This document shows positions 1 through 46,412 of a stretch of DNA of 46,412 nt, in pieces. The stretch is from a virus (taxonomy: Duplodnaviria > Caudoviricetes). Position 1 is the first letter of the stretch. Each line of letters begins with the position of its first letter. Both the position numbers and the translations under genes were made by a program. The notes beneath the pieces are model-generated. The model was not told where the DNA came from and ran no database searches. It saw nothing but the letters and a program-made list of their open reading frames with translations. The DNA lies in the IMG/VR virus record IMGVR_UViG_3300037467_000541, positions 1 through 46,412 of that record. One strand, given 5' to 3'.

Positions 1-127
1 CCCCGACGGCATCGCCGGAGCGCGCACGGTTGACCTCGCCGATGTCCGTCACCGCGCCCGGATGGACGAGGAAGACGATCTTCGCGGCAATCGCAGCGAA
101 CTCGACGCAGGACTGCGAGAGCCCTTC
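1..127. repeat. Terminal overlap of circular assembly (copy 1)
   Basis: Bases 1-127 are identical to 46286-46412. The overlap falls inside the portal gene, and 127 is a common assembler k-mer length. Confidence 0.95.
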
Positions 128-916
128 GAGCGTGATGAGGTCGCCGAGGTATTCCTCGCAGTGGCCTCGGCCGTAGTCGGAGCCCGGCACCGCTTTCCAG
201 CGGAGCGGATTCCACGGCGACAGGTCGACGGGCGAGTGGCCTTCGGAGTTCGGAACGGTTTTCCCGTTGATCTCCTGACGCCACTTGCACTGGTCGTTGT
301 CCCAGGTGATCGCGGTGTAGACCTCGACGTCCTGCTTGCGGTCAGCCTTGATGTCGACGGCATCGCGCACGTCTTCGTCGAGCGTGGCCGGGTTGACCAT
401 CTCCTTGACGATGGTCTCGCGCGGCTTGCCAGCGGCGTCACGCACGACGACGTACTGGTCGAGACGGAACAACCGGAAGTTGTCCAGCGACTCGAAGTAC
501 GTCAGCACGTTGCCGGCGACGATCAAATGCAGGAGCGCTTCGGCCTTCTGCGGGCGGATCGGACTCGTCTCGAACCGTTGGAACGCATGGTTCTCGGCGG
601 AGGCCAGGATCTTGTCGAGCTTGTCGCGCTGGTCGGCGGCAAGCTGGTCATCCGCTTCCTGCGCGACTTTCTCGGGCAGGATGTAGCGGAAGAACGCGTT
701 GCCGGGCGGATACAGCGCGAGCAGCAGCTTCGCGGCCAGGTTGTTGACGCCATATGCCCCGAGGGACTGGTACGGCGATTCGATTTTCGTGGTGCTGTTG
801 GTACCCTCGGGCGGCAGGAGCGACGGGATCGTCAGCTCACTGCACTTCCGAGCGGTCTCCAACGCCAGGCTGCGGGTCGCGGTGAGCGACTCGTAGCGCT
901 TCTTGGCGGTTTCCAT
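1..916 (-). CDS. gp8: Head-tail connector (portal), 5' part; continues across the origin to 45675 (about 508 aa in total)
   Basis: ATG at 916 reads METAKKRYESL...CSELTIPSLLP...PYQSLGAYGVNNLAAKLLLALYPP, a T7 gp8-like N-terminus. The frame joins 45675-46285 in register (1527 nt). Confidence 0.93.
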   Translation of the reverse strand, partial: METAKKRYESLTATRSLALETARKCSELTIPSLLPPEGTNSTTKIESPYQSLGAYGVNNLAAKLLLALYPPGNAFFRYILPEKVAQEADDQLAADQRDKLDKILASAENHAFQRFETSPIRPQKAEALLHLIVAGNVLTYFESLDNFRLFRLDQYVVVRDAAGKPRETIVKEMVNPATLDEDVRDAVDIKADRKQDVEVYTAITWDNDQCKWRQEINGKTVPNSEGHSPVDLSPWNPLRWKAVPGSDYGRGHCEEYLGDLITLEGLSQSCVEFAAIAAKIVFLVHPGAVTDIGEVNRARSGDAVG

Positions 917-917
917 G

Positions 918-1247
918 TCAGAACATCAGTCCTCGAACGCGGTCGCCACCGCCGCCGCCACCGAAGAAGCCGAAGCCGCCACCGTGTCCGCCGCCGTTGC
1001 CGGGGCCGGGCGGTTGCCCACCGCCGATCCCGAGGGTGCTCGGGGGCAGGCCGCCACCGGTGTAGACCGGTCGATGCGGCGTAGGCGAACCCAGGTCGAT
1101 ACGCAGCGAGTTGCGTCCAGCCGACTCAGCGTTGATGCCGAGACCGTCGAGCCACTGGTTCCGCATGTAGATGACTTGCTTCGACGGATCGCCGCTCTGC
1201 GGCGGAGGCGTCGGTGCGGGCGGCGGCTTGGGGTGACTGAAGCACAT
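918..1247 (-). CDS. Small virion protein, T7 gp7.3-like position
   Basis: Begins MCFSHPKPPPAP, has a Gly-rich C-terminus and lies directly upstream of the portal. Confidence 0.6.
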   Translation of the reverse strand: MCFSHPKPPPAPTPPPQSGDPSKQVIYMRNQWLDGLGINAESAGRNSLRIDLGSPTPHRPVYTGGGLPPSTLGIGGGQPPGPGNGGGHGGGFGFFGGGGGGDRVRGLMF

Positions 1248-1250
1248 CGG

Positions 1251-1505
1251 TCAGCGTCCTCGAAGTAGCGAAGGCAGCTCGCCCGGCTTGTCGCCGGACA
1301 TCGACTCCTTCAACAGGTGTTCGAGCCGCTCGATCAAGCGCTGCTCGGCGATGAACCCACCGATCTCTCGATCCGTGGCATTGATGCTCGGTGGCGTCGC
1401 GGGATACATCTCGCGCAGGAGCGCCACCAACGGCGCGTGCGCCGAGACGATGCTGCGGATTCGCAGGCGCTCGGCGTTGTTCGCGTCGATCTTCGTTTGG
1501 GCCAT
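1251..1505 (-). CDS. Hypothetical protein (84 aa), first gene of the structural block
   Basis: GAGGA SD precedes ATG at 1505 (MAQTKIDANN...); abuts the next gene. Confidence 0.7.
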   Translation of the reverse strand: MAQTKIDANNAERLRIRSIVSAHAPLVALLREMYPATPPSINATDREIGGFIAEQRLIERLEHLLKESMSGDKPGELPSLLRGR

Positions 1506-1520
1506 GTGTCCTCGCACACG

Positions 1521-1555
1521 AAAAAAATCCCCCACACCCGAAGGTGTGAGGGATT
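1521..1555 (-). terminator. Intrinsic terminator
   Basis: Minus strand reads AATCCCTCACACC-TTCG-GGTGTGGGGGATT followed by a T-run. Confidence 0.85.
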
Positions 1556-1816
1556 CGTGGATCTAGTCGCCGTACGGCTCTTCGACGCGGACTTGCACCG
1601 CTTAGTTGGTCGCCACTCGCCGGATCAGGGCATCAGTCGGCCGAGCGCTGTGCACAGCCTCGGACCGCAAAGGTGGCGGTAGAGAGCGCCGCGGATCGCG
1701 CGGCGTGGCCGTACCAGGGGACTACCTCTAAGGGCAGCCTTGGGATCACGGCTGTAGTCGTCAGGATCCCTAAGGGATCCCTAGAGAGGGGCTTCGCCCC
1801 TTGCTCTATCTCTCCC
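1521..1816 (-). ncRNA. Candidate ~295 nt structured RNA or leader with a tRNA-like subdomain
   Basis: ORF-poor interval between a phage-promoter motif (+1 ~1816) and a terminator. Contains many hairpins, a long-range stem 1708-1714/1572-1578 and a T-arm-like GCGG-TGCAAGT-CCGC (1587-1601). Confidence 0.55.
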
Positions 1817-1828
1817 TGGCCCTAATCG
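1810..1828 (-). promoter_or_regulatory. Putative phage RNAP promoter (late)
   Basis: CGATTAGGGCCAGGGAGAG, also exact at 15523-15541 and 18139-18157. Aligns with T7 CGACTCACTATA/GGGAGA at -12..-10 and +1..+6. Confidence 0.75.
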
Positions 1829-2643
1829 GAAGTGCTTGATTTTCCAGGGGGGACCCACAGGCGCGGCCGACGGGCGCTGAAGTCCCAATCGGAGGCGCGG
1901 AGGATCCTGGCGCAGCGGGCTTGCGCGAGCGCGTGCTCGGGCGTGAGGCCCTGACTCAGGTAGGCCGCGACGACGACGTGCCACATGGCCTGGAGGTTCT
2001 TCGCCTCCTGCACCGCGGCGACGAATGGCGACTTCGGGCCCACGCCCTTGCAGCCGGGGTAGCCGTCAGTCGAGTCGCCGGTGAGCGTCTGCTCCATGAA
2101 GTAGCGGTCGGCGTCCAGCTCGGTGATGACGCGCGGCTTGCGCTTGTCGGTGCGCGGGTTGTAGAGCAGGCCGGGGATCGTCTTCATGTCCTTGTCGGCG
2201 GACACGATGATCTTCTCGCCGGGGACGAGCGTCGGATGCGTCGCGAGGATCCCCATGCAGTCGTCCGCTTCGAGGCGCGGGCGCTGGTAGGTCTCGTAGC
2301 GCTTCGAGTAGAACTCCTTGACTTGCTCCAGCGTCGACGGCCGGCGCACGGCCAGGCGCTTCTGCTTGTACTGCGGGTAGGAGTCGACGCGGAAGTTGAC
2401 GACCTCGCCGGTGGCCTGGTCGATGTCGTCGGTGAGGCAGACGATGATCTTCGTCGCCTTCAGGATGTTCGCGATGCGCTCGATGTCGCGCTCGGCGACT
2501 TCGAGGGCCTCCTCGATGTTCTCGTCGATGGCCGGATCTTCGTCCGGGCCGTTGAAGTGGTAGACCCCCTCGGTCGCCGACGCGGCCTTGTAGGCCATGA
2601 TGTCGGCGTCGACGAGGAGGGTCCGGTCGTTGCGTGCGGTCAC
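1822..2643 (-). CDS. gp6: 5'-3' exonuclease (T7 gp6-like)
   Basis: Motifs LLVDADIMAY, NFR...YPQYK, LEADDCMGI, SADKDMKTIPG, LTGDSTDGYPGCKGVG. Confidence 0.93.
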   Translation of the reverse strand: MTARNDRTLLVDADIMAYKAASATEGVYHFNGPDEDPAIDENIEEALEVAERDIERIANILKATKIIVCLTDDIDQATGEVVNFRVDSYPQYKQKRLAVRRPSTLEQVKEFYSKRYETYQRPRLEADDCMGILATHPTLVPGEKIIVSADKDMKTIPGLLYNPRTDKRKPRVITELDADRYFMEQTLTGDSTDGYPGCKGVGPKSPFVAAVQEAKNLQAMWHVVVAAYLSQGLTPEHALAQARCARILRASDWDFSARRPRLWVPPGKSSTSD

Positions 2644-2960
2644 AGGATCCCCTGCTTCTTGACGATCTCGCGCATGTCGGCGAGATGGCGCTCGGTGGCG
2701 GCCATCGCACCCGCGGAGCCGGTGCCCTCGGACGGGCGGAGACCCGCGTGCCAGAGCGCATCCATGAGCCCCTGCGCTTCGTCCTCGCGAAGCCGAAGGG
2801 TTGGATCGACGTAGGCGCCGTCCTCTTCGGAGCGCTTGAACACGACAGGCTGCGCGATGTCGCGATAGAGAGGGCCTTCGTAGGTGAGAAGGATCTCGAT
2901 TGCGTTGCGGCCGAAGGACCGCTGTGCGTAGGCGCGAACGCCTCCCGGTTCACGATCCAC
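2640..2960 (-). CDS. Hypothetical protein (106 aa)
   Basis: GGAGG SD and GTG start; 4-nt overlap with the exonuclease gene. Confidence 0.65.
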   Translation of the reverse strand: MDREPGGVRAYAQRSFGRNAIEILLTYEGPLYRDIAQPVVFKRSEEDGAYVDPTLRLREDEAQGLMDALWHAGLRPSEGTGSAGAMAATERHLADMREIVKKQGIL

Positions 2961-3047
2961 GGCGCTTCCTCCATGCCTTGAACGCCTGGCCAGCGAGGAA
3001 TCCGATGCAGTAGGCCAACAGTACGTAGGCCATCGGTCGTGTCAGCA

Positions 3048-3188
3048 TCATCGGCGGCGGTGCTCCAGCAGTGCGCGGATGGCCGCAGCCTTGCAATGGC
3101 CCTGCATGTTGTCGCGCTCGTCGCGGCTCGCCGCGTACAGCACGAGGACCAGCAGAGCCACGACGGGGACCAGCAGAAGCAGGCTCAT
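3048..3188 (-). CDS. Small membrane protein (46 aa)
   Basis: MSLLLLVPVVALLVLVLY hydrophobic N-terminus; ATGA coupling to the upstream gene. Confidence 0.5.
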   Translation of the reverse strand: MSLLLLVPVVALLVLVLYAASRDERDNMQGHCKAAAIRALLEHRRR

Positions 3189-3382
3189 CGTGTCCACCGT
3201 CCGGTGTGCGCGTTGAAGGACGCGAGCTTCTTCTTGAGGCGCTGAAGGCGCCACGGCGAGACCGCGCGCAGGTTGTCTTCGAGGAGGTCGGCCAGCGCGT
3301 TCGCGTTCGACTGGATCGCCTGCATCATCTCGCGGTGCTCGCGCAGGCGCGCGGTCAGGTCGTCGTAGATGTTGTTGCTCAC
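3185..3382 (-). CDS. Hypothetical protein (65 aa)
   Basis: Translationally coupled on both sides (GTGA/ATGA overlaps). Confidence 0.65.
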   Translation of the reverse strand: MSNNIYDDLTARLREHREMMQAIQSNANALADLLEDNLRAVSPWRLQRLKKKLASFNAHTGRWTR

Positions 3383-3969
3383 GGCAGCGGCCCCTCGTAG
3401 TGCTCGGTCGCGAAGATGTCGTCGTCCGGCGACCAGCCGCCGAAGCGCATCTCGCGAAACAACGCGATGCGCTGCTCCTTCTCGACGAGGTTGAGCTGCT
3501 TCGCGATCAGCGTCGCGCCGATGGAACGCAGGTACATCGTCTTGTCGTCGGTGACGATCAGGTTCACCTTGTTCGGGCCGCGGAACGAGCGGAAGCGCCA
3601 GCTAAAGCCCATGTCGACTTCGTACTTGCCGTCCAGGTCGGGCGCCCAGTCGTCGGACTCGATCAGCGCATTGGTGGCCGCGTCGAGGTTCTCCACGAGC
3701 ACCAACCAGTCGTCGTCGGTGTCGAGCACAGGCGGCGTCACGGTGAAGCGGCTTCCCGTCGGGTGCGCGCTTAGATGCGGGATCGGGATCGTCGGGTTCT
3801 CGATCAGGGAGTCGATGGCCTTCGAGACCTCGTTCTCCGCGTTCTCCAGGATGCCCACGGATTCACTCCTCGCATTCCAGTTGATGTTGTCGTAGCCGCG
3901 CGAGAACGCGCCGCGCTCGGATTCGGGGCGGTAGGCGGGGCCCTTGCCGCCGTGCCATTCGCCTCTCAC
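3379..3969 (-). CDS. Pol-beta-superfamily nucleotidyltransferase-like protein
   Basis: TGSRF...PPVLDTDDDWLVLV matches the GS..D.D signature; later FRSFR..VNLIV. Confidence 0.65.
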   Translation of the reverse strand: MRGEWHGGKGPAYRPESERGAFSRGYDNINWNARSESVGILENAENEVSKAIDSLIENPTIPIPHLSAHPTGSRFTVTPPVLDTDDDWLVLVENLDAATNALIESDDWAPDLDGKYEVDMGFSWRFRSFRGPNKVNLIVTDDKTMYLRSIGATLIAKQLNLVEKEQRIALFREMRFGGWSPDDDIFATEHYEGPLP

Positions 3970-4103
3970 GACAGGACCTTCGCCTTCCCGCAGTACGGGC
4001 AGAACATGACGTCGTGGACGTGCTCCAGGTCGGTCGTCGGGACGGCGATGTAGTGGCCCTTCCAGGCGTGGAAGCCGAGCCAGCAGAGGATTCGGTGGAT
4101 CAC
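3966..4103 (-). CDS. Small Cys/His protein (45 aa, DUF1660-like pattern)
   Basis: GTG start: IHRILCWLGFHAW...FCPYCGK; coupled to both neighbours. Confidence 0.6.
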   Translation of the reverse strand: MIHRILCWLGFHAWKGHYIAVPTTDLEHVHDVMFCPYCGKAKVLS

Positions 4104-4369
4104 GGCTTCTCCCCGAGACACACGCGCGCGGCGCGCTTGTCGTCGTTGGCGCGCTTCAGCGCGTCGTCGCCCTGGCCCGAGTGGTCCACAAGGTCCCGAG
4201 TGGTCGACTCGGGGTCGGCCATCAGTTCGTCGGTGGTTTGGTACTTGCCCTCGATCCGCGTCGGCTGGAGGAAGGGATCAGCGCACTGGAGCTGTTGCGG
4301 CGTGCCGCACGCTGTCAGGAATGCGCTCATGCAGGTAAGCACGAGCAGCAGGATCGGTTGCTTCCGCAT
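4100..4369 (-). CDS. o-spanin (Rz1-like lipoprotein)
   Basis: Signal peptide with lipobox FLTA-C; overlaps the 3' end of the i-spanin gene. Confidence 0.8.
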   Translation of the reverse strand: MRKQPILLLVLTCMSAFLTACGTPQQLQCADPFLQPTRIEGKYQTTDELMADPESTTRDLVDHSGQGDDALKRANDDKRAARVCLGEKP

Positions 4370-4610
4370 GGTCGAGGCTCTTCTGGATCTGGAGGCGGGT
4401 GTTGCGGATCGCGGCGTCGAACTCGGCGCGGCTGACCATCTCCTGCGAGAGGAGAGACAGGGCCTTCGCCTGGGTGTCGGCGCGCTGCTCGGCCGCGGCG
4501 ATGCGCGCGTCGGCCGTTGCGGCCTTCGTGGCGAGATGCCGATAGGAGATGACGGCCGTCGCGCCGAAGCCCATGAGGGCCAGCGCGAGGGCGATCTTCA
4601 GGTAGCTCAC
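4278..4610 (-). CDS. i-spanin (Rz-like)
   Basis: GTG at 4610, N-terminal TM (LKIALALALMGFGATAVI), Ala-rich coiled coil, C-terminal RIPDSVR; overlapped by a lipoprotein gene. Confidence 0.8.
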   Translation of the reverse strand: MSYLKIALALALMGFGATAVISYRHLATKAATADARIAAAEQRADTQAKALSLLSQEMVSRAEFDAAIRNTRLQIQKSLDHAEATDPAARAYLHERIPDSVRHAATAPVR

Positions 4611-4629
4611 GGTGTATCCTTCGGGGTGA

Positions 4630-4714
4630 GCCCGAGTGGTGAAACTGGTAGACGCAGCGGCTTTAGGTGCCGCCGCCGAGAGGCGTGTCGGTTCGAGTCC
4701 GACCTCGGGCACCA
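4630..4714 (+). tRNA. tRNA-Leu(TAG)
   Basis: Acceptor GCCCGAG/CTCGGGC, D-loop GG, anticodon arm GCGGC-TTTAGGT-GCCGC, long variable arm, GTTCGAGTCC T-loop, encoded ACCA; 85 nt. Confidence 0.95.
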
Positions 4715-4715
4715 C

Positions 4716-4976
4716 TTAGAAGCGGACCGCTGGCTTGCCTTCGCGGGCCTTCCACTGGATGACCGACTTCCCGGTCTCGGGCGCGGCGTAGCAGTGGACG
4801 ACTCCGTTCTTGTCGATGACGCGATGGGTGCTGCCGCCTTTGCGGTAGATCAGCGTCACCGGATCGGGAATGACGTAGTGCGATCCGTCGGGGTAGACGA
4901 CCACGCGCCACTCTTCGTCGGAGATGTCGGCCTGCACGTACGCCGGGTGGTTCGCCTCTAGCAAGGCGGGAGTCAC
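4716..4976 (-). CDS. Hypothetical protein (about 86 aa)
   Basis: Probable GTG start at 4976 just after the holin stop; protein-like sequence ...STHRVIDKNGVVH... Confidence 0.6.
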   Translation of the reverse strand: MTPALLEANHPAYVQADISDEEWRVVVYPDGSHYVIPDPVTLIYRKGGSTHRVIDKNGVVHCYAAPETGKSVIQWKAREGKPAVRF

Positions 4977-4981
4977 GGCGC

Positions 4982-5197
4982 TCACTTTTGCTTCGTGGTG
5001 ACGGCTTGCGTCGTGACCAGTCGCAGCAGGACGCCGAAGATGCCGATGGCGGTCATCAGGACGCCGTACTGCAACGGCGTGAGGGCAGCCTGGAGATGCC
5101 CGAAGGCGGCCTCGAAGGCCGTCCAGGAGCCGGCCAGGGCCAGCGCCAGGTTGAACAGCACGGTCTTCGACCGGAGCCAGAACTTCTCGGTGTTCAC
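4982..5197 (-). CDS. Putative holin (2 TM)
   Basis: 71 aa, two hydrophobic helices, basic C-terminus; upstream of the spanins. Confidence 0.7.
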   Translation of the reverse strand: MNTEKFWLRSKTVLFNLALALAGSWTAFEAAFGHLQAALTPLQYGVLMTAIGIFGVLLRLVTTQAVTTKQK

Positions 5198-5541
5198 GGG
5201 TGAGTGACCTTTTCGATTCGGTGTAGGGCTTGCATGGCAGCTCGCCGGTCACCGGAAGAAATCGCGAGGCGAAGCACCGGCAGCTCTCGGTTCACGTCCT
5301 CGTAGAGGGCAGCGATCAGGAGGCGCTGCGCGTCAGCCTTTCCCCGCGCGAAGTCGGCGGGGTTGGCACGAAAGCTCGTCCCGATCCGAAGCTCCGCGAC
5401 GTATTCGGTTTTCGGGGCGGCATGGATCTGTGCCACGAAATCGGGCGACTCGCCGACCTTGAGGTCGACCTCCAGTGGATCGAACTCGTCGATGAACTGC
5501 CGTCCCGTGTGGTGCGTCTGTAGGCGTTCGAGCAGAGTCAT
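5194..5541 (-). CDS. Hypothetical protein (115 aa)
   Basis: Coupled overlaps on both sides. Confidence 0.65.
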   Translation of the reverse strand: MTLLERLQTHHTGRQFIDEFDPLEVDLKVGESPDFVAQIHAAPKTEYVAELRIGTSFRANPADFARGKADAQRLLIAALYEDVNRELPVLRLAISSGDRRAAMQALHRIEKVTHP

Positions 5542-5708
5542 CGCGCGGTGCGCTCCAGTTCGTCCAGCAATGCGTCGGCGTACTTCACTGCCATCTCGGC
5601 GCCGTGCTTGGGGTCGTACGGCGAGCGCGCGAGCATTCCCGCGTAGAGCGATACCGCGACCTCACGGCGCAGCGCTTGACTGCGGGTGTCGTCAGGAAGG
5701 GAGGGCAT
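5538..5708 (-). CDS. Hypothetical protein (56 aa)
   Basis: ATG at 5708 (MPSLPDD...AVKYADALLDEL) fills the gap exactly. Confidence 0.6.
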   Translation of the reverse strand: MPSLPDDTRSQALRREVAVSLYAGMLARSPYDPKHGAEMAVKYADALLDELERTAR

Positions 5709-5709
5709 G

Positions 5710-6069
5710 TCAGCCTCGATAGTGGGTGGTCTTCTTCAGCAGCCCGAGCGCATCGCGAACGTGGCCGCGAGCTTCGCCGTGCGGCGGAAGGGATCGGTAG
5801 TGCAGCCCGAGGTAAGCCTGCGCGGCCTTCTCGTGCAGCATGGGGAGGATCGTGGCGAGGAAGCTCGCCGCGGTGTCGCCGTACACGCGCCACTCCCACG
5901 TCAGGCGGGTCTTGTCGTCGCCCGTGTGGTGTACCGCTACGACGCCGCCGAACGCACGCTGGAATCGCTCCAGCGTGGGTCGGTAGCTGTTGACGACACG
6001 GACCTGAAGGCTCGTACCGGCGATGCCGATGGAGCCCTCGCCGTCGAAGAAACCGGCGAGGTAGTACAG
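5710..6069 (-). CDS. Free-standing single-motif LAGLIDADG homing endonuclease (start uncertain)
   Basis: YLAGFFDGEGSIGI motif followed by FGG and W.V motifs. No ATG near the motif; CTG at 6069 or GTG at 6144 are the candidate starts. Confidence 0.75.
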   Translation of the reverse strand: MYYLAGFFDGEGSIGIAGTSLQVRVVNSYRPTLERFQRAFGGVVAVHHTGDDKTRLTWEWRVYGDTAASFLATILPMLHEKAAQAYLGLHYRSLPPHGEARGHVRDALGLLKKTTHYRG

Positions 6070-6070
6070 G

Positions 6071-8011
6071 TCAGTGAGTTGCGGCCCAGTTGTCGCCGAC
6101 CGCGAAGTCTCCCGAGAGCGGGCATTCGAGCCCGAAGTGCTCACCGGCGAGACGGATGGAGTCGGCAGCGAGTTGTCCGACTTGCTGTGCGAGTTCAGGG
6201 ATGGTCTCCAGTTGGAACTCGTCGTGCACGTTGAGGAGGTACGACACGCGCCCCGCAAGAGCGGGGTCGTTATCGACGGCATCAGCGAACAGCACGAGCG
6301 CTTTCTTCATCACGATTGCACCGCCACCTTGAAGCAGCGTGTTGAGCGCGGCGTGCTCGGAACGAACATGGATGTGGCGCCCGTCGAGGCCGATCAGGTA
6401 GCCGCGCTTCGCGCGCTTCTTGACGGCATCGGACAGCTTCTTCAGCGCCGGCAGGTTGCCCATCAGGCGAGCCCTGCGTTCCTTTCCGAGCGTGGCGAGG
6501 TTGCGGTTCCGGTCGCCCTTCTTCTTGTTGAACGCCGCCTTCTGCTCGTCGGTCATATCGTCGTAGACGATGGTGCCGAGCTTGAAGTCACCGGCGCCGT
6601 ACAGCAGCGCGTAGATGAAGGTCTTGGCGTTGTCGCGCTTGTTGAGGCCCGCAGCCTTGCGCGTCATCGAGTGGTTGTCGGTCTCGTCGGCCTTGGAGCC
6701 CTGCACGACCGCGCGTGCATACGCGCCGTCATCCCAGTGCGCCATGTAGTGCCCGAGCATTCGCAGCTCCAGGCCCTCGGCGTCGCAGCCGACCATGACG
6801 AGGCCGGGCGTGGCGCAGAACAGCGAACGGCACTCCTCGCCGTACGGGCTCCCGACCTTCGGGACCTGGGCGAGGTTTGGCTTCGAGTGCGTCATGCGCC
6901 CGGTGATGGCGCCCAGCGTGTTGACGGTGCCATGGATGCGGCCGTCGTCGCCGACGGTCTTCAGCCAGGCGGAGTCTTGCTTGCCGTCGCCAATCTGGCC
7001 CAGCAGCTTGTCGAGCACGAGGAACTCGGCGATAGGCTTCGCTTCGGGATACGGCAGCGACGAGAGGATCTCTTCGTCGACCTTCGGTTTCCCAACGCCT
7101 TTCTTGCCGCCCGCGGTGAACTCCGTAGGCTGCCAGCCGTAGACCGTCTTGAAGCGGTCGGCGATGTGGTCGCGCGATCCGGGGTTGAAGATGATGGTCT
7201 TCGTGCGGACGACCTCTTCGCCCTTGACGATGCCGAAGCGCTTGTTGCTGACCTTCGCGGTGTACCGCTTCGTGACGACTTCCCACGGCGGGAAGATGTC
7301 GCGCAAGCTGTTCTCCAGCTCGATCTTTTTCTTCGTCAGCTCGGCGTAGAGCTTCTCGGCCTCGGCGCGGTTGAACGTGATGCCGGTGCGCTCTTGCAGC
7401 GCGATGATCTCGGCGACGCGCATCTCCAGCGCGAGAGCCTCGGGCGAGTATTCCTTCGACTCGATCTTCTCGACATGCGCGAGGTTCGCCTCGACGTCCT
7501 GGAGACAGTAGTCGTCCATCTTCGGGGTGAACATCGACCAGTCGTTGTTCTCGACGCCGGAGTCGCCCTTACGGAACCCCTTGGTCCCGTCGGGATCCAA
7601 ACGGTAGCCCCAGGCTTCGACGCTGTTGACGCCGACCAGGCCCTTCTCCTGCATCTCGATGGGTTGCAAGCCGCGACGGATCAGGGAGAAGTCGAGGTCG
7701 CGCATGTCCGGCCAGATGAGCGCGGAGGCGACCTTGGTGTCGAGCACAGGCCCCAGCCGTTGCCAGCCGTAGAGCTTCTCGAACACCGCGTTGTCGTACT
7801 TGATGACGTTGTGGCCGGCAATGGTGCGAGTAGTGCGGAGATACTCCAGCGCCTCCTCGATGGTGCCGTCTCGCTTGGCCTTCGTGCCGTCGGAATAGCG
7901 CCCGTGGTTGAACCGCAGGCGCTTCCCGTCAGCGCGGTCGATCATGTTGATGCAGTGGATGCGCGAGACCGTATCGAGGAAACCGTCGGTTTCCGCGTCG
8001 TACACAATCAA
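6071..8011 (-). CDS. gp5: DNA polymerase, family A (T7 gp5-like)
   Basis: GGGAG SD and TTG at 8011 (MIVYDAETDG, ExoI). Motifs GHNVIKYD, DAEGLELR, RDNAKTFIYALLYGAG, VHDE, GDNWAATH. Confidence 0.96.
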   Translation of the reverse strand: MIVYDAETDGFLDTVSRIHCINMIDRADGKRLRFNHGRYSDGTKAKRDGTIEEALEYLRTTRTIAGHNVIKYDNAVFEKLYGWQRLGPVLDTKVASALIWPDMRDLDFSLIRRGLQPIEMQEKGLVGVNSVEAWGYRLDPDGTKGFRKGDSGVENNDWSMFTPKMDDYCLQDVEANLAHVEKIESKEYSPEALALEMRVAEIIALQERTGITFNRAEAEKLYAELTKKKIELENSLRDIFPPWEVVTKRYTAKVSNKRFGIVKGEEVVRTKTIIFNPGSRDHIADRFKTVYGWQPTEFTAGGKKGVGKPKVDEEILSSLPYPEAKPIAEFLVLDKLLGQIGDGKQDSAWLKTVGDDGRIHGTVNTLGAITGRMTHSKPNLAQVPKVGSPYGEECRSLFCATPGLVMVGCDAEGLELRMLGHYMAHWDDGAYARAVVQGSKADETDNHSMTRKAAGLNKRDNAKTFIYALLYGAGDFKLGTIVYDDMTDEQKAAFNKKKGDRNRNLATLGKERRARLMGNLPALKKLSDAVKKRAKRGYLIGLDGRHIHVRSEHAALNTLLQGGGAIVMKKALVLFADAVDNDPALAGRVSYLLNVHDEFQLETIPELAQQVGQLAADSIRLAGEHFGLECPLSGDFAVGDNWAATH

Positions 8012-8030
8012 CAGGATCTCCCGATGTGGA

Positions 8031-8270
8031 TCAACCGAAGATGTCTTCGAGCTTCGCGATGACCTTCGCGGCGCGGTCGGAGTGCGAGCGGTCGGCGACG
8101 GCGCGGTTGTCGTAGCGGTCGGCCAGCGCTTCGTAGCGAGCGGCACGCGCATTGAGCGCGGCCTGGGTGCGCTTCAGGCGCGCGATCAGGGCCGTCGACT
8201 CCTTGATGGCGACGTCGACGGACATGCGGGACGTGGCGAGCATCGCCCGCTCGATCATGTTGCGGATCAT
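8031..8270 (-). CDS. Hypothetical coiled-coil protein (79 aa)
   Basis: GAGGAG SD; Ala/Arg-rich helix. Confidence 0.7.
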   Translation of the reverse strand: MIRNMIERAMLATSRMSVDVAIKESTALIARLKRTQAALNARAARYEALADRYDNRAVADRSHSDRAAKVIAKLEDIFG

Positions 8271-8293
8271 GTGGTTCTCCTCGGGGATGTGGA

Positions 8294-9148
8294 TCAGGGG
8301 TTGCTACCGATGGCATCCGCTTCGCGGATCGACCGAGGGATTCGGTCTGCCAATCGGCGCTGCGCTTCTCGACCGGCCAGCAGCGACATCACGTCGAGCG
8401 CTGCGTGCGCTTCTTGGTCGATGTGTGCACGGCCGCGCAGGTTGTCGATCAGTTCGGCGACTGACTTGTAGCCGTACGGCTGCACCGTTCCGTTGAGTTC
8501 GGCGAAGAAGTCGTCGTAGAGACCGACGTAGCCGGTGTCATCGTCGACCGGCGCCGGCACGGGCGGCTCGGCGGGCGGCGGGGCGCCACCATCGTCATTG
8601 CCGTCGGTCTTCTTCTCGGGCGCGCGGAAGAACTCGGGCGGGGGCAAGTCGTTGCCCTCGGGGTACGTCTCCGCGAACGCGCGGAGCATCACGAGGTTCG
8701 CCATGAAGTGCCCTACGTGCCGCAAACCGGAGCCGTTGTTGGGCTCGGCGGGATCGTCGATGTACTCGCCGTCGCGGATGATCTTCAGCGCGTGGCGGCC
8801 AGCGCAGGCGAGCGGGATGGACCAGGCCATGCCCTTCGCCCAGTTCCACGCCTTGTACTTGACGCGCTTGCCGTACTCGAACACGCGCGCCGCCTCTTCC
8901 CAGTACGGGGAGAGGATGGTGAGCGCCTGGTCGAGCGCCGGCACCCAGCCCGTGACCTGATAGTTGCCCATCAGGCCGAGCGCTTGCCGCACGGCGATCT
9001 GCTCGCGGCGATCTTGTTCACTCGATGCCGGGCCGGGCGGAAGCGTCGCGGCGATGAAGGCAAGCGGGATCAGCGAGATGTCCGGCTTGCCGTCGTTGTA
9101 GCGAGCGCCGGATCCGCGCTCGTTCGAGTTGACGTCGCCGACGCTCAC
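8294..9148 (-). CDS. dATP/dGTP diphosphohydrolase N-terminal-like (DUF5664) domain protein
   Basis: GARYNDGKPDISLIP...VFEYGKRVKYKAWNWAKGM...AGRH; GTG at 9148 with GAGGA SD. Confidence 0.75.
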   Translation of the reverse strand: MSVGDVNSNERGSGARYNDGKPDISLIPLAFIAATLPPGPASSEQDRREQIAVRQALGLMGNYQVTGWVPALDQALTILSPYWEEAARVFEYGKRVKYKAWNWAKGMAWSIPLACAGRHALKIIRDGEYIDDPAEPNNGSGLRHVGHFMANLVMLRAFAETYPEGNDLPPPEFFRAPEKKTDGNDDGGAPPPAEPPVPAPVDDDTGYVGLYDDFFAELNGTVQPYGYKSVAELIDNLRGRAHIDQEAHAALDVMSLLAGREAQRRLADRIPRSIREADAIGSNP

Positions 9149-9327
9149 GCAAAGATCCTCGACACGAGCCACGCGATGTCGACCAGCAGAGCCGGCACGA
9201 CCCACGGGTACATCTCGCCGACCTTGACGCCGAGCGCGGGATGCTTCGTCGCGTAGTGGCGCGCATAGAGCGCGACGCCGAAGTACGCGAGGAAGGCCCA
9301 CGCCAGGATGTTGATGAACAGGATCAC
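9145..9327 (-). CDS. Small membrane protein (60 aa)
   Basis: Two hydrophobic segments; GAGGAG SD; coupled. Confidence 0.65.
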   Translation of the reverse strand: MILFINILAWAFLAYFGVALYARHYATKHPALGVKVGEMYPWVVPALLVDIAWLVSRIFA

Positions 9328-9485
9328 GGTTTCTCCTCGGGCCCGGACATCGCACGCAGCTCGGCGTCACTGAAGAGCACCCACAGGGGCGCGTCCGGGT
9401 TGTGTTGGCGGGTTTGATAGAGCGCGGCAATGCGCCGCTCGACGAGAGCCAGCGTTGGCTCAAAAGGCTTTGTTGGATTCGTCAC
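9324..9485 (-). CDS. Hypothetical protein (about 53 aa)
   Basis: Fills the gap after the helicase; start codon is a guess. Confidence 0.4.
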   Translation of the reverse strand: MTNPTKPFEPTLALVERRIAALYQTRQHNPDAPLWVLFSDAELRAMSGPEEKP

Positions 9486-11127
9486 CGAAGGGGCCGTCGT
9501 TGTCCTCGTCGTCGAGTTCCACTTCGACGAGGCGCCCCGTGGTTCGGTCGTACTGCAAGCCGAACACGATGCCGTTGCCGTCACCGGTGTTGCGGTCCTT
9601 CAGGATGCGGAACTTTCGCGGCGATCCGATCTTCTGCTTGTCGCCTTCGACTGCGAAGATGAAGTGCGCCCAAAATGCAATCGAGCGCGAACCGCGAAGC
9701 TGGTTCTCTTTCACCCGTCCGCCTTCCTCGTGCGACTTGCCCTCGGGGGTGGTTAGGTGGGAAATGAAGTACAGGCACGAGTCCAGCTCGATCATCAGCG
9801 CGCCGAAGTCCGCCATCATTCGGTCGATGGCCTTACGTTCGTCGTCGCCCATCGTGGCCGCGAGCGCGGTCAGGTTGTCGAGGAAGAAGTGCCGCACCCC
9901 CAGCGCGTGCCGCATGTACCGCATCTTCTCGATGACGGTCTCGTACGTTGCGCCGCCAACGTGGTCGTAGAAGTAGACGCGCCCCTCGAAAGACCGCAGG
10001 GTCTTCTCCAGTTGCGCCTCGTCGTACTCCACACCTGGGACGTGGTAGCGAACGCCGTCGATGACCCCAGCGAGCGTGCGCGCCGAGTGGTGCACCGGCT
10101 CTTCGAGCGCGAACACACCGATGGGATCGGGGTCGTGCTCCAGAACGTGCGCCTGCCACTGCTTGAACACCGTCGTCTTGCCGAGGCCCGTGCCGGCGCC
10201 GAGGGCATACATCTCGGTGAAGCGGCGGCCGTAGGTGTAGCGCTGAAGCGTCGGCCACGGCCAAGTCATCGTCGAGAACTCGACCTTCTTCAGAGCGCGT
10301 GCGAGCACGTTCTCGTCGGTCGCTCCGACGATGCCGTCGGGCCGGTACTCCTTCGCGCCCCACATCGCGTCGATGACGCGCTGGCCCTGCTTGGCGACGT
10401 GCGCCTCGTTCGCGTCCTTGTAGCCCTCGATGTGCGCGACCTTGCACTTCCCCGCAGGAAAGAGCGGAGCGCACGCCTCGACCGCGGCGATGCCGGCCGC
10501 GTCGTTGTCGAACATCAGGACGACTTCATCGAACTTCGTGAGCCAGTCCAGGTTCGCGGCGATGGCCTTGTGGGCGTGCTGCGCGCCGTTCGGGATCGAC
10601 ACGACGGGCCACTTGTTGCCCTGGAGCTGCGACACGGTGAGCGCGTCGATCTCGCCCTCGGTGATGACGATCTTCTTGCCGCCATCGCGGAACAGCCAGC
10701 GGCCGTAGAGCATCTTCGGGACGGCCTTCGAGTCGCCGACGATCATCATTTCCTTGTCGCGGAAACGGATCTTCTGGCCGACCGGCCGCCCCATGTCATC
10801 GCAGTACGTCGCGATGTGCACGTCCTCGACCTTTCGGGTCTTGGGGTGCTTCATGCGGCCGACGGTGTAGCGGAACTTGCGGCAGGTTTCCTCGGTGAGC
10901 GCGCGTGCAGGAAGTGCGGTGTACTCGCCTTCGATCAGGTCCACGGACGCTCGGCTTCTCCCGGAAGGACGCCGATGGGTTCCATCGGGATCCCGCGGGG
11001 ATCGCTCGTAGTAGTCACAGTTCGGCGTGAAGCAGTGCGCGTGACCGTCGTCGTATCGCGCGAGGTTGTCTTGCGAACCGCACTTCGGACACGGCTCGTG
11101 ACCGATGCAAGTCGAGTCTTCAGCCAT
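9460..11127 (-). CDS. gp4: DNA primase/helicase (T7 gp4-like)
   Basis: Zn finger HEPCPKCGS..HCF..C, TOPRIM ITEGEIDAL/MFDND, Walker A GAGTGLGKTT, ISHL, LRGS, acidic tail ending in F. Confidence 0.96.
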   Translation of the reverse strand: MAEDSTCIGHEPCPKCGSQDNLARYDDGHAHCFTPNCDYYERSPRDPDGTHRRPSGRSRASVDLIEGEYTALPARALTEETCRKFRYTVGRMKHPKTRKVEDVHIATYCDDMGRPVGQKIRFRDKEMMIVGDSKAVPKMLYGRWLFRDGGKKIVITEGEIDALTVSQLQGNKWPVVSIPNGAQHAHKAIAANLDWLTKFDEVVLMFDNDAAGIAAVEACAPLFPAGKCKVAHIEGYKDANEAHVAKQGQRVIDAMWGAKEYRPDGIVGATDENVLARALKKVEFSTMTWPWPTLQRYTYGRRFTEMYALGAGTGLGKTTVFKQWQAHVLEHDPDPIGVFALEEPVHHSARTLAGVIDGVRYHVPGVEYDEAQLEKTLRSFEGRVYFYDHVGGATYETVIEKMRYMRHALGVRHFFLDNLTALAATMGDDERKAIDRMMADFGALMIELDSCLYFISHLTTPEGKSHEEGGRVKENQLRGSRSIAFWAHFIFAVEGDKQKIGSPRKFRILKDRNTGDGNGIVFGLQYDRTTGRLVEVELDDEDNDGPFGDESNKAF

Positions 11128-11387
11128 TCGGCCGGGACCTCCAGATGGGTGTTCATGCGGTCGATCCACGCCGCGAACGGCGCGTAGTTGAAGAGCCGGC
11201 GCACGCTGAAGCTGCGAAGCACGGAGATCACGGTGAAGAAGATCCCGATGTTCATCGCCGCGTGCATGGCGTGATGCGAATCCCAGTAGCGCGGCAGGAT
11301 CAGGATGTTCGCCGTGTAGTTGATGCCGAAGCCGACGATGGTGTTGAAGAGGGTCTCCGCGAGGGAGCCCTTGACGGACTGGCTCAC
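10935..11387 (-). CDS. Membrane protein (2 TM), C-terminus overlapping the primase gene
   Basis: SQSVKGSLAETLFNTIVGF...FFTVISVLRSFSVRRLFN, a pattern common in phage membrane proteins; GAGGA SD. Confidence 0.6.
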   Translation of the reverse strand: MSQSVKGSLAETLFNTIVGFGINYTANILILPRYWDSHHAMHAAMNIGIFFTVISVLRSFSVRRLFNYAPFAAWIDRMNTHLEVPAEWLKTRLASVTSRVRSAVRKTTSRDTTTVTRTASRRTVTTTSDPRGIPMEPIGVLPGEAERPWT

Positions 11388-11695
11388 TGGAGCATCCTCG
11401 GCGCTTCGCTGTTGGGGATGTGCACCAGCGGGATGTCGCAGAGTTCGCGGCGGTTGTCGCGCCCGCGGGCCAGCGTGTGCACGCGGCGGCGGTGCTTCTC
11501 GGTGAACGCACCGAACCATTCGGCCCATTCGTCGCGCCACTGCCAGTTCCACGTTCCGTACAGGTGGATCGCGGTCGAGACGAGCACGACGACGGCGAAG
11601 CGCAACAGCACCAGCGGCGTCAGCAGGAGCACGAACGGCAGCCAGGTAAGGCGGCGCTTCGCGAGAAGCGTCGTCAGGTGGTTGAGAAATTTCAT
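11384..11695 (-). CDS. Hypothetical membrane protein (103 aa)
   Basis: GAGGAGG SD; hydrophobic N-terminal half. Confidence 0.65.
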   Translation of the reverse strand: MKFLNHLTTLLAKRRLTWLPFVLLLTPLVLLRFAVVVLVSTAIHLYGTWNWQWRDEWAEWFGAFTEKHRRRVHTLARGRDNRRELCDIPLVHIPNSEAPRMLQ

Positions 11696-11714
11696 CGTGC
11701 CTCCTCGGCTCGGA

Positions 11715-12170
11715 TTACTTCAGGCGCCCTTCGGCGATCTCGTGGCGCACGTCGAAGCTCGGGCATGCCTTGGCGACGTGCGGCATGTCGCGGTGGCCGA
11801 GGACTTCTGCGTGGGGGAACTTCTGGCGGAGGTCTGCGAGCACGCCCTTCAGCGACTCGAACTGCGCCGCAGTGAAGTTGTCCTCGGGAGTCACGCCGTC
11901 TTCTTTGACGCCGCCGACCAGCGCGACGCCGACGGACAGATGGTTGTAGCCAGCGACGTGTGCGCCTTGGCGGTCGAGCGGGCGGCCGGGTTGCACCGTG
12001 CCGTCGCGCTTGATGACGTAGTGGTAGCCCACGTCGAAGAAGCCGCGCTTCAGGTGCATCACGCGAATGTCGTCGACGCCGAAGTCCTGGCTCGCGCGCG
12101 TGGCGGTGCAGTGGACAACGATGAAGGCGACGCGCGACGGCACCAGCGGCTTGAACTGGATGGTGGTCAT
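11715..12170 (-). CDS. gp3.5: N-acetylmuramoyl-L-alanine amidase endolysin (T7 gp3.5-like)
   Basis: IVVHCTAT, DVGYHYVI, GAHVAG.N, GHRD, KACPSFD. Confidence 0.95.
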   Translation of the reverse strand: MTTIQFKPLVPSRVAFIVVHCTATRASQDFGVDDIRVMHLKRGFFDVGYHYVIKRDGTVQPGRPLDRQGAHVAGYNHLSVGVALVGGVKEDGVTPEDNFTAAQFESLKGVLADLRQKFPHAEVLGHRDMPHVAKACPSFDVRHEIAEGRLK

Positions 12171-12583
12171 TCTCGGGTGATCTCGATCTCGATCTTCCCG
12201 ATGGCGCCCCAACGCTTCTTGATGTGGAGGTCGGCGACTTGTGAGTCGTCCTCCCACACTTGAGCGTGAGTCAGTGCATCGAGCACTGCCTTCGCGTAGT
12301 TGTCAGCGTCGGGCTTCGGGTGTGGGAGCTTCGAGGTCTTCGGCTTCTGCGCCGTCACCGCGATGCTCACGGCCAGCGCGCCAACGATGGGCGCCGGGTC
12401 GGAAACTTGGTTGATGATCTGCGCCTGCGCGTCTTCGAGCCAGCGCTTGTACTCGGCCGGGTTGTAGACGGTGGCGATGGGTTTGCCGTGCGCGATGATC
12501 GCGCGGGCACGCGGGCGCGGTGCCGGCATGGGATCCATGTCGAGCACGAAACGCCAGGTTTGCTTGGACGTATCAAACTCCAA
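12167..12583 (-). CDS. rusA: RusA-family Holliday junction resolvase
   Basis: P.PRPR, KPDADNYAKAVLDAL and WEDDSQV motifs. Confidence 0.9.
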   Translation of the reverse strand: MEFDTSKQTWRFVLDMDPMPAPRPRARAIIAHGKPIATVYNPAEYKRWLEDAQAQIINQVSDPAPIVGALAVSIAVTAQKPKTSKLPHPKPDADNYAKAVLDALTHAQVWEDDSQVADLHIKKRWGAIGKIEIEITRE

Positions 12584-12736
12584 GTAGAAGGATCGGGGCA
12601 GCGCAGCGATTTACGGGAACGACCACGCCTTACCTGCTGCTGCCCCTCTCCACCGGCGCGGGCTCACGAGGCTTATTTCGTGTGAGCACTTTCGGCGTCG
12701 TTAGCGCCAACCTTTCCACACCGGGTGCGGCACAAC

Positions 12737-13483
12737 TTAGAAGTTCGGGCCCTTGGATTTGCCACGGGGCGCCGACTCTTCCTCTTCTTCCTCTTCCTGC
12801 TCTTCCTCGTCGGCCTCGTCTTCGCCTTCGTAGCCGTCTTCCTGGCCGAAGCCGTAGGAGCTGGCGTCACGCTGACCGCCGAACGTCACGAGGTCGATGA
12901 CCTGCACGGCATCGAGGTAGAGGGTCACGCCGACGGTGTTCTCCTTCGGCATGTAGTACGGGACCATCGTGGCCGCGAGCTTCAGCGTCGAGCCGCTGCC
13001 GATCTCCGGCGCGTTCTTCAGGGGCTTGCCCTTCGCGTCGAAGATCTTGAGCGTGCGCTCGCGCAGGTTGCCGCGCTTGTCCTTGTACTCGGCGTTCGTC
13101 TTGGCCGAGATGACCAGCTTGCCGGTCTCTTCCTCGGTCTCGTCGTCGACCTCCGGCTTGCCGAAGTCGACCGCCTCGATGGTGGCGAGCTTCTCCTCGA
13201 CCTCCTTCGCCTTGGCGCCCTTCTTCGTGCGCCGCAGCTCGGCCGCTTGCTCTTGCAGCGCCGCCTTGGTCTTCTCCAGGAACGCATCGCGCAGCGTCTC
13301 GGCCGCCTCGATCAGGTTGCCGGGCTTCTTTTCGATCAGCGCATCCGCGGCCGGGTCGACGACCAGCTTCGTGTTGAAGGTGCGCTTGCCCTTGTACTCG
13401 TCAGGGGCGTTGAGCTTCGGCCATACGGCCGTGCCGGCCTGGGTGATGATGTTGAGCGCGTCGCGCTCCTGCTGCTTCGCCAT
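12737..13483 (-). CDS. gp2.5: Single-stranded DNA-binding protein (T7 gp2.5-like)
   Basis: G.AVWPKLNAPD, IFDAKGK, IGSGS, GVTLYLDAVQVIDL; acidic tail ending in F. Confidence 0.92.
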   Translation of the reverse strand: MAKQQERDALNIITQAGTAVWPKLNAPDEYKGKRTFNTKLVVDPAADALIEKKPGNLIEAAETLRDAFLEKTKAALQEQAAELRRTKKGAKAKEVEEKLATIEAVDFGKPEVDDETEEETGKLVISAKTNAEYKDKRGNLRERTLKIFDAKGKPLKNAPEIGSGSTLKLAATMVPYYMPKENTVGVTLYLDAVQVIDLVTFGGQRDASSYGFGQEDGYEGEDEADEEEQEEEEEEESAPRGKSKGPNF

Positions 13484-13860
13484 TACTGCTTCTTGGTGCT
13501 CTTCTCGGGCTTGGGAGCGGCCTGGGTCTTCTCGGCACCCTCGTAGGTGTCGTCCAGCAGCTCGTCGGGGGTTTCCGCCAGGACGACTTCGTGCGTCGTG
13601 CCGTAGGCGGCGTAGACCTTCATGTCCTCCTCGGACGGCGACATGCGGGCCACGAACAGCGGAGTGCGCTGGCTGTATTCCAGCGACACGGGGCCGTTCA
13701 CCAGCACGTTGTAGCCGTGGTAGACATGAGGCTTGCCGTTTTCGTCGACTTCGACGACGACGGCGACGGGCGTGCCGGTCTTGGCGCGCTCGGTGTTGCG
13801 GAGGACTTCGGAGTGGTGCGTGAGGAGGAAGCGGGGCTTCCCTGCGGGCAGGCGGATCAT
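13483..13860 (-). CDS. Hypothetical protein (125 aa)
   Basis: Coupled to both neighbours. Confidence 0.65.
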   Translation of the reverse strand: MIRLPAGKPRFLLTHHSEVLRNTERAKTGTPVAVVVEVDENGKPHVYHGYNVLVNGPVSLEYSQRTPLFVARMSPSEEDMKVYAAYGTTHEVVLAETPDELLDDTYEGAEKTQAAPKPEKSTKKQ

Positions 13861-14033
13861 TCTTCGTAGACCTCGGGGTTGGACGCGCGTTCGAGCGCGA
13901 AGTGGTACTCGGTGGGTGAGAGCTGTTGTCGCGTGCTCTCGCTGACGTACCCATGGGTCTTCAGCTCGAACACCGCGCGCTGCACGGCGTGGTTCATGGT
14001 GAAGTGCGCTCCGCTTGCAGAGGGCGTGGTCAC
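13857..14033 (-). CDS. Hypothetical protein (about 58 aa)
   Basis: AAGGAG SD; GTGA overlap. Confidence 0.55.
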   Translation of the reverse strand: MTTPSASGAHFTMNHAVQRAVFELKTHGYVSESTRQQLSPTEYHFALERASNPEVYEE

Positions 14034-14278
14034 GACGGGTCGGTCTCCTTTGCCGCCTTGATGACGTCGGGCGGTCGGTGGTCGATCCACGAGAGCTGCC
14101 AATCGGCGCCGATCAGCACCATCGAGATCTGCTGGATCCCGTTGGCGAGCAGCTCGCCGATCTTTTCGTGCATGGTCCAGCGGTTGTGCTGGAAGAACGT
14201 CTGCGTGTGGACGTAGCCGTTCTCGGACGTCAGCAGCTCGGTTTCGCGAACGTCAGGGGAGGTCTTCGGGTCGTGCAT
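14030..14278 (-). CDS. Hypothetical protein (82 aa)
   Basis: GAGGAG SD before ATG. Confidence 0.65.
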   Translation of the reverse strand: MHDPKTSPDVRETELLTSENGYVHTQTFFQHNRWTMHEKIGELLANGIQQISMVLIGADWQLSWIDHRPPDVIKAAKETDPS

Positions 14279-14522
14279 GGAACACTCCTCGCTTGCCGGA
14301 GCGTTCCCACGCTGCGCGGTTGGTGAACCGGGTGACGCCGGGTTCCTTCGTCACCACAGGAATGTCGAACGCGACCTCGGGATGGAGGATCGCGCCGAAC
14401 TCGTCACGCTTCTCCGGCGCGAGCACGATGTGCTTGTTCTCCAGCGGCTTGCTGACGTGGACGAAGTATTCGCGCGAGCGGAGGAACTGGCCCATCGAGT
14501 TTCGAGTCGTGCGTGCGTACAT
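14253..14522 (-). CDS. Hypothetical protein (about 89 aa)
   Basis: GAGGGG SD, MYARTTRNS...; coupled to the upstream stop. Confidence 0.55.
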   Translation of the reverse strand: MYARTTRNSMGQFLRSREYFVHVSKPLENKHIVLAPEKRDEFGAILHPEVAFDIPVVTKEPGVTRFTNRAAWERSGKRGVFHARPEDLP

Positions 14523-14779
14523 CACGACCCCCTCGGCGCACGGCGCACGGGCTTCTGGCGCATGATGTTGTGTAGGCTCTTCGGTGCACCGAGCCACAGC
14601 AGACTCTTCAGCCGCTTGTTCTGGATCGGCGCGGTGCGATCAGCGAGTGAGCGGATCATTTCGCGGCGACGACGTTCCGTCTCGCGCTCGAACGCCCGCT
14701 CTTCCGCGGTCATCGCCTTCTTCGGCGCTTCGGCCTTCGTCTCGCGCCGGTCCCGACGCTGGTTGTTCTTCTGGCGCAT
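14522..14779 (-). CDS. Basic hypothetical protein (85 aa)
   Basis: GAGGAG SD; Arg/Lys-rich. Confidence 0.6.
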   Translation of the reverse strand: MRQKNNQRRDRRETKAEAPKKAMTAEERAFERETERRRREMIRSLADRTAPIQNKRLKSLLWLGAPKSLHNIMRQKPVRRAPRGS

Positions 14780-14818
14780 CGTCGTAGTTCTCCTCTCGCG
14801 AATACGGGCAGCGCCGCA

Positions 14819-15100
14819 TCAGCGATTCAGCAGCTCACCGCGCGCGTAGTCGCGGATGGCCTGGATGTGCGTGGTGTAGGGACCCTCGGAATCGCGCAGG
14901 GTGTTTTCGGCGATCTCGATCACGCGGCGCATGTCGAGCCCGAGGGCCTGCGCCATCGCGCACAGGGCAACGGCGGTCGCCGTGACTTGCACGGCGGGGT
15001 CGAGGTACTGGAGCCGGTCGAGCACTCGGAAGGCCGGCCCGCGGATCGCGGCCGGGTGGATCCATCCGAGCTTTCCGGCGACGGTTTCAGGCCGCAGCAT
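14819..15100 (-). CDS. Hypothetical protein (93 aa)
   Basis: GGAGG SD before ATG at 15100; helical globular-looking sequence. Confidence 0.7.
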   Translation of the reverse strand: MLRPETVAGKLGWIHPAAIRGPAFRVLDRLQYLDPAVQVTATAVALCAMAQALGLDMRRVIEIAENTLRDSEGPYTTHIQAIRDYARGELLNR

Positions 15101-15416
15101 TGGCGGCCTCCACTGCGGCGGTCGCCGCCTTCCACGCCTTCGCCCGGCTGTGTGCCAGGCGTGCCCGCACCGGGGCCTTCTTCGCCGCTTCGACACGGCG
15201 GTCGAGGCGGTTCATCGCGCCGATCTTCCGCAGCGCCACGCGGCGCGGACGCTTCACCGCATCGGCCGCCTTGCGCTTCTCGTCCTTCGCCATGCGCCGC
15301 TTCTTGTTGGCTTCGAGCCGACCGCTTGTGGCGTAAGCAGCGAACCGCGCCTTCTTCTTGTTGGCCGCGTTCGCGGTGTTGACCTCTTTCGAGGGCTTGT
15401 CCTTCTTCTTGTCCAT
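15087..15416 (-). CDS. Highly basic protein (109 aa), first gene after RNAP
   Basis: GAGGAG SD; K/R/A-rich, possibly nucleic-acid binding. Confidence 0.65.
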   Translation of the reverse strand: MDKKKDKPSKEVNTANAANKKKARFAAYATSGRLEANKKRRMAKDEKRKAADAVKRPRRVALRKIGAMNRLDRRVEAAKKAPVRARLAHSRAKAWKAATAAVEAANAAA

Positions 15417-15522
15417 CTGACTCTCCTCTCGGTCATTGGCCTACTGGCCCGCCCCGCGGCGCACTGAGGGAGAAGCAGCGCGGCCAGCGGGACGGGTTTT
15501 CGGGCTTCGGTCTTCTGAATTG

Positions 15523-15541
15523 CTCTCCCTGGCCCTAATCG
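15523..15541 (-). promoter_or_regulatory. Putative phage RNAP promoter (middle genes)
   Basis: Exact 19-bp motif directly downstream of the RNAP gene, where T7 class II promoters begin. Confidence 0.75.
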
Positions 15542-15544
15542 AAA

Positions 15545-15560
15545 GTTGCCTACGGGCAAC
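15545..15560. promoter_or_regulatory. Putative operator GTTGCC-N4-GGCAAC
   Basis: Perfect 6-4-6 palindrome abutting the promoter; second copy at 18172-18187. Confidence 0.6.
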
Positions 15561-15562
15561 CT

Positions 15563-18097
15563 TTAGGCAAAGAAGAAGTCCGACTGCTTCACGGCCTCCA
15601 GGTCCAGGTCGCCCACCGGGGGAACCGGGGGGATCTTCTCGGCCAGCTCAGGCTTCACCATGCGGAGCTGCTCGACGATCTCCTCGCGGAAGTGTTCGAG
15701 CACCGGCTGGCTGTACTGGTCGACGAACGCCTCGCGCAGAACTGCGTTGAGAAGCGTCGTGTCAGCCGCGTGCACGCCGAAGGAGTCGTGGATCATGGCG
15801 AAGTGGTGGATGCCGTTGGCCGTTGCGAGGTTGACCGTGTTCAACAGGTGCGAGGCATCGAGCGAGTGCACGAAGTTCGGCGCGACGCCGCTGCCCTGGC
15901 GCCGGCTCGACAGCTTCGAGGAGTCCGACTTCAGCGCGAAGCGGATCCGCTTGCCCCCGACGAAGACCTTGAGGATGCTCTCGGTCTGCTCGCGATAGTC
16001 CTGCAACACCGGCAGCCCGATGGGCGACGTCCAGCGCAGCGGGATTCCTGCCTGCACGGCGATGTCGGCGACGTCCTGGAGCCAGTCCATCGCGCGCCGC
16101 GCCGCGACGACGGTATCGCCGAGCGCGTCCCACACCAGGTTCGACATATAGAGCGCGGCCTTGTACCGGTCGACGTGCTCCGGCAGGTACGCGCCGTGCT
16201 CCTCGTCCAGCTTGTGCAGCGCGTGTTCGATCTGCCCCTTCATGCCGTACCGCGTGGCCGAGTAGCACAGCGTCATCGTCGGCTGCTTGGCGACCTTGCG
16301 GCACACCTTGCCCTGCCACGCTTGCGCCATGTAGTCATCGGTTCCCCCGAGGCAACCATTTGACAAAGCCTGGGCGCGCTCGGCAACCATCGAGTAGATG
16401 TCCGAGGGTCTTTCGGCCGGTACCAGGTTCACCGCAGCGCCGCCGACGGGATCGCGCAAGAGCGCCGAGTAGTGCTGAAGGCCCGAGCATGAGCCGTCCA
16501 TTGCGATAGGCAGGTGCGAGACGTGCGCGTTGCCGTTGAGCTTGTATCCGAGCCAGTCGTAGCACGCGGCGATGGCCTGAAACGGTTTCTCCGCCGTCGT
16601 CCAGAAGCGCGACTCTTGCGGATCGAGCGCGCTCGCCATGATCTCTTCCTCGTGCTCGTGCGTCCACGCGACGCGCTCGTCGAAGGACACCTTGTCGATG
16701 CCCCACAGGCCGGCGATGTGCACCGCGAGCCAGAACGCGCCGTCTTCGCCCAGCGGTTTGCCGTCGGCGAACTCCAGCATCGCGCGGCCGACGTCATCGG
16801 CCTGCGGGTTGAGGTAAGACGCCATCGGGTAGATGCGCCCGCGGAAGTCAAGGTAGTGCGGGAAGTAGATCGCTCGCTCGTCGAGGAAGCGGTACGCGAC
16901 GTAAAGCTTCTGCGACAGGATCACGCGATCCTTTTCGTTCGCCTCGTTCTTCGCGTGCACCTTCGAGGCTTCGGCCTTCCACACCGTCATCGCCTCGCGC
17001 TGCATGGTCGTCATGTCCTTGACCTTCAGCCCTTTCGGGATCCCGACGGGCAGCGGAGGCATCGGGTAGTCGTTTTCGCGCGGCAGGCCCTTGACTGCGC
17101 CACCGCCGCGGGACATCTCCTCCTCGATCACGCCGAGCACGGCCCGATTGATGCGCCAGGGTGTGCGCTGCACGGCGTTCACCGCCGAGAGCACGCGCGT
17201 CAGGTCGACGCCTCCGAGTTCGTCGAGGTAGCCGCGGCTGCGAGTGCGGACCAGCTTCGGCCGGATGACGTCCGTCAGGTAGCCGCCCGAGTACGGGGTG
17301 CGCCAGTCGCGCGGCGGCGCCACCATCGGCAGATGGATCGGCGACAGCAGCTCGCAGCGCCCGTGCATGGACTCCAGCCAGCTCACCGTCTCGGGACGGA
17401 ACACGAGGAACTGCGGGTCGCGCTTGCGGCCCACACTGCGCTGCTCGATGTTGAACAGCTCGGTCGCGTCGAGGGCCAGCTCGACCAGCTTGGTCCCCAG
17501 CAGGATCTTCTCGCGCTTCGACCACGACAGGCTCGCGAGCTGGTACTTCTCGCGGACGTGGGAGAGCACGCCGAGCCGGTGCTTCGCCGAGGTCGACGTT
17601 GCGAGCTGGCGCTCCAACTTCGCGTACAGCCCGCCGTGGTCCTTCGACAGGCGGAGCATCTCCAGGTGCTCGTAGAGCGCGTCGCCCACGTTGTAGGCGA
17701 TGGCGGCCAGGGTCAGGCCGGCGCTCGCCCCGTTGATGGCGTGGCGCGCGGTGAGGTAGGCGGCCTGGAGCGGGTCGACGTTGGCGAGGTAGGGCAGGGC
17801 GCTGTGCTTCTTGCCGGCCTTGCCCGAGCTGGCTTCGACGATGAACTGCTCGATGGACTCGGCGATGGGCTCGACGATCTCGCGAAGCAGGGTCTTGCCG
17901 GGCGCGAGGTCGGCCTCCTCCTTCCGGCCGGGGTCGCGTGCCTGCCACGGCAGCGGCTTCTCGGCGCGGTAGCGGGTGCGCCCGAGCGCCACCGCCTCCT
18001 GCTCGATCTCGGCCTGACGCTCTTCGAGGGTCGTCCCCTCATCGAGCATGTTCAGCAGTCGGTCCCTCTCGGGATCGAAGGATTCCGTGTCGTACAT
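15563..18097 (-). CDS. gp1: Single-subunit DNA-directed RNA polymerase (T7 gp1-like), 844 aa
   Basis: DFRGRIYP, DGSCSGLQH, RKVAKQPTMTLCYS, APNFVHSLDASH, IHDSFG, C-terminal FFFA; ATG at 18097 after the AAGGGAGA SD. Confidence 0.97.
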   Translation of the reverse strand: MYDTESFDPERDRLLNMLDEGTTLEERQAEIEQEAVALGRTRYRAEKPLPWQARDPGRKEEADLAPGKTLLREIVEPIAESIEQFIVEASSGKAGKKHSALPYLANVDPLQAAYLTARHAINGASAGLTLAAIAYNVGDALYEHLEMLRLSKDHGGLYAKLERQLATSTSAKHRLGVLSHVREKYQLASLSWSKREKILLGTKLVELALDATELFNIEQRSVGRKRDPQFLVFRPETVSWLESMHGRCELLSPIHLPMVAPPRDWRTPYSGGYLTDVIRPKLVRTRSRGYLDELGGVDLTRVLSAVNAVQRTPWRINRAVLGVIEEEMSRGGGAVKGLPRENDYPMPPLPVGIPKGLKVKDMTTMQREAMTVWKAEASKVHAKNEANEKDRVILSQKLYVAYRFLDERAIYFPHYLDFRGRIYPMASYLNPQADDVGRAMLEFADGKPLGEDGAFWLAVHIAGLWGIDKVSFDERVAWTHEHEEEIMASALDPQESRFWTTAEKPFQAIAACYDWLGYKLNGNAHVSHLPIAMDGSCSGLQHYSALLRDPVGGAAVNLVPAERPSDIYSMVAERAQALSNGCLGGTDDYMAQAWQGKVCRKVAKQPTMTLCYSATRYGMKGQIEHALHKLDEEHGAYLPEHVDRYKAALYMSNLVWDALGDTVVAARRAMDWLQDVADIAVQAGIPLRWTSPIGLPVLQDYREQTESILKVFVGGKRIRFALKSDSSKLSSRRQGSGVAPNFVHSLDASHLLNTVNLATANGIHHFAMIHDSFGVHAADTTLLNAVLREAFVDQYSQPVLEHFREEIVEQLRMVKPELAEKIPPVPPVGDLDLEAVKQSDFFFA

Positions 18098-18138
18098 AGT
18101 GGTCTCCCTTGTGGCTATGGGGCTCTGCCCCTTCGCAG

Positions 18139-18157
18139 CTCTCCCTGGCCCTAATCG
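18139..18157 (-). promoter_or_regulatory. Putative phage RNAP promoter upstream of the RNAP gene itself
   Basis: Exact 19-bp motif about 40 bp upstream of the start codon. Confidence 0.72.
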
Positions 18158-18171
18158 AGCGCGGGAAAATC

Positions 18172-18187
18172 GTTGCCCCGAGGCAAC
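18172..18187. promoter_or_regulatory. Putative operator GTTGCC-N4-GGCAAC
   Basis: Perfect palindrome 14 bp from the promoter motif. Confidence 0.6.
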
Positions 18188-18190
18188 CAT

Positions 18191-18416
18191 CTGTGCCACG
18201 GGGTGTGTCCAGACGCGGCACACCGGCCGAAACTGTGCCGGCTGTGCCAAGTCCGAAAGCGCTAAGTGATTGGTATCGCTAGACGACCGCTGGATTTAGG
18301 TTGCCCAGCGGTCCCCCCTAAGCAGTTGATTCAGTGGACTTTCGGCGCCGAAACTGTGTCATCTCGCACTGGAGCGGCGAAACCGGTGTTAATGGTTGCC
18401 TCCAGTTTTGACACAG
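18191..18416. other. attP: Putative attP site
   Basis: Core CTGGA-TTTAGGT-T (~18290-18302) inside the inverted repeat GACCGCTGG/CCAGCGGTC. IHF-like sites at 18263-18275 and 18319-18331. Arm-like CTGTGYC repeats, including GCCGAAACTGTG at 18226 and 18347. Adjacent to the integrase 3' end. Confidence 0.75.
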
Positions 18417-19479
18417 CCGTATGCGCCTCCAGCGCGGCGAGCGCGACGCCCATGCTCGACGGGGCCAGGTGCGCGTACCGCTCGGTCGTCTTGATCGAGG
18501 TGTGCCCCAGCCAGTCGCGGACCATGTAGAGGGATACGCCCGCCTGCACCAGCCGGCTCGCGCAGGTATGGCGCAGGGTGTGAAGGGTCACGCCCTTGAT
18601 CTTTGCCCGCTCGCACGCCGTGCGGAACCGCAGGCCCATCCAATGCGTCGTCGAGTAGGCCGGGTTCTTGGCCCGCTCCTGGAGATAGGCGTGCACCGGC
18701 GACGCCAGGATCTTGTCGAGGCTGGCCCTGGCCCGTGTGGTGAGCGGCACGGTCCGGCCGCGATCATTCTTCGTGGACCCGTGCGGGAGCCACACCTTGT
18801 CCCCGAGGTCTTGCTCGGGCGTCAGCATGGCCTCGCTGGCCCGGAGGCCGGTGTCCAGCAGGAAGGGGACCATCGCCAGCATGTACTGCGCGTCGGCGTC
18901 TCCCGGCGCCGCGTAAGCGGCCATGGACGACAGCAGCCGCTCCTCCTCGCCCGTGGTGAGGTAGCGCTCCTTCAGGTTGCGCTCCTTCCATCGGGGGAAC
19001 GGCGGCAACGACTCGATCTCGCCGCGGAGCTTCGCGTCGTTCATCGCCGCGTGGATGCAGGACATCTTTCGGTTGCGCGTGGCCGGTGCATCGCCGTCCC
19101 GCTCCAGCTCGTGACCGTAATCGAGGAGCCGCTGGTATGTGATCGACTTCAGCGGCCAGTAGCCGATGTCTCGGATGAGCTGCTGCACGACGTAGCGCCG
19201 CTCGCGCGCCGACTTTTGATCGGACCAGCGGTCGGCCATCGACTTCTGGAGCGCGTACGCGAGGTTCACCGCATTGCCCGCTTGCTTGCGAGCTTCGGTG
19301 AGCGTGACGGTGCCCAGGAGATGCTCTCGCATCTTTTCGGCAGCAGCTAGTGTGGCGAGCGAGCGCCCTTCGTCAGGCAGACGACGGTCGACCTTTACAC
19401 CGGTCGACAAGCGCTGCCGTTCGTTCGCGGAATCAACGAAGTGGACTTGCCACATTCCTCCGCGCTTGATGAGCTTCAT
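18331..19479 (-). CDS. int: Tyrosine recombinase / phage integrase
   Basis: TGLRASE (R), STKN (K), HTLRHT (HxxR), LGH, TERYAH (Y). Confidence 0.95.
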   Translation of the reverse strand: MKLIKRGGMWQVHFVDSANERQRLSTGVKVDRRLPDEGRSLATLAAAEKMREHLLGTVTLTEARKQAGNAVNLAYALQKSMADRWSDQKSARERRYVVQQLIRDIGYWPLKSITYQRLLDYGHELERDGDAPATRNRKMSCIHAAMNDAKLRGEIESLPPFPRWKERNLKERYLTTGEEERLLSSMAAYAAPGDADAQYMLAMVPFLLDTGLRASEAMLTPEQDLGDKVWLPHGSTKNDRGRTVPLTTRARASLDKILASPVHAYLQERAKNPAYSTTHWMGLRFRTACERAKIKGVTLHTLRHTCASRLVQAGVSLYMVRDWLGHTSIKTTERYAHLAPSSMGVALAALEAHTAVSKLEATINTGFAAPVRDDTVSAPKVH

Positions 19480-19509
19480 TTGGGTGGTCTCCCTTGCGTT
19501 GCATCTGTA

Positions 19510-19875
19510 TCACTCGCCGCGGCCAAATGCCCGCTTCATCGCGCGAGTTAGTATCCGCTCGCCTTCCTTAGATAGGCTCACGACGCGATTCCGCATGTCA
19601 TTAGGATCGAGGTCGACGGTTAGCATTCCTAGGCCATCCTCGCGCTTTACCGCACCAGCAGAGCCAGCTAGGTTCGCAATGATCTTCGAGAGGGTGGGCT
19701 TTAATAGATCGGCCTCGTCCGCAAGTTGCTGTTGATTCGTAGGTACGCCCCCACGCGCCCCGACACTCAGCAGGACAAGTGCCTGCCGAAGTGTCAGGTC
19801 GTGCGAGGTGCTATCGGCGATCTCCTTCAACGCCCTACGGACGGTCGCGATCTGCATGGTGGTGGTGTGGTCCAT
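19510..19875 (-). CDS. MarR-family winged-helix regulator (candidate repressor)
   Basis: LTLRQALVL...QQQLA...KPTLSKIIANL...DPNDMRNRVVSLSKEG. Confidence 0.85.
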   Translation of the reverse strand: MDHTTTMQIATVRRALKEIADSTSHDLTLRQALVLLSVGARGGVPTNQQQLADEADLLKPTLSKIIANLAGSAGAVKREDGLGMLTVDLDPNDMRNRVVSLSKEGERILTRAMKRAFGRGE

Positions 19876-20026
19876 CGTTCCTCGTTTTCCTTACACTGAA
19901 AATGAAACGCCTACCCCCGAGTACCAGCGTGTATGTTGTTTCCCGCTCAGTTGCGGTCCTTGTGAATCCTTCCTCGACTTCCTCTCCGGCCAACAATCCC
20001 TCGACGGCGAAGTCCACGTTTTTCAT
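19835..20026 (-). CDS. Hypothetical protein (63 aa)
   Basis: TAAGGA SD; overlaps the repressor start. Confidence 0.45.
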   Translation of the reverse strand: MKNVDFAVEGLLAGEEVEEGFTRTATERETTYTLVLGGRRFIFSVRKTRNDGPHHHHADRDRP

Positions 20027-20065
20027 AGATGCGTTTCCTTAGGCTCTCTCACTAAAAAGCCATAG

Positions 20066-20081
20066 GGGCACGCCGCTTGCC
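20066..20081 (+). promoter_or_regulatory. sigma54-type promoter for candidate sRNA-1
   Basis: GGGCACGCCGCTTGCC matches GG-N10-GC / GGCACG-N4-TTGC; predicted +1 ~20092. Confidence 0.6.
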
Positions 20082-20091
20082 CGCATCCCAG

Positions 20092-20244
20092 CGGGTTCGG
20101 TTTCCAGTCTAAAGCGGTCTCCCTTGTGGCAACAAGTTCCCAGCGTCAACTTCCGACAGCCGGAAACCGGACTGCCGATGTAGCACGGTGGCCGGGGCGT
20201 CGGAACATGACGGTGGTCACAATTCCGACGAGCGGCCCCTTTTT
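20092..20244 (+). ncRNA. Candidate antisense sRNA-1 carrying the anti-RBS seed GGUCUCCCUUGUGGC
   Basis: 11-bp closing stem 20095-20105/20162-20172 with a G-U pair on +, seed at 20116-20130, then a long hairpin 20194-20239 and T5. Confidence 0.65.
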
Positions 20245-20295
20245 GGTTTCTGCCGGGTTTAACCCTTCAGGCGCGCGGCATTAACTGAGGCCGCT

Positions 20296-20496
20296 CTACG
20301 CACCCTCCTGCGTCATCTCGTCGATGACAATGGTTTCCTTGTCGCCACGGGTCACGCCGCTCTCCCGCAAGAAGCGGGCGCGGTCGAACCTGGGATTGGT
20401 ACCGGCGAGCGCGGTTGCCAGAGCCGCGACCACACTAGGTCGCGCCTTTGCCTCCCGCAGGGTGCCGGCGATGAGTTGGAAGTCACGCCGAGTCAT
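20296..20496 (-). CDS. Hypothetical early protein (66 aa)
   Basis: GGGAGACC SD; MTRRDFQLIA...TNPRFDRARFL. Confidence 0.75.
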   Translation of the reverse strand: MTRRDFQLIAGTLREAKARPSVVAALATALAGTNPRFDRARFLRESGVTRGDKETIVIDEMTQEGA

Positions 20497-20665
20497 CGTT
20501 GAGGTCTCCCGGCTCGAACTCCATCGGGGAGCCGCACAGGTCGCACTCGGGCACATGCCCGCCGCGCAAGATGTCGGAGAGCGCTTCGTCGATTGCGCGG
20601 CACTTCGGGTTGGTGCACTGGGTCTCGATCCAGCGCAGCTTTCGTTTTGCGGCGTAGCTACTCAC
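20483..20665 (-). CDS. Small zinc-finger protein (60 aa)
   Basis: CTNPKC...CDLC; GGAGG SD; GTGA coupling. Confidence 0.6.
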   Translation of the reverse strand: MSSYAAKRKLRWIETQCTNPKCRAIDEALSDILRGGHVPECDLCGSPMEFEPGDLNDDSA

Positions 20666-21330
20666 GACACGCCCTCCGCGAACTGCAACAGGTAGTCGAC
20701 TGCGGCTTCGGCCTTCGGGAGCGCCGCGCGCCACGCCGCTTCGGCCTTGGCGGGCGACCCGAGCGAAACCGTCCAGTTGAGCAGGTAGGCCGCACGCTCT
20801 TGGTACTGCGGGTCCGCACCGATGGCGTCGAGCAGCAGCGCCGATCCGATCTCGGCGATCAGCTCTTCCTCGGCGTAGCCGTCCGGCTTGATGTCGTGCG
20901 CCCGCTCGAAGAGCGTTTGCCCGATGGCAGGACGCGACATGCGGCCAGCTTCCTGCGTCCAGTGGATCAGCTCGTGCGCCAGTGTCGCGACGCGATCCGC
21001 TTCACTGCGGAATGCTTCGGGCATCGGCTGGAGAATCCACAGGGAGCCGAAGGGGACCGGCTCGCCTCTCTTGAGGGCGCTATTGAACGCGGCGACATTC
21101 GCCGACTCGACGCCGCCGTAGTAGATCGGCGGGCGCGCGTTTGCGAGGATCGCATCGAGCGTCCGATAGCCGGTCGGGATGTAGTAGCCGAGGTCGGTAG
21201 GCGGTGGCGCGTTGTGGTCGCGACGGATGAAGTCGTCCGTTTCTCCGTGCGCCCGCGCCCACGCGGGATCGGTTGCCTTCAGCGTTCGGAACAAACGCTC
21301 CTCGGCCGGGTAATAGTCGTGGTGTTTCAT
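20662..21330 (-). CDS. ArdC-like zincin metallopeptidase (MPTase-type) domain protein
   Basis: TLAHELIHWT...YAEEELIAEIGS...AAYL..W. Confidence 0.8.
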   Translation of the reverse strand: MKHHDYYPAEERLFRTLKATDPAWARAHGETDDFIRRDHNAPPPTDLGYYIPTGYRTLDAILANARPPIYYGGVESANVAAFNSALKRGEPVPFGSLWILQPMPEAFRSEADRVATLAHELIHWTQEAGRMSRPAIGQTLFERAHDIKPDGYAEEELIAEIGSALLLDAIGADPQYQERAAYLLNWTVSLGSPAKAEAAWRAALPKAEAAVDYLLQFAEGVS

Positions 21331-21405
21331 GGTGGGTGGTCTCCCTTGTCCGGGCGTGCTTGCCCGCATCGGCGCCCGCGTGTGCAGGCGCCGAAACTGG
21401 TCAGC

Positions 21406-21729
21406 TCACTTCGCGTCGTGGATCAGGCGCGTGGTCGTGCGGTTGGCCTCCAGCCAATCCGTCACCAGCGGCAGCGCGCGTTCGTAATCGCGGCCGGCGA
21501 CGGTAAGCCAGCGCTTGCCCGCGAATACGTTGGACGTGGTGCCGAAGCGCACGCGCGAGCGGATGCGCGCAGGACGCAGGACCTCGGCGCGCACGCGCTC
21601 GATCTCTGCGCGCGACTCGTCCGAGCGTGCGGGGCTATCCGGCGCCATGCCGGTGTCACTCGCGCCCGCTACTGCGTACTGCGGTATCCAGTAGCCGCGC
21701 CATCCGTCGATTTTGTGGAAGCGGATCAC
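21406..21729 (-). CDS. Hypothetical early protein (107 aa)
   Basis: GGGAG SD; GTGA coupling. Confidence 0.7.
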   Translation of the reverse strand: MIRFHKIDGWRGYWIPQYAVAGASDTGMAPDSPARSDESRAEIERVRAEVLRPARIRSRVRFGTTSNVFAGKRWLTVAGRDYERALPLVTDWLEANRTTTRLIHDAK

Positions 21730-22004
21730 GACACGCGCTCCCGCAACAGCGCGCGGTTGAACTGAATCGTCCCTTCGCGAGAGCGCTGGTCGCCCTTCGG
21801 CATCTGCGCGCCGTAGTGCGCCATGACGTTTTCGAGCGTCGCTGTTGTCAGGTCCAGCGCATCGGCGAAGACCTCGAAGTCTGCCCGCGCCAGTCGCGCC
21901 TCACGCGCACGTTTGGCGGCGCGAATAGAACGCTCTTCTGCGAGCGCACGCGCGCCCTTGCCCGCGCCGGGGCCGATTCCGTTGATTGCCTTGATGGTGT
22001 GCAT
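21726..22004 (-). CDS. Hypothetical early protein (92 aa)
   Basis: Starts at a repeat-borne RBS. Confidence 0.75.
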   Translation of the reverse strand: MHTIKAINGIGPGAGKGARALAEERSIRAAKRAREARLARADFEVFADALDLTTATLENVMAHYGAQMPKGDQRSREGTIQFNRALLRERVS

Positions 22005-22075
22005 GGTGGTCTCCCTTGTTCGGCCAACGTCGGCCGGTGATGCGCCCGCCGAAACAGGCGCATCCCCTGCGAACG

Positions 22076-22561
22076 TCAGCGCTCGCAGCCGCGCACGAAT
22101 GCGCGCACGAACGGCCGCGGTTCGCGCTGGTCTCGCGAGTGCTCCGCATCGCGCGACGGCTCGGAATCCGCCGCGGTGATGGCCGCAAACGCATTCGCGA
22201 TGAACTCCGGGTCGACCGTCGCGGATTCGATACGCGCAACGGCGTCCGCAGTCGTGCCCGCATACCTGCCGTCCTGCGGAATGGCGACGATCTCGTCGTC
22301 ATCGGCGCCCTCGGAGTCGTAGTCGACGATTGCGACGTCGACCGGCACGGTGCCGTCAGACAGTACGGCTTGGACAAGCCCGCCTTCGAGGTTCACCAGG
22401 ACGCGCACGGGCTGCTGAAGCGCACGCTCGGCTTGCGCGTGCAGCGTTGCCCAGTCTCCGTGCGTCGCCCACTCTTCCGGGTTCGTGACGCGCTGGAGAT
22501 GCTCAACGGTTCGCATGTAGTCGCGGAGCGCGTCCGCGACGGTGGTAGGTGTTGCTCGCAT
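22076..22561 (-). CDS. Hypothetical early protein (161 aa), acidic core
   Basis: Starts at a repeat-borne RBS; VLVNLEGGLVQAV...VAIVDYD. Confidence 0.75.
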   Translation of the reverse strand: MRATPTTVADALRDYMRTVEHLQRVTNPEEWATHGDWATLHAQAERALQQPVRVLVNLEGGLVQAVLSDGTVPVDVAIVDYDSEGADDDEIVAIPQDGRYAGTTADAVARIESATVDPEFIANAFAAITAADSEPSRDAEHSRDQREPRPFVRAFVRGCER

Positions 22562-22632
22562 TGGTGGTCTCCCTTGTACGGCCAATGGCGGCCGGTGATG
22601 CCCGCGACATGCACGGGCATCCCCTGCGGTCA

Positions 22633-22833
22633 TCAGTGCGTCATGCGACGGTGCACATAGCCCGCCTCGATCAGCGCGGCAGCGGTGCGCCCGTAGTGGC
22701 CTTGCAGTTGCCACACGGTGCCGTCGTCGACGAGCGACTGGAAAAACGCGACCATCTCGTCGCGGTCCATCTCGCCCGCCTCGTACTGCATGATTTGGAA
22801 AACGCGGTCCGGGTGTGTTTCTGCGGTTTTCAT
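22633..22833 (-). CDS. Hypothetical early protein (66 aa)
   Basis: Repeat-borne RBS; IMQYEAGEM...FQSLVDDGTVWQLQGHYGRTA. Confidence 0.8.
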   Translation of the reverse strand: MKTAETHPDRVFQIMQYEAGEMDRDEMVAFFQSLVDDGTVWQLQGHYGRTAAALIEAGYVHRRMTH

Positions 22834-22907
22834 GGGTGGTCTCCCTTGTGGTTCCCCGTGGGGAACCGTTGCGGTGATGGCGAAGGTAGCGCACAGGCTA
22901 CCACGGG

Positions 22908-23261
22908 TCAAGCGGCTGCACGCGCAGGCGCCGGTGCGGTGACGAAGTAGCCCGCGACCGCTTCAACTTCGAGCACTACGGATTCCTGCCCGAAGGCTTC
23001 GCGCACGCGCTCTGCGGTCTCTACCGGGTCCCTGCGGCCGGACACGTCGTCGGCCAGGATCACGAACCGCTTGCCCGCTTCCGTGACTAGCTCGCCTTTG
23101 CCGTTGACCCATCCGCCGTAGGTGTCGGTTTCCGTGTAGCCCCCGAAGGTGGCCGCAAGGTCGCCGCGCACGGCGGCGAGGACGGTGGCGAGCGTGCCCG
23201 CGTCGATAGGTTCGCCGGAAGCGTCGAAGCCTGCGCCGGTGGTGATGGTAATGCGTTGCAT
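22908..23261 (-). CDS. Hypothetical early protein (117 aa)
   Basis: Repeat-borne RBS; FGGYT...GGW...FGQESV. Confidence 0.78.
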   Translation of the reverse strand: MQRITITTGAGFDASGEPIDAGTLATVLAAVRGDLAATFGGYTETDTYGGWVNGKGELVTEAGKRFVILADDVSGRRDPVETAERVREAFGQESVVLEVEAVAGYFVTAPAPARAAA

Positions 23262-23335
23262 GGTGGTCTCCCTTGTTCGGCCGACGGTGGCCGGTGATGC
23301 CCGCGACGGTGCGCCGTGGGCATCCCCTGCAATCG

Positions 23336-23575
23336 TCAAGCGTTCTCGGCGATGTCACGTTCCCACGCGCGGCGGATCAGGTCGCGCGCTGCGTCGATCA
23401 CGTCACGCGCTGCTGCGCGCTCGTCGCGCCAGTACAGGAAGCGTTGCAGGCTTAAGCGTGGCGACGCTTTGCGAAGGGCGCGCAGGCGCACCACGTCGCG
23501 CGCGTCGCGCTCTGCGCGGATCGTCTCCGCTTGATCGAGCGTCACGGGTTCCCATGCGGTGAGTGTCGGTTCCAT
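23336..23575 (-). CDS. Hypothetical early protein (79 aa)
   Basis: Bounded exactly by two repeats. Confidence 0.72.
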   Translation of the reverse strand: MEPTLTAWEPVTLDQAETIRAERDARDVVRLRALRKASPRLSLQRFLYWRDERAAARDVIDAARDLIRRAWERDIAENA

Positions 23576-23646
23576 GGTGGGTCTCCCTTGTGCGGCCGAC
23601 GGTGGCCGGTGATGCGCCCCACGCGGAGGCGCATCCCCTGCAATCG

Positions 23647-24033
23647 TCAGGACAGCGCGAGCGCGGACAGGATCACGATTAGCTGCGCCTCGGGCGTGCA
23701 CAGCGCGTTGCTCACGAACTGCGACCAGCTCCAAGGCTGTCCCGCTTGCTTCGCGCGTGCGCCCGGCAACGTGTCGCCGATGTACGCACCCAGCATGATC
23801 GGCAGCAGCAGGACCGCGGCGAGATGCCAGAGCACGCCCGACACCAGCCCGAGACCTCCGCAGAACTCGCCACCGATCACGGCATAGGCGAGCGGGCGCG
23901 GAACGTGCGTGGTCCGGCAAATGAAGGGGACCACGCGCGAGCGCACGGCCGGAAGGAAGCATTTACGCGCGCCGGTCACGGCGAAAAAGACACCCGTGGA
24001 AACGCGCAGGACATCGAGCGCGAGCGCATCCAT
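23647..24033 (-). CDS. DoxX-like membrane protein
   Basis: LRVSTGVFFAVTGARK...EFCGGLGLVSG...AAVLLLPIMLGA; GGAGGT SD. Confidence 0.7.
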   Translation of the reverse strand: MDALALDVLRVSTGVFFAVTGARKCFLPAVRSRVVPFICRTTHVPRPLAYAVIGGEFCGGLGLVSGVLWHLAAVLLLPIMLGAYIGDTLPGARAKQAGQPWSWSQFVSNALCTPEAQLIVILSALALS

Positions 24034-24034
24034 A

Positions 24035-24526
24035 TCACGCGACCTCCAGAACGCGCGGCGCACCTAGCGGCGCGTCGCCTTCGGCATCGAGCGCAACGGC
24101 GATGGATTCCATGCGGAGCGCGTCACCGGTCGCGCCTTCATCGGCGAGCGCGGCGAGGTTCGCGAACGCGCGCGACAGGCTGCGCCCCATCTCGGCGAGG
24201 GACTGGCCGTTTTCCTGCGCCAGCGTGATCGCCATGTTGTAGACCGCGACCATGTAGCAGCCGGGACACAAGGGCTGCGCATCGGGCCCGAAGGTCTGCG
24301 CATAGGTGCGCGTCCCGTCGTTGAGCGCGTCCGTGCGCATCATCGTATCGAGGTAGCCCGCGAGCGTTGCACCAGTCTCCGCGCGCTGCCCGTCTTGAAT
24401 GTGGATGAGGTCGCACGCGCCGCGGTAGACCATGCCGGTCTCCGCATTGCGGGTGCGCGTGGTGGTGGTGGGCAGTGCTACCGCTTCACCAGCGGAGGCG
24501 CCTGCTGCTGCGATGAAATCAAACAT
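24035..24526 (-). CDS. Hypothetical early protein (163 aa)
   Basis: Repeat-borne RBS; contains CPGC. Confidence 0.72.
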   Translation of the reverse strand: MFDFIAAAGASAGEAVALPTTTTRTRNAETGMVYRGACDLIHIQDGQRAETGATLAGYLDTMMRTDALNDGTRTYAQTFGPDAQPLCPGCYMVAVYNMAITLAQENGQSLAEMGRSLSRAFANLAALADEGATGDALRMESIAVALDAEGDAPLGAPRVLEVA

Positions 24527-24596
24527 GGTGGTCTCCCTTGTTCGGCCTGATGGCGGCCGGTGGTGCGCCCTCGCGAGGAAGGCGCACCGCCTGCGG

Positions 24597-24812
24597 TCAT
24601 CCGTGCAACTCGCCCGATGCGATGCGCGCCAGCGTGCAAACGACCAGCAGCCCCGCGAGCGTCGCGATGTACTGGTGCGCGCCCGCAATCTCCGCGCTGT
24701 GATAGGCGAGTTCCCCGAAGACGCCCGCGTGTCCCGCACGCTTGAGCGCGTGGCCGTGGTGGCGATGGAAGAGGCGCCAATGTGCCTTGAGGTGACGTGT
24801 CTGCCGTTTCAT
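24597..24812 (-). CDS. Small His-rich membrane protein (71 aa)
   Basis: GAGGG SD; C-terminal hydrophobic segment. Confidence 0.55.
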   Translation of the reverse strand: MKRQTRHLKAHWRLFHRHHGHALKRAGHAGVFGELAYHSAEIAGAHQYIATLAGLLVVCTLARIASGELHG

Positions 24813-24822
24813 GTCGAAGCCC

Positions 24823-24987
24823 TCAGGGAGACACCGCGACGCCGACCAGCAGCAGCGCGAGGAAGAGAGCGCACCGGGCGAACATGCCAGCGGGCGCACC
24901 GGGCGCGAACGCAGAGAGCGCGGCGAAGTCGTCGGCCGTCTGCGCGTAAAGCGCCAGCTCGGAAAGGTGGGTGAGTCGGTCGTGCAT
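24823..24987 (-). CDS. Small membrane protein (54 aa), first gene of the early array
   Basis: Repeat-borne RBS; C-terminal TM. Confidence 0.65.
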   Translation of the reverse strand: MHDRLTHLSELALYAQTADDFAALSAFAPGAPAGMFARCALFLALLLVGVAVSP

Positions 24988-25031
24988 GGTGGTCTCCCTT
25001 GTGGCGCCGACGCCCGGCGCACCCGTAGGAA

Positions 25032-25048
25032 TGCAGGAAGCGTGCCAA
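25032..25048 (-). promoter_or_regulatory. sigma54-type promoter of the early operon
   Basis: TTGGCACGCTTCCTGCA versus consensus TGGCACG-N4-TTGCW; predicted +1 ~25021 coincides with the first repeat hairpin. Confidence 0.72.
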
Positions 25049-25091
25049 TCGTAAACCGTTGAGCGGACGCAACGGTCGCCCGAAGGGAACC

Positions 25092-25136
25092 GACGCGCAG
25101 CGTCAGAAGTTGACGCAGAGCGTCCGAAGGTGACGC
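25092..25136. promoter_or_regulatory. Tandem palindromes GACGC-N3-GCGTC (candidate enhancer or operator)
   Basis: Full sites at 25092-25104 and 25112-25124, half-site at 25132-25136; 20-bp period. Confidence 0.55.
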
Positions 25137-25138
25137 GG

Positions 25139-25486
25139 TTAGCTAGTCGCCAGCGCGACCGCGGCGAGCGCGACCACAGCCAGCGCAACGCGCGGCAGGC
25201 GCCCCAGCCAGAGCGCGAGGGCAGCCCCCAGCCCCCATGCGGCGCCCACGGCCGGCGCGTGCGGCTCGATCAGGCGCGTTGCGCCCACCGTGACGCAGAG
25301 CCCCACCGCGAGCCCCGCGAGCGCATAGGGCAGCAGCAGCGCCAGTGCCCACAGGAGACGCGAGCGGGCACCGTCGAGGGCATCGGCAGCGGGCGCCCAC
25401 GGTGCGCCCTGAGGTGTCCGTGTGGTGTCCTGAGGGCCGGCCCCAGCGGTGGCCGTGCGGTGTCCTTTCGGGAACCTTGCGGGCAT
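25139..25486 (-). CDS. Putative membrane protein (115 aa)
   Basis: GGAGAG SD; three hydrophobic segments. Confidence 0.5.
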   Translation of the reverse strand: MPARFPKGHRTATAGAGPQDTTRTPQGAPWAPAADALDGARSRLLWALALLLPYALAGLAVGLCVTVGATRLIEPHAPAVGAAWGLGAALALWLGRLPRVALAVVALAAVALATS

Positions 25487-25492
25487 GGCGTG

Positions 25493-25510
25493 CTCTCCGT
25501 GGCCCTAAGC
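25493..25510 (-). promoter_or_regulatory. Degenerate phage-promoter motif near the genome end
   Basis: TTAGGGCCACGGAGAG (one mismatch in the core). Confidence 0.45.
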
Positions 25511-26104
25511 AAAAAAACAGGGCACCGCGAGGACGAACGCAAACCGCGGGCCAGTCAGGCGCAGAGCGTGCACCCGGTGGCCGTCAGGATCACGTCAGGG
25601 CACCAGCGCACAGCATCAGACATCCAGTGCAGGGCCCTTAGGAATCAACAGGTTGCCCCTCGGACCGTGCCATGGCGTGCCAGCAGGCGCCCCAGCGGTG
25701 GCCCGTCGGCCCCGTTCGAACGCAGGCCGGGCGACCCCCCACGGGGGATTCTGGCCGCGCCGCGGTGGATCGAGACGCCTCGCAATTTCTCGTGAAAATC
25801 TAGCCCCCCGTGCCATTGGTCATGCCCAGGGGACCTCTTAAGGCCCCTCGGGCTTTCCACATGGATCCGCGTGCGCGCCGTCACAGTTTCCCATTCATTT
25901 TCCAGCCAGCAACACAAGTCGGTTCTGTGTAGCGTGAAGACTCATGAGGGAGACCAATCGCTGTGCCTGGGGGGAACCCGAGGGTTCCTTTCGGTATGAC
26001 CACTACCACTACACCCATACCCATCCCATAGGGGTGTCCCCTAGGAGCACCGTCAGGTGCTCCACAGGGTCCCCTTAAGGGGGCGCGCGTGCGCGCGTAC
26101 TAGT

Positions 26105-26250
26105 TATGGGTGTCGGCTACGTGGTGTTCTTTCAGTCCGCCTCCGGCCGGGGGACGACCCCGACCAAGGGAGACCAATCCATCGGGAGGATCGGCGCCGC
26201 CCGACCGGAGGGGACGTCTGGAGTGTAGCCCGACGCTGCCCGACACGAAC
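26105..26250 (-). ncRNA. Candidate antisense sRNA-2 with the anti-RBS seed in a terminal loop
   Basis: Long hairpin (26210-26201/26150-26141 plus inner stems, G-U pairs on -) with loop CUCCCGAUGGAUUGGUCUCCCUU. 5' GUGUCGG can pair with 3' CCGACAC. Confidence 0.62.
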
Positions 26251-26260
26251 ATTACGTTCA

Positions 26261-26276
26261 CGCAAGTCGTGTGCCG
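26261..26276 (-). promoter_or_regulatory. sigma54-type promoter for candidate sRNA-2
   Basis: CGGCACACGACTTGCG matches GG-N10-GC; predicted +1 ~26250. Confidence 0.58.
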
Positions 26277-26288
26277 TTGGTCGCATTG

Positions 26289-27992
26289 CTACCGCCGTAG
26301 AGCGCGGTTGGTCATGCTGAAGCCCTGGCGCGGGTCCTTGCCGCCGTACCACTGGCGGATGAACTCGCGACGCATCTTCTCCCGCTCGGCCTCCAGGTGG
26401 GCCGCTTCGGCCGCTTGGGCGTCCTGCTGGAGCTGGGCGCGGAAGTAGCGCACGCCGTGGGCGAGGATGTCCACGCGGTCGTCTTGCTTCAGGGAGTCGC
26501 GGTCGCGGGTGATGTGCGTGAGCTGGTAGAGCAGCGAGTTCGTGCCGGCGAGGATGTCGGCCTTCGCGCACGCGGCGTCGATGACCAGGCGGTGCTGGTT
26601 GAGCACCGGCTCCAAGTCCTCGATGATGCGGCGCTCCTTCTGCCCGGCCGCCTTCACTTCGGTCAGCGTCACCGGGTAGGTCTTCGCGACCACAGGCGCG
26701 AGCAGCGCCAGGAACATGCCGTCGCCGAAGTTCGACTCGATCAGGATCTCATTGACCTCGTGATCGCGCGCGACGTTGGCGAGCCCTTGCAGCGTCGCCT
26801 CGCCGTAGCCGTCGGTGAACCCTCCGGTGGCCTTGAGGAAGAGCTGCCCGGCCATGTGGAAGAGCACCACGTAGGCCGTCTCGTTCTTGCCGCGGCCCGA
26901 GGGGTCGATGACCATGATGCGGCCCTGGTAGGGCAGCATCGTGTCGCTCGCGTACATCGGCCGGTACAGGCGGTCGCCGTTGAAGCCCACGTTGTCGATC
27001 TGCGCGTCATTGCGCGGATCGCTCGTCCACACCAGCTTCGCCGGTGCGAGCTTCAGGTCGACGTCCATGCAGATGAAGTCGGACGTGCGGAGCGGATAGC
27101 GCAGCGCATCGCTCAGGCTCGTGTCGAGCATGAACTGCAAGGCGAAGCCGCTGGCGCCGTAAGACGCGCGCCGCTCCGCCAGGTCCATGTCGGTGAACCG
27201 CTCGGGATCCGTCGAGTGCCCGGCGAGCGCCGGATTCTTGTCGAGGTCCTCGGCGATGTCGGGCGCGAGGTTGCCGCCGTACTTCGCGCGCTGCTCCGGC
27301 GTCGGATACAGCGCCGGCCAGATGCGGATCTTGTAGCCGCGCCCTTCGAGCAAGCGGTACACGCTCTGCTCGGTCTGCGGCGTGCCGAGATACACGACGT
27401 CGCCGCCCGGCATCAGGATCGCGTCGAACTCCTTGATGGCCTCCGCGAGCTTCTCGCGCATGACCTCGGTCAGAGAGTTCTTCGGATTCTCGATGTCGTC
27501 CGCGACGATCAGCGATGCACGGCCACCGGTGATGCCACCAGTGATACCCGCAGCGCGCACTGAGGGCGCCTGGTGGGCTTCTGAAGGGCCCACGTCGAAT
27601 GCCAGCACGCTATCGCGTTGGCCTTCGCGCGGACGCAGGAATTGCAGCAGCTCGATCTCGTCGATCAAGCGGCGAGTGAACGTCGCGAACTCAGTCGCCT
27701 TGTACTCGTTCGCCGAGACGACGAGGATGCGCTCGTTCGGATTCCGATAGAGTCGCCACAGCACGAAGGCCGCGGTGATCCACGACTTGCCGAGGCCGCG
27801 GAAGCCCTGCGTCATCGAGCGACGCGGGCCATGCTGGAGCCAGAGCGCGACGGCGTACTGCCGCAGCGTCGGCTTCAGCCCCAGGTGCCGCAGGATGAAC
27901 CACAGGAAGTACCGGAAGTCGTCGTGGAGCTTCTTCTCGGAGTCCGTCTGGACCCACTCGGGGTAGGCGACGGGGGTCTTGGGGGACTTCAT
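26289..27992 (-). CDS. terL: Terminase large subunit (T7 gp19-like)
   Basis: QGFRGLGKSWITAAFVLW, ITGGRASLIVADDIE, YLGTPQ, IDPSGRGKNET, DDRVD. Confidence 0.96.
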   Translation of the reverse strand: MKSPKTPVAYPEWVQTDSEKKLHDDFRYFLWFILRHLGLKPTLRQYAVALWLQHGPRRSMTQGFRGLGKSWITAAFVLWRLYRNPNERILVVSANEYKATEFATFTRRLIDEIELLQFLRPREGQRDSVLAFDVGPSEAHQAPSVRAAGITGGITGGRASLIVADDIENPKNSLTEVMREKLAEAIKEFDAILMPGGDVVYLGTPQTEQSVYRLLEGRGYKIRIWPALYPTPEQRAKYGGNLAPDIAEDLDKNPALAGHSTDPERFTDMDLAERRASYGASGFALQFMLDTSLSDALRYPLRTSDFICMDVDLKLAPAKLVWTSDPRNDAQIDNVGFNGDRLYRPMYASDTMLPYQGRIMVIDPSGRGKNETAYVVLFHMAGQLFLKATGGFTDGYGEATLQGLANVARDHEVNEILIESNFGDGMFLALLAPVVAKTYPVTLTEVKAAGQKERRIIEDLEPVLNQHRLVIDAACAKADILAGTNSLLYQLTHITRDRDSLKQDDRVDILAHGVRYFRAQLQQDAQAAEAAHLEAEREKMRREFIRQWYGGKDPRQGFSMTNRALRR

Positions 27993-28213
27993 GGGTCTCC
28001 AATGGCCCAGGAAGGCCCCTCCCTGGCCCCACACGGGGCGCGCAGGAGGGGGCCGCTAGGGTAGTACCGGGTAGGCAATGGTTGCCCTTAGGGGACGTTT
28101 GGCGGGTCCATCCTGAATGGGATGGGGAGGAGCACGAGATACCCGTGCGCCTCCGCCCACGAGATCCAGATGGCCGCCACCTTGCAGGCAACGACCAGGG
28201 TCTCGATCACGAC

Positions 28214-28525
28214 TCAGGTGTTGTCGTTGAGGAACGCGCCGATGTTCACCGAGCCCGACGGCTGCGCGGGGCGCTTCAGTCGGATGGTGCACTTGCCAGG
28301 GATCTGCACGACCGGGTTGTTGCGCGTGAGCACACACTCGATGGTGTCAGCGCTCGACGGCGTGTCGATGTAGACGATGATCGACTGCTCGTTGAGCAAC
28401 GCCTGGAAACCGTTGGCGTCGTCGGTGTAGATGCCGACGATCCAGTTCTCGAACGCAGGGATCGAGATGTCGGCCGAGGTCGTCCCCGCGGTGAGCGCGG
28501 GGGCGATTGCAGCAGTTTGTGCCAT
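28214..28525 (-). CDS. Hypothetical protein (103 aa), probably virion or RBP-associated
   Basis: TAAGGA SD; beta-rich; follows the tailspike gene. Confidence 0.65.
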   Translation of the reverse strand: MAQTAAIAPALTAGTTSADISIPAFENWIVGIYTDDANGFQALLNEQSIIVYIDTPSSADTIECVLTRNNPVVQIPGKCTIRLKRPAQPSGSVNIGAFLNDNT

Positions 28526-28534
28526 GGGTATTCC

Positions 28535-30040
28535 TTACGCGAACAGATTGGCCGCTTGGGCGTTCGTTCGCATGGTGTTGAAGTCGGCCTTCAGCTCATT
28601 GACGAGCGTGACCACTTTGTCGAACTCGGTCTTCGTCGGCGTGCTGCCAGCAGCCGCGGTCGCGTCAGGAGACGAGATCGAGCTGAAGGTCGCAGCGCGC
28701 TTCGGGATGTGCGTCGACAGCGGTTGACCGCCACTCCAGACTTGCGACGTGGTGTTGGACGCGGGCATGCGGACGTGCGTCGAGCTGGCGTTGAACAGCA
28801 CACCGATCTGCACCCACGAGCGCGACAGGTTGTCACCAACGTAGACGTCGTAGGACGTGTTGGTGTAGCCGTCGGTGTTCGTGTGCGACGGCGAGCCGTT
28901 GTACTCGCCATAGATCCAGTAGACGCCCACGTTCGTACCGCTTTCGAGGCGGTAGCCTTCCTGGCCGTTGTACGACGCCTGGCCGGCGATGATGAGCGTG
29001 CCGTAGGTCGACGCGGTTGCAGCGTTGTCGTCCGGGCCGTCGAGGAAGTGGTAGAAGCCGTAGGTGCCGTTGCGGTCGAACTGGCAGTTGATGAAGGTGT
29101 TGGCGTTCGCCCCCATCCGCACCCAAAAGCCATGCCGACCGTTGTCCTTGAACCACGAGTTGCGGATCGAGGAGAAGAACACCGCGTTGCCGATGGTGCC
29201 CTTCAGGCCGGACGCCACGTTCGCGTTCGAGGGCGCGAACATCGCACCGTCGTTCGTGAAGTCGTGGACGTAGACGTGCTCCATGTCCACTTTCCGCTGG
29301 ATGAAGATCCCGCAGTAGTAGGTGCTGGAGGTTTGTCCCGTGCCGTAGTAGCCGAAGTCGAAGTGCGCGAGCTGGATCAGGTCGCCGCCCGTCGGAGCGC
29401 TCACGACCATGCCGTGATTGTTGCCGCTGACGTACGACTTGAGGAACGTGAACTCTCGGCCCGCGCCCAGGATCTTCACCGAGCGACCGGTGGTGATCGT
29501 GTTGTTGAACCGATAGCTGCCGGGCGGGAAGTAGATCGTGTGCGCGCCCGTTGCGAGCGCGTTGGTCCACGCGGTGTCGCACGCGGTTGCACCGGTGCTA
29601 TCGGCGCCGTAGTCCTTGATCGAGACCTGGATCTCGCCGATCTTCGTATCGAGGCCGCGCGCCGTTGCGCCCGTGCCGGTCGGCGTGTAGTTGCCCGAGC
29701 CGCCGCCACCGGACGCCGAGAGGACGCCCGTGGTGGCATCGAGGGTCAGGTTGGCGCCGAGCGTGATCTCCTGCGGAACACCCGCGGTTGCGGAGTAGCG
29801 CCCGAGGAGGGTCTGCCCCGTGCGGTTCTGCATGTGCGAGAGCTGCACGGAGGCCGGAGCGAACGTGTTGAGGTTCGTCGAGCCAGCCCAGGTCGACAGC
29901 GCGGTGTTCTCGACGTTGCCGAGACCCAGCGCCGCCACCAGGCCGGCCATCGTAAAGAGCGCCGTCAGGCCGTTCGCGTTGCCCAGGACGGTATCGGTGT
30001 TCGCCGGAGTGGCGACACCAACTTGTGCGGTATTGGACAT
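28535..30040 (-). CDS. Tailspike / depolymerase with a pectate-lyase-like beta-helix
   Basis: SIKDYGADSTGATACD...TIYFPPGSY cap motif, Asn/Gly-rich repeats, C-terminal helical segment. Confidence 0.82.
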   Translation of the reverse strand: MSNTAQVGVATPANTDTVLGNANGLTALFTMAGLVAALGLGNVENTALSTWAGSTNLNTFAPASVQLSHMQNRTGQTLLGRYSATAGVPQEITLGANLTLDATTGVLSASGGGGSGNYTPTGTGATARGLDTKIGEIQVSIKDYGADSTGATACDTAWTNALATGAHTIYFPPGSYRFNNTITTGRSVKILGAGREFTFLKSYVSGNNHGMVVSAPTGGDLIQLAHFDFGYYGTGQTSSTYYCGIFIQRKVDMEHVYVHDFTNDGAMFAPSNANVASGLKGTIGNAVFFSSIRNSWFKDNGRHGFWVRMGANANTFINCQFDRNGTYGFYHFLDGPDDNAATASTYGTLIIAGQASYNGQEGYRLESGTNVGVYWIYGEYNGSPSHTNTDGYTNTSYDVYVGDNLSRSWVQIGVLFNASSTHVRMPASNTTSQVWSGGQPLSTHIPKRAATFSSISSPDATAAAGSTPTKTEFDKVVTLVNELKADFNTMRTNAQAANLFA

Positions 30041-30047
30041 TGGTTCC

Positions 30048-30533
30048 TCAGGTAATGCGGCGCAGCGAAACCGACGAGATCGTGTACGTGTTCGTACCGT
30101 TCGCGCCGTTCGCGATGAAGCGCAGCATGTTGGTTGAAGTGCCTGCGCCCGATGTCGTCAGGATGGCCGTGTAGCTGCCATTCGCGCTGCGGACGGGGCC
30201 TGAGGCGAAGTGCCCCGATGTTGCGCCGCCGATCTGCGCCTTGACGCTGCCCCCGGTCAAACCAGTGATCGTGAACTGCACAAGGTAGACGCCGTTGTCG
30301 ACAGTGCCGATGCCGCTCGCGGTCATCGTTGCGGAGTTGTTGGCACCGTTGAAGTGCAGGCCACCCGAGTCTTGCGTGAGCGTCCCCGCAGCGCCGCCGT
30401 TGATGTTGGTGGCCCAGGTGCCAGAGTTCGCGGCCGGCGCGATGTTCTTGCCTGGACCGCCCCGACGGCGGTCGTACGGCAGGTAGCGAAGGTGGCGCCG
30501 AATGTGCGTGCGGAGCTGCTGGTACGCGATCAC
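30048..30533 (-). CDS. Putative virion beta-sandwich (carbohydrate-binding-like) protein
   Basis: Gly/Thr/Asn-rich, ends YTISSVSLRRI; coupled to terS. Confidence 0.6.
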   Translation of the reverse strand: MIAYQQLRTHIRRHLRYLPYDRRRGGPGKNIAPAANSGTWATNINGGAAGTLTQDSGGLHFNGANNSATMTASGIGTVDNGVYLVQFTITGLTGGSVKAQIGGATSGHFASGPVRSANGSYTAILTTSGAGTSTNMLRFIANGANGTNTYTISSVSLRRIT

Positions 30534-30820
30534 TGCACGCTCCCCGTGTGCTCCTGCTCGACGTCTTCGAGATCCGGGAGTTGTCCCTGGAGCGCGTCGA
30601 AGAGCTGCTTCGCGCGGACCGGCGAGTCGATACCGTTGTCCTTCAGGGCCTTGATGGCCTGCGCGAGGAGTGCGGGAGGGATGCGTTCGCGCGGCAGCTC
30701 TTTGCCGTCGGCGTCGAACTTCTTGACCTTGTAGGAGTTGATCTCGTCGATCAGGGTTTGGAACACCAGCGCGTGCAGCGAGTCAGCGACGTCCGAGGAC
30801 GCGCGCTTCTCATTTGCCAT
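30530..30820 (-). CDS. terS: Terminase small subunit (T7 gp18-like)
   Basis: LH...PALLAQAIKALKDNGI motif, size and position. Confidence 0.8.
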   Translation of the reverse strand: MANEKRASSDVADSLHALVFQTLIDEINSYKVKKFDADGKELPRERIPPALLAQAIKALKDNGIDSPVRAKQLFDALQGQLPDLEDVEQEHTGSVQ

Positions 30821-31055
30821 CGTCGTGTTTCTCCAATTCCTTCCGCAGCAGGGCGACCTCCGTCTTCGTGTCGTCCATCGTCTGCCGAAGCTCGTCGACC
30901 TTCGCGGTCGCCTGCTCGATGCGCTCGATGCGCACGTCTTGCACAGCGTTCGCTTGCGCGGACTTGATGATCGCGGTGGCTCCTGCGAGGCTCGCGGCCG
31001 TTGCGATGCCGGTGAGGACCTTTACAGCAGCTCCGCTAAACATTTCCGTTTTCAT
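30810..31055 (-). CDS. Single-TM coiled-coil protein at the gp17.5 position
   Basis: N-terminal hydrophobic helix plus coiled coil; function uncertain. Confidence 0.55.
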   Translation of the reverse strand: MKTEMFSGAAVKVLTGIATAASLAGATAIIKSAQANAVQDVRIERIEQATAKVDELRQTMDDTKTEVALLRKELEKHDDGK

Positions 31056-31056
31056 G

Positions 31057-31674
31057 TCACTTACCCGCTCGCAAGCCGACCTTGGCGCCGTCGAGCACCG
31101 TGTACGCCGGGCCTGCGATGGTGATGGGGTTTCCGTCCGTGTCCAGCAAAGGGTTGCCGGCGGTGTCGTAAAGGGTGATGTCGGTATCGACATAGGCGAT
31201 GTCGATCTGGAGGTAGGAGTCTTTCGGCGCGTTGACCGTGCCTTGGACCCACCATTCCGGCGACAGCGTGGCGGAGTGCCAGGTGTCGAGAGCGAAGCCC
31301 TGCGGAAGATCGGGCGAATTGAGATGCGTTGCGCGCACGGCGAACTGGTCGGCGGTGCCGGCCTTGAGCCACTTCTCCAGCGAGAAGTAGTTGCCTTGCG
31401 TCTGCATCTCTGCCTGGCCGTTCGCGTTAATGCGATAGCCGCAGGTGCTCAGCGAGTTGGGATCGGGTGCGCCGCTGCCAACCGAAAGGGTCCGGTCGGT
31501 AATCAGCGCCTTCGGAATTGGCCAGCGAGAGATCCACTGGCCTTGACTCGCGACCCACTCCTTCACCCACTGAAGCGACACCCAGCCGGGCGACAGTCCA
31601 GTCCCGTTGTACCGCTGCGCCTTCGACGGATTCACCCAGGTATTCGTGACGGGCGAGAATCGTTGAAGGCTCAT
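31057..31674 (-). CDS. Putative tail-fibre-associated protein (205 aa)
   Basis: TGATG coupling to the gp17-like gene; Trp-rich. Confidence 0.6.
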   Translation of the reverse strand: MSLQRFSPVTNTWVNPSKAQRYNGTGLSPGWVSLQWVKEWVASQGQWISRWPIPKALITDRTLSVGSGAPDPNSLSTCGYRINANGQAEMQTQGNYFSLEKWLKAGTADQFAVRATHLNSPDLPQGFALDTWHSATLSPEWWVQGTVNAPKDSYLQIDIAYVDTDITLYDTAGNPLLDTDGNPITIAGPAYTVLDGAKVGLRAGK

Positions 31675-32459
31675 CAGTAGATCCAGAGCGCTCCGTCAGC
31701 AGGCGACGAAGGAGCCGTCGGGGTGACGTAGATGTTCAGCGCGGTGCGCGCGTTCTGCGCGGTGCTTGCGCCCAGGATTGCCAGGCCAATGGTGCTGGCC
31801 GATGCGGTCGGAATCTTCGCGTCGAGCGCGTCCTGCAATCCGTCGATGTTGTCGATGGGATGCGTGTGCGCCTGGTCGGCCTTGCCGTCGAGCGCGGTCT
31901 GAAGATCGGGCTGGTCGGCGATGGTGCCGGTGATCGCCCCCCACACGCCCGAGGCGGACGGAGGAACTTGCCACGAGCCATCGTCGCGCAGGAACTTCGT
32001 GCCGTCCGGCGTGCCGGTACCAACTCGAAGCGGATTCAGGACGCCCGACGTGATGTCGCCCGCGTCGTGGATGTGGGCCGCGGGCGGGAACGTCGCGGGA
32101 ACGCCCGTCAGGTCCGCGTATGCGACCGAGGGCGCCGAAGCGATGATTAGCTCCTCGACGCGATAGAGCGCCTGGAGCATCGCCGTGTTGAGGTCTTGCA
32201 CCGGAATCACGGCTCCGGCGACGAACGATACCAGCGGTTCGGCGGGCGTCGCTCGTTCGAGCTTCACTACCGTCCCCGTCGCGGGAATCGGCGAGAGGCG
32301 GATCTGGCTCGTCGAGAGGTAGGTGTAATCCGTGTCCTTCGTCTTCAGCACGCCGTTGTAGTACACCTTGACGTGCGACCGGTCGATGTACGCAAAGGGC
32401 AGCGTGATGACGCCCGCGAATCCGCTCGGGATCGTCAGGGTGTAGGGTGCGTAAGCCAT
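31674..32459 (-). CDS. gp17: Short tail fibre / adaptor (T7 gp17 N-terminal domain)
   Basis: LPFAYIDRSHVKV...R.TP..PLVSF...DLN...LQALY, then HxH fibre repeats. Confidence 0.85.
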   Translation of the reverse strand: MAYAPYTLTIPSGFAGVITLPFAYIDRSHVKVYYNGVLKTKDTDYTYLSTSQIRLSPIPATGTVVKLERATPAEPLVSFVAGAVIPVQDLNTAMLQALYRVEELIIASAPSVAYADLTGVPATFPPAAHIHDAGDITSGVLNPLRVGTGTPDGTKFLRDDGSWQVPPSASGVWGAITGTIADQPDLQTALDGKADQAHTHPIDNIDGLQDALDAKIPTASASTIGLAILGASTAQNARTALNIYVTPTAPSSPADGALWIY

Positions 32460-32471
32460 AGGTCTCTCTGA

Positions 32472-32499
32472 GAAAAGCGTTGGGGCCCCGAAGGGCCCC
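32472..32499 (-). terminator. Possible terminator or stabilising hairpin
   Basis: GGGGCCC-TTCG-GGGCCCC with a displaced T-run. Confidence 0.4.
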
Positions 32500-32504
32500 G
32501 TGTG

Positions 32505-35500
32505 TTAGTTCTGAAGGAACCAGTCGACCGACTCCGGGTCGGAGTCTTCGTCCTTCTCCGGGAGGTCTTTCGTCAGCGCTTGGTACAGCGGATCGAGACC
32601 CAGCAGGTTGTTCCAGGGGATCAACCGTCGGATCGCATTCGCGTCCGTCTTGTCGAACTGGCGATCTCCACGCAGCACCGCTTGCGCTACGCCGCTCACT
32701 GCACGAGGCAGGTTCTTGAAGAGCGCGGTGTAGGTCGGGTTGCCGGTGATGATGTCACTGCCGAGTCCGCTCGCGCGGGTGTCGAAGAAGCGCTCGCCGA
32801 CGGACAGGCTTGCGCCCGTGTCGATGAGTGCCGGCAACATCGCCGAATAGGAGCTGTTCGCGAACGCCGCAGCCGCCAAGCGGTCGGGGCCCAGGAACTT
32901 CTCGCGGTACTTGTCGATGGTGTCCTGGTCGACGCCAGCGGCCTCCATGCCTCCAATCGCGATCTCGTGCCGCGCCTGGTACGCCATCGCGGCCATGACC
33001 ATCGAGATCACGAAGCGCGAGGCTTCCTCGGCATCATGCAGCGCGATACCGGCGAGGAGCTGCTTGCTGTACGACACCATCGCGAAGCGGCGGAACTGGA
33101 TCAGGATCTTGCCCCAGTTCGAGTGCATCCACTTCGCCGTGTCGCCCAGGTCTTCTTCCTGCACGAGGCGCCGCGCTTCGCGGAACACCGAGTAGAGCAT
33201 CGCATCGCGCGCTTCGACGTCGTTCCACTTCGCCCAGTTGACGATCTTGACCTTGCCGCCGAAGTCGCCGGTGACAGTCTCCGTGTGCGCCTTGATCTGC
33301 TCGGCGATTCGCTTCGCCATGTCGGGATCCAGCCCGAGCTGCGCCATGCGTTCGGCACTGAAGCCGCCGCCGCGCGAGATCTCCTTGTTGAGGCGCTGGA
33401 CGATGTTGCGGGCGACCATTCGCTGTGCGAAGGACGTAATCCACGCCATGCCCGACATGATCTGCGTACCGCGACCCAGGACGCGCAGTCCGTGCTCGGT
33501 CTTGCCGAGAGCGCCCTTCAGGCCAAGCTCTTCACCGGGGTCGAAGGACGAGAACAGCGCGTTGTTGTGGAAGTCCGTGCCGACACCGAGCCATTCCTCC
33601 AGCTCACGGGCGAAGGCGTCGTCGAGCGAGCCATCGGTGCGCCGGAAGAGCTTGAACGCTCCGCCGTCGAAGAACTCCCGCAGGGTCCACTGAAGGTATC
33701 CCTTGCCGAGCAAGCCGGCCGTGTCGGGGAACTGCGACCATCCGACCTGGTTCATCGTCGTCGCGAAGTTGTAGTCGCGCGCGGCGCGGCCCAGGCGCGT
33801 GAGCGCCGTTGCTTCCTGCACAGGCTGACCGGTGATGATCTTGTAGGCGACCTCCGCGGTTTCCTTGACGCGCTTCAGCTCGTCGAGATCGTCGGCAAGT
33901 TCCCGCTCGATGTGCTTGATGCGCGCATCGAAGTCCGCGCGGGACTTGATGCCGATCTTCGCCAGGCCGATGTGGCCCGACACCGAGCGCGAGTAGCGCC
34001 CGTAGAGCGCCTCGACGTTGTTCTCGAAGAGATCCGACATGCGGACCTCGACGTCGGCCTCTCGGCCTTCGCGTGCCGCGTTCTGGCTGCGGAAGCGCAA
34101 CGAGTAGTTCTCGTCGAACTGCTGCCGCATCTTCGCGTTGCGGAAGGATCCCTCCTGCTTCCCGAGGCGCGCGAGGTTGAGCTTCGACAGCTCGCCCACG
34201 AGGTCCTCGACTTCCGCCGAGTCCACGCCGCTCTCTTGCAGGAAGCGCCGCAGGAACGCGACATCATCCCAGCCCACGCCCTGCATCAGGCGAGCGTCGG
34301 AGCCCACACGCAACTCTTTCATGCGCGTGACGTAGTGGTCGGCGAGCTTCGCCGCGATCTTATCCGGGATGTCGTCGTTCGCAGCCTGGATCGCCTTCTG
34401 CACCAACAGGCGCATGTTCGGCGAGCCGATGTCCTTCTCGATGTCGTGCACGCGCTTGAAGTCGAACACGCGCGGTAGGTAGTGGTCGTTGATCTCGACC
34501 TCGGTGAGGCCCTTGACGCCGGCTTCCTTCGCCTGGCGCAGGTAGTCCGCGAACAGCGAGCGGATCTTGCCGGCAGCCTTGATGATCGCCGGATCCGCCG
34601 AGTCCTGGCCGCGGATGTGCAGGCCCAGCTCGGACATGAAGCGCTCGCGCGCGGGGCGCGTCTGACGCTCGAACAAGCCGATGCCGTTGCGCTCGGCCCA
34701 GTCCTTGTAGGCGGGCTCGACGGCCGAGTAGAACTTCGCCGTCATCGACTCGTGGATCCGCGCGTGGATCTCGCTGGCGCCGACGATGTTGGCGCTGCGG
34801 TCGACGTTGCCGGTGGCGTTGCCGACCAGCGGGCCCAGCATCTTGCGGACGACAGGGTTCGAGGAGCCGCGCAGGATGCCGCTGAAGGTCGCCAGCGGGC
34901 CATGCCGCACCGCGGCGGCCAGCTTCATCTTCCCGACCGTGGGGAGGCCGATGTCCTGGCCTTCCAGGTGGGGATGCGTCCCTTCGTCGAAGCCGGTGAA
35001 TCGGGCCGCCGACAGGGTGTCCTCGCCGAACGCCGACAGGCGCTCCTGAGCGACCCTATCGGCCGCCTGGACGCCGGCCGCACGAGCTTGCTCGATACCA
35101 GCCAGCTTCCCTTCGAGGGCCGCCTTGCGCTCGTCCAGGCCCTTTACGGCCAGGTCGCGGGCGTCGGTCGCCCGACGGAGCTGCTGCACCGCAGCCAGCT
35201 CGCGGTCCGCGTGTGCGGCACGCCCTTCGGCGTCGAGCATCCCGAGATGGTCGCCCTTCGCCGCGGCGCGTTCCACGCGACGGAGTTCCACACGGGCCTC
35301 TTCGGCCGCGGTGTGGCGCCCCAGGAGCGTTTCGGCGCGCTGGAGGTTCGAGCGGATCGTCTCGATGCGCTGCTGCGCTTCGAGCTTGGCGGCGCCCTGA
35401 CGCAGCTTCGTGCGCTGCTTCGAGGTGGCTTCCGCCTCGCCCATGGAGGCGATGTCTTCCTTCAGCATCCGCGCTTCGACGTCCGCTTGGAGCGTGTCGG

Positions 35501-36941
35501 CTTGGCGCATCTGCTTGCGGAGCCCTTCGGTCTCGCGGCGCAGGGCAGCCAGCTCAGAGCGCTTCAACGCGCCCGTGGCCTGCTGTGCGAGTGCACTGCG
35601 GCGAGCGTCCGCGGTCTCGCGGAGATGCGCACTGAGCGCGTCCAGGTCAGCCTGAGCGCGGCTGACGTGCGGGTCGTAGTTGAGGAGCGACTCGCGCGCG
35701 GTGCCGAGATCGGCGAGCTGGTTCGAGAGTTCGAGCTTCTGCGAGTCGAGCTTGTGGTTCAGCTCGGCGACGTCCAGCAGGTTGCGCTCGCGCACGTAGG
35801 CGTGCTGCAAGTCGCGCAGCGCGCGGCCGTTGAACACGCGCGTCGTCGCGCCGCCGAGCAAGCCGGCCGTGATGCCGGCCGCCAGAACGTCCCAACCGTC
35901 GCGGGTCGGATCGCCCTCGTCGACGCCGGCCTCGAAGGCCGCGTTGACCGCGAAGGCTTCGCCGGCCGCGACGCCCGCGCCTTTCCAGGCGGAAGCACGC
36001 GAGATGTTCTCCAGCGCCTTGACGCCAGCGCTCGCCTCTTCGAGGCGCCCAGCGGTGCGTGCTGCGGTGATCGCGCGGCGCAGCCGCTCTTCCTTCGAGA
36101 GGACACCGACGCCGCCCGTGCCGAAGCCGATGGCGAGGCCGACGGGATCCATGAAGTTCAGTGCGATGCGCCCTGCAACGCCCCAGCCACCGTACTGCGC
36201 GATCTCTTTCTCCGCCTGCATCGAGGCGCGCAAGCGCATCGCCAGGAGATCCAGGTGGGCGCGCGACGAGGCCATCGCGAGGCCGCTCCAGTATTCCTCA
36301 GGGATCCCTTCGGTGACTTGCTTCCACTCCTTGTCGGAGAGCTGGCCGAGGTCGAAGTTCGGATCGAACTGGATACCGGCGTCCTCGTGTGCGCGCATGA
36401 TCGCGCTCGTCGAGAAGTCTCGACCGATGACGTCGGTGATGAAGGTGCGGAGGCCGACCCGTTGCTGTTGCTCAGGATCCTCCGCGGTCGGCAAAGGGCC
36501 GAGGCCCTCCGCGACGTGGGTGATGCCCTCGATCCCCGACGAGGCGCGGAACGGGAGCGATTGCTTCGCCCACTCGTCAGCGCGAGCGGGACCAGCGTTG
36601 TATGCGGCGAGCGCGAGGTCGGGGCGGCCTGGATAGCGATGGATCATCGCCGCCAGGTAATCGCGCCCGACACGCGCACGCTCTTCGTCGGAGTCGTCGG
36701 CAGCCGGCGCCACACCGAAGCCAGGAGCGCGCAGCGTCTCCGGCATCGTCTGCATCACGCCCACTGCGCCCTTCGCGGACACAGCGCGCGGATTGCCGCC
36801 CGATTCTTGGGCGATGACGTGCGGGAGGAGATGCTTCAGCACTTCCTCATCGGTGGCGCCCTTCTTGATCTTCCCCGCCTTCGAGAGGATCGAGCGGACG
36901 TAGTTGTCCGTCTCCTCGATGGGGAACATGCGGTCTGCCAT
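32505..36941 (-). CDS. gp16: Internal virion (ejection) protein with an N-terminal lytic transglycosylase domain (gp16-like)
   Basis: 1478 aa; QESGGNP.AVS.KGA.G.MQ and ALAAYNAGP motifs; position before gp17. Confidence 0.88.
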   Translation of the reverse strand: MADRMFPIEETDNYVRSILSKAGKIKKGATDEEVLKHLLPHVIAQESGGNPRAVSAKGAVGVMQTMPETLRAPGFGVAPAADDSDEERARVGRDYLAAMIHRYPGRPDLALAAYNAGPARADEWAKQSLPFRASSGIEGITHVAEGLGPLPTAEDPEQQQRVGLRTFITDVIGRDFSTSAIMRAHEDAGIQFDPNFDLGQLSDKEWKQVTEGIPEEYWSGLAMASSRAHLDLLAMRLRASMQAEKEIAQYGGWGVAGRIALNFMDPVGLAIGFGTGGVGVLSKEERLRRAITAARTAGRLEEASAGVKALENISRASAWKGAGVAAGEAFAVNAAFEAGVDEGDPTRDGWDVLAAGITAGLLGGATTRVFNGRALRDLQHAYVRERNLLDVAELNHKLDSQKLELSNQLADLGTARESLLNYDPHVSRAQADLDALSAHLRETADARRSALAQQATGALKRSELAALRRETEGLRKQMRQADTLQADVEARMLKEDIASMGEAEATSKQRTKLRQGAAKLEAQQRIETIRSNLQRAETLLGRHTAAEEARVELRRVERAAAKGDHLGMLDAEGRAAHADRELAAVQQLRRATDARDLAVKGLDERKAALEGKLAGIEQARAAGVQAADRVAQERLSAFGEDTLSAARFTGFDEGTHPHLEGQDIGLPTVGKMKLAAAVRHGPLATFSGILRGSSNPVVRKMLGPLVGNATGNVDRSANIVGASEIHARIHESMTAKFYSAVEPAYKDWAERNGIGLFERQTRPARERFMSELGLHIRGQDSADPAIIKAAGKIRSLFADYLRQAKEAGVKGLTEVEINDHYLPRVFDFKRVHDIEKDIGSPNMRLLVQKAIQAANDDIPDKIAAKLADHYVTRMKELRVGSDARLMQGVGWDDVAFLRRFLQESGVDSAEVEDLVGELSKLNLARLGKQEGSFRNAKMRQQFDENYSLRFRSQNAAREGREADVEVRMSDLFENNVEALYGRYSRSVSGHIGLAKIGIKSRADFDARIKHIERELADDLDELKRVKETAEVAYKIITGQPVQEATALTRLGRAARDYNFATTMNQVGWSQFPDTAGLLGKGYLQWTLREFFDGGAFKLFRRTDGSLDDAFARELEEWLGVGTDFHNNALFSSFDPGEELGLKGALGKTEHGLRVLGRGTQIMSGMAWITSFAQRMVARNIVQRLNKEISRGGGFSAERMAQLGLDPDMAKRIAEQIKAHTETVTGDFGGKVKIVNWAKWNDVEARDAMLYSVFREARRLVQEEDLGDTAKWMHSNWGKILIQFRRFAMVSYSKQLLAGIALHDAEEASRFVISMVMAAMAYQARHEIAIGGMEAAGVDQDTIDKYREKFLGPDRLAAAAFANSSYSAMLPALIDTGASLSVGERFFDTRASGLGSDIITGNPTYTALFKNLPRAVSGVAQAVLRGDRQFDKTDANAIRRLIPWNNLLGLDPLYQALTKDLPEKDEDSDPESVDWFLQN

Positions 36942-36953
36942 TGGACTCCTGCT

Positions 36954-39110
36954 TTACTCGTGGCCCGGACGATTCGCGGGGTTGAGGGATTGGTCGGTCG
37001 TGTCGAAGTTCTGACCCTGGCGGTTGATCGCCTGGATCGCGCGGTTCTTCTGCACGACTTGCTGACGGGTCGTATCGGGGAACCGACGGCGATACGTGTC
37101 GATCAGGCCGGCCGCGGTGAACACCGTGCCGGTGGACACGCCACCTTGTCGGTCGACCTCGAACGCCAGTCCGCGCCCGTTGATGTCGTACCGGGGGTTG
37201 ATGGTGAGAGGCTCGTCGGCCGGGATCTTCAGCTTCTTCGCCAGGTTCGGCAGTTCGCTGGAGTACCAGTCGATTGCCTTCTCCAGCGTCGTCGGATCCT
37301 GCACCGCCGACTTCGGCAGCACGGCCCACTTGCCTTGGATCGCGAGGGCGACGTGCGTCTGCTTGATGCGCTCCTCGGCGAACTTCTGTGCGTCTTCGAG
37401 CGAGAGATCCTTCGTCAGCGCCGCGGCCGTCAGCGCCTCGTACTTCGAGGCCAGGTAGCCGGCGTTCATCGCCTTCGTCGAGCGAACCTCGTCGCCGAAC
37501 ATGAGGAAGCCGCCACCAGTGGGGACGTCGAAGCCCGTCTTGCGGACCTTGACCTTCTGCATCTGCGACGCGACGTAGGCCGCGGTGGCCTTGTCGCCCA
37601 TCGTGCGGACACGCTCGGCGATTCCGTCTTTGTCCTCGCCGGCATCCTGCGCGCCGATGGCGACCTCGTACATGAGCGCCGCGTCGTCGTCGACGTACTG
37701 GCCTACGACGCCTTTCGCCTTCAGGACCTTGTAGGCATCCATGCGGGCGATCAGGTCGCCGGGAGCGGCCTGGCTGACGCCTGAGAGGTCACGCTTCAGC
37801 GGACCGTAGGCCATGCCTTCCTGCGCCGAGAGGTTCGCGACGGCGGCGACGAGATCGGGGTTGCCGACCAGGCCATTGCCGCCGAGAGCTTCGACGGGAG
37901 CGCCCTGGCCCGTGAGGACCATTTGCACCCAGCCGTCGTACATCTTCTGCGTCTTTTCGTCGGAGTCCGGCGCACCGGGCATGCCGGTGATCGAGACCCA
38001 CCGACCAGTGACCTTGCGCGCATCGAGCGCGCCCTCGAAGTCGGCCTCGGCCTGGTTCTTCTTGGACAGCGCAATCTGCGACGCTTGGATGTACTGCGCG
38101 GCCGTCGCGGGCGACAGCGGGTCGGACGGATCGTCGCCTACGGTGAACCCATAGGCCGCGATGGAGTCCTGCGTGATCGGCACGCCGTTCGCGAGGTCTT
38201 CGTCGAGCTTCGTGCGCGCCTTGTACTCACCGGCCGCGTACTGCTGCTTGTAGAAGTGGTCGTACTGGTTCTCGGCTTGCGCCATCGCGGTGTTGATGAT
38301 GCCGCGGTACTTCGGCGAGTACATCGGACCCGGCAGCTTCTCACCGTTCGGTCCGATGACCTCCGAGGGGATCAGGTCGCGGAAGTGCTTGTAGTCCTGA
38401 CCGTTGGTGGCGGCGTTCTCGATCTGCTGCGCGACGATGCCGACGAGTACAGCGTTCGAGCGCGTGGCGTCGCCGGTCTGCGAGTACAGCCGATGGAACT
38501 GCTCATCCCAGTTGAAGGTGCCGGTCTTGTCGAGCTGCGACGAGATGTCCTGCAACGCCATGTCTTCGGCGGCCTTCGCGTTGTTCTCGGCCTGGCCCTT
38601 GAGGACATTGCCGGCGAAGGTGTCGATGAACTGCTTGTACCGCTCACCGATCAGGAGCTTCGCGCGCGGATCCGCGATCAGCGGACCCAGCTCGCTCTTC
38701 ATCCATCCGTCGACGACGGCAACTTGCTCATCGAGCGGGCGACTCTTGTCGAGTTCGTCACTCGCCGCGCGCTCGGAGACCTTCTGCTCGGCATCGTGGT
38801 ACTGCTCCAGGATTGCGACCTGGTAGGCGCCGTCGGCGTAGGCGCGCGACTTCTTCGCACGCGCCATGTCCGCATTGCCCAGTTGCTCGTCCGCCTGGCC
38901 CTGCTTGAAGTCGAACTCCTGGCGAGCCTGAGCGGCGTGGCCGGCGACCGTGGCACCGATGCCGAGCGCCTTGACGAGCTGCGAGAGGCCGCTCTCCTGG
39001 ACCGCAGGCATCGGCAGGTTCGTCGGCGCGACGACGCCTAGCTGCGGCGCCTCGTGGTCGAGCGCAACCTGCACTCGCACCGTAGGACGGCGCGTGGTGG
39101 GACGGGTCAT
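36954..39110 (-). CDS. Internal virion protein (gp15-like)
   Basis: 718 aa, helical; synteny. Confidence 0.75.
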   Translation of the reverse strand: MTRPTTRRPTVRVQVALDHEAPQLGVVAPTNLPMPAVQESGLSQLVKALGIGATVAGHAAQARQEFDFKQGQADEQLGNADMARAKKSRAYADGAYQVAILEQYHDAEQKVSERAASDELDKSRPLDEQVAVVDGWMKSELGPLIADPRAKLLIGERYKQFIDTFAGNVLKGQAENNAKAAEDMALQDISSQLDKTGTFNWDEQFHRLYSQTGDATRSNAVLVGIVAQQIENAATNGQDYKHFRDLIPSEVIGPNGEKLPGPMYSPKYRGIINTAMAQAENQYDHFYKQQYAAGEYKARTKLDEDLANGVPITQDSIAAYGFTVGDDPSDPLSPATAAQYIQASQIALSKKNQAEADFEGALDARKVTGRWVSITGMPGAPDSDEKTQKMYDGWVQMVLTGQGAPVEALGGNGLVGNPDLVAAVANLSAQEGMAYGPLKRDLSGVSQAAPGDLIARMDAYKVLKAKGVVGQYVDDDAALMYEVAIGAQDAGEDKDGIAERVRTMGDKATAAYVASQMQKVKVRKTGFDVPTGGGFLMFGDEVRSTKAMNAGYLASKYEALTAAALTKDLSLEDAQKFAEERIKQTHVALAIQGKWAVLPKSAVQDPTTLEKAIDWYSSELPNLAKKLKIPADEPLTINPRYDINGRGLAFEVDRQGGVSTGTVFTAAGLIDTYRRRFPDTTRQQVVQKNRAIQAINRQGQNFDTTDQSLNPANRPGHE

Positions 39111-39123
39111 GGGGGTTCCTCAG

Positions 39124-39612
39124 TTAGCCGCGGCCAGGCTGGCGGCCGAAGTAGCCAGTGCCACCGGCGCCGTAGTAGGCGCTGACGCCGGAGCCCACCG
39201 CATCGAGGGCGATGCCGAGGCCGGACTTGGTGACGAGGGCTGCAAGGTTGGAGCGATAGGAAGCGTCGCGGGCGCGCTGTGCGTTCGCGCCGTTCTTCAG
39301 GGTGAGGCCAGAGTTGATCGACTGGTTGACCGAAGACTCCTGGAGCATCGCCAGGAACGAGCCCGAGCCCAGGTTGATGCCGGACTCCGAAGCAGCGACA
39401 CGCGCGGCGGCACGCTCACGACGAGCGGCACGCGCAATCTCGTTGACCTCGTTGCCGGTCTGCTGGTTGATCTCGTCTTGTCGGACCTGGTTCTGGACCG
39501 CGAGAGCTTTCTGCTGGTTCTTGATGGCGCGGTTCTGCGCCTTGTTCTGCTCATAGGAGCCGACCGCCGCGATGCCTGCGACGATCCACGGGATAGCTGC
39601 GACCCAGCACAT
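39124..39612 (-). CDS. Internal virion protein (gp14-like)
   Basis: MCWVAAIP start; Q/A-rich; AASESGI.GS. Confidence 0.82.
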   Translation of the reverse strand: MCWVAAIPWIVAGIAAVGSYEQNKAQNRAIKNQQKALAVQNQVRQDEINQQTGNEVNEIARAARRERAAARVAASESGINLGSGSFLAMLQESSVNQSINSGLTLKNGANAQRARDASYRSNLAALVTKSGLGIALDAVGSGVSAYYGAGGTGYFGRQPGRG

Positions 39613-39615
39613 GCG

Positions 39616-40083
39616 TCAGCTCTCCCGTACTTTTGCGAATCGAATGAAGGGCATCCGCTGGACGCCGTAGAAGGGGTAGACCTCGCACATGGCGAAGCCG
39701 GCCCAGGCGAGCCACTGGATGCTCGTGGTGTTGCGACAGTCCACGACGTTCTCCAGGATGGGGAAGTAGTCGTGCATCTCGTCGATGTAGACGCCGCAGT
39801 TGCGGAGGAAGTAGACCTTCTGCGTCTCGAACTCGGGCGCAGCGAGGAACCAGGGGATTCCCGTCATGGCCTTGTGGGGGCTTGCAGCAACTCCGAAGAT
39901 CGCGACGGGTTCGCCGTCGACGAGCCACGCCCAGGCCATGATGGAGCCAGCGACGGACATCGTGAGTGCGATGTCCGCGCTTTCCCCTGCCGCTGCTTTG
40001 ATCTCGTCTCGGTCAGCCTGACGGAGCCGCGGGGCCAGGGCCTCCGCGTGCTCCAGAGTGGCCGGGACAATCTCGTTCTTCAT
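39616..40083 (-). CDS. gp13-like protein (GNAT-like fold)
   Basis: LRQADRDEI...AIFGV...PWFL...LENVV...SIQWLAWAGF; synteny. Confidence 0.8.
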   Translation of the reverse strand: MKNEIVPATLEHAEALAPRLRQADRDEIKAAAGESADIALTMSVAGSIMAWAWLVDGEPVAIFGVAASPHKAMTGIPWFLAAPEFETQKVYFLRNCGVYIDEMHDYFPILENVVDCRNTTSIQWLAWAGFAMCEVYPFYGVQRMPFIRFAKVRES

Positions 40084-42353
40084 TAGCGCGCTCGGTTGAA
40101 GTAGGAGCCTTCCCACTCGGCGGAGTGGAAGGTGAATCCCAGGTAGGAGTCGTTGACGAGAGAGATCTCCGCTTCGCGCGCATTCGCTTGCACCGCGAAC
40201 GTCGCCTTGCCGTCTTGGAAGGAAGGCGCACCGATGGCACCGCTGCCAATCACAGAGCCGAGGTTGGCCGGGTACTCGCGAACCATGACGGTCTGCGAGT
40301 TCTCGCCGTACGGCTTGATCTCTGCGCGGAAGTAGCCCGTGTCCGTGAAGTAGACGCTGAACGTCTTGAGCTGAAGCCGGCCCGACAGGACCGCTTCACC
40401 ACGTCCGTTGAGCATGAACTGCTTGGAGAACGTGTAGCGCGATTCATAGGCAAGGCCACAGAACCAGCGATCAGGCTTCGTCTTCGTGCGGAACTTCTGC
40501 GTCGACAACCACTCGGTGATCTGCACCGGTTCGCCCGACGAAGCTTTGACCACACGGAAGCGGCCTCGATCCGACTCAGGCACCCAGTAGGGCAGCGTGA
40601 CGTCGTAGTAGTCCGAGTCCGCGGTCTGAATGCCGCCAGAGATCTTGTCGTAGAGCCAGCGGCGGTCCAGGTGAACCTGGTAGCCGGTCTCCGGGTCGCC
40701 GTCGATGACCGTAAACGGCGCATCGACCTTGAAGAGCGCGATGCGTTCGAGTGACACGTAAGCGAAGCCGCTGGTGTCGTCGCGGTAGTGATGCACGAGG
40801 AGATAGAGGTAGCCGCCGAGCTGCACGCACGCGCGTACCTCGGCCAGCGGCTCGAACTCCCAATAGTGCCAAGCGCTCTGCGCCTTCTCCGTCTCCGTCT
40901 GCCAGAAGTATTTGTAGACGTAGACGCGATTGCGGGCGCCCGAGGTCAGGACGAACACTGCGTCGAACTCAGGCGCGGCCTGCACCGAGATGATGCCGTA
41001 GGGGATGTATTGCGCGGCGTGCGCGCTGACATCCGCCGCATCGAGCGAGATCCCGTCGGTGTTGACGTAATACTCTCGCAGCTTGCCCCAGCCCGAGGCG
41101 TGCGACGCGAAATAGACGTCGCTACCGGCCGGCGCGGGACGCACACCGGGCACCGTCGGGTACCGAGTGGTGACGTCGAGCGACACCGTGCCACCCGCGA
41201 GGACATCCTTGTGGGTGAGCTGGAATTGCGTTTGGTCGCTGAAGAGCATCATCGAGGCGCCGAAGGGCACCGCGTATTCGATCTTCGTGACCTGGGTCTC
41301 GGACGCAGCGATGTCGATCACTTCGTCTTGGAGGTAGTCCGTGACGGTCAGCCGGTGGAACGTGCCGAACGCACCAGCGCGCGACATCACGACACCCTCG
41401 TCGACCGCGAAGCCCAGGCGGTTCTTGTGGAAGAACACGTCGCGGATCTTGCGGTTCACGAAGGACGGATGCGGGTTGGTGTTGTCGTCGCCGACGTGGC
41501 GCGGCTCCCATGCGAAGGGGCCGAAGGTAAACGTGCCGTCGCCGTTGCGGATCAGCGCATGCGGCATCGTCAGCGGGTCGATCATGTTCTGGAGACCCGG
41601 CTTGACGCACTCGTACCAGCCGCCGTTCTCGTAGATGACGTAGTAGGTGCCGAACGCATCCTCGTTCGTGCCGACGATCTGCCACACGTCGCCGTTTGCG
41701 TTGCCGGACGTGGGGAGATCCTGAAGGGTCTGCTTGGTGCCCTTCAGGTGGCCCGTGGGGTTCGCCGTGGGATCCGCGGGCGTCGGGTTGCTGACGATGC
41801 GTAGCGGCGTGCCGCCACCGTTGCCGCCCTCACCGCTCAGGACCGGGGACTGGATGGAGGCCATCTGCGACACCGGCTTCGGCTTGCGATTGAGCCACCA
41901 GTAGTCGCCCGTCGGCGGATCATGGTCAGCGCCGACAGGCAGGAGCCCGACGCGCTTCGTCTTGTTTAGGACGAACGTGTAGTCCGCGACGGTCATCAGG
42001 GTGTAGCCCTGCGCCGCGCGAATGCCGAAGTCGAGGGACAGGTAGCCCCAGCCGAGCGGCGCGTTGACCGTCTTCTCCTGCCCGGTCATGTCGAACACGC
42101 GGATGCGGAGTGCGTCGACGACGACGATGTAGCGCTCGGACGTGTCGCGGTTGATGATGTGCATCGCGGCGCCGCTGTTGACGGAGCCGTTCGGCATCAG
42201 AGCCAGGAACTCGGACGGGTTGCGCTTGCTCACTCCGTCGATGACGGAGGACCAGCAGTTGACTTGCTCCGCGCACTGCGACGGCAGTCGCACGGGGTCA
42301 GGCTGTTGCGAGACGCCGTTCCACAGTGCGGGAATCTGGCGGGTGACGAGCAT
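40083..42353 (-). CDS. gp12: Tail tubular protein B (nozzle)
   Basis: IPALWNGVSQQPD, INRD..ERY, TVADYTF, GDD.TNP.PSF, QSAWHYW, GRLQL, EWEG. Confidence 0.93.
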   Translation of the reverse strand: MLVTRQIPALWNGVSQQPDPVRLPSQCAEQVNCWSSVIDGVSKRNPSEFLALMPNGSVNSGAAMHIINRDTSERYIVVVDALRIRVFDMTGQEKTVNAPLGWGYLSLDFGIRAAQGYTLMTVADYTFVLNKTKRVGLLPVGADHDPPTGDYWWLNRKPKPVSQMASIQSPVLSGEGGNGGGTPLRIVSNPTPADPTANPTGHLKGTKQTLQDLPTSGNANGDVWQIVGTNEDAFGTYYVIYENGGWYECVKPGLQNMIDPLTMPHALIRNGDGTFTFGPFAWEPRHVGDDNTNPHPSFVNRKIRDVFFHKNRLGFAVDEGVVMSRAGAFGTFHRLTVTDYLQDEVIDIAASETQVTKIEYAVPFGASMMLFSDQTQFQLTHKDVLAGGTVSLDVTTRYPTVPGVRPAPAGSDVYFASHASGWGKLREYYVNTDGISLDAADVSAHAAQYIPYGIISVQAAPEFDAVFVLTSGARNRVYVYKYFWQTETEKAQSAWHYWEFEPLAEVRACVQLGGYLYLLVHHYRDDTSGFAYVSLERIALFKVDAPFTVIDGDPETGYQVHLDRRWLYDKISGGIQTADSDYYDVTLPYWVPESDRGRFRVVKASSGEPVQITEWLSTQKFRTKTKPDRWFCGLAYESRYTFSKQFMLNGRGEAVLSGRLQLKTFSVYFTDTGYFRAEIKPYGENSQTVMVREYPANLGSVIGSGAIGAPSFQDGKATFAVQANAREAEISLVNDSYLGFTFHSAEWEGSYFNRAR

Positions 42354-42356
42354 CAG

Positions 42357-42965
42357 TTAGCTCCGACGACGGTAGCCGGCCGCGGTCCAGTAGGTGTGCG
42401 CGTTGTCGAGCAGCGCGTTCGGGCGATCAGCGCGGAGCTGCGCGCGATCCAGCGCGGCGCGTGCCTCTTCCTCGCGTTCCTTGGTGAACCGATAGGCCAA
42501 GTCCGCACCGACCTGGTTCTCTTGGAACACGCGGCCGGCGAGGCGATGGATGTAAGTGCGGGCGGCCTGAGGGAGATCCTCGAAGGCCAGCAGCCACACG
42601 ACGCGGCCAGTGATGACCGTGCCGGCAGCAAATTCGGTGGTGTGGTTCTCGCGGTCGTAGAGCTTGCGACCGCGCTCGACTACCTGCCCACGCCAGGTGT
42701 CATCGGGCTCGAATTGCAGCGCCGTAGGCGGCAGGACAATCTCGCCGTTTTGGTCCGGGTAGAACGAGTAGTTGTAGTCGGTGTTGAAGAACCAGCCGCG
42801 CTCTTGAATCTCGCGCGACGTGTTGACGAGGATCGCGAGTGCCGACGTTGCGTCGACCGACTCGTTCTCTTCGACATTGTTCACCGCGCCCTGGCCGATG
42901 CTGGACAGCATGTCGTTGATCGCTTCGAGCGCGGTGGTCGGCGCGAGGGTTTGTTCGAGGGCCAT
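42357..42965 (-). CDS. gp11: Tail tubular protein A (adaptor)
   Basis: LEAINDMLSSIGQ...IQERGWFFN...FEDLP. Confidence 0.92.
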   Translation of the reverse strand: MALEQTLAPTTALEAINDMLSSIGQGAVNNVEENESVDATSALAILVNTSREIQERGWFFNTDYNYSFYPDQNGEIVLPPTALQFEPDDTWRGQVVERGRKLYDRENHTTEFAAGTVITGRVVWLLAFEDLPQAARTYIHRLAGRVFQENQVGADLAYRFTKEREEEARAALDRAQLRADRPNALLDNAHTYWTAAGYRRRS

Positions 42966-42984
42966 GACGGGTTCCGTTGGGATG

Positions 42985-43019
42985 AAAAAAAGCCCCCTCG
43001 GATTTCTCCAAGGGGGCTT
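42985..43019 (-). terminator. Post-capsid terminator (T-phi analogue)
   Basis: AGCCCCCTTGGA-GAAA-TCCGAGGGGGCT followed by a T-run. Confidence 0.88.
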
Positions 43020-43047
43020 AGGGTCTTTCTAGGGTGAGATCAGTCGA

Positions 43048-44085
43048 TTACGACTTGGCGATCTCGACCGCGCACTTCGTACGCAGCTTGTCGGCGGACA
43101 CGGACATCTTCGCCAGGATCAGGGTGCCCTGACGGCGCATGTCCCAGCCCATCTCCATCTGCACGCCCAGGAGTTCGAGGCGCGCGACGGCGGCGTCCGT
43201 CCACACGAGACCCACCGGGCCGGTCGAACCGGTCAGGTCGGCCTGGTAGCGCGACGGGAAGTTGGCCGGCAGGCCGTACTTGACGTCGTTCGGCTTGCCC
43301 ACGAGGCCGTCGGTGTTCGTGCTCGCGTTGTACGCGGTCACGTCCTTGCCGAACAGCAGCGCGTTGGACTTGATGACGTCGACGCCCATGACACCGCGAA
43401 GGATGTGGCGCCGGACCTCTTCGCCCGAACCGCCGTAGTCCTTGTTGATGTTCTTCTCGCTGTTCGCCATCAGGTACCACTGCGCGGGCAGCACGGTACC
43501 GTGGACGGGAACGTCGTCGACCGGCACGTCCTTCTCGTCCATGGCCTGCACGGACTTGGAGAAGGCCGCCCACAGGTCGGAACCCGAAGCGGTGAAGTCG
43601 GCCGAGCCCGAGATGTCGGTCTCCTGGACCTTCGAGCCGCCGCCGTCACCGGTGAACAGCTCGGCACCGCGAGCCGCGGCGATCAGCGACATCGAGATGA
43701 TGCGGTCGTCGATCACGGCCAGGGCGCGACCCAGCTCCGCGGAATACGGAGCGCGGACGTCGTAGTAGTTCTTCAGCTCGTCGATCTGAGCCACGAACGC
43801 ATCGGCGATCAGGAGATCGTCGGTCGTCACGGTCAGCTCGGTGTGCGGGATGTTCTGACCGACGATCTCGGCACCCGGCGTGTGGTACTGGCCGGCAGCC
43901 TTGTAGACCGCGGGGAACGTGGCGCTCTTGCCGTTGGTGATGCGACGGGTACGCACGGTACCGCGCAGCTTCGCCGCCATCTCGTAGGCGGTCAGAACTT
44001 CGCCGCCGAAGACGTCACGGAAGAGGGCGTCGGTCGCACCGGTCAGTTTGTCCTGGCCGAGGCGCGACGGATTGGCATTTGCCAT
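43048..44085 (-). CDS. gp10: Major capsid protein
   Basis: ALF...FGGEVLTA, R.ITNGKSATFP, YHTPG, DDLL, YDVRAPYSAELGRALA. Confidence 0.96.
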   Translation of the reverse strand: MANANPSRLGQDKLTGATDALFRDVFGGEVLTAYEMAAKLRGTVRTRRITNGKSATFPAVYKAAGQYHTPGAEIVGQNIPHTELTVTTDDLLIADAFVAQIDELKNYYDVRAPYSAELGRALAVIDDRIISMSLIAAARGAELFTGDGGGSKVQETDISGSADFTASGSDLWAAFSKSVQAMDEKDVPVDDVPVHGTVLPAQWYLMANSEKNINKDYGGSGEEVRRHILRGVMGVDVIKSNALLFGKDVTAYNASTNTDGLVGKPNDVKYGLPANFPSRYQADLTGSTGPVGLVWTDAAVARLELLGVQMEMGWDMRRQGTLILAKMSVSADKLRTKCAVEIAKS

Positions 44086-44249
44086 TGGTAGATGAATCCT
44101 TGAGAGGGGGTGGACACGGGTGGTGCTTGTGCCCCTCCGACTTGTCCTTTCCTTTCAGACGAAGTTGTCCCGCCGTAGCAGGGCTTCTCGTACTCGTGGG
44201 GTTAGGTCGAGCGGAGCTGTGCACGCGACGTCCTAGTCGCGCGCGAATG

Positions 44250-44327
44250 TGGTGGAGAGGGTCGGAGTCGAACCGACGACCTCGGGGTTATGAGCCCCGC
44301 GCGCTGCCAAGCTGCGCTACGCTCTCC
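44250..44327 (-). tRNA. tRNA with CAT anticodon (Met, initiator-like body; atypical acceptor stem)
   Basis: D-stem GCGC/GCGC, anticodon arm CGGGG-CTCATAA-CCCCG, T-arm GTCGG-TTCGACT-CCGAC, ACCA end. Confidence 0.88.
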
Positions 44328-44412
44328 AAGGGCGGTTGTTGACGCGGGCGCCGGCCGCGGAGCCCGGTAGCGGGGCTCGGGGCCGGTGGAGGAGGAACAC
44401 CGGCCGTATGCG

Positions 44413-44781
44413 TCAGAACTTCATGGTCTTCATTGCCTGCGTTTGCAGGACACCAAGGGAGTCCACGAGTACCTCATCTCGTGCCATGCGCTCGCGCCCG
44501 GTGGCGTCGATCAGCACATGGAAATACTCATGCCAGAAGGTGTGCCACTGGCTGACCTTGGAGTGTTCACGGGAGACGCGCTGGACGTAGATCTTGCGTG
44601 CTTCCCAGGCCGTAAGGCCGCGAGGAGCAAGCTCGTCGTCTTCCAGCGGATCCCCGTGCCGGCGACATGCCTCACGCATCTCCTTGTCCGAGACGATGTG
44701 GACCGTGTAGGTGTGCGGTCCCAGCTCGAAGCTTTTGGGGATGCGAGGGAGCTGCCGGTTCTTAGGTGAGAGCGAGGTCAA
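44413..44781 (-). CDS. Small HExxH metallopeptidase-like protein (start uncertain)
   Basis: IPKSFELGPHTYTV...TFWHEYFHVLI...DEVLVD. Confidence 0.6.
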   Translation of the reverse strand: MTSLSPKNRQLPRIPKSFELGPHTYTVHIVSDKEMREACRRHGDPLEDDELAPRGLTAWEARKIYVQRVSREHSKVSQWHTFWHEYFHVLIDATGRERMARDEVLVDSLGVLQTQAMKTMKF

Positions 44782-45661
44782 TTCCCGCGGCTCGCGCTGC
44801 GGCGACCTTGCGAGCAACCTCTGCACGGAACGCGGAGTCCTTCTTGTAGCGGGGGTCACGCATGTCCGCACGCATCTGCGCGCCGGACTCGTAGCCATCA
44901 AAGGCGCGATTGCCGTTGCCACCATTGGTGACACTGCGGCCCTCTTCGCCGTTCGCTTGCGCGAAGCGAGCCTTCAGGCCACGCACGGCCGCGAGGCGCA
45001 CGTTCGGATCGCCGGAGTGGATGTCGCGGTCGTAGACCTGGACTTCCTCGGGCGAGTAGTTCGCACGCGCCCAGTCGATCATCGCCTTGTACCTGTCCTC
45101 GCCACCGGCTTCGGTGTGGACCTGGTACTTCGCGAGCTGACCGAGGGCCTGCTGGCCGGCGATGAACGCATCGACGTCATCGCGGGTCAGGCCGACGGCC
45201 TTCTCCATCTTGGCGTAGATGTCATCCGTCAGCGGCTCGCCCTTGGAGAGCAGCTCCGTCGCCTGGTCGCGCAGGGAGCGAAACTCCTTCAGCGCTTCGG
45301 CGTGCGCGATCTCTTGCTCGCCTTCTCCGTTCTCGCCGGGCTTTGCCTCTTCGCCTTCTTTCGGCTTCGGCTGCTCGGCCTTCTTGCGTTCCAGCTCGGT
45401 GTAGCTCTTCGCCAGCTCGTCGACGCGAACCTCGCCCTTCTCGGCATCCCAAAACTTCTCCGGGATGTGCTCGGGGCGCGTGGGCTTGTTCTTCTCGCCC
45501 TCGCCCTCGGCGGGCTTCTCGGCTGCGTTGGGGTTGCCGGCCGGGTTCGCTTCGGCGAACTGCGCGCGGTACTTGTCCGCGAGCGCTTGCTGCTCCGGCG
45601 TGAGCTGTACTTCCTCGCCGGTGTTGGTCTCGCCGTTGCCGGCGACGTTCTCTTCTGCCAC
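44762..45661 (-). CDS. gp9: Capsid scaffolding protein
   Basis: RPEHIPEKF...LAKSYTELE, AGGED.Y..MIDWA, MRDPRYKKD.AFR.EV; synteny. Confidence 0.9.
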   Translation of the reverse strand: MAEENVAGNGETNTGEEVQLTPEQQALADKYRAQFAEANPAGNPNAAEKPAEGEGEKNKPTRPEHIPEKFWDAEKGEVRVDELAKSYTELERKKAEQPKPKEGEEAKPGENGEGEQEIAHAEALKEFRSLRDQATELLSKGEPLTDDIYAKMEKAVGLTRDDVDAFIAGQQALGQLAKYQVHTEAGGEDRYKAMIDWARANYSPEEVQVYDRDIHSGDPNVRLAAVRGLKARFAQANGEEGRSVTNGGNGNRAFDGYESGAQMRADMRDPRYKKDSAFRAEVARKVAAARAAGIDLALT

Positions 45662-45674
45662 TTTTCCTCCTCAC

Positions 45675-46412
45675 TTACTTGTTCACGCCGTCCGCGATGC
45701 CCTTGATGGTTGGGCCGGTGCCTTTCGACAGCAGCTCTTGCATCAGCGCGGCGCGCTGTGCGTCAGCGTTCTCTTGCGCGATCTGCGCCTGGCTCTTGAC
45801 CTTCGACGAAGCGTTCTCGACGCCCCAACCGAGCAGCACGTCGGTAGCGACGGTGGTCGGGTTGAGGATCTTCAGCATCCCTTCGGGACCGAAGATGTTT
45901 TGCAGGTCGGCGAGCGCGCCTCGCAGCTTGTTGAGCGAGTGATTGCGCCCGAGCGCTTGGAAGCCCGTCACGACGACAGGCGACACCGTGCCCTTAGGGA
46001 ACGGCGGGATCTCACCGGTGCGCGTCAGGATGTGCAGGTGCCGCTTGATAAAGGGCATCTGCTCTTCTTGCGCGAGCACCGTGTAGACGCCGCCGAGGGT
46101 GTCTTCGAGTTCCTGCGCGGTTCCGCGGATCTCCTCCGCAGTGACGCGCTCGGCGTCGCGCACGAGACCGCTACGCAACAGGAAGGCGCGCGAGAGGCGC
46201 TCTTCGAGGCGTGCGATGACGGCGTTGACCGATTGGAAGTCCGCGTACTTTTCGAGCTGGAGGACGTCGATGTCTTCCTTGCGACCCCCGACGGCATCGC
46301 CGGAGCGCGCACGGTTGACCTCGCCGATGTCCGTCACCGCGCCCGGATGGACGAGGAAGACGATCTTCGCGGCAATCGCAGCGAACTCGACGCAGGACTG
46401 CGAGAGCCCTTC
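45675..46412 (-). CDS. gp8: Portal protein, 3' part (continuation of 1-916)
   Basis: RLSRAFLL...RDAERVTAEEIR..AQELE.TLGGVY...TG..ALGR. Confidence 0.93.
   Translation of the reverse strand, partial: EGLSQSCVEFAAIAAKIVFLVHPGAVTDIGEVNRARSGDAVGGRKEDIDVLQLEKYADFQSVNAVIARLEERLSRAFLLRSGLVRDAERVTAEEIRGTAQELEDTLGGVYTVLAQEEQMPFIKRHLHILTRTGEIPPFPKGTVSPVVVTGFQALGRNHSLNKLRGALADLQNIFGPEGMLKILNPTTVATDVLLGWGVENASSKVKSQAQIAQENADAQRAALMQELLSKGTGPTIKGIADGVNK
46286..46412. repeat. Terminal overlap of circular assembly (copy 2)
   Basis: Identical to 1-127. Confidence 0.95.

Follow-up and report, generated by a model that had tools for sequence, protein, structure and literature searches.

The stretch analyzed here (the window) is 46,412 nucleotides (nt) of DNA from a virus of the Caudoviricetes, IMG/VR record IMGVR_UViG_3300037467_000541. 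It contains genes for a T7-type RNA polymerase (RNAP) and a tyrosine integrase (Int), and a MarR-type gene lies upstream of the RNAP gene. The features of the locus are listed in Table 1.

Table 1. Features of the tag-bearing region and of the region next to terL (positions in the window).
Feature	Position	Strand	Remarks
RBS tag, T7-type RNAP (15563-18097)	18101..18111	-	full tag only in this phage
Putative phage RNAP promoter upstream of the RNAP gene	18141..18158	-	repeated at 15542 and 1829
Putative attP core GATTTAGGTT	18293..18302	+	between integrase and RNAP
RBS tag, integrase (18331-19479)	19486..19496	-	integrase PF00589
MarR-type repressor gene, untagged	19510..19875	-	PF12802, E 1e-5; phrog_9665
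Structured intergenic region ahead of the MarR operon	20051..20244	.	holds the 20116-20126 tag copy
RBS tag, early gene starting 21330 (zincin-like, anti-restriction-like protein)	21338..21348	-	exact tag
RBS tag, early gene starting 22004	22008..22018	-	leader cassette
RBS tag, early gene starting 22561	22566..22576	-	leader cassette
RBS tag, early gene starting 22833 (DUF7417)	22838..22848	-	exact tag
RBS tag, early gene starting 23261	23265..23275	-	leader cassette
RBS tag, early gene starting 23575	23580..23590	-	leader cassette
RBS tag, early gene starting 24526	24530..24540	-	3' end of two-hairpin leader cassette
RBS tag, early gene starting 24987	24991..25001	-	exact tag
Second, partial anti-tag copy, 13 nt	25945..25957	-	same strand, downstream of the hairpin; unstructured
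Predicted antisense RNA hairpin, 81 nt	26135..26215	-	about 32 bp, 4 G·U pairs, just after terL
Apical loop GGAUUGGUCUCCCUUG (seed)	26165..26180	-	complement of the RBS tag
Candidate -10 hexamer TACACT	26222..26227	-	6 nt 5' of the stem; putative host promoter
Terminase large subunit (terL), last late gene	26289..27992	-	Pfam PF22530, PF03237

An exhaustive scan of both strands found 12 exact copies of the sequence CAAGGGAGACC (the tag), against 0.04 expected, and none of 100 shuffles reached this count. Ten copies lie in ribosome-binding-site (RBS) position, 3 to 7 nt 5' of the ATGs at 18097, 19479, 21330, 22004, 22561, 22833, 23261, 23575, 24526 and 24987. The tag is thus an invariant, asymmetric motif ahead of a subset of nonstructural gene starts. 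The 11th copy (20116-20126) is tag-sense and the 12th (26165-26175) is in reverse orientation on the opposite strand; both are without a start codon. This bears out, at all coordinates, what an earlier note on this DNA had read from the letters. The note had also seen no full tag before middle or late genes. For exact copies this holds in the window, but near copies are present ahead of the GTG at 14033 (one mismatch) and of the terL ATG at 27992 (GGAGACC). A partial near-tag precedes the coupled early gene at 20496. The tag as the +1 region of phage promoters was rejected because a separate promoter motif exists.

The reversed copy forms the apex of a predicted hairpin just after terL, with a minimum free energy of -53.2 kcal/mol (z -3.7), compared with -45.8 kcal/mol for the opposite strand. 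Opening the loop costs 1.4 kcal/mol for a 6-nt core and 5.8 kcal/mol for a 12-nt seed, and its complementarity to the tag runs past 11 nt toward the AUG. As a possible start of a + strand open reading frame the reversed copy was discarded, there being no start codon in the window or in the related phage L018, where it is likewise single. Hairpin counterparts after terL were found in four relatives (L018, L024, L109 and L027), with differing stems. In all five phages the hairpin is a single rod with one loop, and the anti-tag strand folds better by 7 to 11 kcal/mol, with 3 to 5 G·U pairs versus 0.

How the hairpin might be transcribed was addressed by motif searches. A TAnnnT hexamer lies 3 to 6 nt 5' of the stem in 5/5 phages, against a background of 0.6% genome-wide and 3 to 6% in right-end DNA; in two of the five it includes the TAA stop codon of terL. 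No -35 element was found for the hairpin, and a U-tract 3' of it (intrinsic terminator) is absent in 5/5 phages. A consensus scan for sigma-70 promoters and terminators gave no promoter, and terminators at chance level. A phage-promoter-like site with 4 mismatches lies at 28036, near the terL start, and read-through from terL would be predicted to enter the hairpin.

Known families gave no counterpart. In the window, Rfam reported only two tRNAs at gathering score and no family for the hairpin; a Streptomyces-metH match with an E value of 2 (17900-26400) was read as a chance product of hairpin and Shine-Dalgarno (SD) sequence. In blastn searches of 50,697 phage records, the hairpin matched nothing beyond chance pieces of 20 to 26 nt, and megablast of the region against cultured phages returned nothing real.

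The loop is invariant whereas the stem diverges. It is identical in the window, L018, L024 and L109, and reads GGAUUGGUCUCUUAG in L027. In the most distant relative the loop is GGUCUCUUAG and the tags are altered to match. All 5 internal departures from a perfect complement across the 5 tags of L027 are A-to-G changes opposite U, giving G·U pairs. An alignment of four hairpins shows both partners altered in 5 of 23 base pairs (8 of 500 shuffles). The covariation of seed and tag that the earlier note had proposed to look for was thus found, all of it in the L027 lineage because only five phages were available and four of them share an identical loop. The joint change of loop and tags in a relative suggests that the hairpin is likely one antisense RNA. 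Not every site follows the loop: a G-to-A mismatch with it occurs at the first early gene of L109 and at the start at 14033 in the window.

Pairing predictions agree with this. When 879 candidate starts in the window are ranked by pairing with the loop, the 10 tagged ones take the first 10 places. The tagged starts are also the top 9 of 947 in the genome G002 and, with its own loop, the top 4 of 1180 in G001; paired with the window's loop, the G001 starts drop to ranks 4, 7, 8 and below 10. Cognate pairing exceeded noncognate pairing in both directions. After the cost of opening both RNAs, the net loop-target energy is -11 to -14 kcal/mol for 10/10 targets. These comparisons support an RBS tag peculiar to the phage, together with a complementary structured RNA that in relatives is conserved and covaries with the tag.

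The leaders of the tagged genes allow another account. At five or six tags, a longer leader cassette with two hairpins ends 3' in the tag, and the leaders share an imperfect repeat of up to 90 nt. Such a cassette (RNase III-like or stabilizing hairpins plus a good SD) could have been copied among early genes, and the terL hairpin could be a 3'-end or packaging structure that captured an inverted copy, with no regulation in trans. The tag does contain a workable SD (-8.6 versus a mean of -6.3 for 23 other starts, with a generic anti-SD that may not be the host's), and long hairpins 3' of terL also occur in relatives without tags. We nevertheless consider mere copying unlikely. It does not account for the invariance of the loop over a diverging stem, nor for the joint change of loop and tags in L027, which includes tags with a weakened SD. 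The integrase and RNAP tags are without cassette hairpins. In addition, the exact 18-mer including the ATG occurs in only 7 stretches among 2.9 million viral contigs; the long cassette pattern matched none. As measured with the generic anti-SD, the tag is more than a matter of maximal SD strength; the earlier note had named the host's ordinary strong SD context as a plainer explanation.

Broader searches gave mixed results. In an unbiased scan, the window scored z -6.7 and L031 z -8.9, but the L027 phage (z -0.8) was missed; z values near -3 were also obtained for three phages without a repeated tag. A covariance model searched against 100 sources found nothing beyond the 4 sequences on which it was trained; L027 was missed. 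Five other contigs, L014 to L017 and L020, have one tag copy each, with no T7-type RNAP or TerL match in the part of the contig retrieved and no model hit, and were set aside. Among public sequencing runs, no RNA run with the phage was listed. Of three DNA runs, one, possibly the source, has the phage as a full contig and the other two contain exact fragments of it; none of the variants was informative. A single-protein integrase scan gave no match. No host emerged from a GTDB scan with TerL because the sole contig ends inside terL.

A second regulatory RNA had been proposed at the 20116 copy. The surrounding region folds on both strands (-89.1 versus -82.5). At 20116 itself, the + strand forms the better stem (4 G·U pairs, versus 1 for the opposite strand), but the seed is then buried; opening the seed costs 15.7 kcal/mol locally and 5.4 kcal/mol in a 200-nt context. 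The proposed antisense orientation stands for the hairpin at 26165. Neither L018 nor L027 has an exact copy of the 20116 sequence, and its counterpart differs between two alignments. As for the copy being a conserved target instead, a G·U-compatible site lies in L018 at a similar distance from the next ATG, with about 5 such sites expected by chance in 21 kb. The region may encode a + strand RNA, carry a promoter-overlapping copy, or be a cassette relic.

In one alignment, the 20116 copy coincides with the -10 position of the promoter that L018 shows for its MarR operon. This would fit a tag that is bound as DNA by a protein, in the manner of an asymmetric stoperator or of a MarR operator, with the reversed copy as one more site; asymmetric 13-bp stoperators are described in temperate mycobacteriophages in the available text of one report (PMC3203893). 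We regard a protein site as highly improbable, given the strict SD register of the tag, variation limited to G·U-compatible changes, and a reversed copy that in 5/5 phages forms the tip of a strand-biased hairpin.

The earlier note had gone further, envisaging that antisense RNAs from 26165 and 20116 form an immunity or lysis-lysogeny switch and silence the whole early program, including RNAP. Some features are in line with this: the window's RNAP gene bears a tag, 4 G·U pairs occur in the + strand stem at 20059-20130, a + strand TAnnnT lies at 20040-20045 with a GC stem and T5 near 20244, and in L030 and L031 the tag also precedes the first middle genes. The buried seed at 20116, with no exact counterpart in L018 or L027, argues against a second RNA. 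RNAP is not a top target in any of three relatives, its start ranking 134/947 (G002), 31/254 (L030) and 20/1180 (G001) for loop pairing, so that its role as a general target is unsupported. Finally, the RNA as the switch itself is unsupported because a MarR-type repressor gene is present and untagged; its start forms a loop duplex of only -7.8 kcal/mol. A two-RNA primary switch is in our judgment a poor candidate.

The integrase is tagged in 4/4 phages (the window, L018, L030 and L027), with a 19-nt perfect match in L030, and the adjacent MarR gene is tagged in 0/3. The 10-mer GATTTAGGTT also lies between Int and RNAP in L030 and occurs at both ends of the record G001; no host attB was seen. 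In LUZ100, a host promoter drives transcription of MarR and Int together, according to the available text (PMC10134795).

On balance we favor the following model, which the sequence comparisons make rather probable. In this temperate T7-like soil phage, a single late or lysogen-expressed antisense RNA would block translation of early genes and integrase and spare the repressor, supporting rather than replacing MarR immunity. One hairpin RNA of about 80 nt would be made from just after terL, putatively by means of the host-type -10 hexamer and terL read-through. Its loop would pair with the shared tag and so prevent translation of integrase and, in each early cassette, of the first gene, probably by ribosome occlusion and possibly with RNase III cleavage; the untagged MarR repressor would escape. 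In T7-like phages, the right genome end enters the cell last, and the RNA would therefore be expected late in infection and would continue to be present in the prophage. It would serve to shut down production of integrase and early proteins after genome entry and, in the lysogen, to uncouple the two genes of the MarR-Int operon, so that the repressor stays on with integrase off. Damping of RNAP would be confined to this phage.

All pairing evidence is neutral as to sign, and leader structure adjoins the tag. The loop might accordingly pair with the tags without repression, opening leaders, guiding processing or recruiting a factor that boosts early translation. This seems very unlikely, as the duplex takes in the SD and extends to the AUG, and the hairpin gene probably lies at the last-entering end. 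The tags are also cheap to open (2.7 to 5.5 kcal/mol), so that no activator is needed.

If the antisense model is correct, one RNA acting on many targets through a purpose-built address, in a T7-like phage presumed to depend on promoters and a protein repressor, would add a further level to the control of phage timing and lysogeny that is new, and would give a simple answer to the uncoupling of a co-transcribed repressor and integrase. The loop-tag pairs of the window and L027 may also be natural, partly orthogonal riboregulator parts.

Among the closest known systems are C4, the antisense RNA of P1 and P7, and the CI RNA of P4. As described in the available text on C4 (PMC5320573), this structured phage RNA of about 77 nt pairs through its loops with phage mRNA, partly covering the RBS; small loop changes set specificity, and lysogeny is supported. 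Here too, in silico, the loop is predicted to pair over phage RBSs and its sequence to set specificity. C4 has three stem-loops with two seed loops, is processed by RNase P and acts on one adjacent target operon; in contrast, the present RNA would be a rod hairpin with one loop and about ten targets 1 to 8 kb away that share a common address. The C4 covariance model of Rfam had no match in the window. P22 Sar, lambda OOP and aQ, which in the available text (PMC12197685) lower translation or stability of a phage regulatory mRNA, are cis-encoded with one target each, unlike the many-target hairpin. Phage antisense RNAs found in the literature searched have one neighboring target each; one loop against about ten address-sharing targets would be what is new. 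Hfq-dependent sRNAs have an intrinsic terminator with a U-tract, a further difference from the hairpin. LUZ100 and S2B, as far as the available accounts go, share the gene order, MarR-Int and then RNAP with its own upstream promoter. Neither tag nor anti-tag hairpin was found in S2B or jiawei, and the available LUZ100 text describes antisense RNA only in the structural region.

Another close parallel is the start-associated sequences (SAS) of Cluster K mycobacteriophages, in the available text an invariant asymmetric RBS tag on a subset of nonstructural genes, often with an upstream repeat, and with one reversed copy in K1 phages (PMC3203893). SAS-type tags also occur in Cluster EF Microbacterium phages (PMC7302621). 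In Adephagia, genes 92 and 93 are separated by a long hairpin whose loop we found to be the reversed copy; late transcription starts there according to the available text (PMC11373665). The tag-plus-loop layout is thus shared with Cluster K1, with unrelated sequence and phage family: the Cluster K consensus is not matched here, and the Adephagia integrase start is not among the SAS matches, whereas integrase is tagged in our phage. Of 13 Cluster K records examined, only 4 show the loop match. The loop has drifted in Ekdilam and Cain, whose SAS is still canonical and in which SAS-loop covariation was sought and not found; four others have no loop match. We tentatively suggest, as a possibility short of an even chance, that phages build private translational regulons in which a fixed RBS address on chosen genes is silenced by one hairpin loop. 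In the T7-like clade this would time the end of the early and integration program and set heteroimmunity by the loop, and the same logic would explain the SAS of Cluster K1. The role of the SAS is stated as unknown in the literature and has been unexplained since 2011. Since the layout recurs in Cluster K1, the idea is testable there, and Adephagia, culturable in M. smegmatis, offers a direct test of this standing question.

The motif CAAGGGAGACC (the tag) occurs 12 times in the window, against 0.04 expected. Ten copies lie 3–7 nt upstream of the ATGs of eight early genes, the integrase, and RNAP, bearing out the earlier note's claim of a shared tag ahead of these genes. The remaining two are a tag-sense copy at 20116 without a start codon and a reversed copy at 26165. 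According to one alternative, the tag is merely a strong Shine-Dalgarno (SD) context. Scored against a generic anti-SD sequence, the tag reached −8.6 kcal/mol versus a mean of −6.3 over 23 other starts, yet 4 of these 23 scored lower. The tag is thus a good SD but not the best, and its fixed flanks need another explanation. Several early-gene tags stand at the end of a longer leader that is itself repeated and contains two hairpins; the related phage stretch L018 has similar leader hairpins of different sequence. These cassettes look like the RNase III punctuation of T7. In a separate group of phages (L014, L016, L017, and L020), one and the same conserved gene is preceded by a single exact copy of the tag with its ATG.

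A predicted 81-nt hairpin, 74 nt past the terL stop, has the reversed copy as its apex. Among the relatives, L018 (RNAP 68%) was picked up through the tag pattern, and L024, L027, L030, and L109 through their TerL or integrase proteins, so that four of the five were chosen independently of tag or loop. A hairpin with a tag-complementary loop follows terL in L018, L024, L109, and L027 (TerL 71, 79, 70, and 62%, respectively). It was absent from L026, L038/L039 (61–62%), and more distant phages in a motif scan and with a covariance model that failed to find L027 as well. In four phages the loop stays the same while the stem diverges, with 5 of 23 stem pairs changed on both sides; 8 of 500 shuffles reached that number in a control that ignores relatedness. 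In all five phages, the anti-tag strand gave the better fold, with 3–5 G·U pairs versus none, which points to a hairpin RNA transcribed in the direction of terL. A TAnnnT hexamer is located 3–6 nt ahead of the stem in each of the five (background 0.6% overall, 3–6% locally) and takes in the stop codon in two; neither a −35 element nor a U-tract was found at the hairpin. Immediately downstream on the same strand, L018 and L109 carry a tag-sense GGGGAGACC, not seen in the window; in a longer precursor, this copy could hide the loop. A near-palindromic TAGTA/CGCGCG block 50–110 nt beyond the hairpin, kept in all five relatives, is possibly a packaging or concatemer-processing signal.

When the 16-nt loop was compared with candidate starts, the ten tagged starts of the window took ranks 1–10 of 879, and those of G002, the record of a relative, ranks 1–9 of 947. 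The L027 loop is GGAUUGGUCUCUUAG. With this loop, the integrase and three early starts of the same phage ranked 1–4 of 1180, and they ranked lower with the window's loop; a fifth match was a short early ORF. Compared with the perfect complement, these five L027 tags show five internal departures, each an A-to-G change facing a U, and two terminal positions are mismatched to the loop. Judged from sequence, loop and tags match and co-change; the covariation of seed and tag that the earlier note proposed to look for was found in a single lineage (L027). The leader of the L030 integrase matches a hairpin of the window type along 19 nt that extend through the AUG (the hairpin region of L030 itself lies outside its contig). 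Net pairing energies, with both partners opened, were −11 to −14 kcal/mol for all ten window targets. Counting against this, when 15 phages were scanned blind, the window (z −6.7) and the related L031 (z −8.9) were recovered and the L027 phage, whose weak-SD starts were filtered out, was missed (z −0.8); three phages lacking a repeated tag gave z of about −3, and nine gave −1.1 to +0.4.

The integrase is tagged in four of four phages and MarR in none of three. RNAP, which the earlier note included among the targets, bears the full tag in the window only; its start ranked 134 of 947 for G002, 31 of 254 for L030, and 20 of 1180 for G001. This distribution indicates that the conserved core of putative targets is the early genes plus the integrase. 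In L030 and L031, the first genes after RNAP are tagged. A partial tag precedes the terL ATG, with a weak phage-promoter-like site upstream, and the loop might feed back on terL too.

Two antisense RNAs had been proposed. The 26165 hairpin is conserved; the 20116 candidate was not counted, because its seed lies in a stem and no exact tag copy was found at its counterpart in L018 or L027. The predicted + strand stem at 20116 has four G·U pairs, with the seed base-paired to an upstream mimic, and opening the seed takes 15.7 kcal/mol in the local fold and 5.4 kcal/mol within a context of 200 nt. Two alignments put the L018 look-alike at different places. TAnnnT and a T-tract flank the copy on the + strand, making a + strand RNA from this region possible.

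The window is a complete 46.4-kb virus record with every gene on the minus strand, and the phage DNA is present in three runs, all soil metagenomes. It encodes a tyrosine integrase, a MarR-type gene immediately upstream of it, a T7-type terminase, and a T7-type RNA polymerase that is closest, among cultured phages, to those of jiawei, S2B, and LUZ100 (40–45% identity). A small ORF immediately upstream of MarR has no family match and a weak look-alike in L018. A phage-promoter-like repeat occurs at three sites, one on each side of RNAP and the third at 1829; a copy with three mismatches near the inferred left end follows a T-tract that is conserved among relatives. The putative att core is a 10-mer located between integrase and RNAP; L030 has it at the corresponding position, and G001 (the record of the L027 phage) has it at each end. 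The anticodon arm of the L027 tRNA-Leu(TAG) holds this 10-mer, suggesting that the phage tRNA may substitute for a host tRNA disrupted on integration.

Coordinates of features in the window and in related or compared phages
Feature	Position	Strand	Remark
Two-hairpin leader cassettes	22010-22080, 22570-22640, 23270-23340, 23585-23650, 24535-24605		before early genes
terL hairpin	26135-26215	−
Tag-sense GGGGAGACC	L018:5357-5390; L109:2235-2255
TAGTA/CGCGCG block	26080-26107
Partial tag and weak phage-promoter-like site at terL	27992-28036
Phage promoter copy	25495-25512
Small ORF	19835-20026
tRNA-Leu(TAG), window	4630-4714	+	complete; strand opposite to genes
tRNA-Leu(TAG), L027	L027:15248-15332	−	complete; strand opposite to genes
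Reversed SAS, Adephagia	58660-58711 (L189:30661-30712)		gene 92-93 gap

We propose that the hairpin RNA would be produced from a host-type promoter and through terL read-through, the latter suggested by a stem that begins 3–10 nt beyond the terL stop in three relatives. The RNA would pair across the SD and start of tagged mRNAs and lower their translation. In T7-like phages, the right genome end enters the cell last, and the RNA would therefore serve as a brake late in infection. In a prophage, it would restrain the integrase as well as leaky early genes and leave MarR on; in LUZ100, MarR and integrase are co-transcribed (PMC10134795). Both roles would follow from the same anatomy. The tag, its register, the complementary loop, their conservation, and their matched change are seen in the sequences, whereas transcription and repression are our inference; on balance, the evidence tilts toward this one RNA repressing translation of the tagged genes.

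C4 places a loop over the RBS, with specificity set by the loop sequence (PMC5320573). The terL hairpin is predicted to be alike in both respects; it is unlike C4 in fold and has no match to the Rfam model. The closest anatomy to a tag with a reversed loop copy is the start-associated sequence (SAS) of Cluster K mycobacteriophages, a tag of 13 bp in the RBS position that is accompanied in K1 phages by one reversed copy (PMC3203893). Published accounts leave its function open (PMC3203893, PMC11373665, PMC12699233). In Adephagia, the only reversed SAS forms the loop of a predicted long hairpin, in the gap where late transcription begins (PMC11373665). Of 13 Cluster K records, 4 showed the SAS-loop match and three a drifted loop; in the others it was absent. 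The stem is more widely conserved than the loop, with 4 of 18 pairs compensating among 6 of 11 aligned, hand-chosen sequences. Ekdilam and Cain retain the canonical SAS, but their loop is CU-rich and has drifted, which makes the parallel a partial one. In a full-text collection with few subscription papers, we found no description of a one-to-many anti-RBS RNA directed against a phage's own early genes, for T7-like phages or for the SAS. The comparison lends good support to the reading that the tag and hairpin would constitute a variant of antisense translational control.

Follow-up and report, generated by a model that had tools for sequence, protein, structure and literature searches.

The RNAs c4 of phages P1/P7 and sar of P22 are known to pair at the ribosome-binding site (RBS) of one antirepressor message (PMC12197685). 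We describe here a non-coding locus, denoted unit 1, of a temperate T7-like phage. It is a real, conserved RNA element of a leader/anti-leader system and a candidate variant of phage antisense control. Unit 1 resembles c4 and sar in being a structured phage element from the immunity region that is complementary to the RBS of the phage's own messages. While c4 and sar have one antirepressor target, the seed of unit 1 matches the leader of ten genes. In c4/sar the pairing region is displayed in loops; the unit 1 seed is predicted to be paired in a stem and that of a second element, unit 2, lies in a weakly paired apex. No match to an antirepressor family was found among the early proteins tested. 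The same source also describes AgvB, a phage-encoded mimic of an sRNA target that can serve as a model for the minus-strand decoy weighed below; AgvB sponges a host sRNA, whereas here the sponge and the sRNA would both be encoded by the phage.

For silencing in temperate T7-like phages, only a MarR-type regulator has been proposed so far. The reported antisense RNA of LUZ100 is located in the structural region (PMC10134795), and LUZ100 and Caulobacter phage S2B share with our phage the order small ORF-MarR-integrase-RNA polymerase (RNAP), a phage promoter before RNAP and a tRNA-Leu of their own. An 8-mer common to at least three early leaders was absent from S2B, jiawei, LUZ100, Lo5R7ANS and RHEph01, so the shared-leader design is clade-specific among the phages tested. 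In the literature outside subscription papers, we found no phage RNA aimed at a shared early leader.

The closest parallel comes from the cluster K mycobacteriophages, in which an asymmetric 12-13-nt repeat (start-associated sequence, SAS) is placed at the RBS of at least 10 non-structural genes and is conserved beyond its pairing with 16S, with 11-19 copies at gene starts and, in K1 phages, one reversed copy away from a gene start (PMC3203893 and PMC11373665). The latter describes the function of SAS as unknown, still so in 2024, reports that late transcription of Adephagia begins in the reversed-SAS gap, and lists gp39 as Hfq-like (PMC11373665). Our phage likewise has a leader repeat in one orientation at the RBS of ten non-structural genes and a rare reversed copy. 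The sequence, host group and phage family are unrelated, however, and the cluster K consensus was not matched here. Extended SAS copies carry inverted repeats that hold promoters; the upstream repeats here fold as two hairpins.

A shared leader ahead of ten genes

The window, which is the whole stretch of DNA analysed, comprises a complete virus record of 46,412 bp with direct terminal repeats. The phage is T7-like and temperate, and nearly every gene lies on the minus strand, including those for RNAP, a tyrosine integrase, a MarR-like regulator, primase/helicase, DNA polymerase, capsid and terminase. The nearest named RNAPs, those of jiawei and S2B, are 44-45% identical, and the phage DNA occurs in soil metagenomes; among the sequencing runs listed for it, none was of RNA. 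Since positions 19684-20378 are identical in a contig from a second study, the unit 1 region is not an assembly error. The gap that holds unit 1 is bounded by the last early gene, which ends at 20296, and by a conserved 63-codon ORF, beyond which the following genes are arranged:

15563..18097, minus strand: T7-like RNA polymerase
18331..19479, minus strand: tyrosine integrase, leader with the motif
19510..19875, minus strand: MarR-like repressor, leader without the motif
19835..20026, minus strand: conserved ORF of 63 codons that overlaps the start of MarR from upstream, its leader likewise without the motif

Several other features were observed around these genes. A 19-bp repeat on the minus strand at 1810-1828, 15523-15541, 18139-18157 and 25493-25511, one copy of which lies ahead of RNAP and a weaker one near the genome end, is likely the phage RNAP promoter. 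Between integrase and RNAP there is a short core at 18289-18301, with similar cores in the related loci L041 and L042, which we take to resemble the anticodon arm of tRNA-Leu(UAG). The phage carries its own tRNA-Leu(TAG) at 4630-4714 (plus strand) and a tRNA-Met at 44250-44327 (minus strand); the core is likely attP within a host tRNA-Leu, with the phage tRNA-Leu as a spare copy.

The preliminary description of this DNA had noted that a 15-mer of unit 1 recurs at 18101 and 24991, antisense to the leaders of RNAP and the first early gene. These exact matches were confirmed (18101, 20116 and 24991), and at up to 3 mismatches the 15-mer had 15 matches compared with 1.7 expected. Over 11-12 nt, its core is complementary in reverse to a leader that occupies the ribosome-binding position of ten genes, namely eight early genes, integrase and RNAP, which corresponds to 10/59 gene starts as called by a simple heuristic. 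The leader is absent from MarR and from the 63-codon ORF upstream of it. The copies are as follows:

18101..18115, minus strand: leader copy of RNAP, 15-nt match
19486..19496, minus strand: leader copy of integrase, 11-nt match
21338..21349, minus strand: leader copy of the anti-restriction-like gene, 12 nt
22008..22019, minus strand: leader copy of an early gene, 12 nt
22566..22577, minus strand: leader copy of an early gene, 12 nt
22838..22851, minus strand: leader copy of an early gene, 14 nt
23265..23276, minus strand: leader copy of an early gene, 12 nt
23580..23592, minus strand: leader copy of an early gene, 13 nt
24530..24541, minus strand: leader copy of an early gene, 12 nt
24991..25005, minus strand: leader copy of the first motif-bearing early gene, 15 nt

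Duplexes between the unit 1 core and these ten leaders had energies of -28 to -37, compared with -11 for MarR. At 20116, by contrast, the minus strand shows no start codon after the leader copy, which is the sole start-less one in the window; no start codon is present at Shine-Dalgarno (SD) distance after this copy in the window, L040 or L044. A short ORF behind it was considered and rejected, as there is no conserved start and the window has an in-frame stop before the 63-codon ORF; in L040 an in-frame ATG lies 30 nt past the motif. Apart from this, a recurring cassette lies between the early genes at 21330-25005 (minus strand), in which a pair of GC-rich hairpins comes ahead of the common leader; such cassettes are possibly processing sites or recombination modules. 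The anti-restriction-like early gene at 20662-21330 (minus strand) has a zincin-like domain.

Conservation and folding of unit 1

Relatives were collected by two routes. A MarR alignment of 18 proteins, in which the closer homologues (P0002-P0008) were 67-84% identical, led to five metagenome loci (L040-L044) from four distinct phages, L040 and L041 being in agreement, and a leader-pattern search led to one complete relative, L049 (RNAP 68%); L043 was excluded from folding and most partner tests because of Ns. The leader is common to all relatives, the integrase carries the motif in 5/5 related phages, and L049 has 9 leader copies plus one reversed copy after terL. The preliminary description had stressed complementarity to the RNAP RBS. 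The leader is common to ten genes, and the 11-mer is missing from the RNAP leader in all three relatives that have one, L041 with its identical core, L042 and L049, so RNAP-specific targeting is unsupported.

Homologues of the 63-codon ORF are present in L040, L042, L043, L044 and L049, with zero Pfam matches. Considered as an RNA chaperone, it was predicted to form a four-strand model with a pLDDT of 77 from 5 sequences, and the best Z was 4.3; these values speak neither for nor against that role.

The elements of unit 1 are as follows:

20054..20244, plus strand: unit 1, a candidate anti-leader RNA whose putative ends are an A5 run and a T5 run
20059..20078, plus strand: partner arm (domain HP0), a degenerate leader copy that makes G-U pairs with the seed and includes the sigma54-like motif
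20114..20141: invariant 28-nt core, comprising the anti-leader seed (20116-20130) on the plus strand and the 3' arm of the minus-strand hairpin HP2; on the minus strand it is the start-less leader copy
20124..20178, minus strand: hairpin HP2, which on the mRNA strand immediately precedes the start-less leader copy
20186..20244: hairpin HP1 with T5 on the plus strand, a possible plus-strand terminator whose base changes fit minus-strand folding

The core is identical at 28/28 positions in L040/L041, and the L040 flanks are identical at 33/102 positions on the MarR-ward side and at 66/104 on the other; by a crude estimate with 51% background identity, the chance of such conservation is ~2e-6. 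The start-less copy is found at the place of unit 1 in 3/6 distinct phages (window, L040 and L044) and is absent from L042, L043 and L049. At that position L042 (2130-2250) and L043 (520-640) have a different conserved non-coding element of ~80 nt, which lacks the anti-leader core and has short C/U-rich segments. Conservation of the core could also reflect a DNA-level site, possibly a repressor operator, or the leader of a gene since lost. Within the core, an imperfect palindrome of 14 bp (20123-20136) is invariant in the window and L040. It occurs once in the genome, however, and its near matches are no more numerous than chance would give (6 compared with 8.25), and the way in which the hairpins persist, by G-U pairs and compensatory changes, suggests that they fold as single strands. 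Exact conservation is in turn unexpected of a relic, and we regard either origin as highly improbable.

Broader searches gave the following results. The 18-mer of the unit 1 core had 0 matches in viral contigs, BLAST of units 1 and 2 against 50,697 named phage records returned short chance matches only, and the region 18000-25100 gave 14 short matches to named phages. No related loci were found with the MarR alignment in viral and genome contigs or with the integrase in viral contigs, and the integrase alignment returned nothing in genome contigs; these integrase/MarR searches found no prophage and no host. A scan for RNAP yielded 13 distant loci, all without the leader. The Rfam covariance models (C4 and all others), a check suggested in the preliminary description, were run over 18000-27000 with E values of up to 5 allowed, and no family matched either unit.

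The GG-N10-GC motif at 20067-20080 is present, as GGCAC-N5-TTGC, and had been taken for the promoter of the unit. Read as a sigma54 promoter, it would drive a 150-nt RNA from ~20092 aimed at the RNAP ribosome-binding site; the -24/-12 match is good, and an RNA starting at 20092 would bind the RNAP (-30.2) and first-gene (-33.4) leaders strongly. However, 3/14 bases of the motif are kept in L040, so the promoter is unsupported; the motif is absent from L040-L044 and coincides with the pairing partner of the core, and the RNAP match is lost in L041 despite the identical core. GG-N10-GC has 2 matches in the window, with as many in 9/100 shuffles, and of 22 matches of the motif-plus-core pattern in viral contigs, 0 adjoin a MarR or RNAP homologue. 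As such, we give the sigma54 version hardly any credence. No conserved plus-strand promoter for unit 1 was found.

The span from A-run to T-run is 191 nt in the window and 189 nt in L040. The fold of 20051-20250 is -88.6 (z -4.4) on the plus strand and -82.5 (z -2.2) on the minus strand, whereas the whole domain of L040 favours the minus strand (-89.1 vs -80.0). In the 5' domain, 20056-20136 folds at -37.9 (z -4.9) on plus vs -28.0 (z -0.8) on minus; HP0 of L040 has the same topology and is strand-neutral (-29.8 vs -32.0). For 33 gene-sense copies at six loci, the 70 nt to each side were searched on both strands for the strongest pairing partner. A local partner was found only for the three start-less copies (z -4.5, -2.8, -3.2), while none of the 30 start-linked copies went below z -1.7. 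In L040 this partner test favours minus (p 0.004 vs 0.35 for plus). The hairpin of L044 at the unit 1 position is -55.1 with 9 G-U pairs on the antisense strand, compared with -31.9 and 1 G-U pair on the other. An 11-bp stem described earlier, 20095-20105/20162-20172, does exist with 10 Watson-Crick pairs and one G-U pair on the plus strand, but it is not conserved, its 5' arm being kept at 4/11 positions in L040.

The 3' hairpins behave differently. HP2 in the window is -26.0 with 5 G-U pairs on minus and -14.1 with 1 G-U pair on plus, and is neutral in L040. HP1 is -30.9 (minus) vs -30.2 (plus) in the window and -36.0 (minus) vs -26.8 (plus) in L040, and it is followed by a T-run in both phages (T5 in the window, T4 in L040). 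A terminator scan missed HP1, which its loop and stem limits exclude. Of the proposed hairpin-T5 terminator, the hairpin and the T5 end at 20244 are there, and the G-U changes fit the minus strand. The two-sequence consensus of the 3' hairpins is -38.4 on minus vs -29.95 on plus. Among the minus-strand pairs of the 3' two-thirds, 36/36 hold in both phages, with 9 one-sided G-U changes and 2 compensatory ones; the one-sided changes on plus number 2, a difference that rests on two sequences and is not significant in the shuffle control (134/500). TTCCGAC is repeated at 20151 and 20223, with GTCGGAA at 20199, as had been reported, and 20136-20246 has two plus-strand folds (-48.7 and -43.6 kcal/mol).

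The strand evidence, from the suggested folding of both strands, is split: the plus strand is favoured by the 5' domain, the mRNA strand by HP1 and HP2. In the simplest reading, two overlapping structures would meet in the core, the left half of which would belong to the plus-strand stem and the right half to HP2 on the minus strand.

The long irregular hairpins right before the SD-like motif on minus, together with the lack of a start codon at SD distance in the window, L040 and L044, would suit a leader that processes or stabilises the lysogeny message. Untranslated ribosome-binding 5' stabilisers occur in Bacillus phage and cry messages. Here, hairpins for a double-strand nuclease would be followed by a ribosome-binding sequence that guards the 5' end without translation, with no antisense role. 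This leaves unit 2, the L044 hairpin and the partner arms found at orphan copies only unexplained, and we consider it improbable.

Unit 2 and the readings of unit 1

Two further anti-leader copies lie beyond the early genes:

26140..26211, minus strand (late-gene strand): unit 2, a hairpin that closely follows terL and carries the anti-leader sequence apically, with an invariant core at 26159-26183
25946..25959, minus strand: third, partial anti-leader copy, unstructured (z -0.3) and not seen in relatives

Conservation of unit 2 was first seen in L049, a locus found independently through the leader pattern. Across the window, L049, L070 and L071 (four distinct phages), 25 columns are invariant and the arms vary, with 4/3/3/5 G-U pairs on the anti-leader strand vs 0/1/0/0 on the other and an energy advantage of the anti-leader strand of 6.4 to 12.6 kcal/mol. 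The unit 2 18-mer matched viral contigs directly after a terL homologue in 4/4 cases, one of which is the L049 contig and two of which are nearly one phage. The unit 2 core and the L042 integrase leader are complementary over a stretch of 19 nt, and the core pairs with the start-less site of unit 1 at -25.0; cofolding of unit 2 with the leaders gave ~0 net energy by a method that bars pairing into a closed hairpin loop, so this value speaks neither way. Of all the evidence, unit 2 argues most strongly that an anti-leader RNA is made in this clade, and it is better supported as an antisense RNA than unit 1. Separately, a second GG-N10-GC match at 26262-26275 (minus strand) lies before unit 2 and has no counterpart in L049, where the unit 2 hairpin, by eye, begins ~10 nt past the terL stop.

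For unit 1, we favour the reading that its plus strand yields an anti-leader RNA of ~190 nt, which would silence the early genes and the integrase and spare MarR; we put its probability at roughly 0.45. The earlier proposal of a plus-strand antisense RNA therefore survives as the single best reading, with comparative support in the conserved core, the G-U-weakened partner arm, the L044 antisense hairpin and the unit 2 hairpin, while its promoter and its RNAP-centred target fail and the 11-bp stem is not conserved. Cofolding of the full-length plus RNA gave net gains of -17.1 for the RNAP leader, -15.9 for the first early leader and -9.7 for another early leader, and of -3.2 for the integrase leader, -1.0 for MarR and -4.2 for the capsid control. 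Against a plus-strand RNA stand the G-U pattern of HP1/HP2, the better minus fold of the whole L040 domain, a start-less copy in just 3/6 distinct phages and no conserved plus promoter found. The integrase gain is also no better than that of the capsid control, the RNAP leader match is gone in 3/3 relatives, and the minus layout of two hairpins and then a leader is the ordinary early-leader layout.

That layout belongs to a different explanation, in which HP1/HP2 on the minus (mRNA) strand present the start-less leader as a target or decoy for unit 2 RNA or a leader-binding protein, and binding switches read-through into the 63-codon ORF-MarR-integrase operon, whose repressor leader is without the motif. 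The G-U pattern of both hairpins, the resemblance to other early leaders and the pairing of the unit 2 core at this site speak for it. Moreover, on the minus strand the motif can pair with a downstream arm, which a U-run follows or overlaps in both phages, and minus is the direction of early transcription. It does not explain, however, why the partner arm of the window works on the plus strand (z -4.9) or why the L044 hairpin folds on the antisense strand, and L049 has unit 2 without a start-less copy. We regard the target/decoy explanation as the main, if somewhat unlikely, alternative, and it and the plus-strand RNA are not mutually exclusive.

In the favoured plus-strand reading, the unit 1 RNA would pair with the shared leaders and block their translation. 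Its seed may be held by the weaker G-U partner arm, a leader mimic, which the true leader would displace. The RNA would start at or before ~20058 and end at the T5 run at 20244; with such a start, the GG-N10-GC motif would lie inside the RNA and therefore not be its promoter. Its source in the lysogen is presumably a host promoter that is divergent from the 63-codon ORF-MarR-integrase operon, and the RNA would silence leaky or incoming early messages with the repressor spared, which would fit a role in lysogeny, the timing being our inference. The opposite strand is probably transcribed too by early read-through, folding HP1 and HP2; we propose that all 28 core bases are fixed because the minus strand also folds these hairpins. 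An RNA of this kind would also be cis-antisense at its own locus, and unit 2 at the late transcript end would take over this function towards the end of the lytic cycle.

Reversed repeats in cluster K phages

Considering the likeness to SAS, we analysed the reversed K1 copy and found that it forms the 10-nt loop of a long hairpin on the gene strand, which lies between genes close to the right end, at L081:560-616 in Adephagia and L082:548-604 in Anaya. The region is present in 152 records; in 11 of these, chosen mainly from the more divergent ones, the loop was exact in 6, degenerate in 3 and absent in 2. The hairpins of the exact-loop six show one-sided changes in 6/17 pairs and compensatory changes in 2. 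The five phages without an exact loop keep 13-16 SAS, with no matching change between SAS and loop among them, and the isolated SAS hairpin shows a mixed strand preference. The cluster K parallel is suggestive, not decisive.

A broader, rather speculative idea, which we think is more probably wrong than right, is that unrelated temperate phages converged on one design, a private leader on an early-gene set combined with hairpin RNAs that hold its complement, one RNA switching the set off. Our clade would have two such RNAs, one in the immunity region for lysogeny and one at the late-transcript end to turn early into late expression, and the SAS of cluster K would be explained in the same way. 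If the anti-leader reading is true, an antisense RNA with one seed and many targets would add a post-transcriptional layer and amount to a phage regulon whose members are marked by a private leader. The function of SAS would become testable through one hairpin loop in Adephagia, and portable leader/anti-leader pairs could be useful synthetic regulators.

Two further observations were made by eye. A motif block at 25730-25810 is also found in L049:5930-5990, L071, S2B, jiawei, LUZ100 and Lo5R7ANS near the right end, and is probably a terminal repeat or packaging region. In addition, S2B and jiawei have common short non-coding motifs upstream of the gene at the MarR position (L001:3930-3985, L002:3955-4005), which are candidates for a promoter or operator.
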